Shown here: one piece after another, positions 1-37,490 of the stretch
How positions within the stretch are numbered: position 1 is the first letter of the stretch
Layout of the letters: each line of letters starts with the position of its first letter
DNA from: an uncultured Anaerolineae bacterium
Lineage (GTDB): Bacteria > Chloroflexota > Anaerolineae > Aggregatilineales > UBA3940
Direction of reading: 5' to 3'
NCBI GenBank assembly: GCA_964637665.1
Contig: CAZWUX010000001.1
Coordinates: 1 to 37,490 of the forward strand
DNA: 37,490 bases
Position numbers and translations under genes: made by a program
The notes under the pieces: model-generated
Seen by the model: the letters and a program-made list of their open reading frames with translations, nothing else
Database searches by the model: none
What the model was told of the DNA's origin: nothing

Positions 1-351
1 CCGACGAGCGATCACCCGGACGGCATCGCGGAGATGACGGCCACCATCGTGTGGAACGCACTGATCGAGCACACCGACGTGCCGCCTTTGCTGTGGAACA
101 CGGTCCCGCTCCACCCACATAAGGCGGGTCAACCGTTGACGAACCGCGCACCCACCGTGCCGGAGATCCGCATGGGGCAGCCGTTCGTCGAGCGGGTGAT
201 GGACCTGTTCGACATTCGGACGGTGTTAGGCGTCGGGCGGAAGGCGCAGCGCACGCTGCGCGAGCTTGAGATCGAGCACGAGGAACTGCGCCATCCCTCG
301 CAGGGCGGCAAGGCGGATTTCATCGCCGGGTTGCGCGCGGCGCTCGCCTGA
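1..351 (+). CDS. Uracil-DNA glycosylase superfamily protein (5'-truncated by window edge)
   Basis: Frame is open from base 1 (PTSDHPDGIAEMTATIVW...). Motifs E-x-TATIVW, LLWNTVPLHPH..NRAPT, GVGRKA and RHPSQGG are typical of UDG-like proteins. Confidence 0.8.
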   Translation, partial: PTSDHPDGIAEMTATIVWNALIEHTDVPPLLWNTVPLHPHKAGQPLTNRAPTVPEIRMGQPFVERVMDLFDIRTVLGVGRKAQRTLRELEIEHEELRHPSQGGKADFIAGLRAALA

Positions 352-358
352 TCGGGGT

Positions 359-2191
359 TTAGTAGAACTGCGGGGGCGGGCTGGCGACGAATGGCGGGCG
401 GCCTTCTGCCGCCTGCTGCCGGCTCTCCTCGGCCCGCCGTGCCTCAAGCACGTCCAGTGGAATCACGACCGAGATACGCGTGCCCTCCCCCGGCGTGGAG
501 TCGATGTCGAGCGCGCCTTCCACCAGCGCGGCGCGATCCTTGAGGTTCAACAGCCCCAGATGGCCCTCGCGGTTGTGCGCCTCCGCCAACGCCTGCTCCA
601 CGTCGAACCCGCGCCCGTCGTCCTCAATCATGAGCACAAGCGCGTCCCCCTGCACCCGCACCGACACGGTGATGAGGTCCGCGCGGGCGTGCTTGCGGGC
701 GTTGTGCAGCGCTTCCGTCACGATGGAGAACAGGGATACCGTCGCGTGGGAATCCAGCAGGTGATCAACATGGCGTTCGACGTACACCTCGACGTTCTGA
801 CCGTATGTCTCGTTCATCTTGTCGGCCAGCGCTCTGAGGCCGGGCTCAAGCCCGTGATCGAGCGACTTCGGGCGCAGCTCGAACAGCATCATACGGACCT
901 CCCGCGTCGTCCGCCGCGCGAGGTCCTCCACCTTGTAAAGCTCATCCGGCGCCTTATGAGGCTCCCGTTCAAGCAGGCGGCGGATGTAATTCAGGCGCAT
1001 CGTGATGGCCGATATGCTCTGCGTCGGCCCGTCGTGCAGCTCGGCGGCGAGCTGCGCGCGGGCGTATTTATCGACCTCGACCAGCCGGTCACGCTGCTCG
1101 CGAAGCGCGACGTACAGCTTCGCGTTGTTCAGCGAGGCCGCCGCCTGATTCGCGACGGCGCGCATCAACTCGACGTGGATGTCGCGGAAGGCGTCCTCCT
1201 GGCGGCTGCCAACCAGCATCACGCCATATGAATCCTGCCCCGCGTTGAGCGGCAGCACGAGCACCGTCCCGCACGCCCGGAAGGTTTCGAACTCGCGAAG
1301 CTCGGCGTCCGTGCCGGGATTGCCCGCGATAGTGGGCTGGACGTTCGTCAGCGCCCGGTTGATAGCCCCGCCGATGCCGGGGATCGCGATCTCATAATCA
1401 ATCGGCTCCACACTGGCCGACGCCCACGCGATGCGCAGCATCGTCGCCACGCCGTCCTCGTCGCTCGCGAATAACAGGATCGCCCCGAACAGCGGCGGCT
1501 CGACGCCGACGCGCTCCAGCCCCTCCAGCCCGAACGTCACCGCCGAGTCGAGCACCCGGTTCGGGTCGAGCTTCGACGCGCTGAGCACCTCCGTCATGTC
1601 GTACACGACGCGCATCGTCTGGATGGCCCGCCGGGTGGCCGCGATGGCCTCCTCCTCGCGGCGGCGCTGGCGACGCTGGCTCAACTCGTCCTCGCGGGAG
1701 CGGCTGGCGGCCAGCATATAGGTCGCTGGCCCGGCTACCGGGATAGCCACGGCCAGCATCGCCACGTAGGCCGGGCCGAGCGACGGCGGGGCCAGCGTGC
1801 TGACCTGAAGCGCCGCGAGCAGCGCGGCCAGCGCGATGCCCGCCCACAGGCTCGTCAGCCAGCCGAAGTAGATGCCCGCCACCGCCGCCGGGACGATCCC
1901 CAGCCACGCGAGGCGCGCGTCGATGAAGTACACCGCCACACAGATCACCGCCGCGTCGATGGCGAGCGCCACAACGGTCAGAGGCCGGTTCCAGATGCCC
2001 ATGACGAGAAAGAGCAGCAGCACCAGGTTGGCGAGCAGCGACCCGATGCTCGCCAGCACGACCGGCGATGGCGCAGGCAGCCCGCCGCCTTCCGGGCTGA
2101 GTATCGTCACGGCGATGAAGGCCAGCGGATACAGCCACCGCAGCCCAAACAGCGCCCACTCGCGACTCGTTACCGCAGCGTGATCGGACAC
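359..2191 (-). CDS. Membrane-bound GAF-domain sensor histidine kinase (HisKA_3, NarX/DegS type)
   Basis: N-terminal hydrophobic helices, GAF region, H-box ELHDGPTQ, N-box EALHNARKHA, G1 IEDDGRGF, G2 HLGL and DSTPGEGT. Confidence 0.92.
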   Translation of the reverse strand: MSDHAAVTSREWALFGLRWLYPLAFIAVTILSPEGGGLPAPSPVVLASIGSLLANLVLLLFLVMGIWNRPLTVVALAIDAAVICVAVYFIDARLAWLGIVPAAVAGIYFGWLTSLWAGIALAALLAALQVSTLAPPSLGPAYVAMLAVAIPVAGPATYMLAASRSREDELSQRRQRRREEEAIAATRRAIQTMRVVYDMTEVLSASKLDPNRVLDSAVTFGLEGLERVGVEPPLFGAILLFASDEDGVATMLRIAWASASVEPIDYEIAIPGIGGAINRALTNVQPTIAGNPGTDAELREFETFRACGTVLVLPLNAGQDSYGVMLVGSRQEDAFRDIHVELMRAVANQAAASLNNAKLYVALREQRDRLVEVDKYARAQLAAELHDGPTQSISAITMRLNYIRRLLEREPHKAPDELYKVEDLARRTTREVRMMLFELRPKSLDHGLEPGLRALADKMNETYGQNVEVYVERHVDHLLDSHATVSLFSIVTEALHNARKHARADLITVSVRVQGDALVLMIEDDGRGFDVEQALAEAHNREGHLGLLNLKDRAALVEGALDIDSTPGEGTRISVVIPLDVLEARRAEESRQQAAEGRPPFVASPPPQFY

Positions 2192-2254
2192 AGGACTCCT
2201 ACCAGATCATCACAGCTAAAAAGGAACGTGCGTCTCTTACCGATTCCCTATTAT

Positions 2255-2294
2255 AAAATAAGCGGCTGACGCCTGCCTGACTGGCGTAGCCGCT
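2255..2294 (-). terminator. Probable intrinsic terminator of tRNA-Val
   Basis: Minus-strand hairpin AGCGGCT-ACGCC...GGCGT-C-AGCCGCT followed by TATTTT. Confidence 0.5.
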
Positions 2295-2313
2295 ACACGG
2301 AGTAGCTATCAGA

Positions 2314-2387
<74 letters not shown>

Positions 2388-2399
2388 GTGAACGGCTGA

Positions 2400-2428
2400 A
2401 TTATAGCATTGGCCGTGACAGGCAGCAA
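2400..2428 (-). promoter_or_regulatory. Sigma70-type promoter of tRNA-Val
   Basis: Minus strand TTGCTG-17 bp-TATAAT with extended -10 TG, 12 nt upstream of the tRNA. Confidence 0.7.
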
Positions 2429-2480
2429 CCTTATTCTATCCAAAATGGGCCGTAACGTAATGGTGGGGAATATACGGAGA

Positions 2481-3938
2481 TCACCCGGCGGGGTCATGTT
2501 CCTCCGGCTGCCGGGGGCGCTCCGCCGGGGATCGCTCCGGGGCGAGCGCGCGCAAAATCGCCTGAACGTCCCGCCTGACCTGCGATTCAGTCTTCATGAG
2601 GTCCGCAACCCGGTCACAGCTGTACAGCACCGTGCTGTGACTCCGTCCATCCATCCGCTCGCCGATCTCCTGCAGCGGGATGTCGACCTCGTGATGCGCG
2701 ATATACATCGCCACCTGCCGCGCGGCGGAGACCTCACGCGGGCGCGCCCGTCCGAACAGGTCCGCCGGATCGACGCCGTAGTACTCCGCCACCGCCATCA
2801 CCACGTCGTCCAGCGTCGTCTTGCCCGCCACCGGGGGGGAAGCCGCCTCGCTCAGCGCTTCCTCAGCGAGATCCATCGTGGGCGTGCCCTCGACCAGCAG
2901 CGCACGGGCGATGACTCGGTTGAGCGCGCCCTCCAGTTCGCGCACGCTGCCCCGCGCGTCCTCCGCGATGCGCTCCAGCACGTCGAGCGGCAGCCGCCCA
3001 TCGAAGGCGCGCAGGTCTGCCTTGATTTCGAGGATGTCCACCCGCGTCAGGAAGTCCGGCTCCGCCAGATCGACGATCAGCCCGCCCTCGAAGCGCGACC
3101 GCAGCCGCGCGTCCAGCCCCCGGATCGCGCCGGGCGGCAGGTGTGCGGCGACGACGATCTGCGCCCCGTCGTTGACGAGCGTGTTGAACGTATGGTGGAA
3201 CTCCTCCTGCGTCGTGTCCTTGCCCGCCATAAACTGCACGTCGTCCACCAGCAGCACGTCCACGTCCCGGTATTTCGCGCGGAACGCGCCCGTCTCGCGC
3301 TTGCGGATCGCGCCCACGAGGTCGTTGGTGAAGCGCTCCGCCGTCGCGACCATCACCTTGCGCCCCTTCTCCGCGCAGGCGTTGCCGATGGCGTGCAGCA
3401 GGTGCGACTTGCCGATCCCGACGCCGCCGTGTATGAACAGTGGATTGAACTGGTGGGATGGCGCCTCGACGACGGCTTTCGCCGCTGCGACGGCCAGCCG
3501 GTTGCAGTCCCCTACGGCGAGGTTATCGAACGTGTGCCGGGGGTTCAGGCCCGTGACGCCGGGCGGCAGCCGCTCGAAGCGCGGCGGCTCCTCCGGGGCG
3601 GGCGCGATCTGCTCCATCAGCGGCCCCGCCCCCCGCACGTCCGGGGCATCGTCCTTTTTCTTCTTGTGCTCCGGCGCGAGGACGAACCGCACCTCGACGG
3701 TGCGCCGCGCGAGACGGCTCAGCGTCCGGGCGACGACCTTCTTCAGCCGCTGGTCGAGCCACTCACGCGCGTAGATATTGCGCACGCCGATGATGAACGT
3801 CCCATCCTCGTGCGCGATCAGGCGCGCGTCGCGCAGCCACGTGTTAAACGTGTCGCGTGGAAGTTGAAGCTCAAGCTCGCCGTATGCCGTTTTCCAGATG
3901 TCGGCAGGGCTGTAGGGTTGGTCGGCCATCCTCGTCAC
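2481..3938 (-). CDS. dnaA: Chromosomal replication initiator DnaA (possibly a divergent paralog; alternative start ATG at 3929)
   Basis: Domain I W..FNTWL; NPLFIHGGVGIGKSHL (Walker A); LLVDDVQF (Walker B); QEEFHHTFN; RLRSRFEGGL; VRELEGAL; domain IV ARQVAMY...GRSHSTV. Confidence 0.96.
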   Translation of the reverse strand: MTRMADQPYSPADIWKTAYGELELQLPRDTFNTWLRDARLIAHEDGTFIIGVRNIYAREWLDQRLKKVVARTLSRLARRTVEVRFVLAPEHKKKKDDAPDVRGAGPLMEQIAPAPEEPPRFERLPPGVTGLNPRHTFDNLAVGDCNRLAVAAAKAVVEAPSHQFNPLFIHGGVGIGKSHLLHAIGNACAEKGRKVMVATAERFTNDLVGAIRKRETGAFRAKYRDVDVLLVDDVQFMAGKDTTQEEFHHTFNTLVNDGAQIVVAAHLPPGAIRGLDARLRSRFEGGLIVDLAEPDFLTRVDILEIKADLRAFDGRLPLDVLERIAEDARGSVRELEGALNRVIARALLVEGTPTMDLAEEALSEAASPPVAGKTTLDDVVMAVAEYYGVDPADLFGRARPREVSAARQVAMYIAHHEVDIPLQEIGERMDGRSHSTVLYSCDRVADLMKTESQVRRDVQAILRALAPERSPAERPRQPEEHDPAG

Positions 3939-4062
3939 GGGTAAGGTAGGCAGGCACGCGCCGGGGATGGCTCAGCCACCTCCGGGTGTCGCCCGCAGGG
4001 AAAACATCGACTCGTTGTAGCAGGTACAGCCGTCGGGTTATGGTGTGTGGTGCTGCACAACC

Positions 4063-4091
4063 ATCTTAGCAGAGGCCCCCGGCCCAGACAA
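4063..4091 (-). promoter_or_regulatory. Putative dnaA promoter
   Basis: Minus strand TTGTCT-17 bp-TAAGAT with extended -10 TG; AT-rich tract immediately upstream. Confidence 0.55.
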
Positions 4092-4100
4092 CGCTGCCAG

Positions 4101-4160
4101 CTTAAAGATTCATATTCTTTAAGATTCGGGAATGTTAAAATAATTTAAGATAAGTTAACG
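4101..4160. promoter_or_regulatory. AT-rich tract with 8-bp inverted repeat upstream of dnaA
   Basis: CTTAAAGA-N7-TCTTTAAG at 4101-4123 plus three TTAA(A)GAT copies in an otherwise GC-rich background. Confidence 0.5.
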
Positions 4161-4407
4161 TCCGCCATCTCGAACATCCGAGCGGATTTCAGCGTCGCCC
4201 CAACCCACCTGTGGGATGTTCTCTCGGCGGGGGCCTGTATATGGGGCGTGGGGGCCGGATCGCCCGCCCCGGCGGGCGTTGTGTTAAAGAATTTGCAGAC
4301 ATCCCGGCGGGGCAGACGGCGGATCGTGTCATCTCCCGGCGAGACAGCCGTGCGATCAGCACGCAGGCCCCGGCTGCTGGGCATCAACCGGGGCCTGCAC
4401 TCCGCCA

Positions 4408-4839
4408 CTACGAGAATGCCGGAATCGCGCCCATCTGCTGCATCAGCCCCAGGGTATCGACGTTAAGCCACCATTCCACGACCTTTCCGTCGGCGATTCG
4501 CCAGATGTTAGCCATCCAGGCGGACACCTTCTGGCCGTTGGGCGGGATGCCCATTAGCTCGTTCGTGAAGGTGCCCTCGATTGGCATGTGAAGAACGACC
4601 AGATCGCCTTCGGCGATCATCGTCCAGTGAGGATGTTGGATGTCGGGCATAGCCGCGCGGAAGGCGCCGAAGAAGCCTTTTAGCCCTTCCGGCCCCCGGA
4701 TGTCCTCGGGTAAAAAGGGATTGTGACCGACAAAATCGGGTGCGACGTATTCGTCCAACAGGTCGAGATCTCCCTCATTGAACGCCCTCGTGAGGCGATC
4801 AGCGAGAGCTTTGTTCTGCTCTGTCACAGACTTGTCCAC
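4408..4839 (-). CDS. SnoaL-like ester cyclase / NTF2-fold protein
   Basis: NKA..R....FNEGDLD, AFRAAMPD, IAEGDLV, GTFTNELMGIPPNGQKV, RIADGKVVEWW; GTG start with GGAGA RBS. Confidence 0.9.
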   Translation of the reverse strand: MDKSVTEQNKALADRLTRAFNEGDLDLLDEYVAPDFVGHNPFLPEDIRGPEGLKGFFGAFRAAMPDIQHPHWTMIAEGDLVVLHMPIEGTFTNELMGIPPNGQKVSAWMANIWRIADGKVVEWWLNVDTLGLMQQMGAIPAFS

Positions 4840-5214
4840 GTCCGTTCTCCTGACTTAAGGCAGGTTAATATGGCGACGGCGTTATTCAACGCACACGACC
4901 CGGCTGAAATACCCCATCTTCACCCCCTCCAACTAATTCAAAACAGACTGCTATCCCACTGATGTCAGTCTGACATATACGCACGGCGTATCCGTTTGCT
5001 GTCGACGAACCCGTTCTTCGATGACGTAAGCACGCCGGGGCATCTGCTAGCGCCTGATGGATTTTTTTGCCGCAATGAGGATAGTACAGGGACGGGAATT
5101 TGGAAGTTGTGAGAATTATCTTTCGTGGTTCACATAGATGTGGCAGGCATCATCCATATTTTATCACAGGCCGTCAACCGACCGGCGTCTGTGGCCCGCT
5201 ATGGTTATCTAACG

Positions 5215-5242
5215 TTGCGATCCGGGCAGGAATCGGTATAAT
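5215..5242 (+). promoter_or_regulatory. Sigma70-type promoter of tRNA-Gly
   Basis: TTGCGA-16 bp-TATAAT, 12 nt upstream of the tRNA. Confidence 0.7.
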
Positions 5243-5254
5243 GAAAACCACAAT

Positions 5255-5326
5255 GCGGGTATAGTTCAGCGGTAGAACGTCAGCTTCCCAAGCTGAATGT
5301 CAGGGGTTCGAGTCCCCTTACCCGCT
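5255..5326 (+). tRNA. tRNA-Gly(CCC), 3' CCA not encoded
   Basis: GCGGGTATAGTTCAGCGGTAGAACGTCAGCTTCCCAAGCTGAATGTCAGGGGTTCGAGTCCCCTTACCCGCT; anticodon loop TT-CCC-AA; followed by CCT. Confidence 0.97.
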
Positions 5327-5333
5327 CCTCTAT

Positions 5334-5370
5334 AAAAACGGCCCGGCGAGATTCGCCGGGCCGTTTGATT
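5334..5370. terminator. Intrinsic terminator after tRNA-Gly, probably bidirectional
   Basis: AAACGGCCCGGCGA-GAT-TCGCCGGGCCGTTT flanked by A and T tracts. Confidence 0.8.
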
Positions 5371-5399
5371 CTAGCAATGTCGGTTGTGTTCCTCACCGT

Positions 5400-5482
5400 T
5401 AACCCCCTGTGAGCCTTACGGCTCATCCGTCCCCCTTTGCAAAGGGGGACAAATCTGAGCGCTAGCGAAGATTAGGGGGTTA
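5400..5482. repeat. Nested palindromic (REP-like) element
   Basis: Outer TAACCCCCT/AGGGGGTTA encloses TGAGCC-TTAC-GGCTCA, a perfect 22-bp palindrome GTCCCCCTTTGCAAAGGGGGAC, and AATCT..CGCTAGCG..AGATT. Confidence 0.6.
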
Positions 5483-5485
5483 GAA

Positions 5486-6844
5486 CTAATAGGAATCGCC
5501 ACCCTCCGCTTCCGCGATCATCATCCTCGCCGCGCGCCGCCCGATCTCGACCGCGTAGTTAGTCCCCCTGTCCCAGGGATAAACCTGGCTCATCGAGGCG
5601 AAGTACAGACCGTCGACCGGCGTCTGGATCGGCGGGATGTTCTGCGAGTGGTTCACGAGCGGCACGGGCTGCGCGTACGGCGCTCGGAACAGCCACCGCT
5701 TCCGCACCCAACCCGGTGAGAAGTCTGGATTCACTTTGCGCAGAGTCGGCAAAAACCGCTCGGCAAGTTCATCCTCACTGAGACGGAAGTGCTCGTGGTC
5801 GCGCGGCAGGTAATCCCCTAAATACACGATGTGATCCCCGCCGAAATGGTCGGGTGAGACGTAATTGGTGTGCTCCACCAGCGCCAGAAACGGGAAGGGA
5901 TTCTCCGCGCGGTCCGGGCTGCGGGCGGGCAGGTTAAGCCAGTACGTGCCATCCGTCATGAGCTGCCGGTCGAGCGCCAGCACGAGCGCCAGCGCGCCCA
6001 GACTCTTGAGCGAGGCGCACTTCTCGGCGTAGTCGCTGCCCCCCAGCGCAGGCACGAGCCTGAGCAGCAGCCCCGGCCCGGTCGTCGCCAGCACACGGTC
6101 GTAATGCGCGGTCTGGCCGCCCGCCGCCACGTCCAGCCCGCCGCCTTCCGCCGGGGCGATGTGCTCGACGCGCGTGTTCAGGTGGATGGCCGCGCCGCGC
6201 GCCCGCACCGCCCCGGCGAGGTCCTCCAGCATCGCCTGGAAGCCACCTTCGTACGTGCCCAGCCGGGCGGTGCGCTTGTAAGCCCGCGCCCAGAACCACG
6301 CCATGTTGACCTGATCGTACAACGCCCCGAACTTGCCGATCAGCAGCGGACGCCACGTCAATTCGTGCGCCCGCCGCCCCACCCAGCGGCGCAGCCACGC
6401 GTCGGCGGTCGTGCGCTCCAGCGTGATGCCGTTCGGGTACAGCTTGAGCAGCGCCCCGACCAGCCCGAAGCGCAGCTTGTCGATCAGCGTCAGTTCCGGC
6501 AGACGCAGTACGTTCAGCAGGCGGCCCAGGGTCGCGTTTCCGGCGGCGGGCGCGTCGAGCGGGTAGATTTTTCCCTCATGCCACAGGCTGGTCGTCGGGC
6601 TGGGGAAGCGGACCTTGTCCGCGCACCCGATCTCGTCGATCAGGCCCAGCACGTCCTCATCCGTCGAGAACCAGTGATGGTAGAACTTCTCCAGCGTCCA
6701 GTCCCAGCCCGGCTCCTTGAAGCCCGCCGCCAGCCCGCCGACCTCCGCCCCGGCCTCGAACACGGCGACCTCATGCCCCGCTCCGGCCAGATCATAGGCG
6801 GCGGCCAGCCCTGCCGCCCCTGCCCCGATGATCGCGACTCGCAT
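5486..6844 (-). CDS. NAD(P)/FAD-dependent oxidoreductase (amine oxidase / protoporphyrinogen oxidase-like family)
   Basis: IIGAGAAGLAAA dinucleotide fold, VGGLA, LEKFYHHWF, C-terminal YPWDRGTNYAV. Confidence 0.88.
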   Translation of the reverse strand: MRVAIIGAGAAGLAAAYDLAGAGHEVAVFEAGAEVGGLAAGFKEPGWDWTLEKFYHHWFSTDEDVLGLIDEIGCADKVRFPSPTTSLWHEGKIYPLDAPAAGNATLGRLLNVLRLPELTLIDKLRFGLVGALLKLYPNGITLERTTADAWLRRWVGRRAHELTWRPLLIGKFGALYDQVNMAWFWARAYKRTARLGTYEGGFQAMLEDLAGAVRARGAAIHLNTRVEHIAPAEGGGLDVAAGGQTAHYDRVLATTGPGLLLRLVPALGGSDYAEKCASLKSLGALALVLALDRQLMTDGTYWLNLPARSPDRAENPFPFLALVEHTNYVSPDHFGGDHIVYLGDYLPRDHEHFRLSEDELAERFLPTLRKVNPDFSPGWVRKRWLFRAPYAQPVPLVNHSQNIPPIQTPVDGLYFASMSQVYPWDRGTNYAVEIGRRAARMMIAEAEGGDSY

Positions 6845-6854
6845 AAAAATTCCT

Positions 6855-7889
6855 CTACTCGGTGATCGTCCCTGTGTGCGGCGACTCGGCCCCGCTCGCC
6901 GCCGTCGCGCGCCGGAAATCCCGCCAGCTTACGCCGCGCCGCGCCATATAATAGAAGCCCAGCAGTGTGATGGGCAGCCACAGCGCCGCGTGTAGCACGA
7001 TCGTATACGCCGCCGCGACGTTCTCGTTGATGCCGAACGTCTTCAGAATCTCGATCCCCGGCTCGTCGAACGTCCCGATGTAGCCCGGCGAGCTGGGCAG
7101 CGTCGTCGCGAGGTTCACGACCGCCGTCATCAGCATCAGCACGAAGAACGACACCGAGAAGTCGAAGGCGTGCATCACGAACCAGTATTTCGTCGTCTCC
7201 GTCAGCCAGATCGCGACCGACGTGACGAGCGTCATCAGCATGTCCGCCGGGCTGCGCAGCGACGCCAGCCCCTCCATGAAACGGTCGGCCTGTGTCTGCG
7301 CGAACGTTTGAATCCGCTCGGCGGGGATCAGCGCCCGGAACAGCGCGGTGTAAATCCGCCGGGTGAAAGCCGGGCGCAGCGCCAGCGCGAAGAACGCCAG
7401 CAGCGCCCCGAAGAACAGCGCCGTCATCCAGATCACGATCCGGTCGAACGGCGCGGGGATGGGCGCAAACGGCAGCGCCGCGAAGACGAAGATCAGCATC
7501 ACCAGCCCGTCGAAGATGCGCTCGACGACGATGGTCGCCAGCGACGCGCTGATCGGCACGTCCTGCTCGCGCTCCAGCATGTAGGCCCGGATCACCTCGC
7601 CCGCCCGGAAGGGGTAGACGTTGTTCCCCATGTAGCCGATCACGACCACCGGGAACAGGTCGCGCAGTTTCACCCGGCGGATGGGCCTCAGCAGGTAGTG
7701 CCAGCGCCACGTACGCGCCCACACGGCGGCGAAGTAGATCGCCACCCCCGGCACGAGCCATCCGTAGCGCGCCGAGCGCAAATCGGCCCACACCGCGTGC
7801 AGCTCCAGCCCGCGCACCGCCAGATAGAGAAACACCGCGCTGATGGCGAACCCGGCCAGCAGCAGCGCCCAGCGCCGCCAGCCCCTCAA
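6855..7889 (-). CDS. Lysylphosphatidylglycerol synthase TM-domain (UPF0104 / flippase-like) membrane protein
   Basis: Multi-TM protein with R..RW, GYMGNNVYPFRAGEVIRA, TIVVERIFDG and PSSPGYIGTFD motifs. Confidence 0.88.
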   Translation of the reverse strand: MRGWRRWALLLAGFAISAVFLYLAVRGLELHAVWADLRSARYGWLVPGVAIYFAAVWARTWRWHYLLRPIRRVKLRDLFPVVVIGYMGNNVYPFRAGEVIRAYMLEREQDVPISASLATIVVERIFDGLVMLIFVFAALPFAPIPAPFDRIVIWMTALFFGALLAFFALALRPAFTRRIYTALFRALIPAERIQTFAQTQADRFMEGLASLRSPADMLMTLVTSVAIWLTETTKYWFVMHAFDFSVSFFVLMLMTAVVNLATTLPSSPGYIGTFDEPGIEILKTFGINENVAAAYTIVLHAALWLPITLLGFYYMARRGVSWRDFRRATAASGAESPHTGTITE

Positions 7890-8144
7890 GATGATGTCAC
7901 CTTTTCGCTTCGCCTCCGTATCTACTTATACACACCTGCGCCGGGAAAGGCGCGCCCCGGATTGTACCACGTCCGTCGCGGGTCGCCCCCCTTGTTGGCG
8001 CGCTGACCCTGTGCTAGACTGCATATACATTTATCATGGCAGCCGGTCGATCATCATACACGCGCCGACGGCGCTGGCCGGTTCCACATCATAAGCCCCG
8101 CGCGGCGACGCCGCTCCCGGCGTCTCGCGTCTGGAGGTGGCAGA

Positions 8145-8735
8145 ATGGGCATTAATCCTTATTTAAAAGAAGAAGTCGCGCGCCTGCGTGACGAAAACGA
8201 GGCGCTGCGCGACGAGCTTGCCTTGCTGCGCCCGGTGGCTCACGCGCTGCGTGATCTGGTCGACGCGATCGAACATCTCACGCCCAGCGACGACACGCTG
8301 GCCTTCCTCGATCAGGTGCTCTATAACGCGCTGTCCATCATCGAGGCCGAGGAGGGATCGCTGCTCGTGCCGGACGATGACACAGACGAACTCGTGTTTG
8401 TCCTCACACACGGCTCGACGCGGGAACGCGTCGTCGGGCGGCGCATGTCGGCGGACAGAGGCATCGCCGGGTGGGTACTGAAGACCAACCGGCCCGCGCT
8501 CGTCAACGACGCCTATACCGACGACCGCTTCTATACCGGGATCGACGAGGCGGTTGGCTACCGGACTCGCTCGGTGCTGGCCGCACCGCTCACCGGCAGC
8601 GACCGGATTCACGGCGTGATCGAGTTGATCAACAAGCAGGACGGCGAGCGTTTCGCCGAGCACGACTGCGACCTGCTGACGATCCTGTGTACGTTTGCAG
8701 GCAAGATGGTCGACACGATGCTGCAAGAGGAATAG
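8145..8735 (+). CDS. Stand-alone GAF-domain protein with N-terminal coiled coil
   Basis: GSLLV.DD.TDELVF, GIAGWV, VNDAYTDDRF, GYRTRSVLAAPL, GVIELINK; GGAGG RBS. Confidence 0.88.
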   Translation: MGINPYLKEEVARLRDENEALRDELALLRPVAHALRDLVDAIEHLTPSDDTLAFLDQVLYNALSIIEAEEGSLLVPDDDTDELVFVLTHGSTRERVVGRRMSADRGIAGWVLKTNRPALVNDAYTDDRFYTGIDEAVGYRTRSVLAAPLTGSDRIHGVIELINKQDGERFAEHDCDLLTILCTFAGKMVDTMLQEE

Positions 8736-8773
8736 GGACAGACGCAGGCCGCCCGATCCGTGCGCGCCGCTTT

Positions 8774-8861
8774 CACTCCATTTCCAGGAAGCCCCCACCT
8801 CTGGTGGGGGATGAATGGACGGGCCGCAGGCCCGCCGGGCGTAGCCCGGATGGAGTGTCAA
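8774..8861. mobile_element. Short IS200/IS605-end-like palindromic element (non-autonomous, MITE/PATE-like)
   Basis: CACTCCAT...ATGGAGTG outer IR followed by TCAA; internal GAAGCCCCCACC-TCT-GGTGGGGGATGAA hairpin resembling IS605 end hairpins; two GNA-triloop hairpins. Confidence 0.5.
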
Positions 8862-8917
8862 GCAAATCCGCATAGCGGTTTGCCATTCATTCGATCCGTA
8901 TAGTTCAAGGGAACGCC

Positions 8918-9967
8918 ATGACGACCAACCGACTCGCCGTCGCCTTTCTGGGCTTCGGCAATGTAGGCCGCGCCCTCGCCGACCTGCTGCTCCGCAAGCT
9001 CGACACTCTGCGCGCCGACTACGATCTGGAGGTTGTCCCGGTCGGCGTCGCCACCGGGAGCCACGGCCTCGCCATCGACCCCGCCGGGCTTGACCTCACC
9101 GCCGCGCTCGTCGCGGTCCGCTCCGGCGGGGACCTCGACGCGCTGCACGCCGGGGAGCCGCTCGACGCAACGGCAGATTTCGTCGACGCCTGCCCCGCCG
9201 ACCTCGTATTCGAGACGATCCCGACTAACCCGCACGACGGCGAGCCTGCCCTCAGCTACGTCCGCGCGCTGCTGGGCCGGGGCGTGCACGTCGCCACCGC
9301 CAACAAAGGGCCGGTCGCCTTCGGCTACCGCGAACTGAGTGCGCTCGCCCGTGAGCGCGGCGTCGGCTTCTTCTTCGAGTCGACCGTGATGGACGGCGCG
9401 CCGGTCCTCGCAGTGGGGCGCGAGGGGCTGCCCGCCGCGCGCGTCCGCCGGGTGAGCGGCATCTTCAACAGCACGACGAACTACATCCTCACCCGTATGG
9501 AACAGGACGGCATGACGTTCGACGAGGCGCTGCGCGAGGCGCAGACTATCGGCATCGCGGAAACCGACCCCACGCTTGACGTGGACGGCTGGGACGCGGC
9601 GATCAAGACCGTCATCCTCGCCAACGTCCTGATGGATGCCGATCTGCGCCCGGCGGATGTCGACCGGGAGGGCATCCGCGACATCGCGCTTGCAGACGTT
9701 GAATCGGCGGAGGCCGCTGGCGAGCGCATCCGCCTGCTGTGTGAGGCGGTTCGCGGCGAGGACGGCGCGGTGCGGGCCAGCGTGCGCCCCACCCGCGTGC
9801 CCACCGGCGGCGTGCTGGCGGGCGTCACCGGCACGACCAGCATCGTCGACTTCGAGACGGACACCCTCCACCGGCTCACCCTGCTGGAGCACGATCCCGG
9901 CCCGGAGACGACCGCCTACGGCCTGCTCGCGGACATGGTCAACATCGCGCGCGGGCGATATCGCTAG
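8918..9967 (+). CDS. hom: Homoserine dehydrogenase (short form, no ACT domain)
   Basis: GFGNVG, HVATANKGP, FESTVMDGAP, GIFNSTTNYILT, AETDPTLDVDGWDAAIK. Confidence 0.93.
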   Translation: MTTNRLAVAFLGFGNVGRALADLLLRKLDTLRADYDLEVVPVGVATGSHGLAIDPAGLDLTAALVAVRSGGDLDALHAGEPLDATADFVDACPADLVFETIPTNPHDGEPALSYVRALLGRGVHVATANKGPVAFGYRELSALARERGVGFFFESTVMDGAPVLAVGREGLPAARVRRVSGIFNSTTNYILTRMEQDGMTFDEALREAQTIGIAETDPTLDVDGWDAAIKTVILANVLMDADLRPADVDREGIRDIALADVESAEAAGERIRLLCEAVRGEDGAVRASVRPTRVPTGGVLAGVTGTTSIVDFETDTLHRLTLLEHDPGPETTAYGLLADMVNIARGRYR

Positions 9968-10117
9968 CCCGGCGGAGCGGCCCGCCGGGAAAGGCCATCA
10001 CAGCCCGAACGCCCGACCGTAGAAGGCGCACCCTGCCCGAACGTCCTATGAGAAACGCTCCGCGTTTCTCAACGTTCATTCACCATTGTCCTGAGCAGAC
10101 TCAAAAGGGCCGCCAAG

Positions 10118-10146
10118 TTGCATCCCCCGAAAAGCGATGCTATAGT
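10118..10146 (+). promoter_or_regulatory. Sigma70-type promoter of the LysM gene
   Basis: TTGCAT-17 bp-TATAGT with extended -10 TG. Confidence 0.65.
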
Positions 10147-10206
10147 GCTCCTTGCTGAGATGGTCACTGACAGGTTCACCTGTTGCACCGTATCTGGGAG
10201 GCTTTC

Positions 10207-10929
10207 ATGAGTGGGTCCGCGCGTCGTACTGTCATTCTGGCGGTAGGGGTGCTGCTGCTGGCCGTCGGGGTCGGGGGCTGCACGCTGGCGGGCGCAAGTG
10301 CCGCCCCGCTGACACCCGTCGAGCCGGGCGCGGTCGTCGAACCGGCTGACTCCGGCGAGGGCGAAGCCCCGACCGACGAGATTATCCCCACACCAACCGA
10401 AGTCGCACCGATTGATGTGTTCGGCACGCAGACCGCGATGGCCCCCGCCCCGGAAGGCGCGGAGGGTGAGGCGACCGCGGAACCGACCGAGGGCGAAGGC
10501 GCTGAAGCGACCCCCGAACCCGCCGAACCCGCAGAGGCCACTGAGGCCCCCGCGACCGAAGCGCCCGCCGCCAGCGGCGAGGGCTGCCCGGCCACCTACA
10601 CCATTCAGGGCGGGGATACGCTGTTCAGCATCGCGCAGCGCTGCGGCCTGACGGTCGACCAGCTCGCCTCGGCCAACGGCATCAGCAATCCCGACCAGCT
10701 TTCCGTCGGTCAGGAGTTGTCGATCCCGACCGGCAGCGGCGCGGCGGCAGGTACGAGCACCGGGACGGGCGCGACGAGCGGCAGCGGCTCGGTCCACGTC
10801 GTGCAGGCGGGTGAGAACCTGTTCCGCATCGCCCTGAGCTACGGCCTGACCTATCAGGAGCTTGCCAACTACAACAACATCACCGACCCGGCCAGCATCG
10901 TCGTCGGGCAGGAGATCCGCATCCCGTAG
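10207..10929 (+). CDS. LysM peptidoglycan-binding lipoprotein (2 LysM domains)
   Basis: GGAGG RBS then ATG at 10207; signal peptide with lipobox-like VGGC; E/P/T/A-rich linker; YTIQGGDTLFSIA and HVVQAGENLFRIA LysM repeats. Confidence 0.92.
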   Translation: MSGSARRTVILAVGVLLLAVGVGGCTLAGASAAPLTPVEPGAVVEPADSGEGEAPTDEIIPTPTEVAPIDVFGTQTAMAPAPEGAEGEATAEPTEGEGAEATPEPAEPAEATEAPATEAPAASGEGCPATYTIQGGDTLFSIAQRCGLTVDQLASANGISNPDQLSVGQELSIPTGSGAAAGTSTGTGATSGSGSVHVVQAGENLFRIALSYGLTYQELANYNNITDPASIVVGQEIRIP

Positions 10930-10950
10930 CGGACATTTGAATCGACTCAC

Positions 10951-10990
10951 TAAGAGGCTATTGGCGCGCGCCAATAGCCTCTTTATTTTA
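10951..10990 (+). terminator. Intrinsic terminator
   Basis: Perfect palindrome AAGAGGCTATTGGCGC/GCGCCAATAGCCTCTT followed by TATTTT. Confidence 0.8.
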
Positions 10991-11023
10991 GTAGTTTGAC
11001 GGAACCGGAAAGGAAGCGAACCG

Positions 11024-11575
11024 ATGGCAGATGAGCGCGTCATTCACTCCGAGCAAATCTACGACGGCAAGGTCGTCCACCTGCGGGTGGACACCTACGA
11101 GCGCGACGGCGTGACCTTCGACCGCGAGATCATCCAGCACGGCGGCGCGGTGGCGATGATCCCCTTCGACGAGGACGGCAACGTGATCCTCGTCCGCCAG
11201 TACCGCGCCGCAGCGGATCAGGAATTACTCGAACTGCCCGCAGGCGGTCTGGAGCCGGGTGAGGCGCGTCTCGACTGCGCCCGCCGCGAGCTTCAGGAGG
11301 AGATCGGCTACTATCCCAACACGCTGATCGAGCTGGGCGGTTTTTTCGTGGCGGCGTCGTACACGACGGAGTACATCACGATCTACATCGCGCGCGACCT
11401 CAGCCCCTCGACGCTGCCCCCCGACGTGGGCGAGGACATCGCCGTCGAGCGAGTGCCTTTTGAGGATGCCCTGTCCCTCGCGGTGACCAACAAGATCGAG
11501 GATAGTAAGACCCTGATCGGTCTGATGTGGGCGGCGCAGCAGACTCCAGCCAGCGGCCCGCCGGGAGGTTCATAA
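11024..11575 (+). CDS. nudF: NUDIX hydrolase, ADP-ribose pyrophosphatase-like
   Basis: REIIQHGGAVA, LVRQYR, Nudix box ELPAGGLEPGE...ARRELQEEIG, IEDSKT. Confidence 0.85.
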   Translation: MADERVIHSEQIYDGKVVHLRVDTYERDGVTFDREIIQHGGAVAMIPFDEDGNVILVRQYRAAADQELLELPAGGLEPGEARLDCARRELQEEIGYYPNTLIELGGFFVAASYTTEYITIYIARDLSPSTLPPDVGEDIAVERVPFEDALSLAVTNKIEDSKTLIGLMWAAQQTPASGPPGGS

Positions 11576-11684
11576 GCGACCCTGCGGCTCCCAACCTGCC
11601 CGAAAGGACGGTGCAGAACGCGCCCCCAACGGCCAGAATCATCGTAGCGAAAAAGCGATCGGCAGGGGTTTAGCGGGGATCAAC

Positions 11685-12140
11685 ATGGTTTCCAGAGCAG
11701 ATTTGAGCGCGCAGGTCGAGGCCGAGGTCGCCGGATGGGAGGGCGTGACGACCGAGCCGCACCGCTTCGGCGGCGTGGAATTCAATATAGGTAAGCGGGA
11801 GATCGGGCACATCCACCGGCGCGGCGGCGTGCTGGACATCCCCTTCCCGAAGCGAATCCGCGATGCGTTGATCGCCGCCGGGCGGACCGGGCCGCATCAC
11901 GTTCTGCCGGAGACAGGCTGGACGACGTTTTACGTCGACTCGGCGGAGGCCGTAGCCGACGCGATCTGGCTGATGAGGATGTCCTACCTGCTGACCGTCA
12001 TCCGTCGGCCTGACCGCGCACCCGATGTGAACGTCGCCCGCGAGGTGGAGCGGCTCGCCCCCTCCGGTGAATTGGCGATCCTGATCGAGCGGCAGCTTAC
12101 CCGAAACAGGCGGGAGGGCGGTGCGCGGTCCAGCGCGTGA
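11685..12140 (+). CDS. DUF5519 / luciferase-like family protein
   Basis: WEGV...PHRFGGVEF..GKREIGHIH...LDIPFP...PHHVLPETGW motif set. Confidence 0.8.
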   Translation: MVSRADLSAQVEAEVAGWEGVTTEPHRFGGVEFNIGKREIGHIHRRGGVLDIPFPKRIRDALIAAGRTGPHHVLPETGWTTFYVDSAEAVADAIWLMRMSYLLTVIRRPDRAPDVNVAREVERLAPSGELAILIERQLTRNRREGGARSSA

Positions 12141-12172
12141 TCGGGTCGCGCCGAGAAGCGATCCACATAAAC

Positions 12173-12203
12173 AAGGGGCGCACCATGCGCCCCCTGTCTT
12201 TTT
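12173..12203. terminator. Bidirectional terminator between convergent genes
   Basis: GGGGCGCA-CCA-TGCGCCCC hairpin with T-rich tails on both strands. Confidence 0.65.
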
Positions 12204-12220
12204 CCGTATTCAGGCGGGCA

Positions 12221-15127
12221 TCAGTCCGCCAGCGCGTCCGCCAGCACCTCGATGGGATGCACCGCGTCGCGCGCGGTCGTGTGGTCGATCTGATCGCGGC
12301 AGGACGTGCCCGTCGCGCAGATGATGGTCTGGCGCGGGGCGGCGCGCACCGCCGGGGCGAGCGTCATCTCCGCCAGCGCCATCGACAGGTCGTAGTGCTC
12401 GGTCTCGTAGCCGAACGATCCCGCCATCCCGCAGCACCCGGAGTCGATCATCTCGACCTCGGAGTTGGGGATCAGCTTCAGCATGGCGAGGCTGCCCCCC
12501 GCGCCGAAGGTCGCCTTCTGCTGGCAGTGGCCGTGAAACAGCACGCGGCGCGGCGCGCCGTCGAAGCGCAGTTCGAGGTTCCCGGCAGTCGCCTCCCGCA
12601 CGATGAAATCGTCGATCGGCATCGTCGCCGCCGCGACGGCCTCCGCATCCGGTCCGGGGATCAGGTCGCAGTACTCGTCCGCGAACATCGCCAGGCAGCT
12701 CGGCTCACAGCCGACGATGGGGATGCCCGCGCGGGCGTACGGCGCGAGCAGCGCGAGATTGTGCGCCGCCAGCCGTTTCGCCTCGTCGATCAGCCCCTTC
12801 GACACCGCCGGACGCCCGCAGCACTCCCGTTTTTCGAGGACGATCGGCTCGTAGCCCGCCACCTCCAGCACGCGGATCGCCGCCTGCCCAACCTGCGGGT
12901 GGTTGTGCTCCATGAACGTGTCATGGAAAAACACGACCTGCCGCGACGTGTCGCGGGCGTGCCCGTTCGCGCCGTCGTGATGCGCGAGCCATGCGCTGAA
13001 CGGCTGCGAGGCGAAGCGCGGCATCTTGCGATCCGGGTGGACGCCCAGGCTGTTCATCACCCACTTGCCCGGCCCGCCCATCACGAAGTTGGCGAGCGGC
13101 GCGACGGGCTGGCCCAGCCGGTTCAGCTTGTGGATGTTGCCGAACAGCCGCGGGCGCAGCGGCGTGCCGTGCTCCTCGTAGTAGTTGTGCAAAAACTCGG
13201 ACTTGAGCCTCGCCATGTCGACTGCGGACGGGCATTCCGATTTACACGCCTTGCACGACAGGCACAGGTCGAGCACGCTGTACACCTCATGCGAGGTCAT
13301 GCCGTCCGCGCCGAGCAGGCCCATCATCGCCGCGCGCAGCGCGTTCGCCCGCCCGCGCGTCGAGTCGGACTCGTTGCGCGTCACCTGGAACGAGGGGCAC
13401 ATTACACCCTCACCCAGCTTGCGGCACACGCCCGCCCCGTTGCACATCTCGACCGCCCGCGCGAACCCGCCGTCGACGGTGAAGGCGAACACGGTGTCCT
13501 GCGGCTCGTAGGGCGTCGCATAGGCCGATCCATAGCGCAGCAGCGACTCGTCGTCCATGCGCGGGCAGTTGACGACCTTGCCGGGGTTCAGCATCCCCGC
13601 CGGGTCGAAGGCCGCCTTCACCTCGCGGAACGCCTCGACGAGGCGCGGGCCGAACAGCCGCTCGGAGAACTCGCCGCGCACCAGCCCTTCCCCGTGCTCG
13701 CCGCTCGTCGTCCCGTGATAGCGGGTGACGAGTTCGACGGACTTCTCCGCGATGGCCCGGATGTGCCGCACGCCGTCTTTCGTTTTCAGGTTGACGAGCG
13801 GGCGGATGTGGATGCAGCCCGCGCTCGCGTGGGCGTACATCGCCACCCGGCTCACGCCGACCTCGTGCGAGAAGTCGACGATCTCGGTGACGTAGTCCGC
13901 CAGATGCTCGATGGGCACCGCCGCGTCCTCGATGAAGGGGATGGGCTTCGCGTCGCCGCGCACGCTCATCAAAATCCCCAGCCCCACCTTGCGGACGGTC
14001 CACACGTTCGCCTGCTGCTGGGGGTCCGACACGATCACGACGGGGTCGTGATGGTGGATGCTCGCCAGCTTCCCCCGCAGCCGCTCGATGCCTGCGTCGA
14101 GGTCGGCCTCCGTCTCGCCCGTATACTCGACGAGCAGCACAATTTTCGGATCGCCCTCGACGAACGTCAGCAAACGCCGGTATTCGATCTTGTCCCGCGT
14201 CAGGTCGAGCAGCATCTTGTCGAGCACCTCGACGGCGGTCGGCCCGCTCTCCATGATGACCGGCACGGCCTCCATCGCCGCCCGCAGCTCGGAGAAATGC
14301 ACCATCCCCAGCCGCTTCATCGTCGGGATCGGGACCAGATTCAGCGTTGCCTCGGTGATCACGCCCAGCGTGCCCTCTGAGCCGACGATCAGCTTGGCGA
14401 GGTTCGGTTGATCGATCCCGGCGAGCTGGTTCAGGTTATACCCCGCCACGTGCCGGAACGTCGCCGGATACCGGGTTGCGATGTCCTCACCATACCGCTC
14501 GACGATGCCGGGCACCGTCCGGTAGACCGCGCCCTCCAGGCCGGGCCGCTCGCCCATCGCCGCCCAGTCGTCGACCGGGCCGAACGTCACGCGGCGGGCG
14601 TCGGCCATGACCACGTCGGCGTCGAGTACGTGGTCGACCGTCATCCCGTAGACGATGGAGTGCGCGCCGGTCGAGTTGTTCGCCATGATGCCGCCGATCG
14701 TCGCCCGGTCGGCGCTGGCCGGGTCGGGGCCGTACTGCACGCCGTGCGGACGCAGCGCCCGGTTCAGCGCGCCGAGTGTGATGCCCGGCTGGGTGCGGAC
14801 CCGCCGGGCCTCCGCATCGATCTCGACGATGTGGTCCATGTAGCGCGACAGGTCGAGGATCAGCGCGTGCCCGACCGACCCTCCGGCCAGGCTGCTGCCG
14901 CCGCCGCGCGGCAGGACGGGCACGCCGTGCTTCCCGGCGATCTCGACCGCCGCCGCGACCTCGTCCGCGTCGCGCGGCAGGGCCACGCCGACGGGCATCA
15001 TCTGGTAGATCGAGGCATCCGTGCTGTACAGCAGGCGCGTCATGCGGTCGAAGTGCGCCTCCGGCACCGCCGCGCGCAGGTCGTGGACGAACGCCTCGTT
15101 GGCCTCGCTTATTTCGTGGGGGATCAT
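12221..15127 (-). CDS. FAD-binding and Fe-S-binding oxidoreductase (YdiJ / GlcD-GlcF fusion type 2-hydroxyacid dehydrogenase)
   Basis: YSTDASIY, PRGGGSSLAG, GSEGTLG, HASAGCIHIRP, SGEHGEG, CNGAGVC..MCPSF, CLSCKACKSECP, CCG domains (CCGRP, CCGMAGSFG). Confidence 0.92.
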   Translation of the reverse strand: MIPHEISEANEAFVHDLRAAVPEAHFDRMTRLLYSTDASIYQMMPVGVALPRDADEVAAAVEIAGKHGVPVLPRGGGSSLAGGSVGHALILDLSRYMDHIVEIDAEARRVRTQPGITLGALNRALRPHGVQYGPDPASADRATIGGIMANNSTGAHSIVYGMTVDHVLDADVVMADARRVTFGPVDDWAAMGERPGLEGAVYRTVPGIVERYGEDIATRYPATFRHVAGYNLNQLAGIDQPNLAKLIVGSEGTLGVITEATLNLVPIPTMKRLGMVHFSELRAAMEAVPVIMESGPTAVEVLDKMLLDLTRDKIEYRRLLTFVEGDPKIVLLVEYTGETEADLDAGIERLRGKLASIHHHDPVVIVSDPQQQANVWTVRKVGLGILMSVRGDAKPIPFIEDAAVPIEHLADYVTEIVDFSHEVGVSRVAMYAHASAGCIHIRPLVNLKTKDGVRHIRAIAEKSVELVTRYHGTTSGEHGEGLVRGEFSERLFGPRLVEAFREVKAAFDPAGMLNPGKVVNCPRMDDESLLRYGSAYATPYEPQDTVFAFTVDGGFARAVEMCNGAGVCRKLGEGVMCPSFQVTRNESDSTRGRANALRAAMMGLLGADGMTSHEVYSVLDLCLSCKACKSECPSAVDMARLKSEFLHNYYEEHGTPLRPRLFGNIHKLNRLGQPVAPLANFVMGGPGKWVMNSLGVHPDRKMPRFASQPFSAWLAHHDGANGHARDTSRQVVFFHDTFMEHNHPQVGQAAIRVLEVAGYEPIVLEKRECCGRPAVSKGLIDEAKRLAAHNLALLAPYARAGIPIVGCEPSCLAMFADEYCDLIPGPDAEAVAAATMPIDDFIVREATAGNLELRFDGAPRRVLFHGHCQQKATFGAGGSLAMLKLIPNSEVEMIDSGCCGMAGSFGYETEHYDLSMALAEMTLAPAVRAAPRQTIICATGTSCRDQIDHTTARDAVHPIEVLADALAD

Positions 15128-15166
15128 AGTGATCGCTTCCTCATATCCCTTGCCGGTTGGTTGAAT

Positions 15167-16297
15167 CTAAGCCATCAGGTACTCAAGCGCGCCGAGCAGC
15201 GTCACGACGTTCTCGCGGCGGCTGGAATAGCCCATCAGGCCGATGCGCCACACCTTGCCCGCGAACGCGCCCAGCCCGCCCGCGATCTCGATGTTGTACT
15301 CCGCCAGCAGACGGCGGCGGATCGTCGCCTCGTCGAGTCCCTCCGGCAGCCGGACGGTCGTCAGCATCGGCATTCGGATGTCGGCGGGCAGCAGCGGCGT
15401 CATGTCGAGCGCGGCCAGCCCCTCCCACAACATCTGCGCGTTCTGCATGTGCCGCTCGAAGCGCGCCTCCAGCCCTTCCTCGGCGGTCAAACGCAGCGCC
15501 TCGCGCAGCGCGTAGTTCATGTTGACCGGCGCGGTGTGATGGTAGCGGCGGCTCTCCCCCCAGTACGTGAGGAGCAGCGTCATGTCGAGGTACCAGCTTC
15601 TGACCTTGCTCTCGCGCGCCCTGAGAACCTCCATCGCGCGTGGGCTGAGCGCGAGCGGGGCCAGCCCCGGCGGCGCGGAGAGGCACTTCTGCGAGCCGCT
15701 GTAGCAGATGTCGATCCCGATCCGCTCGAACCCGACGGGCGATCCGCCCAGCGACGCCACCGTATCCACCAGCAGCAGCGCGCCGTGTTTATGGGCCGCT
15801 TCCGCGATCTCCTCCAGCGGCTGCAATGCGCCCGTCGACGTTTCGCCGTGTACGATGGCGACGATCTTCGCCGGGTGCGCCTGCAGCGCCTCGTCGACCT
15901 GCTTCCCGGAGATGACCTCGCCCCACGGCGCATCCACCCTGCGCACGTCCGCGCCGTAGCGGGTCGCCATTTCCGTGATGCGCTCGCCAAAATACCCGCT
16001 GACGCACATCAACACCGGGTCGCCTTCCTCGACGAAGTTGGCGACCGCCGCTTCCATCCCGGCACTGCCCGTGCCCGACACGGAGATGGTCTGCGCCTCG
16101 TCGGATGTCTCGAACACGTAGCGCAGTAACCCCTGAACCTCGTCCATCACCTGAATGAAGTCTGGATCGAGGTGCCCGACGACGGGCATCCCCAGCGCGG
16201 CCATGACGCGCGGGTGGATCATACTCGGTCCCGGCCCCAGCAAAATGCGGGCCGAGGGGTTCAGATCGGTAAGTCCGGTGGGGGGTGTTGCTGCCAT
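15167..16297 (-). CDS. Alanine-glyoxylate / serine-pyruvate aminotransferase (class V PLP enzyme)
   Basis: LLGPGPS, SGTGSAGMEA, VHGETSTG, VDTVASLGG, SGSQKCLSAPPGL (PLP lysine), YHHTAP, WRIGLMG. Start taken at ATG 16297 behind AAGGAG. Confidence 0.93.
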   Translation of the reverse strand: MAATPPTGLTDLNPSARILLGPGPSMIHPRVMAALGMPVVGHLDPDFIQVMDEVQGLLRYVFETSDEAQTISVSGTGSAGMEAAVANFVEEGDPVLMCVSGYFGERITEMATRYGADVRRVDAPWGEVISGKQVDEALQAHPAKIVAIVHGETSTGALQPLEEIAEAAHKHGALLLVDTVASLGGSPVGFERIGIDICYSGSQKCLSAPPGLAPLALSPRAMEVLRARESKVRSWYLDMTLLLTYWGESRRYHHTAPVNMNYALREALRLTAEEGLEARFERHMQNAQMLWEGLAALDMTPLLPADIRMPMLTTVRLPEGLDEATIRRRLLAEYNIEIAGGLGAFAGKVWRIGLMGYSSRRENVVTLLGALEYLMA

Positions 16298-16347
16298 AAG
16301 TGGCTCCTTTGACTGTGATGGGAAACTGGCCCGGAGCGATGCCGGGC

Positions 16348-17163
16348 CTACCATTGATACACGTCGGGCCGCCGGTCGTCAAGTACGGGCATTTTCGCCC
16401 TGACCCGCGCCACGTGATCGAGGTCGACGCGCACGGTGAGCAGCGCCTCACCCTCCCCGCCCTCGATCAGCGGTTCGCCCCACGCGTCGAGCACCGCCGA
16501 CCGCCCGCCGAAGCGCGTGTCGCCGTCCGACCCGACGCGGTTGCACCCGACGACGACCATCTGGTTCTCGATGGCGCGGGCGCGCAGCAGCGTCCGCCAG
16601 TGCGCCATGCGTGGATGCGGCCATTGCGCGGGGATGACGACCATCTCGGCCCCGGCCAGCGCGTATCCCCGGAACAACTCCGGGAAGCGCAGATCGTAGC
16701 AGATCGCGACGGCAGTCCGCCCCCACGACGCGTCGACGATCAGGGGATGCTCCCCCGGCCCCAGATAACGCGGCTCGTCCATCAGCCCGAACAGGTGAAT
16801 CTTGCGGTACGCGCCGCGCACCGCGCCGTCCGGCCCGAACCAAACAGCCGTGTTGAACGCCTCCCCACCGTCCGCCGGGGCCGTCTCCAGCATCGATCCG
16901 AGGATGTGGACCCCGTGCTGCCGGGCCAGCGCCGAGACCTCCGCGAACCGCCCCTCACCGCGCTTCCCGCCGAGCGTCTCCGCGCGGTCGAGCGCATAGC
17001 CCGTATCCCACAGTTCGGGGAACACGACGAGGTCCGAGCCACGCCGGGCGGCCTCCGCCGTCCATTCGTGCACGCAGCCGAGGTTGCGATGCGGCTCACC
17101 GGCTCGCACGTCCATCTGGCCGACACTGATCGTGATCGTTCTGTCGCTGCTGGCTTCACTCAT
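16348..17163 (-). CDS. Carbon-nitrogen hydrolase (nitrilase family, omega-amidase/YafV-like)
   Basis: Catalytic triad motifs VFPELW, YRKIHLF and ICYDLRFPE; RARAIENQ. Confidence 0.93.
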   Translation of the reverse strand: MSEASSDRTITISVGQMDVRAGEPHRNLGCVHEWTAEAARRGSDLVVFPELWDTGYALDRAETLGGKRGEGRFAEVSALARQHGVHILGSMLETAPADGGEAFNTAVWFGPDGAVRGAYRKIHLFGLMDEPRYLGPGEHPLIVDASWGRTAVAICYDLRFPELFRGYALAGAEMVVIPAQWPHPRMAHWRTLLRARAIENQMVVVGCNRVGSDGDTRFGGRSAVLDAWGEPLIEGGEGEALLTVRVDLDHVARVRAKMPVLDDRRPDVYQW

Positions 17164-17194
17164 GGGAGCTTCTATTCACCTGGGAAAGCGTTCG

Positions 17195-17210
17195 CGGAAC
17201 ATCTGTTCCG
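17195..17210. promoter_or_regulatory. Palindromic operator matching the GAAC-N4-GTTC LexA box
   Basis: CGGAAC-ATCT-GTTCCG in the divergent intergenic region. Confidence 0.5.
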
Positions 17211-17238
17211 TTGCACAGCCGGAGGGACCGCTTATAAT
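17211..17238 (+). promoter_or_regulatory. Sigma70-type promoter
   Basis: TTGCAC-16 bp-TATAAT. Confidence 0.6.
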
Positions 17239-17290
17239 GGTTATTATCATTGTACATCATTCCTGCGGCACCGGGTTAGGACACATACCT

Positions 17291-18172
17291 GTGCGCGATT
17301 CTCGCCGCATAGTCCCCATTGTGCTGACCGCTCTGGCGGCAGCCGCCGCGGTCGTGGTCGTAGCGCTCCAGCGACGCATCCCCTTCCAGTACGCCTACTA
17401 CCAGAAGACCGGTCACATCGTGCGCGAGCCGTTCCTCTCGGAATTTGCGGAACGGGGCGGCATCGAACTGTTCGGCCTGCCGATGACCGACGCCTACCGC
17501 GCGCGGGACGGCGCGCTCGTCCAGACGTTCGAGCGCGCGCAGATGACGCTCACCGTGCGCGGCGTCGAGCTGTCACCCATCGGCGTCGCGCTGCGTCTCG
17601 GCCTGCCGGACGCTGACATCCCCGTCGACCCGGCGCTGTGGCATTTTTACCTGACTCACGGCAGCGCGGATTTCTTCGGCTTTCCGCTCGGCCCCTCTCA
17701 CGTCGAAAACGGGGCGCTCGTGCAGGACTTCGAGCGGGCGCGCCTCGTGCTCATGCCGGACGGAAGCGTGCGGCTGGCGAATCTGGGCGTGATCTACCTC
17801 GCCGCGCACCCCGCGCCGCCCGCCGGTCAGGGCGCCATGCACCCGCCGGGCACGCCCACCCCACCCCCCGGAATCAGGCCCAGCGCCAGCGTCGAGCGGC
17901 CCACCGTCGGTCAGGGCGACCCGCAGACTATCTACCTGATCGTACAGGACGGGCGAGGCCAGCCGGTCGAGGGCGCACAGTCGCTCGCCGTGCTGCGCTT
18001 CGACGACCGCGCCGCCGAGGTCACCCTGCCCCCGACCGACGCCAGCGGCCTGTCGCACACGTCGTTCATCGCGCCGCCCGCCGCGCCCGGCTCCCGCGTG
18101 ATCGTCGAGGTCCACATCCTCGCCGGGGAAACCGCCACGACGATCGAGACGGTCTATTTCCAGTGGTGGTGA
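17291..18172 (+). CDS. Exported protein with Chloroflexi-type TGH...GG...FG-P repeats and Ig-like C-terminus
   Basis: N-terminal TM helix; TGHIVREPF...GGIELFGLPMT...VQTFERA repeated as FFGFPLG...VQDFERA. GTG start at 17291 preferred over 17084, which overlaps the divergent gene. Confidence 0.75.
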   Translation: MRDSRRIVPIVLTALAAAAAVVVVALQRRIPFQYAYYQKTGHIVREPFLSEFAERGGIELFGLPMTDAYRARDGALVQTFERAQMTLTVRGVELSPIGVALRLGLPDADIPVDPALWHFYLTHGSADFFGFPLGPSHVENGALVQDFERARLVLMPDGSVRLANLGVIYLAAHPAPPAGQGAMHPPGTPTPPPGIRPSASVERPTVGQGDPQTIYLIVQDGRGQPVEGAQSLAVLRFDDRAAEVTLPPTDASGLSHTSFIAPPAAPGSRVIVEVHILAGETATTIETVYFQWW

Positions 18173-18195
18173 TCCATCGCCCGCCGGAATCACAA

Positions 18196-18221
18196 GCAGG
18201 CTGGCAAATTCGCCAGCCTGC
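18196..18221. terminator. Hairpin terminator between convergent genes
   Basis: GCAGGCTGGC-N6-GCCAGCCTGC. Confidence 0.55.
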
Positions 18222-18254
18222 CGCATGTTTGGCTTTAAGGATGTGGCTCGCCGG

Positions 18255-18533
18255 TTAGTCCGCGTCAGACTCCTCAACCGGCTCGTCTTCTTCATCTGCC
18301 CAGCTAATGATCCAGATGCAGACCCCGGCGACGAGGATCGTCGCGACGGTTAGCGCCGCCCACTGGAAGGGGCGCAGCCCGACATCCCGCGCCTCGATCA
18401 CGAGCAGGATCACCATGCCCAGCGCGAGCACGAACCACGCCGACAGGCGCGGGTGCGCCTCGACCAGCCCTACGACCGGCCCCAGCGGCCCCTCGCGCAG
18501 ATTATCTACCGTCCGATTAAAAAAGTCAGCCAT
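18255..18533 (-). CDS. Small two-TM membrane protein (hypothetical)
   Basis: Two hydrophobic helices and an acidic tail; lies 30 nt after coaE with a GAGG RBS. Confidence 0.75.
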   Translation of the reverse strand: MADFFNRTVDNLREGPLGPVVGLVEAHPRLSAWFVLALGMVILLVIEARDVGLRPFQWAALTVATILVAGVCIWIISWADEEDEPVEESDAD

Positions 18534-18563
18534 CTGGCACGACCCTCAGCTTTCCGTTCCGGT

Positions 18564-19742
18564 TTATATCGGCCTGAGAATGCGATCTTCCCGCAGGCGC
18601 TTGAACAGCATATCCGATCCCGGCGGGGCGGATTCCTCCGCCGCCTGCCGCCAGTCCGGCACGCGCAGGTCACTCGGCGTGCGATCCTCGTACCCGGCGG
18701 CCCGGATCACCCGGTGTAACCCGTCCGGCGCATCGCCGGGCAGGAACAGCAGCGCCACCTCGCTCTGCAGATCGCTCGCCGCCCGCTCGATGCCGTCGAG
18801 CAGGCCATGCGCCACGTCTTCGAGAGGCGCGTTGGACGCCACGTAAAACTCATCCACCCGTGTGATGAGATTCTCGACCTGCCAGCCCGCCAGCCCGACG
18901 GTCGAATCGCCGATGTGGGCCAGCATGTACGCCTTCTCGCCGAACGCCCGCCGCACGGACTCGTCGTCCGACGACGCGTCATGCATCTGCCGGATAAAAG
19001 CGGCGATCTCCGGCGCGTGGTGCATCATCGCCCGCCGCACGACAAGCTCGCCCGCCGGTTTCGCGGCGGCTGCCGCCTCCGGTCTGGGTTCGGGCCGGGC
19101 GGGGGCCGCCGCCTCGGCTTCGACCTCGACCTGATCGCGGCCCGTCAGCTCGCTCAGGCCGCGCTGCACCTGATCGTAAGTCTGGAGATAGGCGCCGCTG
19201 TTGTCGATGACGCGCGCCGCCCGCGCGATCTTGTCCTCCTGCGGGGGCTGGGCGTCGACCCGCAGCCGCGCTGCCTTTTCGGCTAATCCTCGCACGCTGA
19301 CGAGGCGCTCGATCCGCGCCTCGCGCGGCGCATCGACCACCCACACGGCGTCACACGCCCCGGCCAGCCCGGATTCGAATAGTTTGATGGCCTCGATCAC
19401 GACGACAGGCTGCTTCGCCCGCCGGATCAGCAGATCGACCACCTCCACGACGATGGGGTGCGTGATGTCTTCGAGGATCGCCAGCGCCTCCGGCTCGGAG
19501 AACACGATCCGGCCCAGCCGCCCCCGGTCGATCTGCCCGGAGGGGGCCAGCACCCACCGCCCAAACCATTCGATGATCGGTTTATAGGCGGGCGCGCCGG
19601 GTGACATCGCGCGGTGAGCCAGCCCGTCGGCGTCGATGCCGAACGCGCCGAGGTGCTCCAGCATACGGCGCACCACGCTCTTTCCGGTGGCGATGTTCCC
19701 CGTCAGCCCAATAACGGTTTTGTCCGGCCAGCGCTTACTCAC
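18564..19742 (-). CDS. coaE: Dephospho-CoA kinase with C-terminal GNAT-like domain
   Basis: IGLTGNIATGKS P-loop, IDAD..AH, IDR.RLG.IVF, LEDITHP, VIEAIKLFE, VIDNSG; about 170-aa extension (LVVRRA...VGLAGWQVENL). Confidence 0.92.
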   Translation of the reverse strand: MSKRWPDKTVIGLTGNIATGKSVVRRMLEHLGAFGIDADGLAHRAMSPGAPAYKPIIEWFGRWVLAPSGQIDRGRLGRIVFSEPEALAILEDITHPIVVEVVDLLIRRAKQPVVVIEAIKLFESGLAGACDAVWVVDAPREARIERLVSVRGLAEKAARLRVDAQPPQEDKIARAARVIDNSGAYLQTYDQVQRGLSELTGRDQVEVEAEAAAPARPEPRPEAAAAAKPAGELVVRRAMMHHAPEIAAFIRQMHDASSDDESVRRAFGEKAYMLAHIGDSTVGLAGWQVENLITRVDEFYVASNAPLEDVAHGLLDGIERAASDLQSEVALLFLPGDAPDGLHRVIRAAGYEDRTPSDLRVPDWRQAAEESAPPGSDMLFKRLREDRILRPI

Positions 19743-19828
19743 GCGCCGCTCCCATCATTGAAACGCTCAGTAAGAAAAGGTTTGTCCGGTATTCTAGCGG
19801 CAGGGGGAAATGGCGTCAAGCGGGGCGA

Positions 19829-20764
19829 TCAGACCATCCGCCCGTCGGCCAGCATATCGACCATCGTGCGGTTCTGTGGCTGCTCGACGAACTCCAGAAA
19901 CTTCGTCCGCACCGGGGAGGCCGGGCGCGAGGTCGCGTACACAAGCTGGACCGGGTTCGACAGGTCGAGCCCGCAGACGTTGACGATGGCGAGCCGCCCC
20001 AGCGCGAGGCGGGGGCTGGCCGCCAGCAGCGACACGAACGACACGCCGATGCCATGCTCGACCGCCATCGCAAGCGCCTCCTGGTTGCCGACCTCCATCA
20101 CGATGTTGAGGTCCTCCGGGTTCAGGCCGACGCTCGACAGCCCCCGGTCGATGATGATCCGGCAGGGGGCCTCCGGCTCGCGGCAGATGAACTGCTCGGC
20201 CAGCAGCGCCTCCGGATCGATGCTCTCGTAGGGCGTCCACTGGTGGCCCGCCGGGACGATCAGCACGAGGCGGTCGGTGAAGAAATCGACCGTCCCCAGA
20301 TCGCCCTCCGCCGCCGCCGCGCTGACGACACCCAGATCGTAAACGCCCGACGAGACGCCTTCCAGCACGGCGTCGGGCGTGACGACCGGGATCGTCACCC
20401 GCACCTGCGGGTACAGGCTCCGGAAGCGCGCGACGAGGCGCGGCAGGATGTACTTACCCGACGCCGTGCTGCACCCGATGGTCAGGTTGCCCGCGACGCG
20501 CCCGTTCGCGCTGCGGATCGCCTCCTCGGCGGCGACGGCCATCTGCACGATCTGCTGGGCGAGCGGCACGAGCGCCTGCCCGGCCTTCGTCAGCCGGATG
20601 CTGCGCCCCTCACGCTCGAAAAGATCGACCTGAAGGTAATTTTCCAGCGAGCGGATCTGCATACTGACCGCAGGCTGCGTTAGATTCAGCAAGCGGCCTG
20701 CCTCGGTGAAATTCTCGGTCCGGGCGGCTTCGAGGAATACCCGAAGCGCATGATTATCAAGCAT
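19829..20764 (-). CDS. LysR-family transcriptional regulator (CysL-like)
   Basis: NFTEAGRLLNLTQPAVSMQIRSLE HTH, LFER, IGCSTASGKYILP, ICREPE. Confidence 0.93.
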   Translation of the reverse strand: MLDNHALRVFLEAARTENFTEAGRLLNLTQPAVSMQIRSLENYLQVDLFEREGRSIRLTKAGQALVPLAQQIVQMAVAAEEAIRSANGRVAGNLTIGCSTASGKYILPRLVARFRSLYPQVRVTIPVVTPDAVLEGVSSGVYDLGVVSAAAAEGDLGTVDFFTDRLVLIVPAGHQWTPYESIDPEALLAEQFICREPEAPCRIIIDRGLSSVGLNPEDLNIVMEVGNQEALAMAVEHGIGVSFVSLLAASPRLALGRLAIVNVCGLDLSNPVQLVYATSRPASPVRTKFLEFVEQPQNRTMVDMLADGRMV

Positions 20765-21011
20765 GTTGGCGTGTCTCTCTCGTCGATGCCGGTACGTGAC
20801 CTCCGTTATCGATATAGTAGCTTTAAATTATCCAGATAAGCAGTGAGGGGTGTCACCAGTTCAGGGTGCCTTCCGGCACGTCTGCCTGCGCCATTTGGCG
20901 ATTCTTACGGCAGTTTTATGGAGTTTTTTAGAGGCCCCGCGCGTGGGTAGGTATAGTCAAAATGACTCGCATCGAGTTGGTGCTAGCACGCTGAAAAAAG
21001 GAGCTGTATCT

Positions 21012-21421
21012 ATGTCTCTCAACGAAATCCCCTTGAACTATCGCGACCTGCTGGAGGACGAAAAGCGGGCCTTTATGGACCTCGCCACGACGATGCCCGA
21101 CGGCTCGCCGCAGGTCACGCCCGTGTGGTTCAACCACGACGGCGACAGCCTGCTGATCAACAGCGCGAAGGGCCGCGTGAAAGACCACAACATGCGCACC
21201 CACCCGGAGGTCGCCTGCCTGATCGTCGATCCCGACAACCCTTATCGCTACATCCAGATCATGGGCCGCGTCGAGGAGATCGTCGAGGACAAGGCGGTCG
21301 CCGAGAAGCACATCAACGACCTGAACGAAAAGTATCACGGCAAGCGCGGCTACCCCACATCGGGGACGCCGAGCGCGTCCAGTACCGCATCAGGCCGGAA
21401 CAGATATCCACGATGGGCTGA
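21012..21421 (+). pseudogene. PPOX-class F420-dependent oxidoreductase with 1-nt frameshift near 21353-21356 (or sequencing error)
   Basis: LATTMPDGSPQVTPVWF, INSAKGRVK..N, DPDNPYRYI, KYHG in one frame; the expected C-terminus AERVQYRIRPEQISTMG* is in another frame. Confidence 0.8.
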
Positions 21422-21533
21422 TGCGCCTCATAGGGCCGTATCCGACAGGCGGGCTGGTATAGCTCACCTGTTCGATTCTATGCGGCGAATCGGGTAAAAT
21501 GGGGTAGGCCAGAGTTAAACGGAGGAACACCCG

Positions 21534-22214
21534 ATGTGCGGACGTTTTACGCTGTGGATCGACCTCAACGAGCTGGTCGGGGCGATGCCCTGGCTGACCA
21601 TCCCCGGCGGCCTGGAGACGCTGACCCCACGCTACAACATCGCGCCGACGCAGCCTATCGCCGTCGTGCCCAACGACGGCGAGCGGGCGCTCGACTTCTT
21701 CGTCTGGGGGCTGATCCCATCGTGGGCCAAAGACCCGAAGATCGGCAGCCGCATGATCAACGCGCGCGGTGAAACCGTCGCCGAGAAGCCCAGCTTCCGG
21801 GCGGCCTACAAACGCCGCCGCTGCCTGATCCTGGCCGACGGCTTCTACGAGTGGCAGAAAGTGCCCGGCCAGAAGGCCAAGCAGCCGGTGTACATCCACC
21901 TGAAATCCGGGGAGCCATTCGCCTTCGCCGGGCTGTGGGAATACTGGCAGTCCGAGTACGGGGACGAGGTGCGCTCCGCGACGATCATCACGACGACACC
22001 CAACGACCTGCTCGCCCCCATCCATAACCGGATGCCGGTGATCCTGCCCCCGGCGGCATACGATCGCTGGCTCGACCCCGGCGAGCAGCCGCCTGACGCG
22101 CTGGACGATCTGTTGGCCCCTTACCCTGCATCCGAGATGGAAACCTACCCCGTGTCGACGATGGTGAACAGCCCGGCCAACGACATACCGGCGTGCATCG
22201 AGCCGCTGGGCTGA
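21534..22214 (+). CDS. SOS response-associated peptidase (SRAP/YedK/HMCES family)
   Basis: N-terminal MCGRF, PRYNIAPTQ, WGLIPSW, INARGET, GFYEW, IHNRMPVIL. Confidence 0.96.
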   Translation: MCGRFTLWIDLNELVGAMPWLTIPGGLETLTPRYNIAPTQPIAVVPNDGERALDFFVWGLIPSWAKDPKIGSRMINARGETVAEKPSFRAAYKRRRCLILADGFYEWQKVPGQKAKQPVYIHLKSGEPFAFAGLWEYWQSEYGDEVRSATIITTTPNDLLAPIHNRMPVILPPAAYDRWLDPGEQPPDALDDLLAPYPASEMETYPVSTMVNSPANDIPACIEPLG

Positions 22215-22231
22215 CCGGGCCAGCGGGAAAC

Positions 22232-22271
22232 AAAAAACCGGGCACCGCGCCTTGCGGGGCGCGATGCCCGT
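22232..22271 (-). terminator. Intrinsic terminator
   Basis: CGGGCA-CCGCGCC...GGCGCG-A-TGCCCG stem with a T6 tail on the minus strand. Confidence 0.65.
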
Positions 22272-22289
22272 TGTGCGTCTTACAGCGAA

Positions 22290-22736
22290 TCACGACGGCG
22301 GCATCTGGACGCCAAGCTGGCCGAGCACGCTACCGAAGCCCGTCTCCGGCGAGTCGAAGATGCGAATCCACTTGATCCGGCCATTCTCGACGACGCCCTC
22401 ACTCTCCTCTTCGCCTCCGACGAAGGCGATGCCCGTCGCCGGGATGACGCCCAGCCCCATCGGGGTGAGGTCGAGGTCGCCGGTGTGCGTGCCGGTGATG
22501 CGGCTCGTCACCCGCGCGCTGTCCCCCTCCATCTCGACGAGGCGCAGGTTGAAGCGCAGGTCCGGGGCACCGGCCCACCAGGCCCCCAGCAGGCCCATCC
22601 AATTGTATGCATCCAACCCGTCCGGAAACGTCGACGAATAAAAGCGAAAATCGTCGGCCAGATACGTCATGGCCTCGTCCAGCTTACCTTCATCCAGCGT
22701 CACAAGGAAGCCCTCAACTAATTCCCTGTTATCCAC
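22290..22736 (-). CDS. SnoaL-like ester cyclase / NTF2-fold protein
   Basis: YLADDFRF, AGAPDLRF, ITGTHTGDLDL..GVIPATG, VENGRI; GTG start with GAGGAG RBS. Confidence 0.85.
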   Translation of the reverse strand: MDNRELVEGFLVTLDEGKLDEAMTYLADDFRFYSSTFPDGLDAYNWMGLLGAWWAGAPDLRFNLRLVEMEGDSARVTSRITGTHTGDLDLTPMGLGVIPATGIAFVGGEEESEGVVENGRIKWIRIFDSPETGFGSVLGQLGVQMPPS

Positions 22737-23258
22737 TTCGTGCTCCTCTCAGAACGCAAAAACCGAACGCGGCTGCAAAAGTCGGTCAGGCTGCCTCCTT
22801 TCCTCTATTCGGGCGCGGCGGCACCTCTCCCGCACGGCGGGGCGTACGGGGATCAGACGGTGGGTGGATCAGGGTGATGGGGATACGGTCGGCGGCGGGA
22901 ATAATTCGGATTGCTTCTATCCATTATAAGCCGGAACCGGGCGAGGACAAGCGGCGGGTGTCCGGTGAACGCCGCTCCGATCGGCTGTCAGGCTTCAACC
23001 GGAAATCGGGTGGATGTCACCCCGGAATCCCGGCCAGCCGGTCGCGGTTGCGCTCCATATAGGCCCGGCGCGCGTCGCGTTTTTCGGGGGTGTTCAACGC
23101 GCGTTCGGGTTCGATGTCGACGTGGGCGATCACGTTGTCAAGCCGCCCGGATGTTTCCGCATCGTAACGTCTGTCACGGACCTGCCACCTGCCTGCCATC
23201 GTCCCATCACCGCCGGGCGCTATACTGTGGGCAGTTTCACAGGGGAGGTAATCTCAAC

Positions 23259-24410
23259 ATGACGTTCCCGCCCATTAAGCGCATCTTCATTCCCTGGATC
23301 AGCCTGCCGCTCGCCTTCCTGATCGCGGCGGCCTGCGGCACGTTCGAGGTGATCGTCGAGGGCACGGCCCCGCCCCCCGGCGAGGTGAGCGTGTCGCCGA
23401 CCCCGGCGCACGCCACGCCGACGGCCACACCCGATTCCATCTCGGCGGGCGTCGATCCGCGCCTGCTGGGGCTGATTTACCGCTACAGCAGCAGCGTCAA
23501 CGAGGTCACCGAGCGGTTCACGATGGACCAGCTTTACGACCGGGCGGCGGTCACGCCATCACCCGACGGCGCGCACGCCCTGTACGAGGACCCCAACGGC
23601 ATCCACCTGCTGACCGCCGCGACGGGGGAGGATCACCTGCTGGTTGACGCCGGTCAGGGGGAGGTTTGCTGCGCGGTGTGGTGGCCCGCCCGCCCGGACA
23701 TCGTGCTGTACGCCGTGCTGCCATCGCTGGACGAGCGCGGGCCCGGCGCGCTGGGCCAGCTTGCCGCAGTGAGCGTCGACGGGACGGATTACGGTGTGCT
23801 CGACGCGGAGCACGATCCCGGCCCCGGCCTGCCCGCCCCCTCGCCGGACGGCGAGCGGATCGCCTACGGCGGCGGTGAGGTAGGCTACATCAAAACGTGG
23901 GGCGGCGGCGTTGAGGTCTTCGACCCGCGTGACTACGGTCTCTCGACGGCGACATCGCCGCATATAGGCAGCCCGGCATGGTCACCGGATGGCGCGAAGC
24001 TGGCGTGGGTGATCGGCAATGTGCCTGAGCCGGAGCAGATCAGCACGGTCGTATTCGACGTGGCGGCGCGTACGGCGACCATCGTCCACACGCACGTCGT
24101 GGTCGGCGGGCGCGGCGGCTGGTTCCCCGCCCCGGTATGGAGTCCCGACGGCGAGTGGCTGACCGTTCAAACGGACGACCTGGCCGACCGGCGGTTCAGG
24201 ACGACGGTCGTCCGCGCCGACGGGAGCGAGGCGCACGAGATCGGCGCGGGCAGCGTCGTGTGGCACCCGGCTGGGGAATGGCTCGCCCTGAACCAGCTCG
24301 ACACCCCTGACGCAGAGATGCAGATCCACCTTGTCGAGGTCGGCGAGTGGGAGCGCCAGCCAACCAACATACCCGCCGGGAGCGAGGCGCTCGTGTGGGC
24401 GGCGCACTGA
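23259..24410 (+). CDS. Lipoprotein with TolB-like/PD40 beta-propeller repeats
   Basis: GGAGGT RBS then ATG at 23259; lipobox IAAAC; P/T linker; repeats SPDGAH, SPDGERIAY, PAWSPDGAKLAW, PVWSPDGEWL. Confidence 0.85.
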   Translation: MTFPPIKRIFIPWISLPLAFLIAAACGTFEVIVEGTAPPPGEVSVSPTPAHATPTATPDSISAGVDPRLLGLIYRYSSSVNEVTERFTMDQLYDRAAVTPSPDGAHALYEDPNGIHLLTAATGEDHLLVDAGQGEVCCAVWWPARPDIVLYAVLPSLDERGPGALGQLAAVSVDGTDYGVLDAEHDPGPGLPAPSPDGERIAYGGGEVGYIKTWGGGVEVFDPRDYGLSTATSPHIGSPAWSPDGAKLAWVIGNVPEPEQISTVVFDVAARTATIVHTHVVVGGRGGWFPAPVWSPDGEWLTVQTDDLADRRFRTTVVRADGSEAHEIGAGSVVWHPAGEWLALNQLDTPDAEMQIHLVEVGEWERQPTNIPAGSEALVWAAH

Positions 24411-24423
24411 TCCCCCATCCCCA

Positions 24424-24463
24424 AAATATAAAGCGGGCTGCCGCGTGGCAGCCCGCCCTGTTT
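24424..24463. terminator. Bidirectional intrinsic terminator
   Basis: GCGGGCTGCC-GCGT-GGCAGCCCGC with an A-rich 5' flank and TGTTT 3' flank. Confidence 0.7.
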
Positions 24464-24472
24464 CGCGCAAAA

Positions 24473-25606
24473 TTACAGCTTCATGCGGTAAATGTGATGC
24501 GTCTTGTAGAAGTCCACGCCGAATTTCTTCATCTCGTTGAGGCTTTTCGCGTTGAACTCGGATATCTGGACCACGTCGGCGTGTTTGAAGCGTGGGAAGT
24601 CGGCCAGCGCCCGGTACAACTCGGCGTACATGACCGCCGTCCCGCCCATGCCCTGATATTCCGGCTGGATGCCCATCCCGTTCAGGTTGAGCCAGTCGGA
24701 GGTGCGCAGCGAGCGCAGCAGGTGGAACCACCCGAACGGGAACAATCGCCCTTTCGACCTGCGCAGCCCCTCCGAGATGTCGATGAAGCAGAACAAAAAG
24801 CCGATGATGTCGTCGTCCTTCGTGAGGAAGCGGATCAACTCCGGATCGGTGATGGTCAGCATCTTGTCGGCCAGCGCCTTGATGGCGTCCTCCGGCATCG
24901 GCGGATCGCCCGCGATGTCCGTGAACGATCGGTTGTAGACCTCGACCAGCCGGGGCGCGGCCCACTTCAGCAGCGCGCGCTTCGAGGAGAACATCCGCTC
25001 CTCGAACCCGTAGCGCTGCCTGACCTTATCCGCGATGTCCAGCACCCGCTGGGGGAAGTTCTCCATCATGTACGGCACGCTCAGATAGCCGGAGTAAACG
25101 CGTTCCTCAAGCTCGAAGCCGTAGTCCGTCGTCAGGCGGTTGTAGTATTCATAATTGTAGGGGATGGTCAATGCCGGGCGACGATCGAAGCCCACCGCCA
25201 GCATGCCGATCCCGTCGAACGGCAGGAAACCGAGCGGGCCGCGCAGCAGATCGAGGCCGCGTTCCCGCGCCCACGCGGAAACGGCGTCGAACAGCGCATT
25301 GGCGACGGCAGGATCGTCCACCGCGTCGAACAGAAAGAACCTCGCCTCGCTGCCCCCTTTGTACTCGTTCTCGCGGCGCGGCCACAGCGCGGCGATGCGC
25401 CCCACGTCCCGCCCATCCTCGACGGCGAGGAAAAACGCCGCGTCGTTTTCTCTATAGTAGGGGTTTTTCTCCCTGTCGAGCTGAAACCGCGCGTCGGAGA
25501 TAAAGGGCGGCACCCAGTAGGGCGAATCCTCGTACAGGCTGAGCGGCAGGTTGATGAAGCGGTTGGCCTCGCGGCGGTTGGTCGTGTCGATCTCGTGGAT
25601 ATCCAT
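24473..25606 (-). CDS. YghO-like double-GNAT N-acyltransferase
   Basis: FINLPLSLY..SPYWVPP, DVGRIAA, F.LFDAVDD, LRGPLGF, PYNYEYY, GRLFPFGW, GIQPEYQGMG. Confidence 0.82.
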   Translation of the reverse strand: MDIHEIDTTNRREANRFINLPLSLYEDSPYWVPPFISDARFQLDREKNPYYRENDAAFFLAVEDGRDVGRIAALWPRRENEYKGGSEARFFLFDAVDDPAVANALFDAVSAWARERGLDLLRGPLGFLPFDGIGMLAVGFDRRPALTIPYNYEYYNRLTTDYGFELEERVYSGYLSVPYMMENFPQRVLDIADKVRQRYGFEERMFSSKRALLKWAAPRLVEVYNRSFTDIAGDPPMPEDAIKALADKMLTITDPELIRFLTKDDDIIGFLFCFIDISEGLRRSKGRLFPFGWFHLLRSLRTSDWLNLNGMGIQPEYQGMGGTAVMYAELYRALADFPRFKHADVVQISEFNAKSLNEMKKFGVDFYKTHHIYRMKL

Positions 25607-25643
25607 CCCGTCCTCCGGTGTGATGTGTTTGCAGCGTGAGGGA

Positions 25644-25677
25644 AAAACAATGCGCCCGGCTGAAACTCTCCGGGCGG
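25644..25677 (-). terminator. Possible intrinsic terminator just upstream of the GNAT gene
   Basis: Minus strand CGCCCGG-N10-CCGGGCG followed by CATTGTTTTT. Confidence 0.5.
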
Positions 25678-25880
25678 TTAACGTCCGTGCGACGCGCGGG
25701 CTGGGCGCGCCGCGATGTGAGTGAATGTTAAGGGATCAACCCCGTAACCGTGTGGAACGGTTTCCTGGCTTTGCGAGACCCCTCTCCTGACCTCGCGTGG
25801 GGGGTTCTGGCAGGCAGATAGAGCAACGCTTCAGGCAAAGTTACCGGGTTATTCAGTAAAACGCCATATGCGTCCCGGCG

Positions 25881-26516
25881 TTACGCATCGCGCGAGAACA
25901 TGAGGCCGAAGCCCCGGCGCGTCACGACGTAGTGATCGGCGTCGTAGCGCGCCAGCCGCTTGCGCAGGCGCGAGACGAGCGTGTCGATCATCTGGTCGGT
26001 AATGTGCGCCTCGTCCGGCCAGACGGCCCCGGCGATCTCCTCACGCGTGACGATCTCGTCCTCTCGGCGCACGAGGGTGGCGAGCAGCGCGTACTGGCTG
26101 GGCGAGAGCGGCGGATCGACGAGCTGGCCGTTGACGAACACCTCGGCGCGTGTCTCATCCACCTGCACGCCCTCGAAGCTGAGCGCCCGCAGATCGACCT
26201 GATCCGTCGCCGCCGGGTCGTCGAAGCGGAGGACGACGGACGACGCAAACTGGATCTCGTCGCCGTCGGTCAGCAGCACCTCGCCCTGCACACGCTCGCC
26301 GTTGACGAACGTGCCGTTCGTGCTGCCCTCGTCGGTGACGGTGTACTGCCCGTAGCTGCGGTCGATGCGCGCGTGCAGCCGGGATATGCCCGGCGCGTCG
26401 AGCGTGAGCAGACATTCCGCATCGCGCCCGATGGTGCACGGGCACTTCTCCAGCACGAATCGCTCGCCTTCGTGAGCGCCGCGTATGATGATCAAGGAGG
26501 CTGGCATGGCCGCCAT
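25881..26516 (-). CDS. FHA domain plus OmpR-type winged-helix transcriptional regulator
   Basis: FHA motifs IGRD, ISRLHARI and D..STNGTFVNG; wHTH motifs LSPSQYALL, VTREEIAGAVW, IDTLVSRLRKRL, TRRGFG. Confidence 0.92.
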   Translation of the reverse strand: MAAMPASLIIIRGAHEGERFVLEKCPCTIGRDAECLLTLDAPGISRLHARIDRSYGQYTVTDEGSTNGTFVNGERVQGEVLLTDGDEIQFASSVVLRFDDPAATDQVDLRALSFEGVQVDETRAEVFVNGQLVDPPLSPSQYALLATLVRREDEIVTREEIAGAVWPDEAHITDQMIDTLVSRLRKRLARYDADHYVVTRRGFGLMFSRDA

Positions 26517-26578
26517 GTCGGACTCCCTCAGCCTGTCTTCGCCCCTGCTCTAATATGTATAACCCCTGCGCGGCAGCG

Positions 26579-27109
26579 CTACACGAGCGCCTGCGCGCAG
26601 TGTGCCCGGACCGCGCACGCCCGGCAGATGGATGGGTCTTCGTGCGAGCGCGGAACCTCCGGCGCGGCGGCAGCCCGCCGCATCTCGCCCAGTAGATCGG
26701 TTAGCCCCTGCCGGGGCGCAGGCCCCCACTCCAGAGGCACGTCCCGGTCAGCGTAGCGCAGCAGCGCATAGGGTACGCTGCGATCATAGACCAGTTCGGC
26801 CAGCCTGCAAAGTGCGGCGGCCTGCATCCGCGTGCCCCGCGAGGGGGCTTCCGGCGCGGGGCGGTCGATGACCTGCACGGGGATCATCTGACCCTCCGCC
26901 ACGAGGTGCAGCAGCCCATGCGGCGTTCCTGCCAGCCCCGCTGCCGGGGCGATCAGCGGGCCGCGTGGCACCAGCGCCTCCGCCGCCCGATCGGCGAGGT
27001 CGACGCGGGCAGCAGGGCGTACGCCCTGCCCCAGCCGGTAGCCCGCCACGATGAGCAGCACCCCGCCCACGGCGCACAGCAGCGCGCCTATTTGCAGGAC
27101 GACGGGCAT
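26579..27109 (-). CDS. Membrane-anchored Cas4/Dna2-like protein, C-terminal part; nuclease motifs degenerate
   Basis: N-terminal TM helix; GLAGTPHGLL (cf. GL.GxPD), IPVQVI (cf. IPVEVK), MQAAALC.L.E (cf. QLxxYxxLxE); C-terminal CRACAVRAHC. Confidence 0.7.
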   Translation of the reverse strand: MPVVLQIGALLCAVGGVLLIVAGYRLGQGVRPAARVDLADRAAEALVPRGPLIAPAAGLAGTPHGLLHLVAEGQMIPVQVIDRPAPEAPSRGTRMQAAALCRLAELVYDRSVPYALLRYADRDVPLEWGPAPRQGLTDLLGEMRRAAAAPEVPRSHEDPSICRACAVRAHCAQALV

Positions 27110-27115
27110 CGCACG

Positions 27116-27391
27116 TTAAAAGACGAGCAGGCCGAGCGCCAGCAGCAGCACGGCCAGCCCGATCAACACCCCACCTGCGATCATCAACCGGCGGGCCAGC
27201 CAGCGCCGCCGAACCAGCGTGGCCCGCGCCTCGCGGATCGCGCCGCCGGGCGCGTAGCCCTTCACGTCGGCCAGCCACCACGCCCGGCGGCAGGTCAAAT
27301 ATGCGGCGATCCCCTCGACGGTGATCAGCGCGGGCGGCGCATCCCCGCTGTGGGGGGCGGGGATTTTGCCGGGCGAGGTGGGGCGCTTCAC
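27116..27391 (-). CDS. Small membrane protein carrying the Cas4 N-terminal Cys motif
   Basis: ITVEGIAAYLTCRRAWWL resembles the Cas4 N-terminal YxxCPRxxW motif; C-terminal TM helix; GTG start overlaps the upstream TGA (GTGA). Confidence 0.72.
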   Translation of the reverse strand: MKRPTSPGKIPAPHSGDAPPALITVEGIAAYLTCRRAWWLADVKGYAPGGAIREARATLVRRRWLARRLMIAGGVLIGLAVLLLALGLLVF

Positions 27392-28032
27392 GACTCGCCC
27401 AGGTCCAGCCGCTCCTCCAGACTGAGGAGCGCCGCTTGGAGCCGCTGCTGGCGCAGGCTGTTCGTCAGGTCGCCGCGCGTGCGTTCGAGCACGCCGCGCA
27501 GCACGTCGACGCGGCGGCGCAGCCCGTAGGTGATGGCATCCGGGAAGTCGAACGTCATCAGTTCGTTGTAGATGTCCTCCATCCGTTCGAGCAGCAGCTC
27601 GGCCTCGTCGTCATGCTCCTGCCGGATGATGTCGAGGATCGTCCGGCGAATCTCGGTGCCGGCCTCGGCCAGCCCGCTCAGGTAGGTCGCGCCCGGCACG
27701 TCAAGCTCCTCCCGCGTGGGCAGCGCCTCGCCGCGCACCAGCGCGTAGGTGGCAAACGCCTCGACGTACTCTTTAAGCGCGTCCTGTGTGTAGCCGGAGT
27801 GATACAGGTCGGGGAAATTTGCCACGCCCTCTGACAGGTTGCGCGCCGCCGCGCGCGCCGTCTCCAGCCCGGCCTGCGCCTGCTCCCAGTTCTCACGGTG
27901 GACGGCCTTGATCGTGTTCGCGCACTGGCGGATCAGCTCCCGCGAGCGCGCCAGCGCGTCGTCACGGGCGGCGTTCATCGCCTCTAGTTCCTCGCGTATC
28001 GCGTCCGCAATGGTGCTCAGGTTGTCGGTCAT
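27388..28032 (-). CDS. Translin/TRAX (C3PO)-family protein
   Basis: RD.AL..SRELIRQCA.TIKAVHR, QDALKEYVEA, YLSGLAEAGTEIRR, LRRRVDVLRGVLERTRGD; all-helical 214 aa. Confidence 0.88.
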   Translation of the reverse strand: MTDNLSTIADAIREELEAMNAARDDALARSRELIRQCANTIKAVHRENWEQAQAGLETARAAARNLSEGVANFPDLYHSGYTQDALKEYVEAFATYALVRGEALPTREELDVPGATYLSGLAEAGTEIRRTILDIIRQEHDDEAELLLERMEDIYNELMTFDFPDAITYGLRRRVDVLRGVLERTRGDLTNSLRQQRLQAALLSLEERLDLGES

Positions 28033-28069
28033 GAGTGCTCCATGCTAAAGGAATGGTTGCATAAGTGCG

Positions 28070-28100
28070 CCTGAACGATAGCGTTCGTCTATCGCTCAGG
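28070..28100. promoter_or_regulatory. 12-bp inverted repeat upstream of the translin gene
   Basis: CCTGAACGATAG-N7-CTATCGCTCAGG (one mismatch). Confidence 0.4.
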
Positions 28101-28337
28101 TCTATTATCGTAAGAAGGCTCTGCTTCGACAAATAAGCCCGCCGCGTTCTCCCGCGCAGACACCAGGGTGATCCATCTTTGCGCCGCCTCTCACACCGGG
28201 CGGCGACCTTCTGAGTAACGCCCTCACCCACACGAAGAAGGCGAGATGGGGAAACCCACCTCGCCGAATACTCACTCACCAACCTACGACGGTCGATGCG
28301 CTAACCAGCCGTATCGACCGCTCAAGCGCTCACTCGC

Positions 28338-28736
28338 CTAGAACGGGATGTCCTCCTCGTCGGTGGCGTAGTCCATGCCGGACCCCATGTCCTGGTCCGG
28401 CCCGCCCGTTCCACCGCGCGGCAGGAACTTGACCTCACGCGCGGTCAGTTCGAGCGTGGCGCGCGCCTCGCCGTCCTGCCCGGTGTAGGCCGACGCCTCG
28501 ACCTCGCCGATCACCATGACGGGGCTGCCCTTACGGAGATACTGGTTGGTCGTCTCCGCGAGGCGGCGCCAGCAGGTCACGCGGAACCACCAGGTTTTCT
28601 CGCCCTGGCTGCCGTCGGCGCTCGTCCAGCGCCGGTTGACGGCGACGGAAAAGCTCGTGACCGGAGTTCCGTCGGCAGTGAAGCGCATTTCAGGGTCCCT
28701 GCCGAGGTTCCCTACGATGATACATTGCTGAAACAC
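28338..28736 (-). CDS. ssb: Single-stranded DNA-binding protein
   Basis: IVGNLGRDPEMRFT.DG, FSVAVNR, YLRKGS.V, acidic tail DEEDIPF; GTG start at 28736 behind GAAAGGAG. Confidence 0.96.
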   Translation of the reverse strand: MFQQCIIVGNLGRDPEMRFTADGTPVTSFSVAVNRRWTSADGSQGEKTWWFRVTCWRRLAETTNQYLRKGSPVMVIGEVEASAYTGQDGEARATLELTAREVKFLPRGGTGGPDQDMGSGMDYATDEEDIPF

Positions 28737-28913
28737 GGCTGCTCCTTTCGTTGGGATGCCGGTTGCCGTTGGGGGTGTCCCGGTTCCCTTTTCAGCCAGC
28801 CCCACCCTGCGTGGATGCGGGGCTGGCGCTGGGTTCAATTGGCGGTTCTGAACCCGGCCCGGTGGCCGGGTTGAGGCGAAAAACGACCTCTCAAGGCGAG
28901 CGGTCACATCCTG

Positions 28914-28947
28914 ATAATACCACATCCCTGTGACACCTTCTGTCACA
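28914..28947 (-). promoter_or_regulatory. Putative ssb promoter with overlapping palindromic operator
   Basis: Extended -10 TG-G-TATTAT on the minus strand; TGTGACA-N5-TGTCACA at 28929-28947 covers the -35 region. Confidence 0.5.
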
Positions 28948-29053
28948 ACACGCTGCGGCGAGTGCTGCCGCTTAGAGTACAGCAAAGCAGGGTGCCATGC
29001 AACCGGCGTAAGGACGATCTGCGGGGCTGGTGGGCAGGGTGTCATAGTCAGGC

Positions 29054-29069
29054 TGTGATATACGTCACT
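29054..29069. promoter_or_regulatory. CRP/FNR-family-like box
   Basis: TGTGA-TATACG-TCACT, 9/10 match to TGTGA-N6-TCACA. Confidence 0.4.
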
Positions 29070-29193
29070 TGCCGGGGAAGCGCCCATGAACTACGCTTAA
29101 ATTGATATTTAAGATATCTAGTGCCTGATTTTCCGAATTACAGGTGATTTACATCCTGTCGAAAGCCAGCCGGGAGCTAGAACGAGGTAAACT

Positions 29194-29625
29194 ATGCTAG
29201 AAATCACACGCCAGGCCGACTACGCACTGCGCGCGACGATGGAAGTCGCCCGCATGGACTTTGGAGAGCGCACGCCGACCGCTACGATCGCTGAGGCCCA
29301 GAACATCCCCCTCCCCTTCCTCGCCAAGATCGTCTCCCAGCTCGTCGTGCGCGGGATTCTAGAGGCGACGCGCGGCGCGAGCGGCGGTGTCAGCCTCGCC
29401 CGCCCGGCGGATACCATCACGATGCTCGAAGTCGTCGAGGCCATCGACGGCCCGATCACCATCAACCGCTGCACGCGCGACCCATCCGTGTGCGAGTTTT
29501 CGATGACGTGCCCCTTCTGTGAGATCTTCACCGACGCACAGCAGATGCTCGTCAACAAGCTGGCTAACACGACGCTGGGCGATATCGTGAACCGCGTCGA
29601 GGCCATGGAGGCCGCTGCGGCCTGA
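29194..29625 (+). CDS. Rrf2-family transcriptional regulator, Fe-S type
   Basis: DYALRA, FLAKIVSQL, RGASGG..LARPA.TITMLEVVEAIDGP, Cys cluster C-x6-C-x5-C-x2-C. Confidence 0.94.
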   Translation: MLEITRQADYALRATMEVARMDFGERTPTATIAEAQNIPLPFLAKIVSQLVVRGILEATRGASGGVSLARPADTITMLEVVEAIDGPITINRCTRDPSVCEFSMTCPFCEIFTDAQQMLVNKLANTTLGDIVNRVEAMEAAAA

Positions 29626-29689
29626 GCCTGTCTCAGCCAGCCTCCGGCCCACAGCAGCGCAGTTCATCTACCCCTTCCCTGACCGGCAC

Positions 29690-29729
29690 GGCCCATCTCC
29701 CGGCGAAACCTTAAGCCGGGAGACGGGCC
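29690..29729 (+). terminator. Hairpin downstream of Rrf2
   Basis: GGCCC-A-TCTCCCGGC...GCCGGGAGA-C-GGGCC stem; weak U-tract. Confidence 0.4.
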
Positions 29730-29894
29730 ATGTCTGCGTCAACCAACCTGACCGCCCACCCTGTTTTGCCCCCGCGCAGGTTCAGCCTATACTGCGAACG
29801 TCACATCTCAGCGTGGTCCACCTGCGCGCTGAAGCGGGCGGCAGATTGACGCATCGCAGGCGGGTGCTCACGACCCATAGAAAGAGGCAGACGG

Positions 29895-30869
29895 ATGGAT
29901 AAGACGGTCCGGTGGGGTATCATCAGCACAGCGGATATCGGCGCAAAGCGCGTCATCCCGGCCATCCACCATTCGCAAAACGGCGAGGTGGCCGCCGTCG
30001 CCAGCCGCGACCTGGGCCGGGCGCGGGCCTTCGCCCGCGCCAACGATATCCCCACTGCGTACGGGAGCTACGAGGAGCTTCTCGCCGACCCCGATATCGA
30101 CGCCGTCTATAATCCGCTGCCCAACCACCTGCACGCCGAATGGAGCATCCGCGCCGCCGAGGCGGGCAAGGCCACCCTGTGTGAGAAGCCCTTCGCGTCC
30201 GACGCCGCCGAGGCGCAGGGGATGGCCGACACCTTCGCCGAGCGCGGCGTTTTGCTGGCGGAGGCGTTCATGTACCGCTTCCACCCGCGCACCCGGCGGA
30301 TCAAGGAGCTGATCGACGGCGGGGCCATCGGCGACGTGCATATGATCCACGCGGCTTTCAGCTTCGACATCGACGACGAGGATGACATCTGCCTCAAGTC
30401 GGAAATGGCGGGCGGCGCGCTGATGGACGTGGGCTGCTACTGCATCAACGTGATGCGCTTCGTGACGGGCGAGGAGCCCGACCGCGCCAGCGCGCAGGCC
30501 GAGTTCGGCGCGCGGAGCGGCGTGGACGAACGACTGGTGGGCGCGCTCGGCTTCCCATCGAGTGTGCTGGGTGTGTTCGATTGCAGCGTGCGGACTCCGG
30601 ACCGGCAGATGGTCGAGATTCGGGGTGCGAAGGGGCGGATCGCCGTCGATCTGGCATTCGTGCCGCCGGAGGACGAGGCGGCAACCTTTCAGTTGTGGCG
30701 CGGCAAGAAAGTCGAGATCATCGCCGTCCCGGTCACTGACCAGTATCAGTTGATGGTCGAGGACTTCGCCGACGCGCTGCTCAACGACCGCCCGCCGCGC
30801 TTCCCCCCACAGGACGGCGTCGCGAACATGCGCGTCGTCGACCGGCTGCTGGCCTCGGCGCGCGGTTAG
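29895..30869 (+). CDS. Gfo/Idh/MocA-family oxidoreductase
   Basis: VRWGIISTADIG, YNPLPNHLHAEW, LCEKP, EAFMYRFHP, GGALMDVGCY. Confidence 0.93.
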   Translation: MDKTVRWGIISTADIGAKRVIPAIHHSQNGEVAAVASRDLGRARAFARANDIPTAYGSYEELLADPDIDAVYNPLPNHLHAEWSIRAAEAGKATLCEKPFASDAAEAQGMADTFAERGVLLAEAFMYRFHPRTRRIKELIDGGAIGDVHMIHAAFSFDIDDEDDICLKSEMAGGALMDVGCYCINVMRFVTGEEPDRASAQAEFGARSGVDERLVGALGFPSSVLGVFDCSVRTPDRQMVEIRGAKGRIAVDLAFVPPEDEAATFQLWRGKKVEIIAVPVTDQYQLMVEDFADALLNDRPPRFPPQDGVANMRVVDRLLASARG

Positions 30870-30880
30870 CAGGGCGCGCC

Positions 30881-31825
30881 CTAGTCGTCTTTCACCCGCT
30901 CCAGCGGCTCGCCGCCCCGGATGCGGTAGTGGTCGAAATCGCGCGCGACGACGGCCTCCGGGAAAACCTCGCGCGCTTCCTGCACGATGTCGCGCTCCCG
31001 GTAGCGGCGGGAGATATGCGTCAGCAGCAGGTGGTCAATATTCTGCTCGCGGGCGAGCGTCGCCGCCTCCTGGGCGGTGATGTGCCCAAAACGGCGCGCC
31101 AGGTCAACCTCATAGTGCAGATAGGTGGCCTCGGTGACGAGCGCGGTCGCGCCCCCCACGTAGGGGGCGAGGTCGGGCGCGCTGCCCACGTCACCCGTGA
31201 TGATGATCTTATCGCCGGGGGCCGCCGGGCCAAGAACGTCGTCGGGCCGGACCCTCCGGCCATCCGCCAGCCGCACGGCCTTCCCATTGACCAGATCGCG
31301 CCGCTCCGGGCCGCGCGGCACGCCCAGCGCCTCCGCCCGCTCGTTGAGGAACGGGCGGCGCGGCTTTTCCTCGAAGGCGAACCCGAAGCAGCCCGGTCCC
31401 CGGTGATCGACCGGGAAGGCGCTCACCCGGAACTCGTCGTCCTCCATCAGGACGCCCGGCTCGATCTCGATCAGCTCGATGTCGACCGGGGTCCGCGCCC
31501 CGCGCAGCACGACGCCGAACAGCAGGTCATTCACCCGGTTGAGCGTCGCCCGCCCGCCCCATATCTCGATCTGCTCCATCGCCTCCCAGCGGGCGAAGGT
31601 CGAGATCAGCCCGGCCAGCCCCAGAATGTGGTCGAGGTGGCTGTGCGTCAGCAGAATCCGGTTGAGCCGCCTGAAGCCGATGCCGCTCTTGAGAATCTGG
31701 CGCTGGGTGCCCTCACCGCAGTCCACCAGGAAACGATACTGCTTGTGCAGCACGGCCTGCGCGCTCAATCCGCGCTGTATGGAGGGCGCGCTCGCGCCCG
31801 TTCCGAGGAAGACCAGCTCAAACAC
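30881..31825 (-). CDS. rnz: Ribonuclease Z
   Basis: FLGTGASAPS..R, DCGEGTQRQ, THSHLDHILG (HxHxDH), GVPRGP exosite, EATY, LLTHISRRY. Confidence 0.92.
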   Translation of the reverse strand: MFELVFLGTGASAPSIQRGLSAQAVLHKQYRFLVDCGEGTQRQILKSGIGFRRLNRILLTHSHLDHILGLAGLISTFARWEAMEQIEIWGGRATLNRVNDLLFGVVLRGARTPVDIELIEIEPGVLMEDDEFRVSAFPVDHRGPGCFGFAFEEKPRRPFLNERAEALGVPRGPERRDLVNGKAVRLADGRRVRPDDVLGPAAPGDKIIITGDVGSAPDLAPYVGGATALVTEATYLHYEVDLARRFGHITAQEAATLAREQNIDHLLLTHISRRYRERDIVQEAREVFPEAVVARDFDHYRIRGGEPLERVKDD

Positions 31826-31979
31826 CGGAGTCGTCTGCTTTCACTGTCGGGTGAGATGGGTTGAGAGAGAAAGTTGTGCGCCTATCTTACATCGGCGCGC
31901 CCACAATCAGCCACATGCCGCCGTGTGAACGGGGCCGGGCGTCGTGCAGTGGGGGATGGCGCGGGATCGGGGGGCCGGG

Positions 31980-32729
31980 CTAGGTCTGCCGGGCTTTGAA
32001 CCAGCGGATTTCGAGCCAGTCGATCAACTGGCGCATGACGGGGTGCGTGATGCGCACCGACGCCTCAAGCTGGCGGGGTGAGAACGCATACAGCCGGACG
32101 TAGTGCGGGCGCAGCACGAAGATGGCGTAATCGTCCTCCCAGCGGCGGCTGTTCCACAGGAAGGCCACCCCGGCGTTGCGCCGCATCAGGTCGAGCCAGC
32201 GCCGCCGGTCGTAGTCGGTCAGGTTGGACAGCCGGAAGCGCAGGGCCAGCATGTGGTTGAGCGTGAAGGTCGCCTCCGTCACCTCGTCCTCGTTGTACAC
32301 GTCGACGGTCAGCATGGCGGACTGATCCTGCGTGGTCAGCATGGCGATCGAGCGGCTGGCCGGGCGCGTGTCCTGCGGGGAGCGGTGAATGGTCGCCATC
32401 AGCGGGGCGCGTGCGAAGCGGCGGGCCAGCTCAGTGTCGAGGTCGATCTCCCCACGCAAAAACTGCTTGAGGGTCAGCGGCGACTGGCTGATCCGCACGC
32501 TGCGGCGCAGCGACCCCGTCCCGCCGAGGTCGCGCAGCAGGCGCTGGCGGTCCTGCGAGGTGATACGGGCGTGCGTCGCCAGCGCGTCGGGGTTAAGCTG
32601 CCCGGTGCCGGGCGGCAGGGAATCGTGCAGCGTTCGTGACTGCGGCTGCGGCTGGCTCTCGGTTTGAAGCTCGCGGCGGACCTCCGGGTCGAGAGGCCGT
32701 GTATCGCCGCCAAACTCATAATCACTCAT
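31980..32729 (-). CDS. Conserved hypothetical protein
   Basis: 249-aa ORF with GC3-biased codons filling the gap before rnz; no recognisable motif. Confidence 0.75.
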   Translation of the reverse strand: MSDYEFGGDTRPLDPEVRRELQTESQPQPQSRTLHDSLPPGTGQLNPDALATHARITSQDRQRLLRDLGGTGSLRRSVRISQSPLTLKQFLRGEIDLDTELARRFARAPLMATIHRSPQDTRPASRSIAMLTTQDQSAMLTVDVYNEDEVTEATFTLNHMLALRFRLSNLTDYDRRRWLDLMRRNAGVAFLWNSRRWEDDYAIFVLRPHYVRLYAFSPRQLEASVRITHPVMRQLIDWLEIRWFKARQT

Positions 32730-32906
32730 CCGCCGCGCTCCCCCGCTCGTACGCCATCAGATACCTGTGGACGCACTCATCATAGCACGGCGCGGCCCCG
32801 GCGAGCAAATCCTCAGGCGGCCCGCAGGTGGTTGCCCGCGCGCGGCCTATGGTACAATCCAGCCCGACTTCTGACCGCACAGCCCCGGTAAATCGCGGAG
32901 CCATCT

Positions 32907-34481
32907 ATGCCCGACGAACGGCCCGGCCTGATCCGGCGCATCCGCGCCCTGAAGCCCGGCTTCCTCACGGTGTTCATCGCCGTAGTGGGGGTGTACTGGT
33001 TCTTCCAGCCCCCGGAATACATGACGACCGACGGCGCGATCCGCGAGTTCGTGGGCCGCAACATCTGGTACGAGCACGACTTCGCGCTGCGCCAGATCGA
33101 GGACGGGCAGTTCCTCAACAACATGTACGAATACGGCCCCGATGGCCGCCCCTACGCCTATTTCGGCATCGGCCAGTCGTTGATGCAGATGCCCTTCCTG
33201 CTGATCCTCGACACGGCGGACGCGCTCGGCGTGCGCCAGTACCTCTCGCCGTCAGAGGGCATCCCGGCCATGCTGGCGATGCTGGCTGCCAGCGGCCTGA
33301 TCGTCGCTTTCATCTTCGGCGCGGCCCGCGCGCTGGGTTATGGGGATAAAACCGCGCTGCGCACGGCGCTGCTCGCCGGGTTCGCGGGCATCCTCTGGCC
33401 GCTGTCGCGCCAGTCTTTCGACATGGTGCAGGAGGCGATGGGCGTCACCGGCGCGGTGATGTTCATTCTCGCGGCCCGGCGCTCCGGGCGGCTGCGCTGG
33501 CTGCGCTGCGCGGCGGGCGGGATGCTCTACGGGGCCGCCCTCGCGACGCGGGTCTCCGCCGCCATCGCCGCGCCCGCGCTGGCGCTGCTGCTGCTCGGCC
33601 CCGGCGCGTGGAACGGCTGGGGCGAGCGGCTGAAGGCCGGGGGCTGGTTCGCGCTCGGCGTGCTGAGCGTCGCATGGCTCGTGCCGTTCTACAACGCCGT
33701 GCGCTTCGGCGATCCGTTCGTGCTGGGCTACGCCAACCGCGCGCCCTACCCCGGCGGCGCGCTGATACCGGGCGTCGCGGGCTGGCTGGTCAGCCCCTGG
33801 CGCGGGGCGCTGATCTACATGCCCGTCCTGCTGATGCTGCCCTTCGGCTGGCGGCGCTTCGCCGCGCGGGATCGCCTCGCCGCATGGTCGCTGGCGGCCC
33901 TGTTCGCGTCCTACCTCGTGTTCCACGCCGCGCTGCGCGGGCTGGGCACAGTTAGCTGGGGGCCGTATTACCTGCTACCGGGCATCGTGCCGCTGTACCT
34001 CATCTTCGCCGGTCTGCTCGACGACTGGCGTGCCCTGCCCGGCTGGACGCGCGGCGCGATGGCGGCGTTAGTCGCACTGACGGTGCTGGTTCAGGTCCCG
34101 GCGATGATCAACCCGCCGGAGCGCTACCAGAGTGTGATGACCGTACGCGGCATCAGCGCGGTGGATGAGCAGGGCGTGTGGAATTGGCGCTGGAACCCGA
34201 TCACGCTTCAGGCGGAGGGATTCGCCGAAAATATGCGCAACCTGCCCCACTGGCGGGAGCACATCGACCCGCCGTCCGAATACGACGCCGAGACGCTGCT
34301 CCGCGAGCTGCCGGTCTATCTGCTGCCCGACTGGCGGTGGTTCCAACGATTAGTACGCGATGCGATATCCGGCCTGACGACGCCCGTGCTGTCCCTGATC
34401 TGCGGCGTCTGGCTGGTCATTCAGGCAGGGCCAAACCGCCGCCGTGACCCCGCCCCAGACCTCGAACCCGCGCGGGGCTGA
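32907..34481 (+). CDS. Polytopic membrane protein, probable GT-C (PMT/ArnT-like) glycosyltransferase
   Basis: Multiple TM helices; TTDG loop motif, YFGIGQSL, YNAVRFGDP..GY, LVSPWRG.LIY.P, SWGP.YLLP. Confidence 0.7.
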   Translation: MPDERPGLIRRIRALKPGFLTVFIAVVGVYWFFQPPEYMTTDGAIREFVGRNIWYEHDFALRQIEDGQFLNNMYEYGPDGRPYAYFGIGQSLMQMPFLLILDTADALGVRQYLSPSEGIPAMLAMLAASGLIVAFIFGAARALGYGDKTALRTALLAGFAGILWPLSRQSFDMVQEAMGVTGAVMFILAARRSGRLRWLRCAAGGMLYGAALATRVSAAIAAPALALLLLGPGAWNGWGERLKAGGWFALGVLSVAWLVPFYNAVRFGDPFVLGYANRAPYPGGALIPGVAGWLVSPWRGALIYMPVLLMLPFGWRRFAARDRLAAWSLAALFASYLVFHAALRGLGTVSWGPYYLLPGIVPLYLIFAGLLDDWRALPGWTRGAMAALVALTVLVQVPAMINPPERYQSVMTVRGISAVDEQGVWNWRWNPITLQAEGFAENMRNLPHWREHIDPPSEYDAETLLRELPVYLLPDWRWFQRLVRDAISGLTTPVLSLICGVWLVIQAGPNRRRDPAPDLEPARG

Positions 34482-34485
34482 ACCC

Positions 34486-35898
34486 ATGCCCTCCCCCACC
34501 GACCGCCCGCACACCTGCATCCTGACGCTTCAGGCCGACCGCCCCGGCGGCGTCCCGACCGTCGTGGACTGGTGGCACGCCCTGCTCGACAACTGGGGCC
34601 ACCGCGCGACGACCGTCTATGCCGCCTTCGAGCCGGAGGACATCCCGCGCGGGCAGCGGCTGCGCGGCATTGCCCGGACGTGGCGTTTGCACGAGCGCCC
34701 GGAGCACCCCAACCCGACGCTCGCCAGCGCCGCGCCGCCCTTCCCGCTGTGGCTGTTTTACGCCGTCCCCCAGTGGATCTTCGGATCGGCCCTCGACCGG
34801 TTCGATCAGATCGTCGTGGCGGGCGGGCCGTGCCTGCACGCGCTGCCGCTCGCCCTGCGCGGCGATCCGTACGTCGTGTGGATGGGCACGCTCTACGAGG
34901 ACGAATTACGCGGCAAGGTGTTGATCGGCGATCAGTGGGCTGAGCGCGTGCTCAACAGCCCGTTCTGGCCCGTGCTGGCGTGGCAGGAGCGCTTCGTGCT
35001 GCGCCGGGCGGCGCGCATCCTGCCCCAGAGCCCGTACACGCTGCGCCGCATCAAGGAGACGATGCCGGAGGTCGCCCGCCGGGTCGAGCTGGCGATGGTC
35101 CCCGTCGACACGTCGCTGTTCCGGCCCCTCTCCTCGGCGGCGCGTAAGGGCAGCCCACGCACGATCCTGAACGTGAGCCGCATCAACGATCCGCGCAAGA
35201 ACATCCCGCTGCTGCTGAAGGCGTTCGCCCGCGTGCGGCGGCGTCACCCCGATATCCGGCTCGTGCTGGCCGGGGACGATCCCGGCCCGGCGCTGCTCGC
35301 GCAGGCCGATCAGCTCGGCGTGCGCGATGCGATCGAGTTCCGGGGCAAGGTCCCGTTCGACGAGCTGGTCGACCTCTACCAGCGGGCGGACGTGTTTGCC
35401 ATCACGAGCACGCAGGAGGGGCTGGGCATCGTCATGGTCGAGGCGATGGCCTGCGGCACGCCCGTCGTCGCGACCGACTGCGGCGGGCCGGAGGGTATCG
35501 TGATCGACGGCAAAACCGGGCGTCTCGTGCCCAACAACGACGCCAAGGCATTCGCCGCCGCGCTGTCCGATCTGTTGGACGACCCCGCCCGGTTGGCCGT
35601 CATGCGCGAGCAGTGCGCGGCCTTCATCCGCGAGCGGGCGTCCCGGCCCGTCGTCGAGCGCACGCTGTACCGCGCCTTCGCGCAGACCTTCCCCGATTCG
35701 CGGGCCGCCGAGCAGCATCTATTCGACACGTCCGAGCCTGCCCCGCCTCCCCCTTACCGCCGCCCCCGCTGGCGCGAATGGCTGGCCCTCGCGTGGGTGG
35801 TGCTGGTGACCGCCGCCTACGTCCAGCATCAGGCCGTGCTGAACTGGCCGTCCATCGAGGCGCGCATCGTCGGGCCGCTGCTCAGGGCGCTGCGGTGA
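34486..35898 (+). CDS. Glycosyltransferase family 4
   Basis: PVDTSLFRP, VSRINDPRKNI, YQRADVF, EGLGIVMVEAMACGTPVV, DGKTG.LV. ATG at 34486; alternative GTG at 34444. Confidence 0.92.
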   Translation: MPSPTDRPHTCILTLQADRPGGVPTVVDWWHALLDNWGHRATTVYAAFEPEDIPRGQRLRGIARTWRLHERPEHPNPTLASAAPPFPLWLFYAVPQWIFGSALDRFDQIVVAGGPCLHALPLALRGDPYVVWMGTLYEDELRGKVLIGDQWAERVLNSPFWPVLAWQERFVLRRAARILPQSPYTLRRIKETMPEVARRVELAMVPVDTSLFRPLSSAARKGSPRTILNVSRINDPRKNIPLLLKAFARVRRRHPDIRLVLAGDDPGPALLAQADQLGVRDAIEFRGKVPFDELVDLYQRADVFAITSTQEGLGIVMVEAMACGTPVVATDCGGPEGIVIDGKTGRLVPNNDAKAFAAALSDLLDDPARLAVMREQCAAFIRERASRPVVERTLYRAFAQTFPDSRAAEQHLFDTSEPAPPPPYRRPRWREWLALAWVVLVTAAYVQHQAVLNWPSIEARIVGPLLRALR

Positions 35899-35908
35899 TG
35901 GCCCTGTC

Positions 35909-37490
35909 ATGATCGACCTGCTGATCGACCTCACGCTGGCCGCGCTGATGTTCCTCGCCATTTACGGCGCGGGGCGCGCGCTGCGTCGGCTGATTCCGCT
36001 GACCTTCTGGGGCCGATCCGCCGAGATGGCCGCCAGCTTCGCCTGTGGATTGGGCGCGGCGGCAATGGTATTATTCGCCCTCGGTCTGGTCGGGTGGCTG
36101 GTTCCCGCCGCCGGGTGGGCGCTGCTGGCGGTTGGGCTGGCGCTGGCCGGGATCGAGCATCGCACGCTGTGGGCCGATCTGCGCGCGCTCGCGTCGGCGG
36201 CGGATCGCCTGCGCCGGGCGTCGCGCTTCGTGCAGGCCGCCGCCGGGATCGCCCTCGCCTTCGCGCTGCTCAACCTCATCGCCGACCTCGCCCCGCCCAT
36301 CGAGGGCGACACCGTGCACCAGTATCTCCTGCTGCCGCGCTACTGGGTCGCGGCGGGGCGCTACGTGCAGCCCACCCACATCTGGGCGGCGACGCTGCCC
36401 GGCAACATGATGATGATCTCGGCGTGGGCGCTGCTGCTGCGGAACAGCTACCCGCTCGCGACACTGATCACCGGCTGGTGGACGAGCCTCGCGCTCGCGC
36501 TGGCCGTCTACGCGCTGGCCCGGCTCGCGTTCGAGCGGAAGGCGGCGGCCTTCGCCGCGCTCGCCATCTTCACGATGCCCGACGCGGCCTATCTCGCGCA
36601 GTCCGCCAAAGTCGACCCCGGCTGGGCGGTGTTCGAGGTACTGGCGCTGGCCGGATTCCTGCGCTGGCTCGGCCTGCCTGACTCGCAAAACGAGGCGGAC
36701 GGCGCTTCTCCGCATCGCTGGCTGGTGTTCGCCGGGCTGATGCTCGGTCTGGCCGCCGGTTCCAAGAACCAGACCGTGATCAGCATCGGCTTACTGGGCG
36801 GCTGGATCGCGCTGCGAGGTCTGGCCCGGCGTGAGTGGATCCCCACCCTCCGGGCCCTGCTCGTGTTCGCGGGCGCGGTGCTGATCACGGCGTTCCCCTA
36901 CTATCTGTACAACGCCGTCGTCCACCACAGCCCGTTTTACCCGGTGTTCGCCGACCTGTTCCAGGCGCTTTTCGGTGGGACGCCCTCCCCGCGCAGCGAG
37001 CTTGGCACGGAGATTTTTTACCCCTGGACGGCGGGAGGCTACCTGCGCAACCTGTGGAACGCCTCGCTGGGCCACACCGTCGACGGGTTTTATCTGGGCA
37101 TGATCGCCGGGCCGGTGTTTTTGCTCGCCATCCCCGCCGGGTGGATGCTGGGCGCGTACCGGGGGCGGCGCGCCGTCCGCCCGATGCTGATCTACGCCTT
37201 CGTCTTTTCGGTCGTGTGGTTCCTCGTCAAGCAGGCCGCGCGCCACTTCCTGCCGGGGCTGGCCCTGCTGGCCGCCGCAGCCGGTCTGGCGCTGGCTTTC
37301 CTCGACGGGCGAAAATCCCCCCTGATGGCGATCACGAAGGGCCTGATCCTCGCCGCGCTGGCGTGGAATCTCGCCATCATCGCCGGGGTGCTCTACTGGA
37401 GCGGCGCGCCGCGCGGCGGCGGGGGGGGGGGGAGGCCCCCCCCGTTGTTTGCGCGCTATCAACAACCCCTGCGTGCGCCCCCCCACCACC
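35909..37490 (+). CDS. Polytopic GT-C-like (GT39/ArnT-type) membrane protein, 3'-truncated; absent from the ORF track
   Basis: Manual translation from ATG 35909: MIDLLIDLTLAALMFLAIYGAG...APPIEGDTVHQYLLLPRYW...SAKVD...GLMLGLAAGSKNQ; no stop seen before the window end. Confidence 0.8.
   Translation, partial: MIDLLIDLTLAALMFLAIYGAGRALRRLIPLTFWGRSAEMAASFACGLGAAAMVLFALGLVGWLVPAAGWALLAVGLALAGIEHRTLWADLRALASAADRLRRASRFVQAAAGIALAFALLNLIADLAPPIEGDTVHQYLLLPRYWVAAGRYVQPTHIWAATLPGNMMMISAWALLLRNSYPLATLITGWWTSLALALAVYALARLAFERKAAAFAALAIFTMPDAAYLAQSAKVDPGWAVFEVLALAGFLRWLGLPDSQNEADGASPHRWLVFAGLMLGLAAGSKNQTVISIGLLGGWIALRGLARREWIPTLRALLVFAGAVLITAFPYYLYNAVVHHSPFYPVFADLFQALFGGTPSPRSELGTEIFYPWTAGGYLRNLWNASLGHTVDGFYLGMIAGPVFLLAIPAGWMLGAYRGRRAVRPMLIYAFVFSVVWFLVKQAARHFLPGLALLAAAAGLALAFLDGRKSPLMAITKGLILAALAWNLAIIAGVLYWSGAPRGGGGGGRPPPLFARYQQPLRAPPHH

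Follow-up and report, generated by a model that had tools for sequence, protein, structure and literature searches.

We describe a cluster of four co-directional genes in a Chloroflexota genome (G000), encoding a translin-like protein, two Cas4-like fragments and an FHA-wHTH protein. On balance, the cluster is best read as an operon that has been passed down vertically on the core chromosome within one class of the phylum, probably Anaerolineae, and in which a split Cas4 and translin would process single-stranded DNA or RNA at the membrane. It is an operon of the housekeeping type for its lineage, not a mobile defence island, and the function that we favour, as predicted from its proteins, is membrane-proximal processing of single-stranded nucleic acids.

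Organization of the locus

The four open reading frames occupy positions 25881-28032 on the minus strand of the window (the whole stretch of DNA that was analysed, 37,490 nt), and their coordinates (Table 1) agree exactly with those of the preliminary description. The layout reported there, with four co-directional genes, a GTGA overlap, gaps of 6 and 62 nt and an ssb upstream on the same strand, is borne out by the ORF coordinates. Specifically, the GTG start of the gene for the N-terminal Cas4 fragment (N half) overlaps the TGA of translin in the GTGA at 27388-27391, an arrangement of translational coupling; the TAA of the N half is followed, after the 6-nt gap (CGTGCG), by the ORF for the C-terminal fragment (C half), both ORFs having the same reading frame in G000; and the 62-nt gap lies between the C half and the FHA-wHTH ORF.

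Table 1 Features of the translin/Cas4-like locus and its flanks (window coordinates)
Feature	Position	Strand	Protein length	Remarks
Second SSB paralog	28338..28737	-		Start approximate, ORF open further upstream; stop at 28338
Terminator-like hairpin after ssb	28240..28265	-		11 pairs, 8 G-C; consensus scan, pattern match only
Sigma-70-like promoter match	28104..28132	-		TTGTCG-17-GATAAT; consensus scan, pattern match only
Translin-like ORF	27388-28032	-	214 aa	
N-terminal Cas4 fragment ORF (N half)	27116-27391	-	91 aa	
C-terminal Cas4 fragment ORF (C half)	26579-27109	-	176 aa	
FHA-wHTH ORF	25881-26516	-	211 aa	
GNAT-like protein	24473..25606	-	377 aa	Pfam Acetyltransf_1 8.1e-5
Strong terminator-like hairpin after GNAT-like gene	24430..24459	-		13 pairs, 9 G-C; consensus scan, pattern match only

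The promoter scan of the region found 3 sites where 0.9 were expected, and the sigma-70-like match listed in Table 1 lies 72 nt upstream of the translin start. An Rfam scan of positions 24000-30000 at E ≤ 1 returned nothing, so that the 305-nt gap between ssb and translin holds no known RNA element. Within the long intergenic regions (25600-25890 and 28025-28345), a repeat search yielded only a direct repeat of 10 nt in two copies and an inverted repeat of 11 nt, both treated as chance, and no candidate operator for the winged-helix protein. On the downstream side, the GNAT-like gene is a conserved neighbour in the family of G000 and may be the last gene of the unit; such a gene follows translin, the Cas4-like pair or the FHA-wHTH gene in 9 of 30 order-level loci, and also in L013-L015.

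A predicted Cas4 domain divided between two membrane polypeptides

Genes 2 and 3 are, as far as their sequences indicate, the N-terminal (about 1-47) and C-terminal (about 52-178) parts of one Cas4 domain. In one relative (L007), the N half matches the Cas4 profile PDLC00943 at positions 1-47 of 180 (E 1.1e-4) and the C half matches the Cas4 profile at positions 52-178 of 180; similarly, the C half aligns with residues 102-201 of the Cas4 chain 8d3l_I (E 8e-6), and a profile of the N half aligns weakly with residues 3-48 of the same chain (E 0.33). The N half of G000, which had no family match in Pfam, NCBIfam or PADLOC profile searches, carries a conserved C34-x-R-A-W-W motif, whose cysteine is the first of the Fe-S set; a basic stretch follows, and the protein closes with a membrane helix at about residues 69-91. 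All 29 sequences compared share C34, R36 and W38.

The C half begins with a membrane helix (residues 2-29), followed by a PD-(D/E)xK core. Databases label it "CRISPR-associated protein Cas4", and in G000 it matches the PADLOC Cas4 profile (1.7e-5) and falls under the cut-offs of TIGR00372 (1.1e-3; 18.8 bits, cut-off 65) and of Pfam Cas_Cas4 (PF01930; E 0.24; 11.9 bits, cut-off 22.7), the latter being passed by the C halves of the relatives L007 and L009 (40.4 and 41.3 bits). A phmmer search of the PDB with the G000 C half alone gave chance-level matches only. For the AF2 model of the C half (pLDDT 86.7), the best Foldseek matches were the Cas4 structures 4ic1, 7mi5, 7mi4 and 8d3l (4ic1_D, 5e-4; 7mi5_A, 5.3e-4, probability 1.00, TMq 0.55), and the C half, judging by this model, is a Cas4-type PD-(D/E)xK fold. 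Four Fe-S-type cysteines, all invariant, are distributed over the two proteins, C34 in the N half and C162-x2-C165-x5-C171 in the C half. Each half has one hydrophobic helix, with which the N half ends and the C half begins.

To judge from gene layouts, the split of Cas4 is real and old, and the two-ORF layout is phylum-wide. The N half precedes the C half at 25 of 28 loci from the class and at 12 of 16 from other families, the two ORFs stand in different frames in relatives, and the 120 best database relatives of the C half are all 169-184 aa long. Natural unsplit relatives free of the helices also exist (L011 and L012, 183 aa). In 7 of 20 families, the gene for a YkuD L,D-transpeptidase, an unrelated periplasmic enzyme, is inserted between N and C, and tight coupling of the two halves is therefore not required. 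A fused single ORF with both helices, suggested by long open frames, was considered and rejected; in L006, L007 and L104, what the C frame encodes ahead of the C half differs from the N protein.

The pair shares with solo and CRISPR Cas4 proteins (PF01930, TIGR00372; SSO0001, 4ic1; Pcal_0546, 4r5q; type I-C, 8d3l) the PD-(D/E)xK fold and the set of one N-terminal and three C-terminal Fe-S cysteines. Those proteins are single soluble polypeptides, whereas here there are two polypeptides with one membrane helix each; CRISPR Cas4 stands in a CRISPR/cas1 context, which the G000 pair lacks; and the D, E, K and Y that are catalytic in solo and CRISPR Cas4 are replaced in G000. A monophyletic solo-Cas4 in many Chloroflexi has already been published (PMC5704561), and the terms "transmembrane" and "split" are absent from the searched passages of that source.

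The replacements in the G000 C half are H64, Q79, I81 and L100, in the positions of the D, E, K and Y of the RecB-type motif (D ... E-x-K, Q-x3-Y). These motifs are kept in 22 of 26 aligned relatives and missing in 4 of the 26 sequences, all four from the family of G000 (f1), with the cysteines invariant. In this family the Cas4 pair is predicted to be catalytically dead and still under purifying selection (dN/dS 0.15-0.26): the comparison of G020 with G002 gave 0.15 for the C half, 0.21 for the N half and 0.08 for translin, and that of G000 with G005 gave 0.26 for the C half. The split, membrane-anchored dead pair of the preliminary description thus holds for G000 and does not extend to the relatives that keep the motifs; its further proposal that a dead pair recruits translin cannot be a general mechanism, since 22 of 26 relatives keep D/E/K/Y and the pair is dead only in the family of G000.

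The translin-like protein, the FHA-wHTH regulator and the second SSB

The first gene of the cluster encodes a TRAX-like protein with an intact four-carboxylate site, for which nuclease activity is predicted. It matches A. fulgidus TRAX (AfTRAX; PDB 3zc1_A, E 3.2e-22, residues 11-190) and N. equitans NEQ131 (PDB 5jr9, E 7.6e-13); NCBIfam NF011160 (PRK14562 equivalogs) scores 5.7e-77 and 257.9 bits, under its 291-bit cut-off, and Pfam Translin gave no match at E ≤ 1. The acidic residues that had been placed at the expected catalytic positions are confirmed there by alignment: E88 and E91 of KEYVEA and E123 and E127 of GLAEAGTE align with the E..E and D...E of AfTRAX and are invariant in 26 of 26 relatives. 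The metal-binding residues of NeC3PO are Glu82, Glu85, Asp117 and Glu121, N. equitans TRAX cleaves ssDNA and dsDNA besides RNA, and one translin-superfamily gene per genome has already been noted for Chloroflexi (PMC5100593).

Archaeal homomeric C3PO/TRAX proteins (AfTRAX, 3zc0 and 3zc1; NEQ131, 5jr9) and the class translin thus have full-length sequence similarity and two acidic pairs at aligned catalytic positions in common. They differ in the third acidic residue (Asp in archaeal TRAX, Glu in all 26 class relatives), in the position of the G000 protein under the NCBIfam equivalog cut-off and outside Pfam Translin, and in their genomic partners: in place of those of the archaeal TRAX-SepRS operon (PMC5424206), the class translin has a second SSB or DUF3467 upstream and the split Cas4 downstream.

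The last of the four genes encodes an FHA plus OmpR/PhoB-type winged-helix regulator with predicted phosphothreonine and DNA binding, its domains passing the Pfam cut-offs for FHA (2.6e-22, residues 27-90; 79.4 bits, cut-off 20.7) and Trans_reg_C (4e-16, residues 136-206; 59.3 bits, cut-off 26.2). Pfam gave no Response_reg match and thus no receiver domain, and G000 has one full-length paralog, 39% identical. EmbR of Mycobacterium is likewise an FHA-domain transcription factor with an OmpR-type winged helix, in which the FHA phosphothreonine reader replaces the receiver domain; the present protein differs in having FHA followed by wHTH, with no BTAD domain. The domain identity given in the preliminary description is therefore upheld by Pfam, and the Ser/Thr-kinase-linked control that it attached to the protein finds no counterpart in a Ser/Thr kinase or phosphatase among the window ORFs scanned.

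The gene upstream of translin encodes an SSB (Pfam SSB, 1.9e-31; TIGR00621, 8e-34) that ends in the acidic tip DEEDIPF. The canonical rpsF-ssb-rpsR operon is on contig C2 of G000, which makes the upstream ssb a second paralog. At 22 of 30 order-level loci, translin has an ssb upstream of it.

Conservation of gene order across the class

The arrangement of translin, N half and C half is far beyond chance, and its order recurs in many genomes. Of 301 class genomes, 273 have translin and 231 match the C profile; both translin and the pair are single-copy genes of the core chromosome in this class. Both translin and the C half were located in 96 genomes of the same class (probably Anaerolineae), and in 66 of these the C half is encoded downstream of translin on the same strand, no more than 5 kb away. 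The preliminary description had named the absence of linkage in other genomes as refuting its reading, and these counts do not show such an absence; at 11 of 30 order-level loci, translin has an FHA-wHTH gene downstream. A related-loci search with a single translin protein had returned 9 loci, none with the Cas4 pair, and the weak linkage suggested by these loci was corrected by the larger genome sampling.

Conserved order within one class can be inherited synteny, and the alternative that survives best, which we consider rather unlikely, is that translin, the Cas4 pair, FHA-wHTH and ssb do separate jobs and stand together through class synteny without functional coupling. Several distributions point that way. 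Translin and the C half are apart in 30 of the 96 class genomes; in other Chloroflexota, 16 of 16 loci of nine families are without translin within 4 kb of the pair, all five of the unlinked other-family genomes tested have translin elsewhere, and in the complete genomes G412, G527 and G566 it is megabases away. Furthermore, what stands between translin and the GNAT-like gene differs from locus to locus in the order (FHA, the pair, both of these, or nothing), the YkuD gene separates N from C in the families mentioned above, and translin persists where the pair is lost, as in family f1, where 22 of 23 genomes have translin and 3 of 23 have the pair.

Against mere neighbourhood stand the identical orientation and order in 66 of 66 linked cases, the recurrence of a stop/start overlap or near-abutment between translin and N (for example in L005, L046 and L096), and the survival of translin-N adjacency where YkuD separates N from C. 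Outside the class, families f79 and f70 show the order translin, N, C as well, at 3 loci in all. Translin and the pair are jointly absent in genera g59 and g69, and among 20 listed translin-negative genomes (8 more being unlisted) only 6 have a C match, compared with 231 of 301 overall, the relatives in this comparison not being independent of one another; such co-loss of translin and pair is a hint of coupling.

A candidate role at the membrane

For the coupled operon that we favour, a mechanism can be proposed. Basic residues appear to border both helices on the cytoplasmic side, so that the two soluble domains would lie in the cytoplasm and come together as one Cas4 fold. In relatives, D/E/K and three of the cysteines come from the C half, and the first cysteine comes from the N half, together with a conserved histidine that is probably a metal ligand; the resulting Cas4 enzyme would trim single-stranded DNA ends at the inner membrane face, the translin barrel would degrade the released single-stranded DNA or RNA, and the dedicated second SSB, encoded just upstream, would handle single strands. 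In G000, the pair would be a non-catalytic, membrane-anchored Fe-S or nucleic-acid-binding subunit and translin the one active nuclease left in the cluster. The FHA-wHTH protein may serve as an order-level regulator responding to phosphothreonine signalling, with either this transcription unit or the GNAT-like gene that follows under its control. We lean to single-stranded DNA as the substrate because of the adjacent second ssb paralog, the DNA cleavage by N. equitans TRAX and the presence of NAD kinase and RecN-like neighbours (among 20 loci, NAD kinase lies downstream of the pair in 4, one of which also has a RecN-like gene). A predicted complex of translin with the soluble parts of C (27-176) and N (17-66) scored 0.02 against a mark of 0.32, a value that speaks neither for nor against binding.

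A more ambitious version, which we hold to be improbable as a whole, would see an Anaerolineae-wide machine for membrane-associated ssDNA processing, made up of a two-subunit Cas4, a C3PO-type translin barrel and the dedicated second SSB, with the pair acting in the family of G000 as a non-catalytic, Fe-S or DNA-binding anchor or sensor for translin under FHA-wHTH control. The active site and Fe-S cluster would then form only when the two membrane-anchored polypeptides meet, and the machine might, for example, handle DNA entering or repaired at the envelope.

Defence and gene decay as alternatives

That the cluster serves in defence or surveillance against phages or plasmids, combining a solo-Cas4-like sensor or effector with a translin nuclease, is in our estimation very unlikely. 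Cas4-family proteins do belong to CRISPR adaptation, some solo forms occurring in defence contexts (PMC5704561), the only PADLOC matches here are the Cas4 and DruK-type profiles (C half), and a 1105-aa RAMP-domain protein follows the pair in one relative (L112). Translin, the N half and FHA-wHTH, however, have no match in PADLOC-DB 2.0, and a search for Cas1 in G000 (89% complete) came back empty; the window contains no repeat array and no tandem repeats, and the window ORFs scanned include neither cas genes nor mobile-element genes. The window is core chromosome, with dnaA about 24 kb from the cluster and housekeeping neighbours, and metabolic and translation genes surround the loci in 20 families. 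That both genes are near-universal in the class, single-copy and on the core chromosome argues against the accessory surveillance module of the preliminary description.

Least credible of all is that the G000 pair is a decaying remnant (pseudogene), or one gene broken by an in-frame TAA and rescued by read-through, as the lost catalytic residues, the presence of the pair in only 3 of 23 f1 genomes and the shared frame of the G000 ORFs, with only the TAA and two codons between them, might suggest; against it stand the dN/dS values of 0.15-0.26, ORFs intact in four genomes of three genera with all four cysteines kept, and the phylum-wide two-ORF layout. The TAA junction is unchanged in DNA contigs of two further public runs (X2, 27083-27367; X3, 27036-27186), which may not be independent of the source sample. 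Read-through was rejected because G005, G002 and G020 have N and C in different frames, and same-frame read-through is therefore not conserved.

Implications

We found no paper naming both "translin" and "Cas4" or both "translin" and "Anaerolineae", and, among the papers listed for Cas4 and transmembrane, none whose title or abstract speaks of a split Cas4 in the membrane, nor such a description in the searched passages of PMC13621843 and PMC5704561. A translationally coupled operon conserved across the class, which in this order has a dedicated SSB paralog next to it, would provide a testable context for the cellular roles of both bacterial translin/TRAX and solo-Cas4. A two-polypeptide membrane Cas4 would be an unusual enzyme layout, in which the Fe-S cluster and the active site are shared between subunits, and the G000 variant, by prediction naturally dead and yet conserved, would be a ready-made separation-of-function allele.

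Translin and a Cas4 domain encoded in two halves

The four minus-strand ORFs of the preliminary description, with their GTGA stop/start overlap, 6-nt and 62-nt gaps and upstream ssb, lie exactly where it had placed them (table), and sequence comparisons established the gene identities. In sequence searches the translin-like protein matched A. fulgidus TRAX (3zc1, E 3.2e-22), N. equitans NEQ131 (5jr9, E 7.6e-13) and the NCBIfam PRK14562 models (best NF011160, 5.7e-77, under the equivalog cut-off), a family whose 'haloacid dehalogenase' label we take to be a misnomer; the Pfam Translin model gave no match. Residues E88, E91, E123 and E127 occupy the catalytic E, E, D and E positions (numbered for NeC3PO in PMC5100593) and are invariant in 26/26 relatives, bearing out the earlier claim that the catalytic acidic residues are kept, although the third is Glu here and Asp in the two archaeal TRAX structures.

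Coordinates of features in the window and, where a locus or contig is named, elsewhere
Feature	Coordinates	Strand	Remarks
dnaA	2484-3938	-	~24 kb from cluster
SRAP peptidase gene	21534-22211		near cluster
Terminator-like hairpin	24459-24430	-	next strong one, only past GNAT-like gene
GNAT-like gene	24473-25606	-	377 aa; weak C-terminal GNAT match (8.1e-5)
FHA-wHTH ORF	25881-26516	-	211 aa; start 62 nt past C half
C half ORF	26579-27109	-	176 aa; start 6 nt past N-half TAA
N half ORF	27116-27391	-	91 aa; GTG start, TAA stop
Translin-like ORF	27388-28032	-	214 aa; TGA stop overlapped by next start (GTGA, 27388-27391)
Promoter-like site	28132-28104	-	consensus scan; pattern match
Terminator-like hairpin	28265-28240	-	after ssb
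ssb (second SSB paralog)	28338-28737	-	upstream of translin; DEEDIPF tail
RNase Z gene	30884-31825		near cluster
Canonical ssb	second contig (C2) ~25150-25630 (locus L123 1859-2335)	-	between rpsF and rpsR
Unsplit Cas4, family f8	L011:1495-2043	-	183 aa, no helices
Unsplit Cas4, family f8	L012:1312-1860	+	183 aa, no helices
YkuD gene between N and C	L116:4700-5575
RAMP-domain protein	L112:5699-9013 (genome G178)	+	1105 aa; directly after C half
PilB/T2SSE-type ATPase	L108:2517-3854 (genome G110)	-	divergently upstream of translin
HerA-like (DUF87) protein	L108:5234-7999 (genome G110)	+	922 aa; after Cas4 genes

The Cas4 identity of the two small proteins (N and C, for the N-terminal and C-terminal parts of one domain) is settled by relatives, the window copies being weak: PADLOC matched the window C half to Cas4 at 1.7e-5, weak evidence, and Pfam, NCBIfam and PADLOC searches gave no family match for the N half. 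At locus L007 of a relative, C matched positions 52–178 of the 180 in Cas4 profile PDLC00943 (8.5e-22) and exceeded the Pfam Cas_Cas4 cut-off (40.4 bits vs 22.7), and N matched positions 1–47 (1.1e-4). Profiles built from 29 N and 26 C sequences aligned to residues 3–48 (weak, E 0.33) and 102–201 (E 8e-6), respectively, of Cas4 chain 8d3l_I. For an AF2 model of the window C half (pLDDT 86.7; long N-terminal helix, residues 2–29), Foldseek ranked the Cas4 structures 4ic1, 7mi5, 7mi4 and 8d3l first, followed by ACE1, AdnAB, MGME1 and Dna2.

N ends in a hydrophobic helix preceded by RRRWLARR, and C begins with one followed by basic residues; from these flanks and the positive-inside rule, the soluble parts of both should be cytoplasmic. 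Active relatives have a conserved His in N (motif AGxxxHxxHG) and D/E/K in C; set against the metal ligands of SSO0001 (His62, Asp99, Asp113 and Lys115; PMC13621843), this suggests that the two chains would jointly form both the active site and the 1+3 cysteine cluster. Unsplit relatives lacking membrane helices occur in the same order (L011, L012), translin being found in 0/2 f8 genomes searched; in an unsplit f8 relative the Asp is kept and VLRK replaces EVK.

The two-gene, two-helix Cas4 is conserved. In the window genome the 91-aa and 176-aa ORFs share one frame, separated by the TAA and two codons alone, a junction unchanged in DNA contigs from public sequencing runs X2 and X3 (which may not be independent of the source sample); in relatives the ORFs lie in different frames, often overlapping, so the same-frame TAA is incidental. 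The N gene immediately precedes C in 25/28 loci of the class (one Chloroflexota class, probably Anaerolineae) and in 12/16 loci from nine other Chloroflexota families. A search with the C profile (E<=1e-10) matched no fewer than 3331 proteins; the best 120 listed are all 169–184 aa, and their source records call them 'CRISPR-associated protein Cas4' or 'Dna2/Cas4 domain-containing protein'. One X2 contig lacks 14 nt at window position 26561 (depth 3.8), a strain variant in the C/FHA spacer.

Linkage across genomes

Among 301 class genomes, translin was found in 273 and the C profile in 231. Linkage was counted in the 96 genomes with both coordinates among the 150 matches listed for each gene: in 66, C follows translin on the same strand and no more than 5 kb away, the linkage for which the preliminary description had proposed a check. 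N alone fills a 282–652-nt gap in 32 of these; 31 have a gap of 920–1299 nt, owing to a YkuD L,D-transpeptidase gene between N and C, and three one of 2.7–3.5 kb. The arrangement is conserved and translationally coupled in one class. The YkuD gene, found in 7/20 class families examined (L113, L114, L116, L117, L119, L120, L121), is an odd insertion: it places a membrane-anchored cell-wall enzyme of the periplasm between the two genes of a nuclease.

Simple synteny of translin and the pair is the leading alternative explanation, and it draws support from this insertion, from loss of the pair independently of translin, and from the unlinked cases (30/96: four far apart on one contig, 26 on different contigs). 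Outside the class, the order translin, N, C recurs in three loci (families f79 and f70); translin is absent within 4 kb of the pair in 16/16 loci from the nine other families, 5/5 tested genomes of which carry it elsewhere. A phylum tally, on which none of the other results depends, found the C profile in 98/251 genomes, one of them (G359) being flagged as unpublished.

At the 30 translin loci of the order that were compared (genome G034 coming from two neighbourhood scans), ssb lies upstream in 22 and DUF3467 in six, and downstream are the pair in six, a GNAT-like gene in nine and FHA-wHTH in 11 (eight directly after translin, three after the pair). In f1, the window genome's family, the gene for the 377-aa GNAT-like protein consistently follows translin, the pair or FHA; its product had no NCBIfam match. 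Outside f1 a small DUF3467 protein (PF11950) is usually encoded directly upstream of translin (L104, L107, L109, L110, L112, L116, L118, L120; also L017, L018, L020). In a 20-family class scan (99/154 candidate ORFs compared to Pfam) it precedes translin in at least eight families, NAD kinase follows in four and a RecN-like gene in one, the remaining neighbours being metabolic and translation genes. L118, L071 and L076 show the order ssb, DUF3467, translin. Where the pair lies away from translin, NAD kinase is often next (L025, L027, L028, L032, L033; L110, L115, L116, L117), followed at L117 by an unknown 188-aa ORF and a RecN-like protein. The RAMP-superfamily domain at L112 (PF03787, 2.7e-21) marks the sole CRISPR-like neighbour seen in the 20 families.

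Catalytic loss in one family

In an alignment of C halves (A5), 22/26 keep G[RK]PD, PxExK and QLxAYC. The four exceptions, all f1 (G000, the window genome, with G005, G002 and G020), carry H64, Q79 (or T), I81 and L100 (or F) in place of catalytic motif residues, and the His motif is likewise missing from their N halves. All the N/C sequences aligned keep the four cysteines. The description of the Cas4 pair as dead thus fits these four genomes and not the 22 others. Between G020 and G002, dN/dS was 0.15 for C, 0.21 for N and 0.08 for translin, and for C it was 0.26 between G000 and G005; values of 0.15–0.26 speak against decay of the dead pair. Together with the alignment, these comparisons show a family-specific catalytic loss under continued selection. 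Among 23 other f1 genomes the pair was found in three and translin in 22.

Regulator, second SSB and chromosomal context

The FHA-wHTH protein combines FHA (2.6e-22) and OmpR-type Trans_reg_C (4e-16) domains, with no receiver domain in Pfam; the genome has one other full-length paralog, 39% identical. The genome has two SSB genes, and since the canonical one sits at rpsF-ssb-rpsR on the second contig, the ssb adjoining translin is a second paralog. The promoter- and terminator-like sites, all pattern matches from a consensus scan, are compatible with one unit that runs from translin through N and C to FHA and, across a 275-nt spacer, possibly GNAT, and is transcribed apart from ssb; an Rfam scan of 24000–30000 gave no match.

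The window is core chromosome, near the replication origin as judged from dnaA, and also encodes homoserine dehydrogenase and CoaE. The window ORFs scanned included no integrase, toxin-antitoxin, restriction, Ser/Thr kinase or phosphatase gene, the window holds no repeat array, and Cas1 was not found in the genome (89% complete). A defence role is unlikely, given this context and the near-universal presence of translin and the pair in the class.

Interpretation

Published work already records that Chloroflexi carry a translin-superfamily gene (PMC5100593) and that many of them have a monophyletic solo-Cas4 (PMC5704561). The Cas4 described here is split and membrane-anchored; neither 'transmembrane' nor 'split' occurs in the text of PMC5704561 that was searched. 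Literature searches turned up no paper that mentions translin together with either Cas4 or Anaerolineae, and none of the titles and abstracts listed concerns a Cas4 that is split and membrane-anchored.

The N and C halves would assemble in the cytoplasm, sharing an Fe-S cluster and active site, and the products of the gene cluster may, at the membrane, have single-stranded nucleic acid as their substrate. We lean weakly towards DNA over RNA, because the SSB paralog is dedicated, DNA is the substrate of Cas4 enzymes, and ssDNA is also cut by archaeal TRAX (PMC5100593). The dead pair may have a binding or anchoring role, and the FHA-wHTH protein may exert phospho-dependent transcriptional control.

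Follow-up and report, generated by a model that had tools for sequence, protein, structure and literature searches.

The closest described relatives of the gene pair reported here are the solo-Cas4 proteins, whose roles are considered "not well understood" (PMC13621843). A monophyletic group of solo-Cas4 proteins has been reported from "many Chloroflexi" (Hudaiberdiev et al. 2017; PMC5704561); like our pair, these proteins are encoded outside CRISPR loci and keep their Fe-S cysteines, and they are most probably the same Chloroflexi clade as the split family delineated below. The Solo-Cas4 of M. mazei, also encoded outside CRISPR loci and with its Fe-S cysteines kept, cleaves DNA in vitro even though it is reported to be without a RecB motif, and its cysteine mutants lose the cluster while retaining activity (PMC12501428). 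Cas4 itself (PF01930 / TIGR00372; structures 4IC1 of SSO0001, 8D3L of type I-C, and 7MI4 of a Cas4-Cas1 fusion) is alike in fold, displays the same one N-terminal plus three C-terminal cysteines, and has the same order of motifs as the active relatives of our pair. The pair differs from Cas4 in that (i) it consists of two polypeptides, each with a transmembrane (TM) helix, (ii) it does not lie beside cas genes, and (iii) its catalytic residues are replaced. A precedent for a dead Cas4 fold that is kept for structural, nucleic-acid-binding purposes comes from Thermoproteus tenax virus 1, an inactivated Cas4-like protein of which is said to be a nucleocapsid component (cited in PMC5704561); we liken it to our pair by description only, and it is viral, soluble and single-chain, unlike the pair. 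Neither the main text of PMC5704561 nor the accessible text of PMC12501428 describes a split, TM anchors or a degenerate sub-clade of Cas4, and a title and abstract search of the literature found no paper on a split or membrane-embedded Cas4.

The window (i.e., the whole 37,490-nucleotide stretch of Anaerolineae DNA that was analysed) carries two adjacent genes on the reverse strand. The small subunit gene (27116..27391, GTG start) encodes 91 aa: a Cas4 N-terminal segment that includes C34 within AYLTCRRAWWL (residues 30–40), followed by a C-terminal TM helix (27119..27187, reverse strand; approximately residues 69–91). Its TAA stop is separated by 6 nt from the ATG start of the large subunit gene (26579..27109), which encodes 176 aa: an N-terminal TM helix (27044..27106, reverse strand; approximately residues 2–22), a degenerate PD-(D/E)xK core, and a C-x2-C-x5-C motif. 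The TM calls were made from Kyte-Doolittle 19-residue maxima, which reach 2.75 in the small protein (residues 73–91) and 2.65 in the large (residues 3–21); in line with the latter, the AlphaFold model of the large protein contains a helix at residues 3–29 (pLDDT 92–97). Arginines lie just before the small-subunit helix (R61–R63 and R67–R68) and after that of the large subunit (R25, R31 and R35). This arrangement of two membrane-anchored ORFs is as the preliminary description, made from the DNA letters, had given it. Both ORFs are genuine genes and not reading frames that arise by chance in GC-rich DNA: homologues of both occur in hundreds of genomes and a comparison of the homologous loci L003 and L004 gives dN/dS ratios of 0.154 (large) and 0.217 (small).

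Could the split be an artefact, with a single gene broken by a frameshift in sequencing or assembly? We consider the chance of this negligible. The same two-gene layout is found in 77 of 80 independent Anaerolineae/Chloroflexota genomes, in which a separate small gene lies upstream of, and on the same strand as, the large gene; at none of the 80 loci are the two fused into one ORF. In 26 of the 77, the halves lie more than 400 nt apart, and an extra gene occupies the gap in both of the loci examined (L024 and L025). The stop, spacer and start of the window recur in its relatives G002, G005 and G020, and contigs from the public DNA of four runs, albeit short and of low depth, show no insertion or deletion inside 26579–27391; none of the contigs bridges the small/large junction itself under a 31-letter rule (27 letters on the short side at best). 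Among 24 runs listed, none that carries this DNA is of RNA. A local frameshift had been set beforehand as a test of the preliminary description, and the retention of the split in 77 of 80 loci goes against it.

The class-wide survey also alters how the split is to be seen. Among these loci, a C-terminal helix is present in 77/77 small homologues (with 0–12 residues beyond it) and an N-terminal TM helix in 80/80 large homologues. Of 301 genomes in the class, 241 match the large-subunit profile, and relatives are encoded in at least 536 species-level genomes of our scan. Given its upstream small gene, both TM helices and its clustering in the tree, the window pair belongs to the split, TM-anchored Anaerolineae solo-Cas4 family that we delineate here. 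To be split and twice anchored in the membrane is the ancestral condition of this family, which spans the class and is mostly catalytically intact; the split first noted is real, yet it is no peculiarity of one locus, and what is specific to the lineage is the loss of the active site alone. The "solo-Cas4" of this class is built from two membrane-anchored polypeptides, and is among the largest bacterial solo-Cas4 clades.

A single-chain counterpart exists. In 75 of 83 longer homologues the same two halves are joined by 3–8 hydrophobic segments, and the homologues of this form that carry names are almost all archaeal. In these archaeal proteins—examples are the P0247 cluster, including Methermicoccus shengliensis (266 aa), and Thermoplasmata proteins of ~330 and 555 aa—the membrane insertion lies between motif I and motif II; they differ from the window pair in being one chain with 2–8 or more hydrophobic segments and with active-site and cysteine motifs intact. 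An ancestor of the split family may have acquired a transmembrane hairpin between motif I and motif II, followed by a break of the gene within the hairpin's outer loop. Both soluble parts would face the cytoplasm, as the positive-inside rule predicts.

The Cas4 identity of the large protein comes from profiles of its family and from structure. The window protein itself falls below both curated Cas4 cut-offs, at 18.8 bits against TIGR00372 (NCBIfam cas4; cut-off 65, E 0.0011) and 11.9 bits against Pfam PF01930 (cut-off 22.7, E 0.24), while active relatives pass a Pfam/NCBIfam Cas4 cut-off (40.4 bits for the L007 large protein, 44.7 bits for P0247). The family profile A5 matches the Cas4 structures 8d3l (E 5.1e-7), 7mi4, 4r5q and 4ic1, and hhalign aligns the degenerate clade of the window with the canonical Cas4 of sister genomes at 95.2% probability (E 2.7e-8). 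In the AlphaFold2 model of the large protein (pLDDT 89.1), the best Foldseek matches are Cas4 structures (7mi5, 8d3l, 4ic1), then ACE1, AdnA and Dna2; Cas4 chains occupy ranks 1–5 and 7–8, with query TM-scores of up to 0.62 and E of about 3e-4. To judge from this model, the large protein has a RecB-like PD-(D/E)xK fold, and the earlier designation of the pair as Cas4-like holds. Two further sets of PDB matches, to ClpC from a single-sequence search with the window large protein and to K-channels from a search with the degenerate-clade profile A4, were dismissed as chance. The small protein has no match in Pfam or NCBIfam; an alignment with the N-terminal cysteine motif of Cas4 gives E 6.7e-4, yet a probability of 27% over 22 columns.

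The two chains between them hold the four cysteines of a Cas4 Fe-S cluster: C34 in the small protein and C162, C165 and C171 in the large (C162-x2-C165-x5-C171; 26597..26626, reverse strand). All four are invariant in alignments A1, A2 and A4, and the C-terminal three are present in 123/123 database homologues, bearing out the earlier claim that the full set is kept. Two family-specific residues located just upstream of the C-terminal cysteines, R154 and H156, are likewise invariant.

The catalytic residues tell a different story. Assigning residue roles from the descriptions of SSO0001 in the accessible text of PMC12501428 and PMC13621843, we find that active relatives of the pair display G-x3-H, Asp, Glu-x-Lys and Q-x3-Y in the same order as Cas4. 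Across the class, D...ExK, Q-x3-Y-C and C-x2-C-x5-C are kept in 80/80 loci, and C...G-x3-H in 76/77 small genes; of the 123 database homologues of the large protein, 116 carry D/E/K/Y at the catalytic positions. In active members the site would be a composite one by its motifs, with the His supplied by the small chain and the Asp and Glu-x-Lys by the large. The remaining seven homologues, which are the close relatives of the window, carry H/Q/I or V/L instead. In the window (26810..26920, reverse strand), H64 of the GTPH motif stands for the motif-II Asp, Q79-V-I81 for Glu-x-Lys, and Q96-A-A-A-L100 for Q-x3-Y, exactly as first listed; what that list lacked is that the motif-I G-x3-H is also replaced, by A57...R61 of the small protein (alignment A2). 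By alignment, then, the whole Cas4 catalytic set (motif-I His, motif-II Asp, Glu-x-Lys and Q-x3-Y) is absent, with R61, H64, Q79/I81 and L100 in its place.

From these motifs we infer that the pair is "nuclease-dead", a label that the preliminary description had used and that the in vitro activity of the M. mazei Solo-Cas4 (PMC12501428) tempers. That precedent also feeds an alternative, namely that the pair is an active nuclease with a remodelled, non-canonical site made of, for example, H64, D82 and E105. All 10 sequences of alignment A4 (the degenerate clade) have H64 and D82, which could form such a metal site, and the proteins are under purifying selection (see below). However, in the window four catalytic elements are replaced at once, the Lys and the motif-I His among them, and the candidate replacement residues vary in the wider clade: L097 has Asp at position 64, L096 has Asn at position 82, and the Q of the Q-motif is also gone in L093, L094, L097 and L098. 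We regard a remodelled nuclease as unlikely, though credible.

How the two chains might come together was modelled directly. The small/large complex scored 0.92 in three runs against 0.47 for the best of three controls. Among solved complexes, 58 of 80 reach the score mark that it passes; among mismatched pairs, 2 of 110 do. At least 95% of contacts are common to the runs, and the pLDDT of the partners is at least 88. In the modelled interface, C34 lies against residues 154–156 of the large protein, next to the C-terminal cysteines, and large-protein residues 161–162, 165–167 and 170–171 are also taken in. The prediction is consistent with the inter-subunit heterodimer that had been proposed; as the pair is a split form of a solved fold, the pass may mirror likeness to solved structures.

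The degenerate members form one starred branch in the tree and are monophyletic (SH-aLRT 100), grouping with active members of their own order (SH-aLRT 88, not starred). Throughout the clade the catalytic positions are replaced and every cluster cysteine is kept; L097 alone retains one Asp. The stem of the clade is long, at 1.31 changes per column compared with a median end branch of 0.19. Of 24 genomes from the window's own family, 4 were found to carry the pair, so it is dispensable there. Amino-acid identity within the clade is 50–56% for the pair and 70–75% for a neighbouring gene that encodes a TRAX-like protein (see below). Rarity, the long stem and the faster divergence would all fit a decaying remnant without function that is heading for loss. 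This reading is quite improbable: the cluster cysteines, R154 and H156 are all invariant, and, as far as the contigs reach, both frames are unbroken in every member seen, i.e., in seven database proteins, three other genomes and six metagenome loci. The latter were found by a metagenome scan with profile A4, while a scan with the single window protein found no relative. Moreover, the dN/dS values given above were obtained at unsaturated dS (0.36–0.54), and the same comparison gives a dN/dS of 0.082 for the TRAX-like gene; the argument rests on L003/L004 as the least saturated pair, since dS exceeds 1, and dN/dS is unreliable, for most pairs. The degenerate clade still evolves under purifying selection (dN/dS 0.15–0.22), and its long stem could also reflect relaxed selection.

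The genes around the pair bear on its likely partners. The gene order SSB-TRAX-small-large is common to the window and its relatives. Immediately upstream lies a TRAX/C3PO-like gene (27388..28032, reverse strand; 214 aa), the stop of which overlaps the GTG start of the small gene by 4 nt (GTGA), so that the two are apparently translationally coupled. Its product matches PDB 3zc1 (AfTRAX; E 3.2e-22, residues 11–190) and 5jr9 (E 7.6e-13); it has no Pfam Translin match at E up to 1, and its best NCBIfam model scores 257.9 bits, under the cut-off of 291. As in archaeal TRAX/C3PO (AfTRAX 3ZC0/3ZC1; NeC3PO 5JR9), the four metal-binding positions are acidic: they are E88, E91, E123 and E127, kept in 32/32 sequences (ligand roles from PMC5100593). 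The structure match and the four acidic ligands place the protein, by sequence, in the Translin/TRAX superfamily and predict a catalytically competent nuclease, which differs from AfC3PO in the Glu at the D114-equivalent position and in the linkage of its gene to a Cas4-like pair. TRAX family presence in Chloroflexi has already been stated (PMC5100593); our literature search found no paper combining Cas4 and translin.

The same-strand cluster is headed by an SSB gene (28338..29087, reverse strand), the true start of which is probably internal, since the Pfam match spans only residues 120–222 of the listed ORF. Beyond it, a divergent Rrf2-family regulator (29194..29625, forward strand) may be linked to the cluster by adjacency; it also lies beside SSB in G002, G020 and L097, but not in G005 or in any of the 80 class loci. 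Downstream of the pair there is a gene for an FHA domain plus an OmpR-type winged-helix regulator (25881..26516, reverse strand), likewise found in L002 and L008, and a GNAT gene is another neighbour in the window. The TRAX-like association is seen in 23 of 80 class loci, while 59 of the 80 lie upstream of nadK instead, 55 of these with recN beyond. By gene order the pair may be a partner of the TRAX-like protein, although the small share of class loci with this arrangement counts against it.

This neighbourhood also speaks to the possibility that the pair is a CRISPR-adaptation Cas4 working with Cas1-Cas2 encoded elsewhere, as the database label of its homologues, "CRISPR-associated protein Cas4", would imply. 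Such a role is highly improbable. There is no cas gene or adaptation module among the neighbours (SSB, TRAX-like, FHA regulator, GNAT), and Cas1 was not found in the source genome (G000, 89% complete), which agrees with the original judgement that a part in spacer acquisition is unlikely. Sister genomes encode a separate canonical Cas4 (195–209 aa, unsplit, without TM helices), with a Cas1-like ORF adjoining in five of six loci, and in two cases this canonical Cas4 accompanies the split pair in the same genome. The family as a whole is near-universal in the class, its neighbours are nadK/recN or SSB/TRAX rather than cas genes, and in the window lineage the catalytic residues are lost.

Taken together, the sequences and models favour, at a probability of about 0.65, a two-chain, membrane-tethered, Fe-S-bearing pseudo-nuclease. 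The two ORFs would encode two polypeptides of one Cas4-family domain (PD-(D/E)xK with a 4Fe-4S "iron staple"), and the chains would reassemble into the Cas4 fold, in which C34 of the small chain and the C-terminal cysteines of the large (C162, C165 and C171) would bind a [4Fe-4S] cluster. The assembled protein would not cleave DNA by the PD-(D/E)xK mechanism, and may instead be a non-catalytic subunit, tethered to the membrane, that binds nucleic acid or acts as a scaffold, most likely partnered by the co-oriented SSB and TRAX/C3PO-like nuclease. The functions first put forward for the pair, namely a redox or iron sensor, a nucleic-acid binder or a membrane scaffold, are candidates. A more far-reaching version is tentative, and rather unlikely to be right in every part: that the Anaerolineae solo-Cas4 is obligately two-chain and membrane-anchored, with cluster and active site both across the interface; that it constitutes an undescribed architectural class of PD-(D/E)xK nuclease at the inner membrane face beside SSB, RecN and TRAX; that it descends from, or shares an origin with, the archaeal Cas4 with a polytopic insertion; and that in the window lineage it has become an Fe-S pseudo-nuclease that draws on the kept cluster and DNA-binding fold to respond to redox state or iron, anchoring the TRAX-like nuclease and nucleic acid bound by SSB to the membrane, with control by a divergent Rrf2 regulator peculiar to this lineage.

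If the preferred reading of a tethered pseudo-nuclease is wrong, the genes are one more diverged solo-Cas4. The cluster ligands would be divided between the two chains, as would the metal ligands in active members, and the family, being split by nature, lends itself to experiments on the purpose of the Cas4 iron staple: assembly, stability or sensing. The split family would locate a nuclease of the Cas4 kind at the membrane, beside genes for DNA repair, and the degenerate clade would be a natural separation-of-function variant, the remaining role of which would have to be non-nucleolytic.

The split Cas4-like pair is encoded on the reverse strand by a small gene (27116–27391, GTG start, 91 aa) and a large gene (26579–27109, ATG start, 176 aa), with a TAA stop and 6 nt between the two ORFs. 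Upstream lies a TRAX-like gene (27388–28032, reverse strand, 214 aa), whose stop overlaps the GTG of the small gene by 4 nt. The small protein contains AYLTC34RRAWWL; its C-terminal end is a strongly hydrophobic stretch (residues 73–91; Kyte-Doolittle 19-residue maximum 2.75), preceded by arginines 61–63 and 67–68. The large protein begins with such a stretch (residues 3–21; 2.65), followed by R25, R31 and R35, and contains GTPH64, Q79-V-I81, Q96AAAL100 and C162-x2-C165-x5-C171. The ORF layout, motifs and terminal hydrophobic stretches of the preliminary description were all found again on re-reading the sequence. By the positive-inside rule, if a hairpin is cut in its outer loop, the two soluble halves stay cytoplasmic; the arginine flanks fit this placement, and the soluble parts are thus probably oriented towards the cytoplasm.

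Both the split and the anchors extend across the class. When one genome per species was scanned, at least 536 of them proved to encode a relative; detailed counts were made on the best 80 loci, of which all but one (titled only 'uncultured bacterium') bear Chloroflexota-type names. A small-gene homologue lies upstream on the same strand in 77 of the 80, and in none are small and large joined in one ORF, which rules out a local frameshift of a single gene, the alternative raised at the outset. The gap between the halves is at most 135 nt in 47 of the 77 loci and more than 400 nt in 26. In the two wide-gap loci that were read, the halves are separated by a YkuD L,D-transpeptidase gene (L025, 2701–3462) and a HEAT-like ORF (L024, 2827–3459); since these are unrelated genes, the halves behave as independent genes. 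Every large gene (80/80) encodes an N-terminal hydrophobic helix, and every small gene (77/77) a C-terminal one with 0–12 residues beyond it. The split and the membrane anchors are therefore ancestral rather than local to the window. The large-subunit profile matched in 241 of 301 sampled class genomes (204 of 260 high-quality), mostly in one copy per genome: a near-core pattern, unlike that of a patchy defence gene.

At the sequence level, homology to Cas4 is barely visible from the window proteins alone, but clear through their relatives. The large protein falls below the cut-offs of Pfam Cas_Cas4 (E 0.24) and NCBIfam cas4 (E 0.0011), the small protein has no match in Pfam or NCBIfam, and PDB sequences give only chance matches to the window protein. 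A profile of 119 family members matches the Cas4 structures 8d3l (E 5.1e-7), 7mi4, 4r5q and 4ic1, while a window-clade profile matches the canonical Cas4 of sister genomes over a stretch that starts at the Q-motif and ends at the final cysteine (95.2% probability, E 2.7e-8). The Cys motif in the small-protein profile lines up, weakly, with the N-terminal Cys motif of canonical Cas4 (E 6.7e-4, 27% probability, 22 columns). For the large protein, the AlphaFold2 model (pLDDT 89.1, pTM 0.74) shows an N-terminal helix (3–29) and then a low-confidence linker; its best Foldseek matches are Cas4 chains, followed by ACE1, AdnA, Dna2 and MGME1. The Cas4 likeness first noticed by eye thus holds in both profile and structure comparison.

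Relatives made of a single chain also occur. Ten of the best 150 representatives, proteins of 266–559 aa, have an N-terminal Cys segment, at least two hydrophobic segments and then the core; among homologues of at least 325 aa, 75 of 83 have an N-terminal Cys motif, the catalytic core and C-terminal cysteines, with 3, 4 or 8 hydrophobic segments between. Those named to an organism are archaeal (Thermoplasmata, Methanomassiliicoccales, Methanobacteriota, and a cluster with a Methermicoccus shengliensis protein), apart from two that look like read-through fusions. Some polytopic relatives carry extra domains (P0361, P0366, P0290): two of ~650 aa have a C-terminal TRAM domain (PF01938), and Yip1 (PF04893) is annotated over the membrane part of one.

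The halves were modelled together (large residues 24–176, small residues 18–68, with a 4Fe-4S cluster riding along). The score of the complex model was 0.92 over three runs (best of its three controls, 0.47), a mark that 58 of 80 solved complexes attain, as do 2 of 110 mismatched pairs; contact agreement between runs was at least 95% and partner pLDDT at least 88. Small-chain C34 contacts R154, S155 and H156 of the large chain, and large-chain residues 161–162, 165–167 and 170–171 lie at the modelled interface. The pass may reflect likeness to solved structures, because the pair is a split form of a solved fold. The model supports, without showing, that the halves complement each other and that the four cysteines converge as proposed; an inter-subunit [4Fe-4S] cluster is likely.

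Across the class, G-x-P-D...P-x-E-x-K, Q-x3-Y-C and C-x2-C-x5-C are kept in 80/80 loci, and C...G-x3-H in 76 of 77 small genes. According to PMC12501428, the metal of SSO0001 is ligated by His62, with Asp99 and Glu113; the metal-ligating His would therefore come from the small chain, and the family's active site would be a composite of both chains. The catalytic columns read D/E/K/Y in 116 of 123 database homologues and H/Q/I or V/L in seven: the window protein and its 83–94%-identical relatives. The same degenerate pattern occurs in three further genomes of the window's family (G002, G005, G020) and six metagenome loci, with some variation (L097 keeps the Asp and lacks E-x-K and Q; L096 has Asn in place of D82; in L093 the Q is missing). 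The cluster cysteines, whose retention the preliminary description had claimed, are all invariant here too, and so are C101 (a fifth cysteine), R154 and H156. C101 directly follows the Q-motif Tyr position (123/123), and R154 and H156 (each 123/123; S155 120/123) just precede C-x2-C; these family-specific residues (101 and 154–156; about nt 26642–26809, reverse strand) are missing from canonical Cas4.

A quick maximum-likelihood tree places the degenerate sequences on a single branch (SH-aLRT 100) whose stem measures 1.31 changes per column, the median end branch being 0.19; this branch joins sequences of the same order that are active and linked to TRAX (SH-aLRT 88, not starred). In the least saturated comparison (L003 vs L004), dN/dS is 0.154 for the large gene, 0.217 for the small gene and 0.082 for the TRAX-like gene. 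Decay of the pair is unlikely: a long stem followed by low dN/dS is a burst of change, then renewed constraint. Of 24 genomes of the window's family, only four were found to have the split pair, each time in degenerate form. PD-(D/E)xK catalysis has probably been lost in this clade. Motif loss is not proof of inactivity, and this is the main caveat: according to PMC12501428, M. mazei Solo-Cas4, reported without the RecB motif, still cleaves DNA, and mutating its cysteines removes the cluster while activity is kept.

A fused, TM-less relative of 213–239 aa occurs in another family of the order (f8; L011 and L012, genomes G036 and G030). It has no TRAX neighbour, its tree branch is very long (1.76), and its motifs are degenerate in another way (V-L-R-K for E-V-K, Q-I-L-V-H for Q-x3-Y); it may represent a second, independent catalytic loss.

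The remaining weak matches in the window's family are canonical, unsplit Cas4, with a Cas1-like ORF beside 5 of 6 loci; two lie in genomes that also bear the split pair (G002, G005). Five of family f1 (L101, L103–L106; G006, G013, G011, G002, G005) encode 195–209 aa and adjoin Cas1 near contig ends. No Cas1 was seen in the window's genome (89% complete).

The class loci alternate between two contexts. Downstream are NAD kinase (59/80), a B-box zinc-finger membrane protein (57) and RecN (55), the order small-large-NadK-(B-box)-RecN recurring in 55–59 of the 80 Anaerolineae loci (among L013–L092; e.g., L024 4063–4914, L092 2691–3215, L022 5558–7288). Upstream, 23 loci have the TRAX-like gene, accompanied in 13 cases by DUF3467 and SSB; both TRAX and NadK occur in five. 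The window's genome has nadK and the B-box gene on a different contig (C23; L107 1435–2944), away from the pair. The TRAX-like protein is homologous to archaeal TRAX/C3PO (3zc1, E 3.2e-22), a family whose metal-ligand residue roles and presence in Chloroflexi are described in PMC5100593. In 32/32 Chloroflexota sequences, Glu occupies each of the four acidic metal-ligand positions, including the equivalent of AfC3PO D114.

SSB heads the window cluster, adjoined by a divergent Rrf2-family regulator (29194–29625, forward strand) that recurs in G002, G020 and L097 (L109 1768–2202, L110 311–745, L097 265–698), not in G005: 4 of 5 degenerate-clade loci with enough upstream sequence, and 0 of 80 intact-family class loci. 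Going by adjacency, it may link the cluster with regulation by Fe-S or redox state. Downstream of the pair, on the same strand, are an FHA and OmpR-type winged-helix regulator (25881–26516) and a GNAT acetyltransferase (24473–25606). Both follow the pair in G005, and GNAT does in G002 and G020; the FHA regulator also lies downstream of an active pair in L008.

Two genes, real and conserved, encode this Cas4-family protein, which has two predicted membrane anchors; in one clade, judged from alignments and substitution rates, it has lost its catalytic residues and kept its cysteines under purifying selection. The family itself is already known, from a passage of Hudaiberdiev et al. The literature searched, mostly passages, mentions neither the split, the membrane insertion and the archaeal polytopic forms, nor the TRAX linkage and the degenerate clade. 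Because of the SSB/RecN/NadK/TRAX neighbourhoods, we infer that the active majority has a housekeeping task at the membrane, in the processing of DNA or RNA, and not one in CRISPR adaptation. The degenerate pair may act without catalysis, as a tether or binder that works with the TRAX-like nuclease and SSB.
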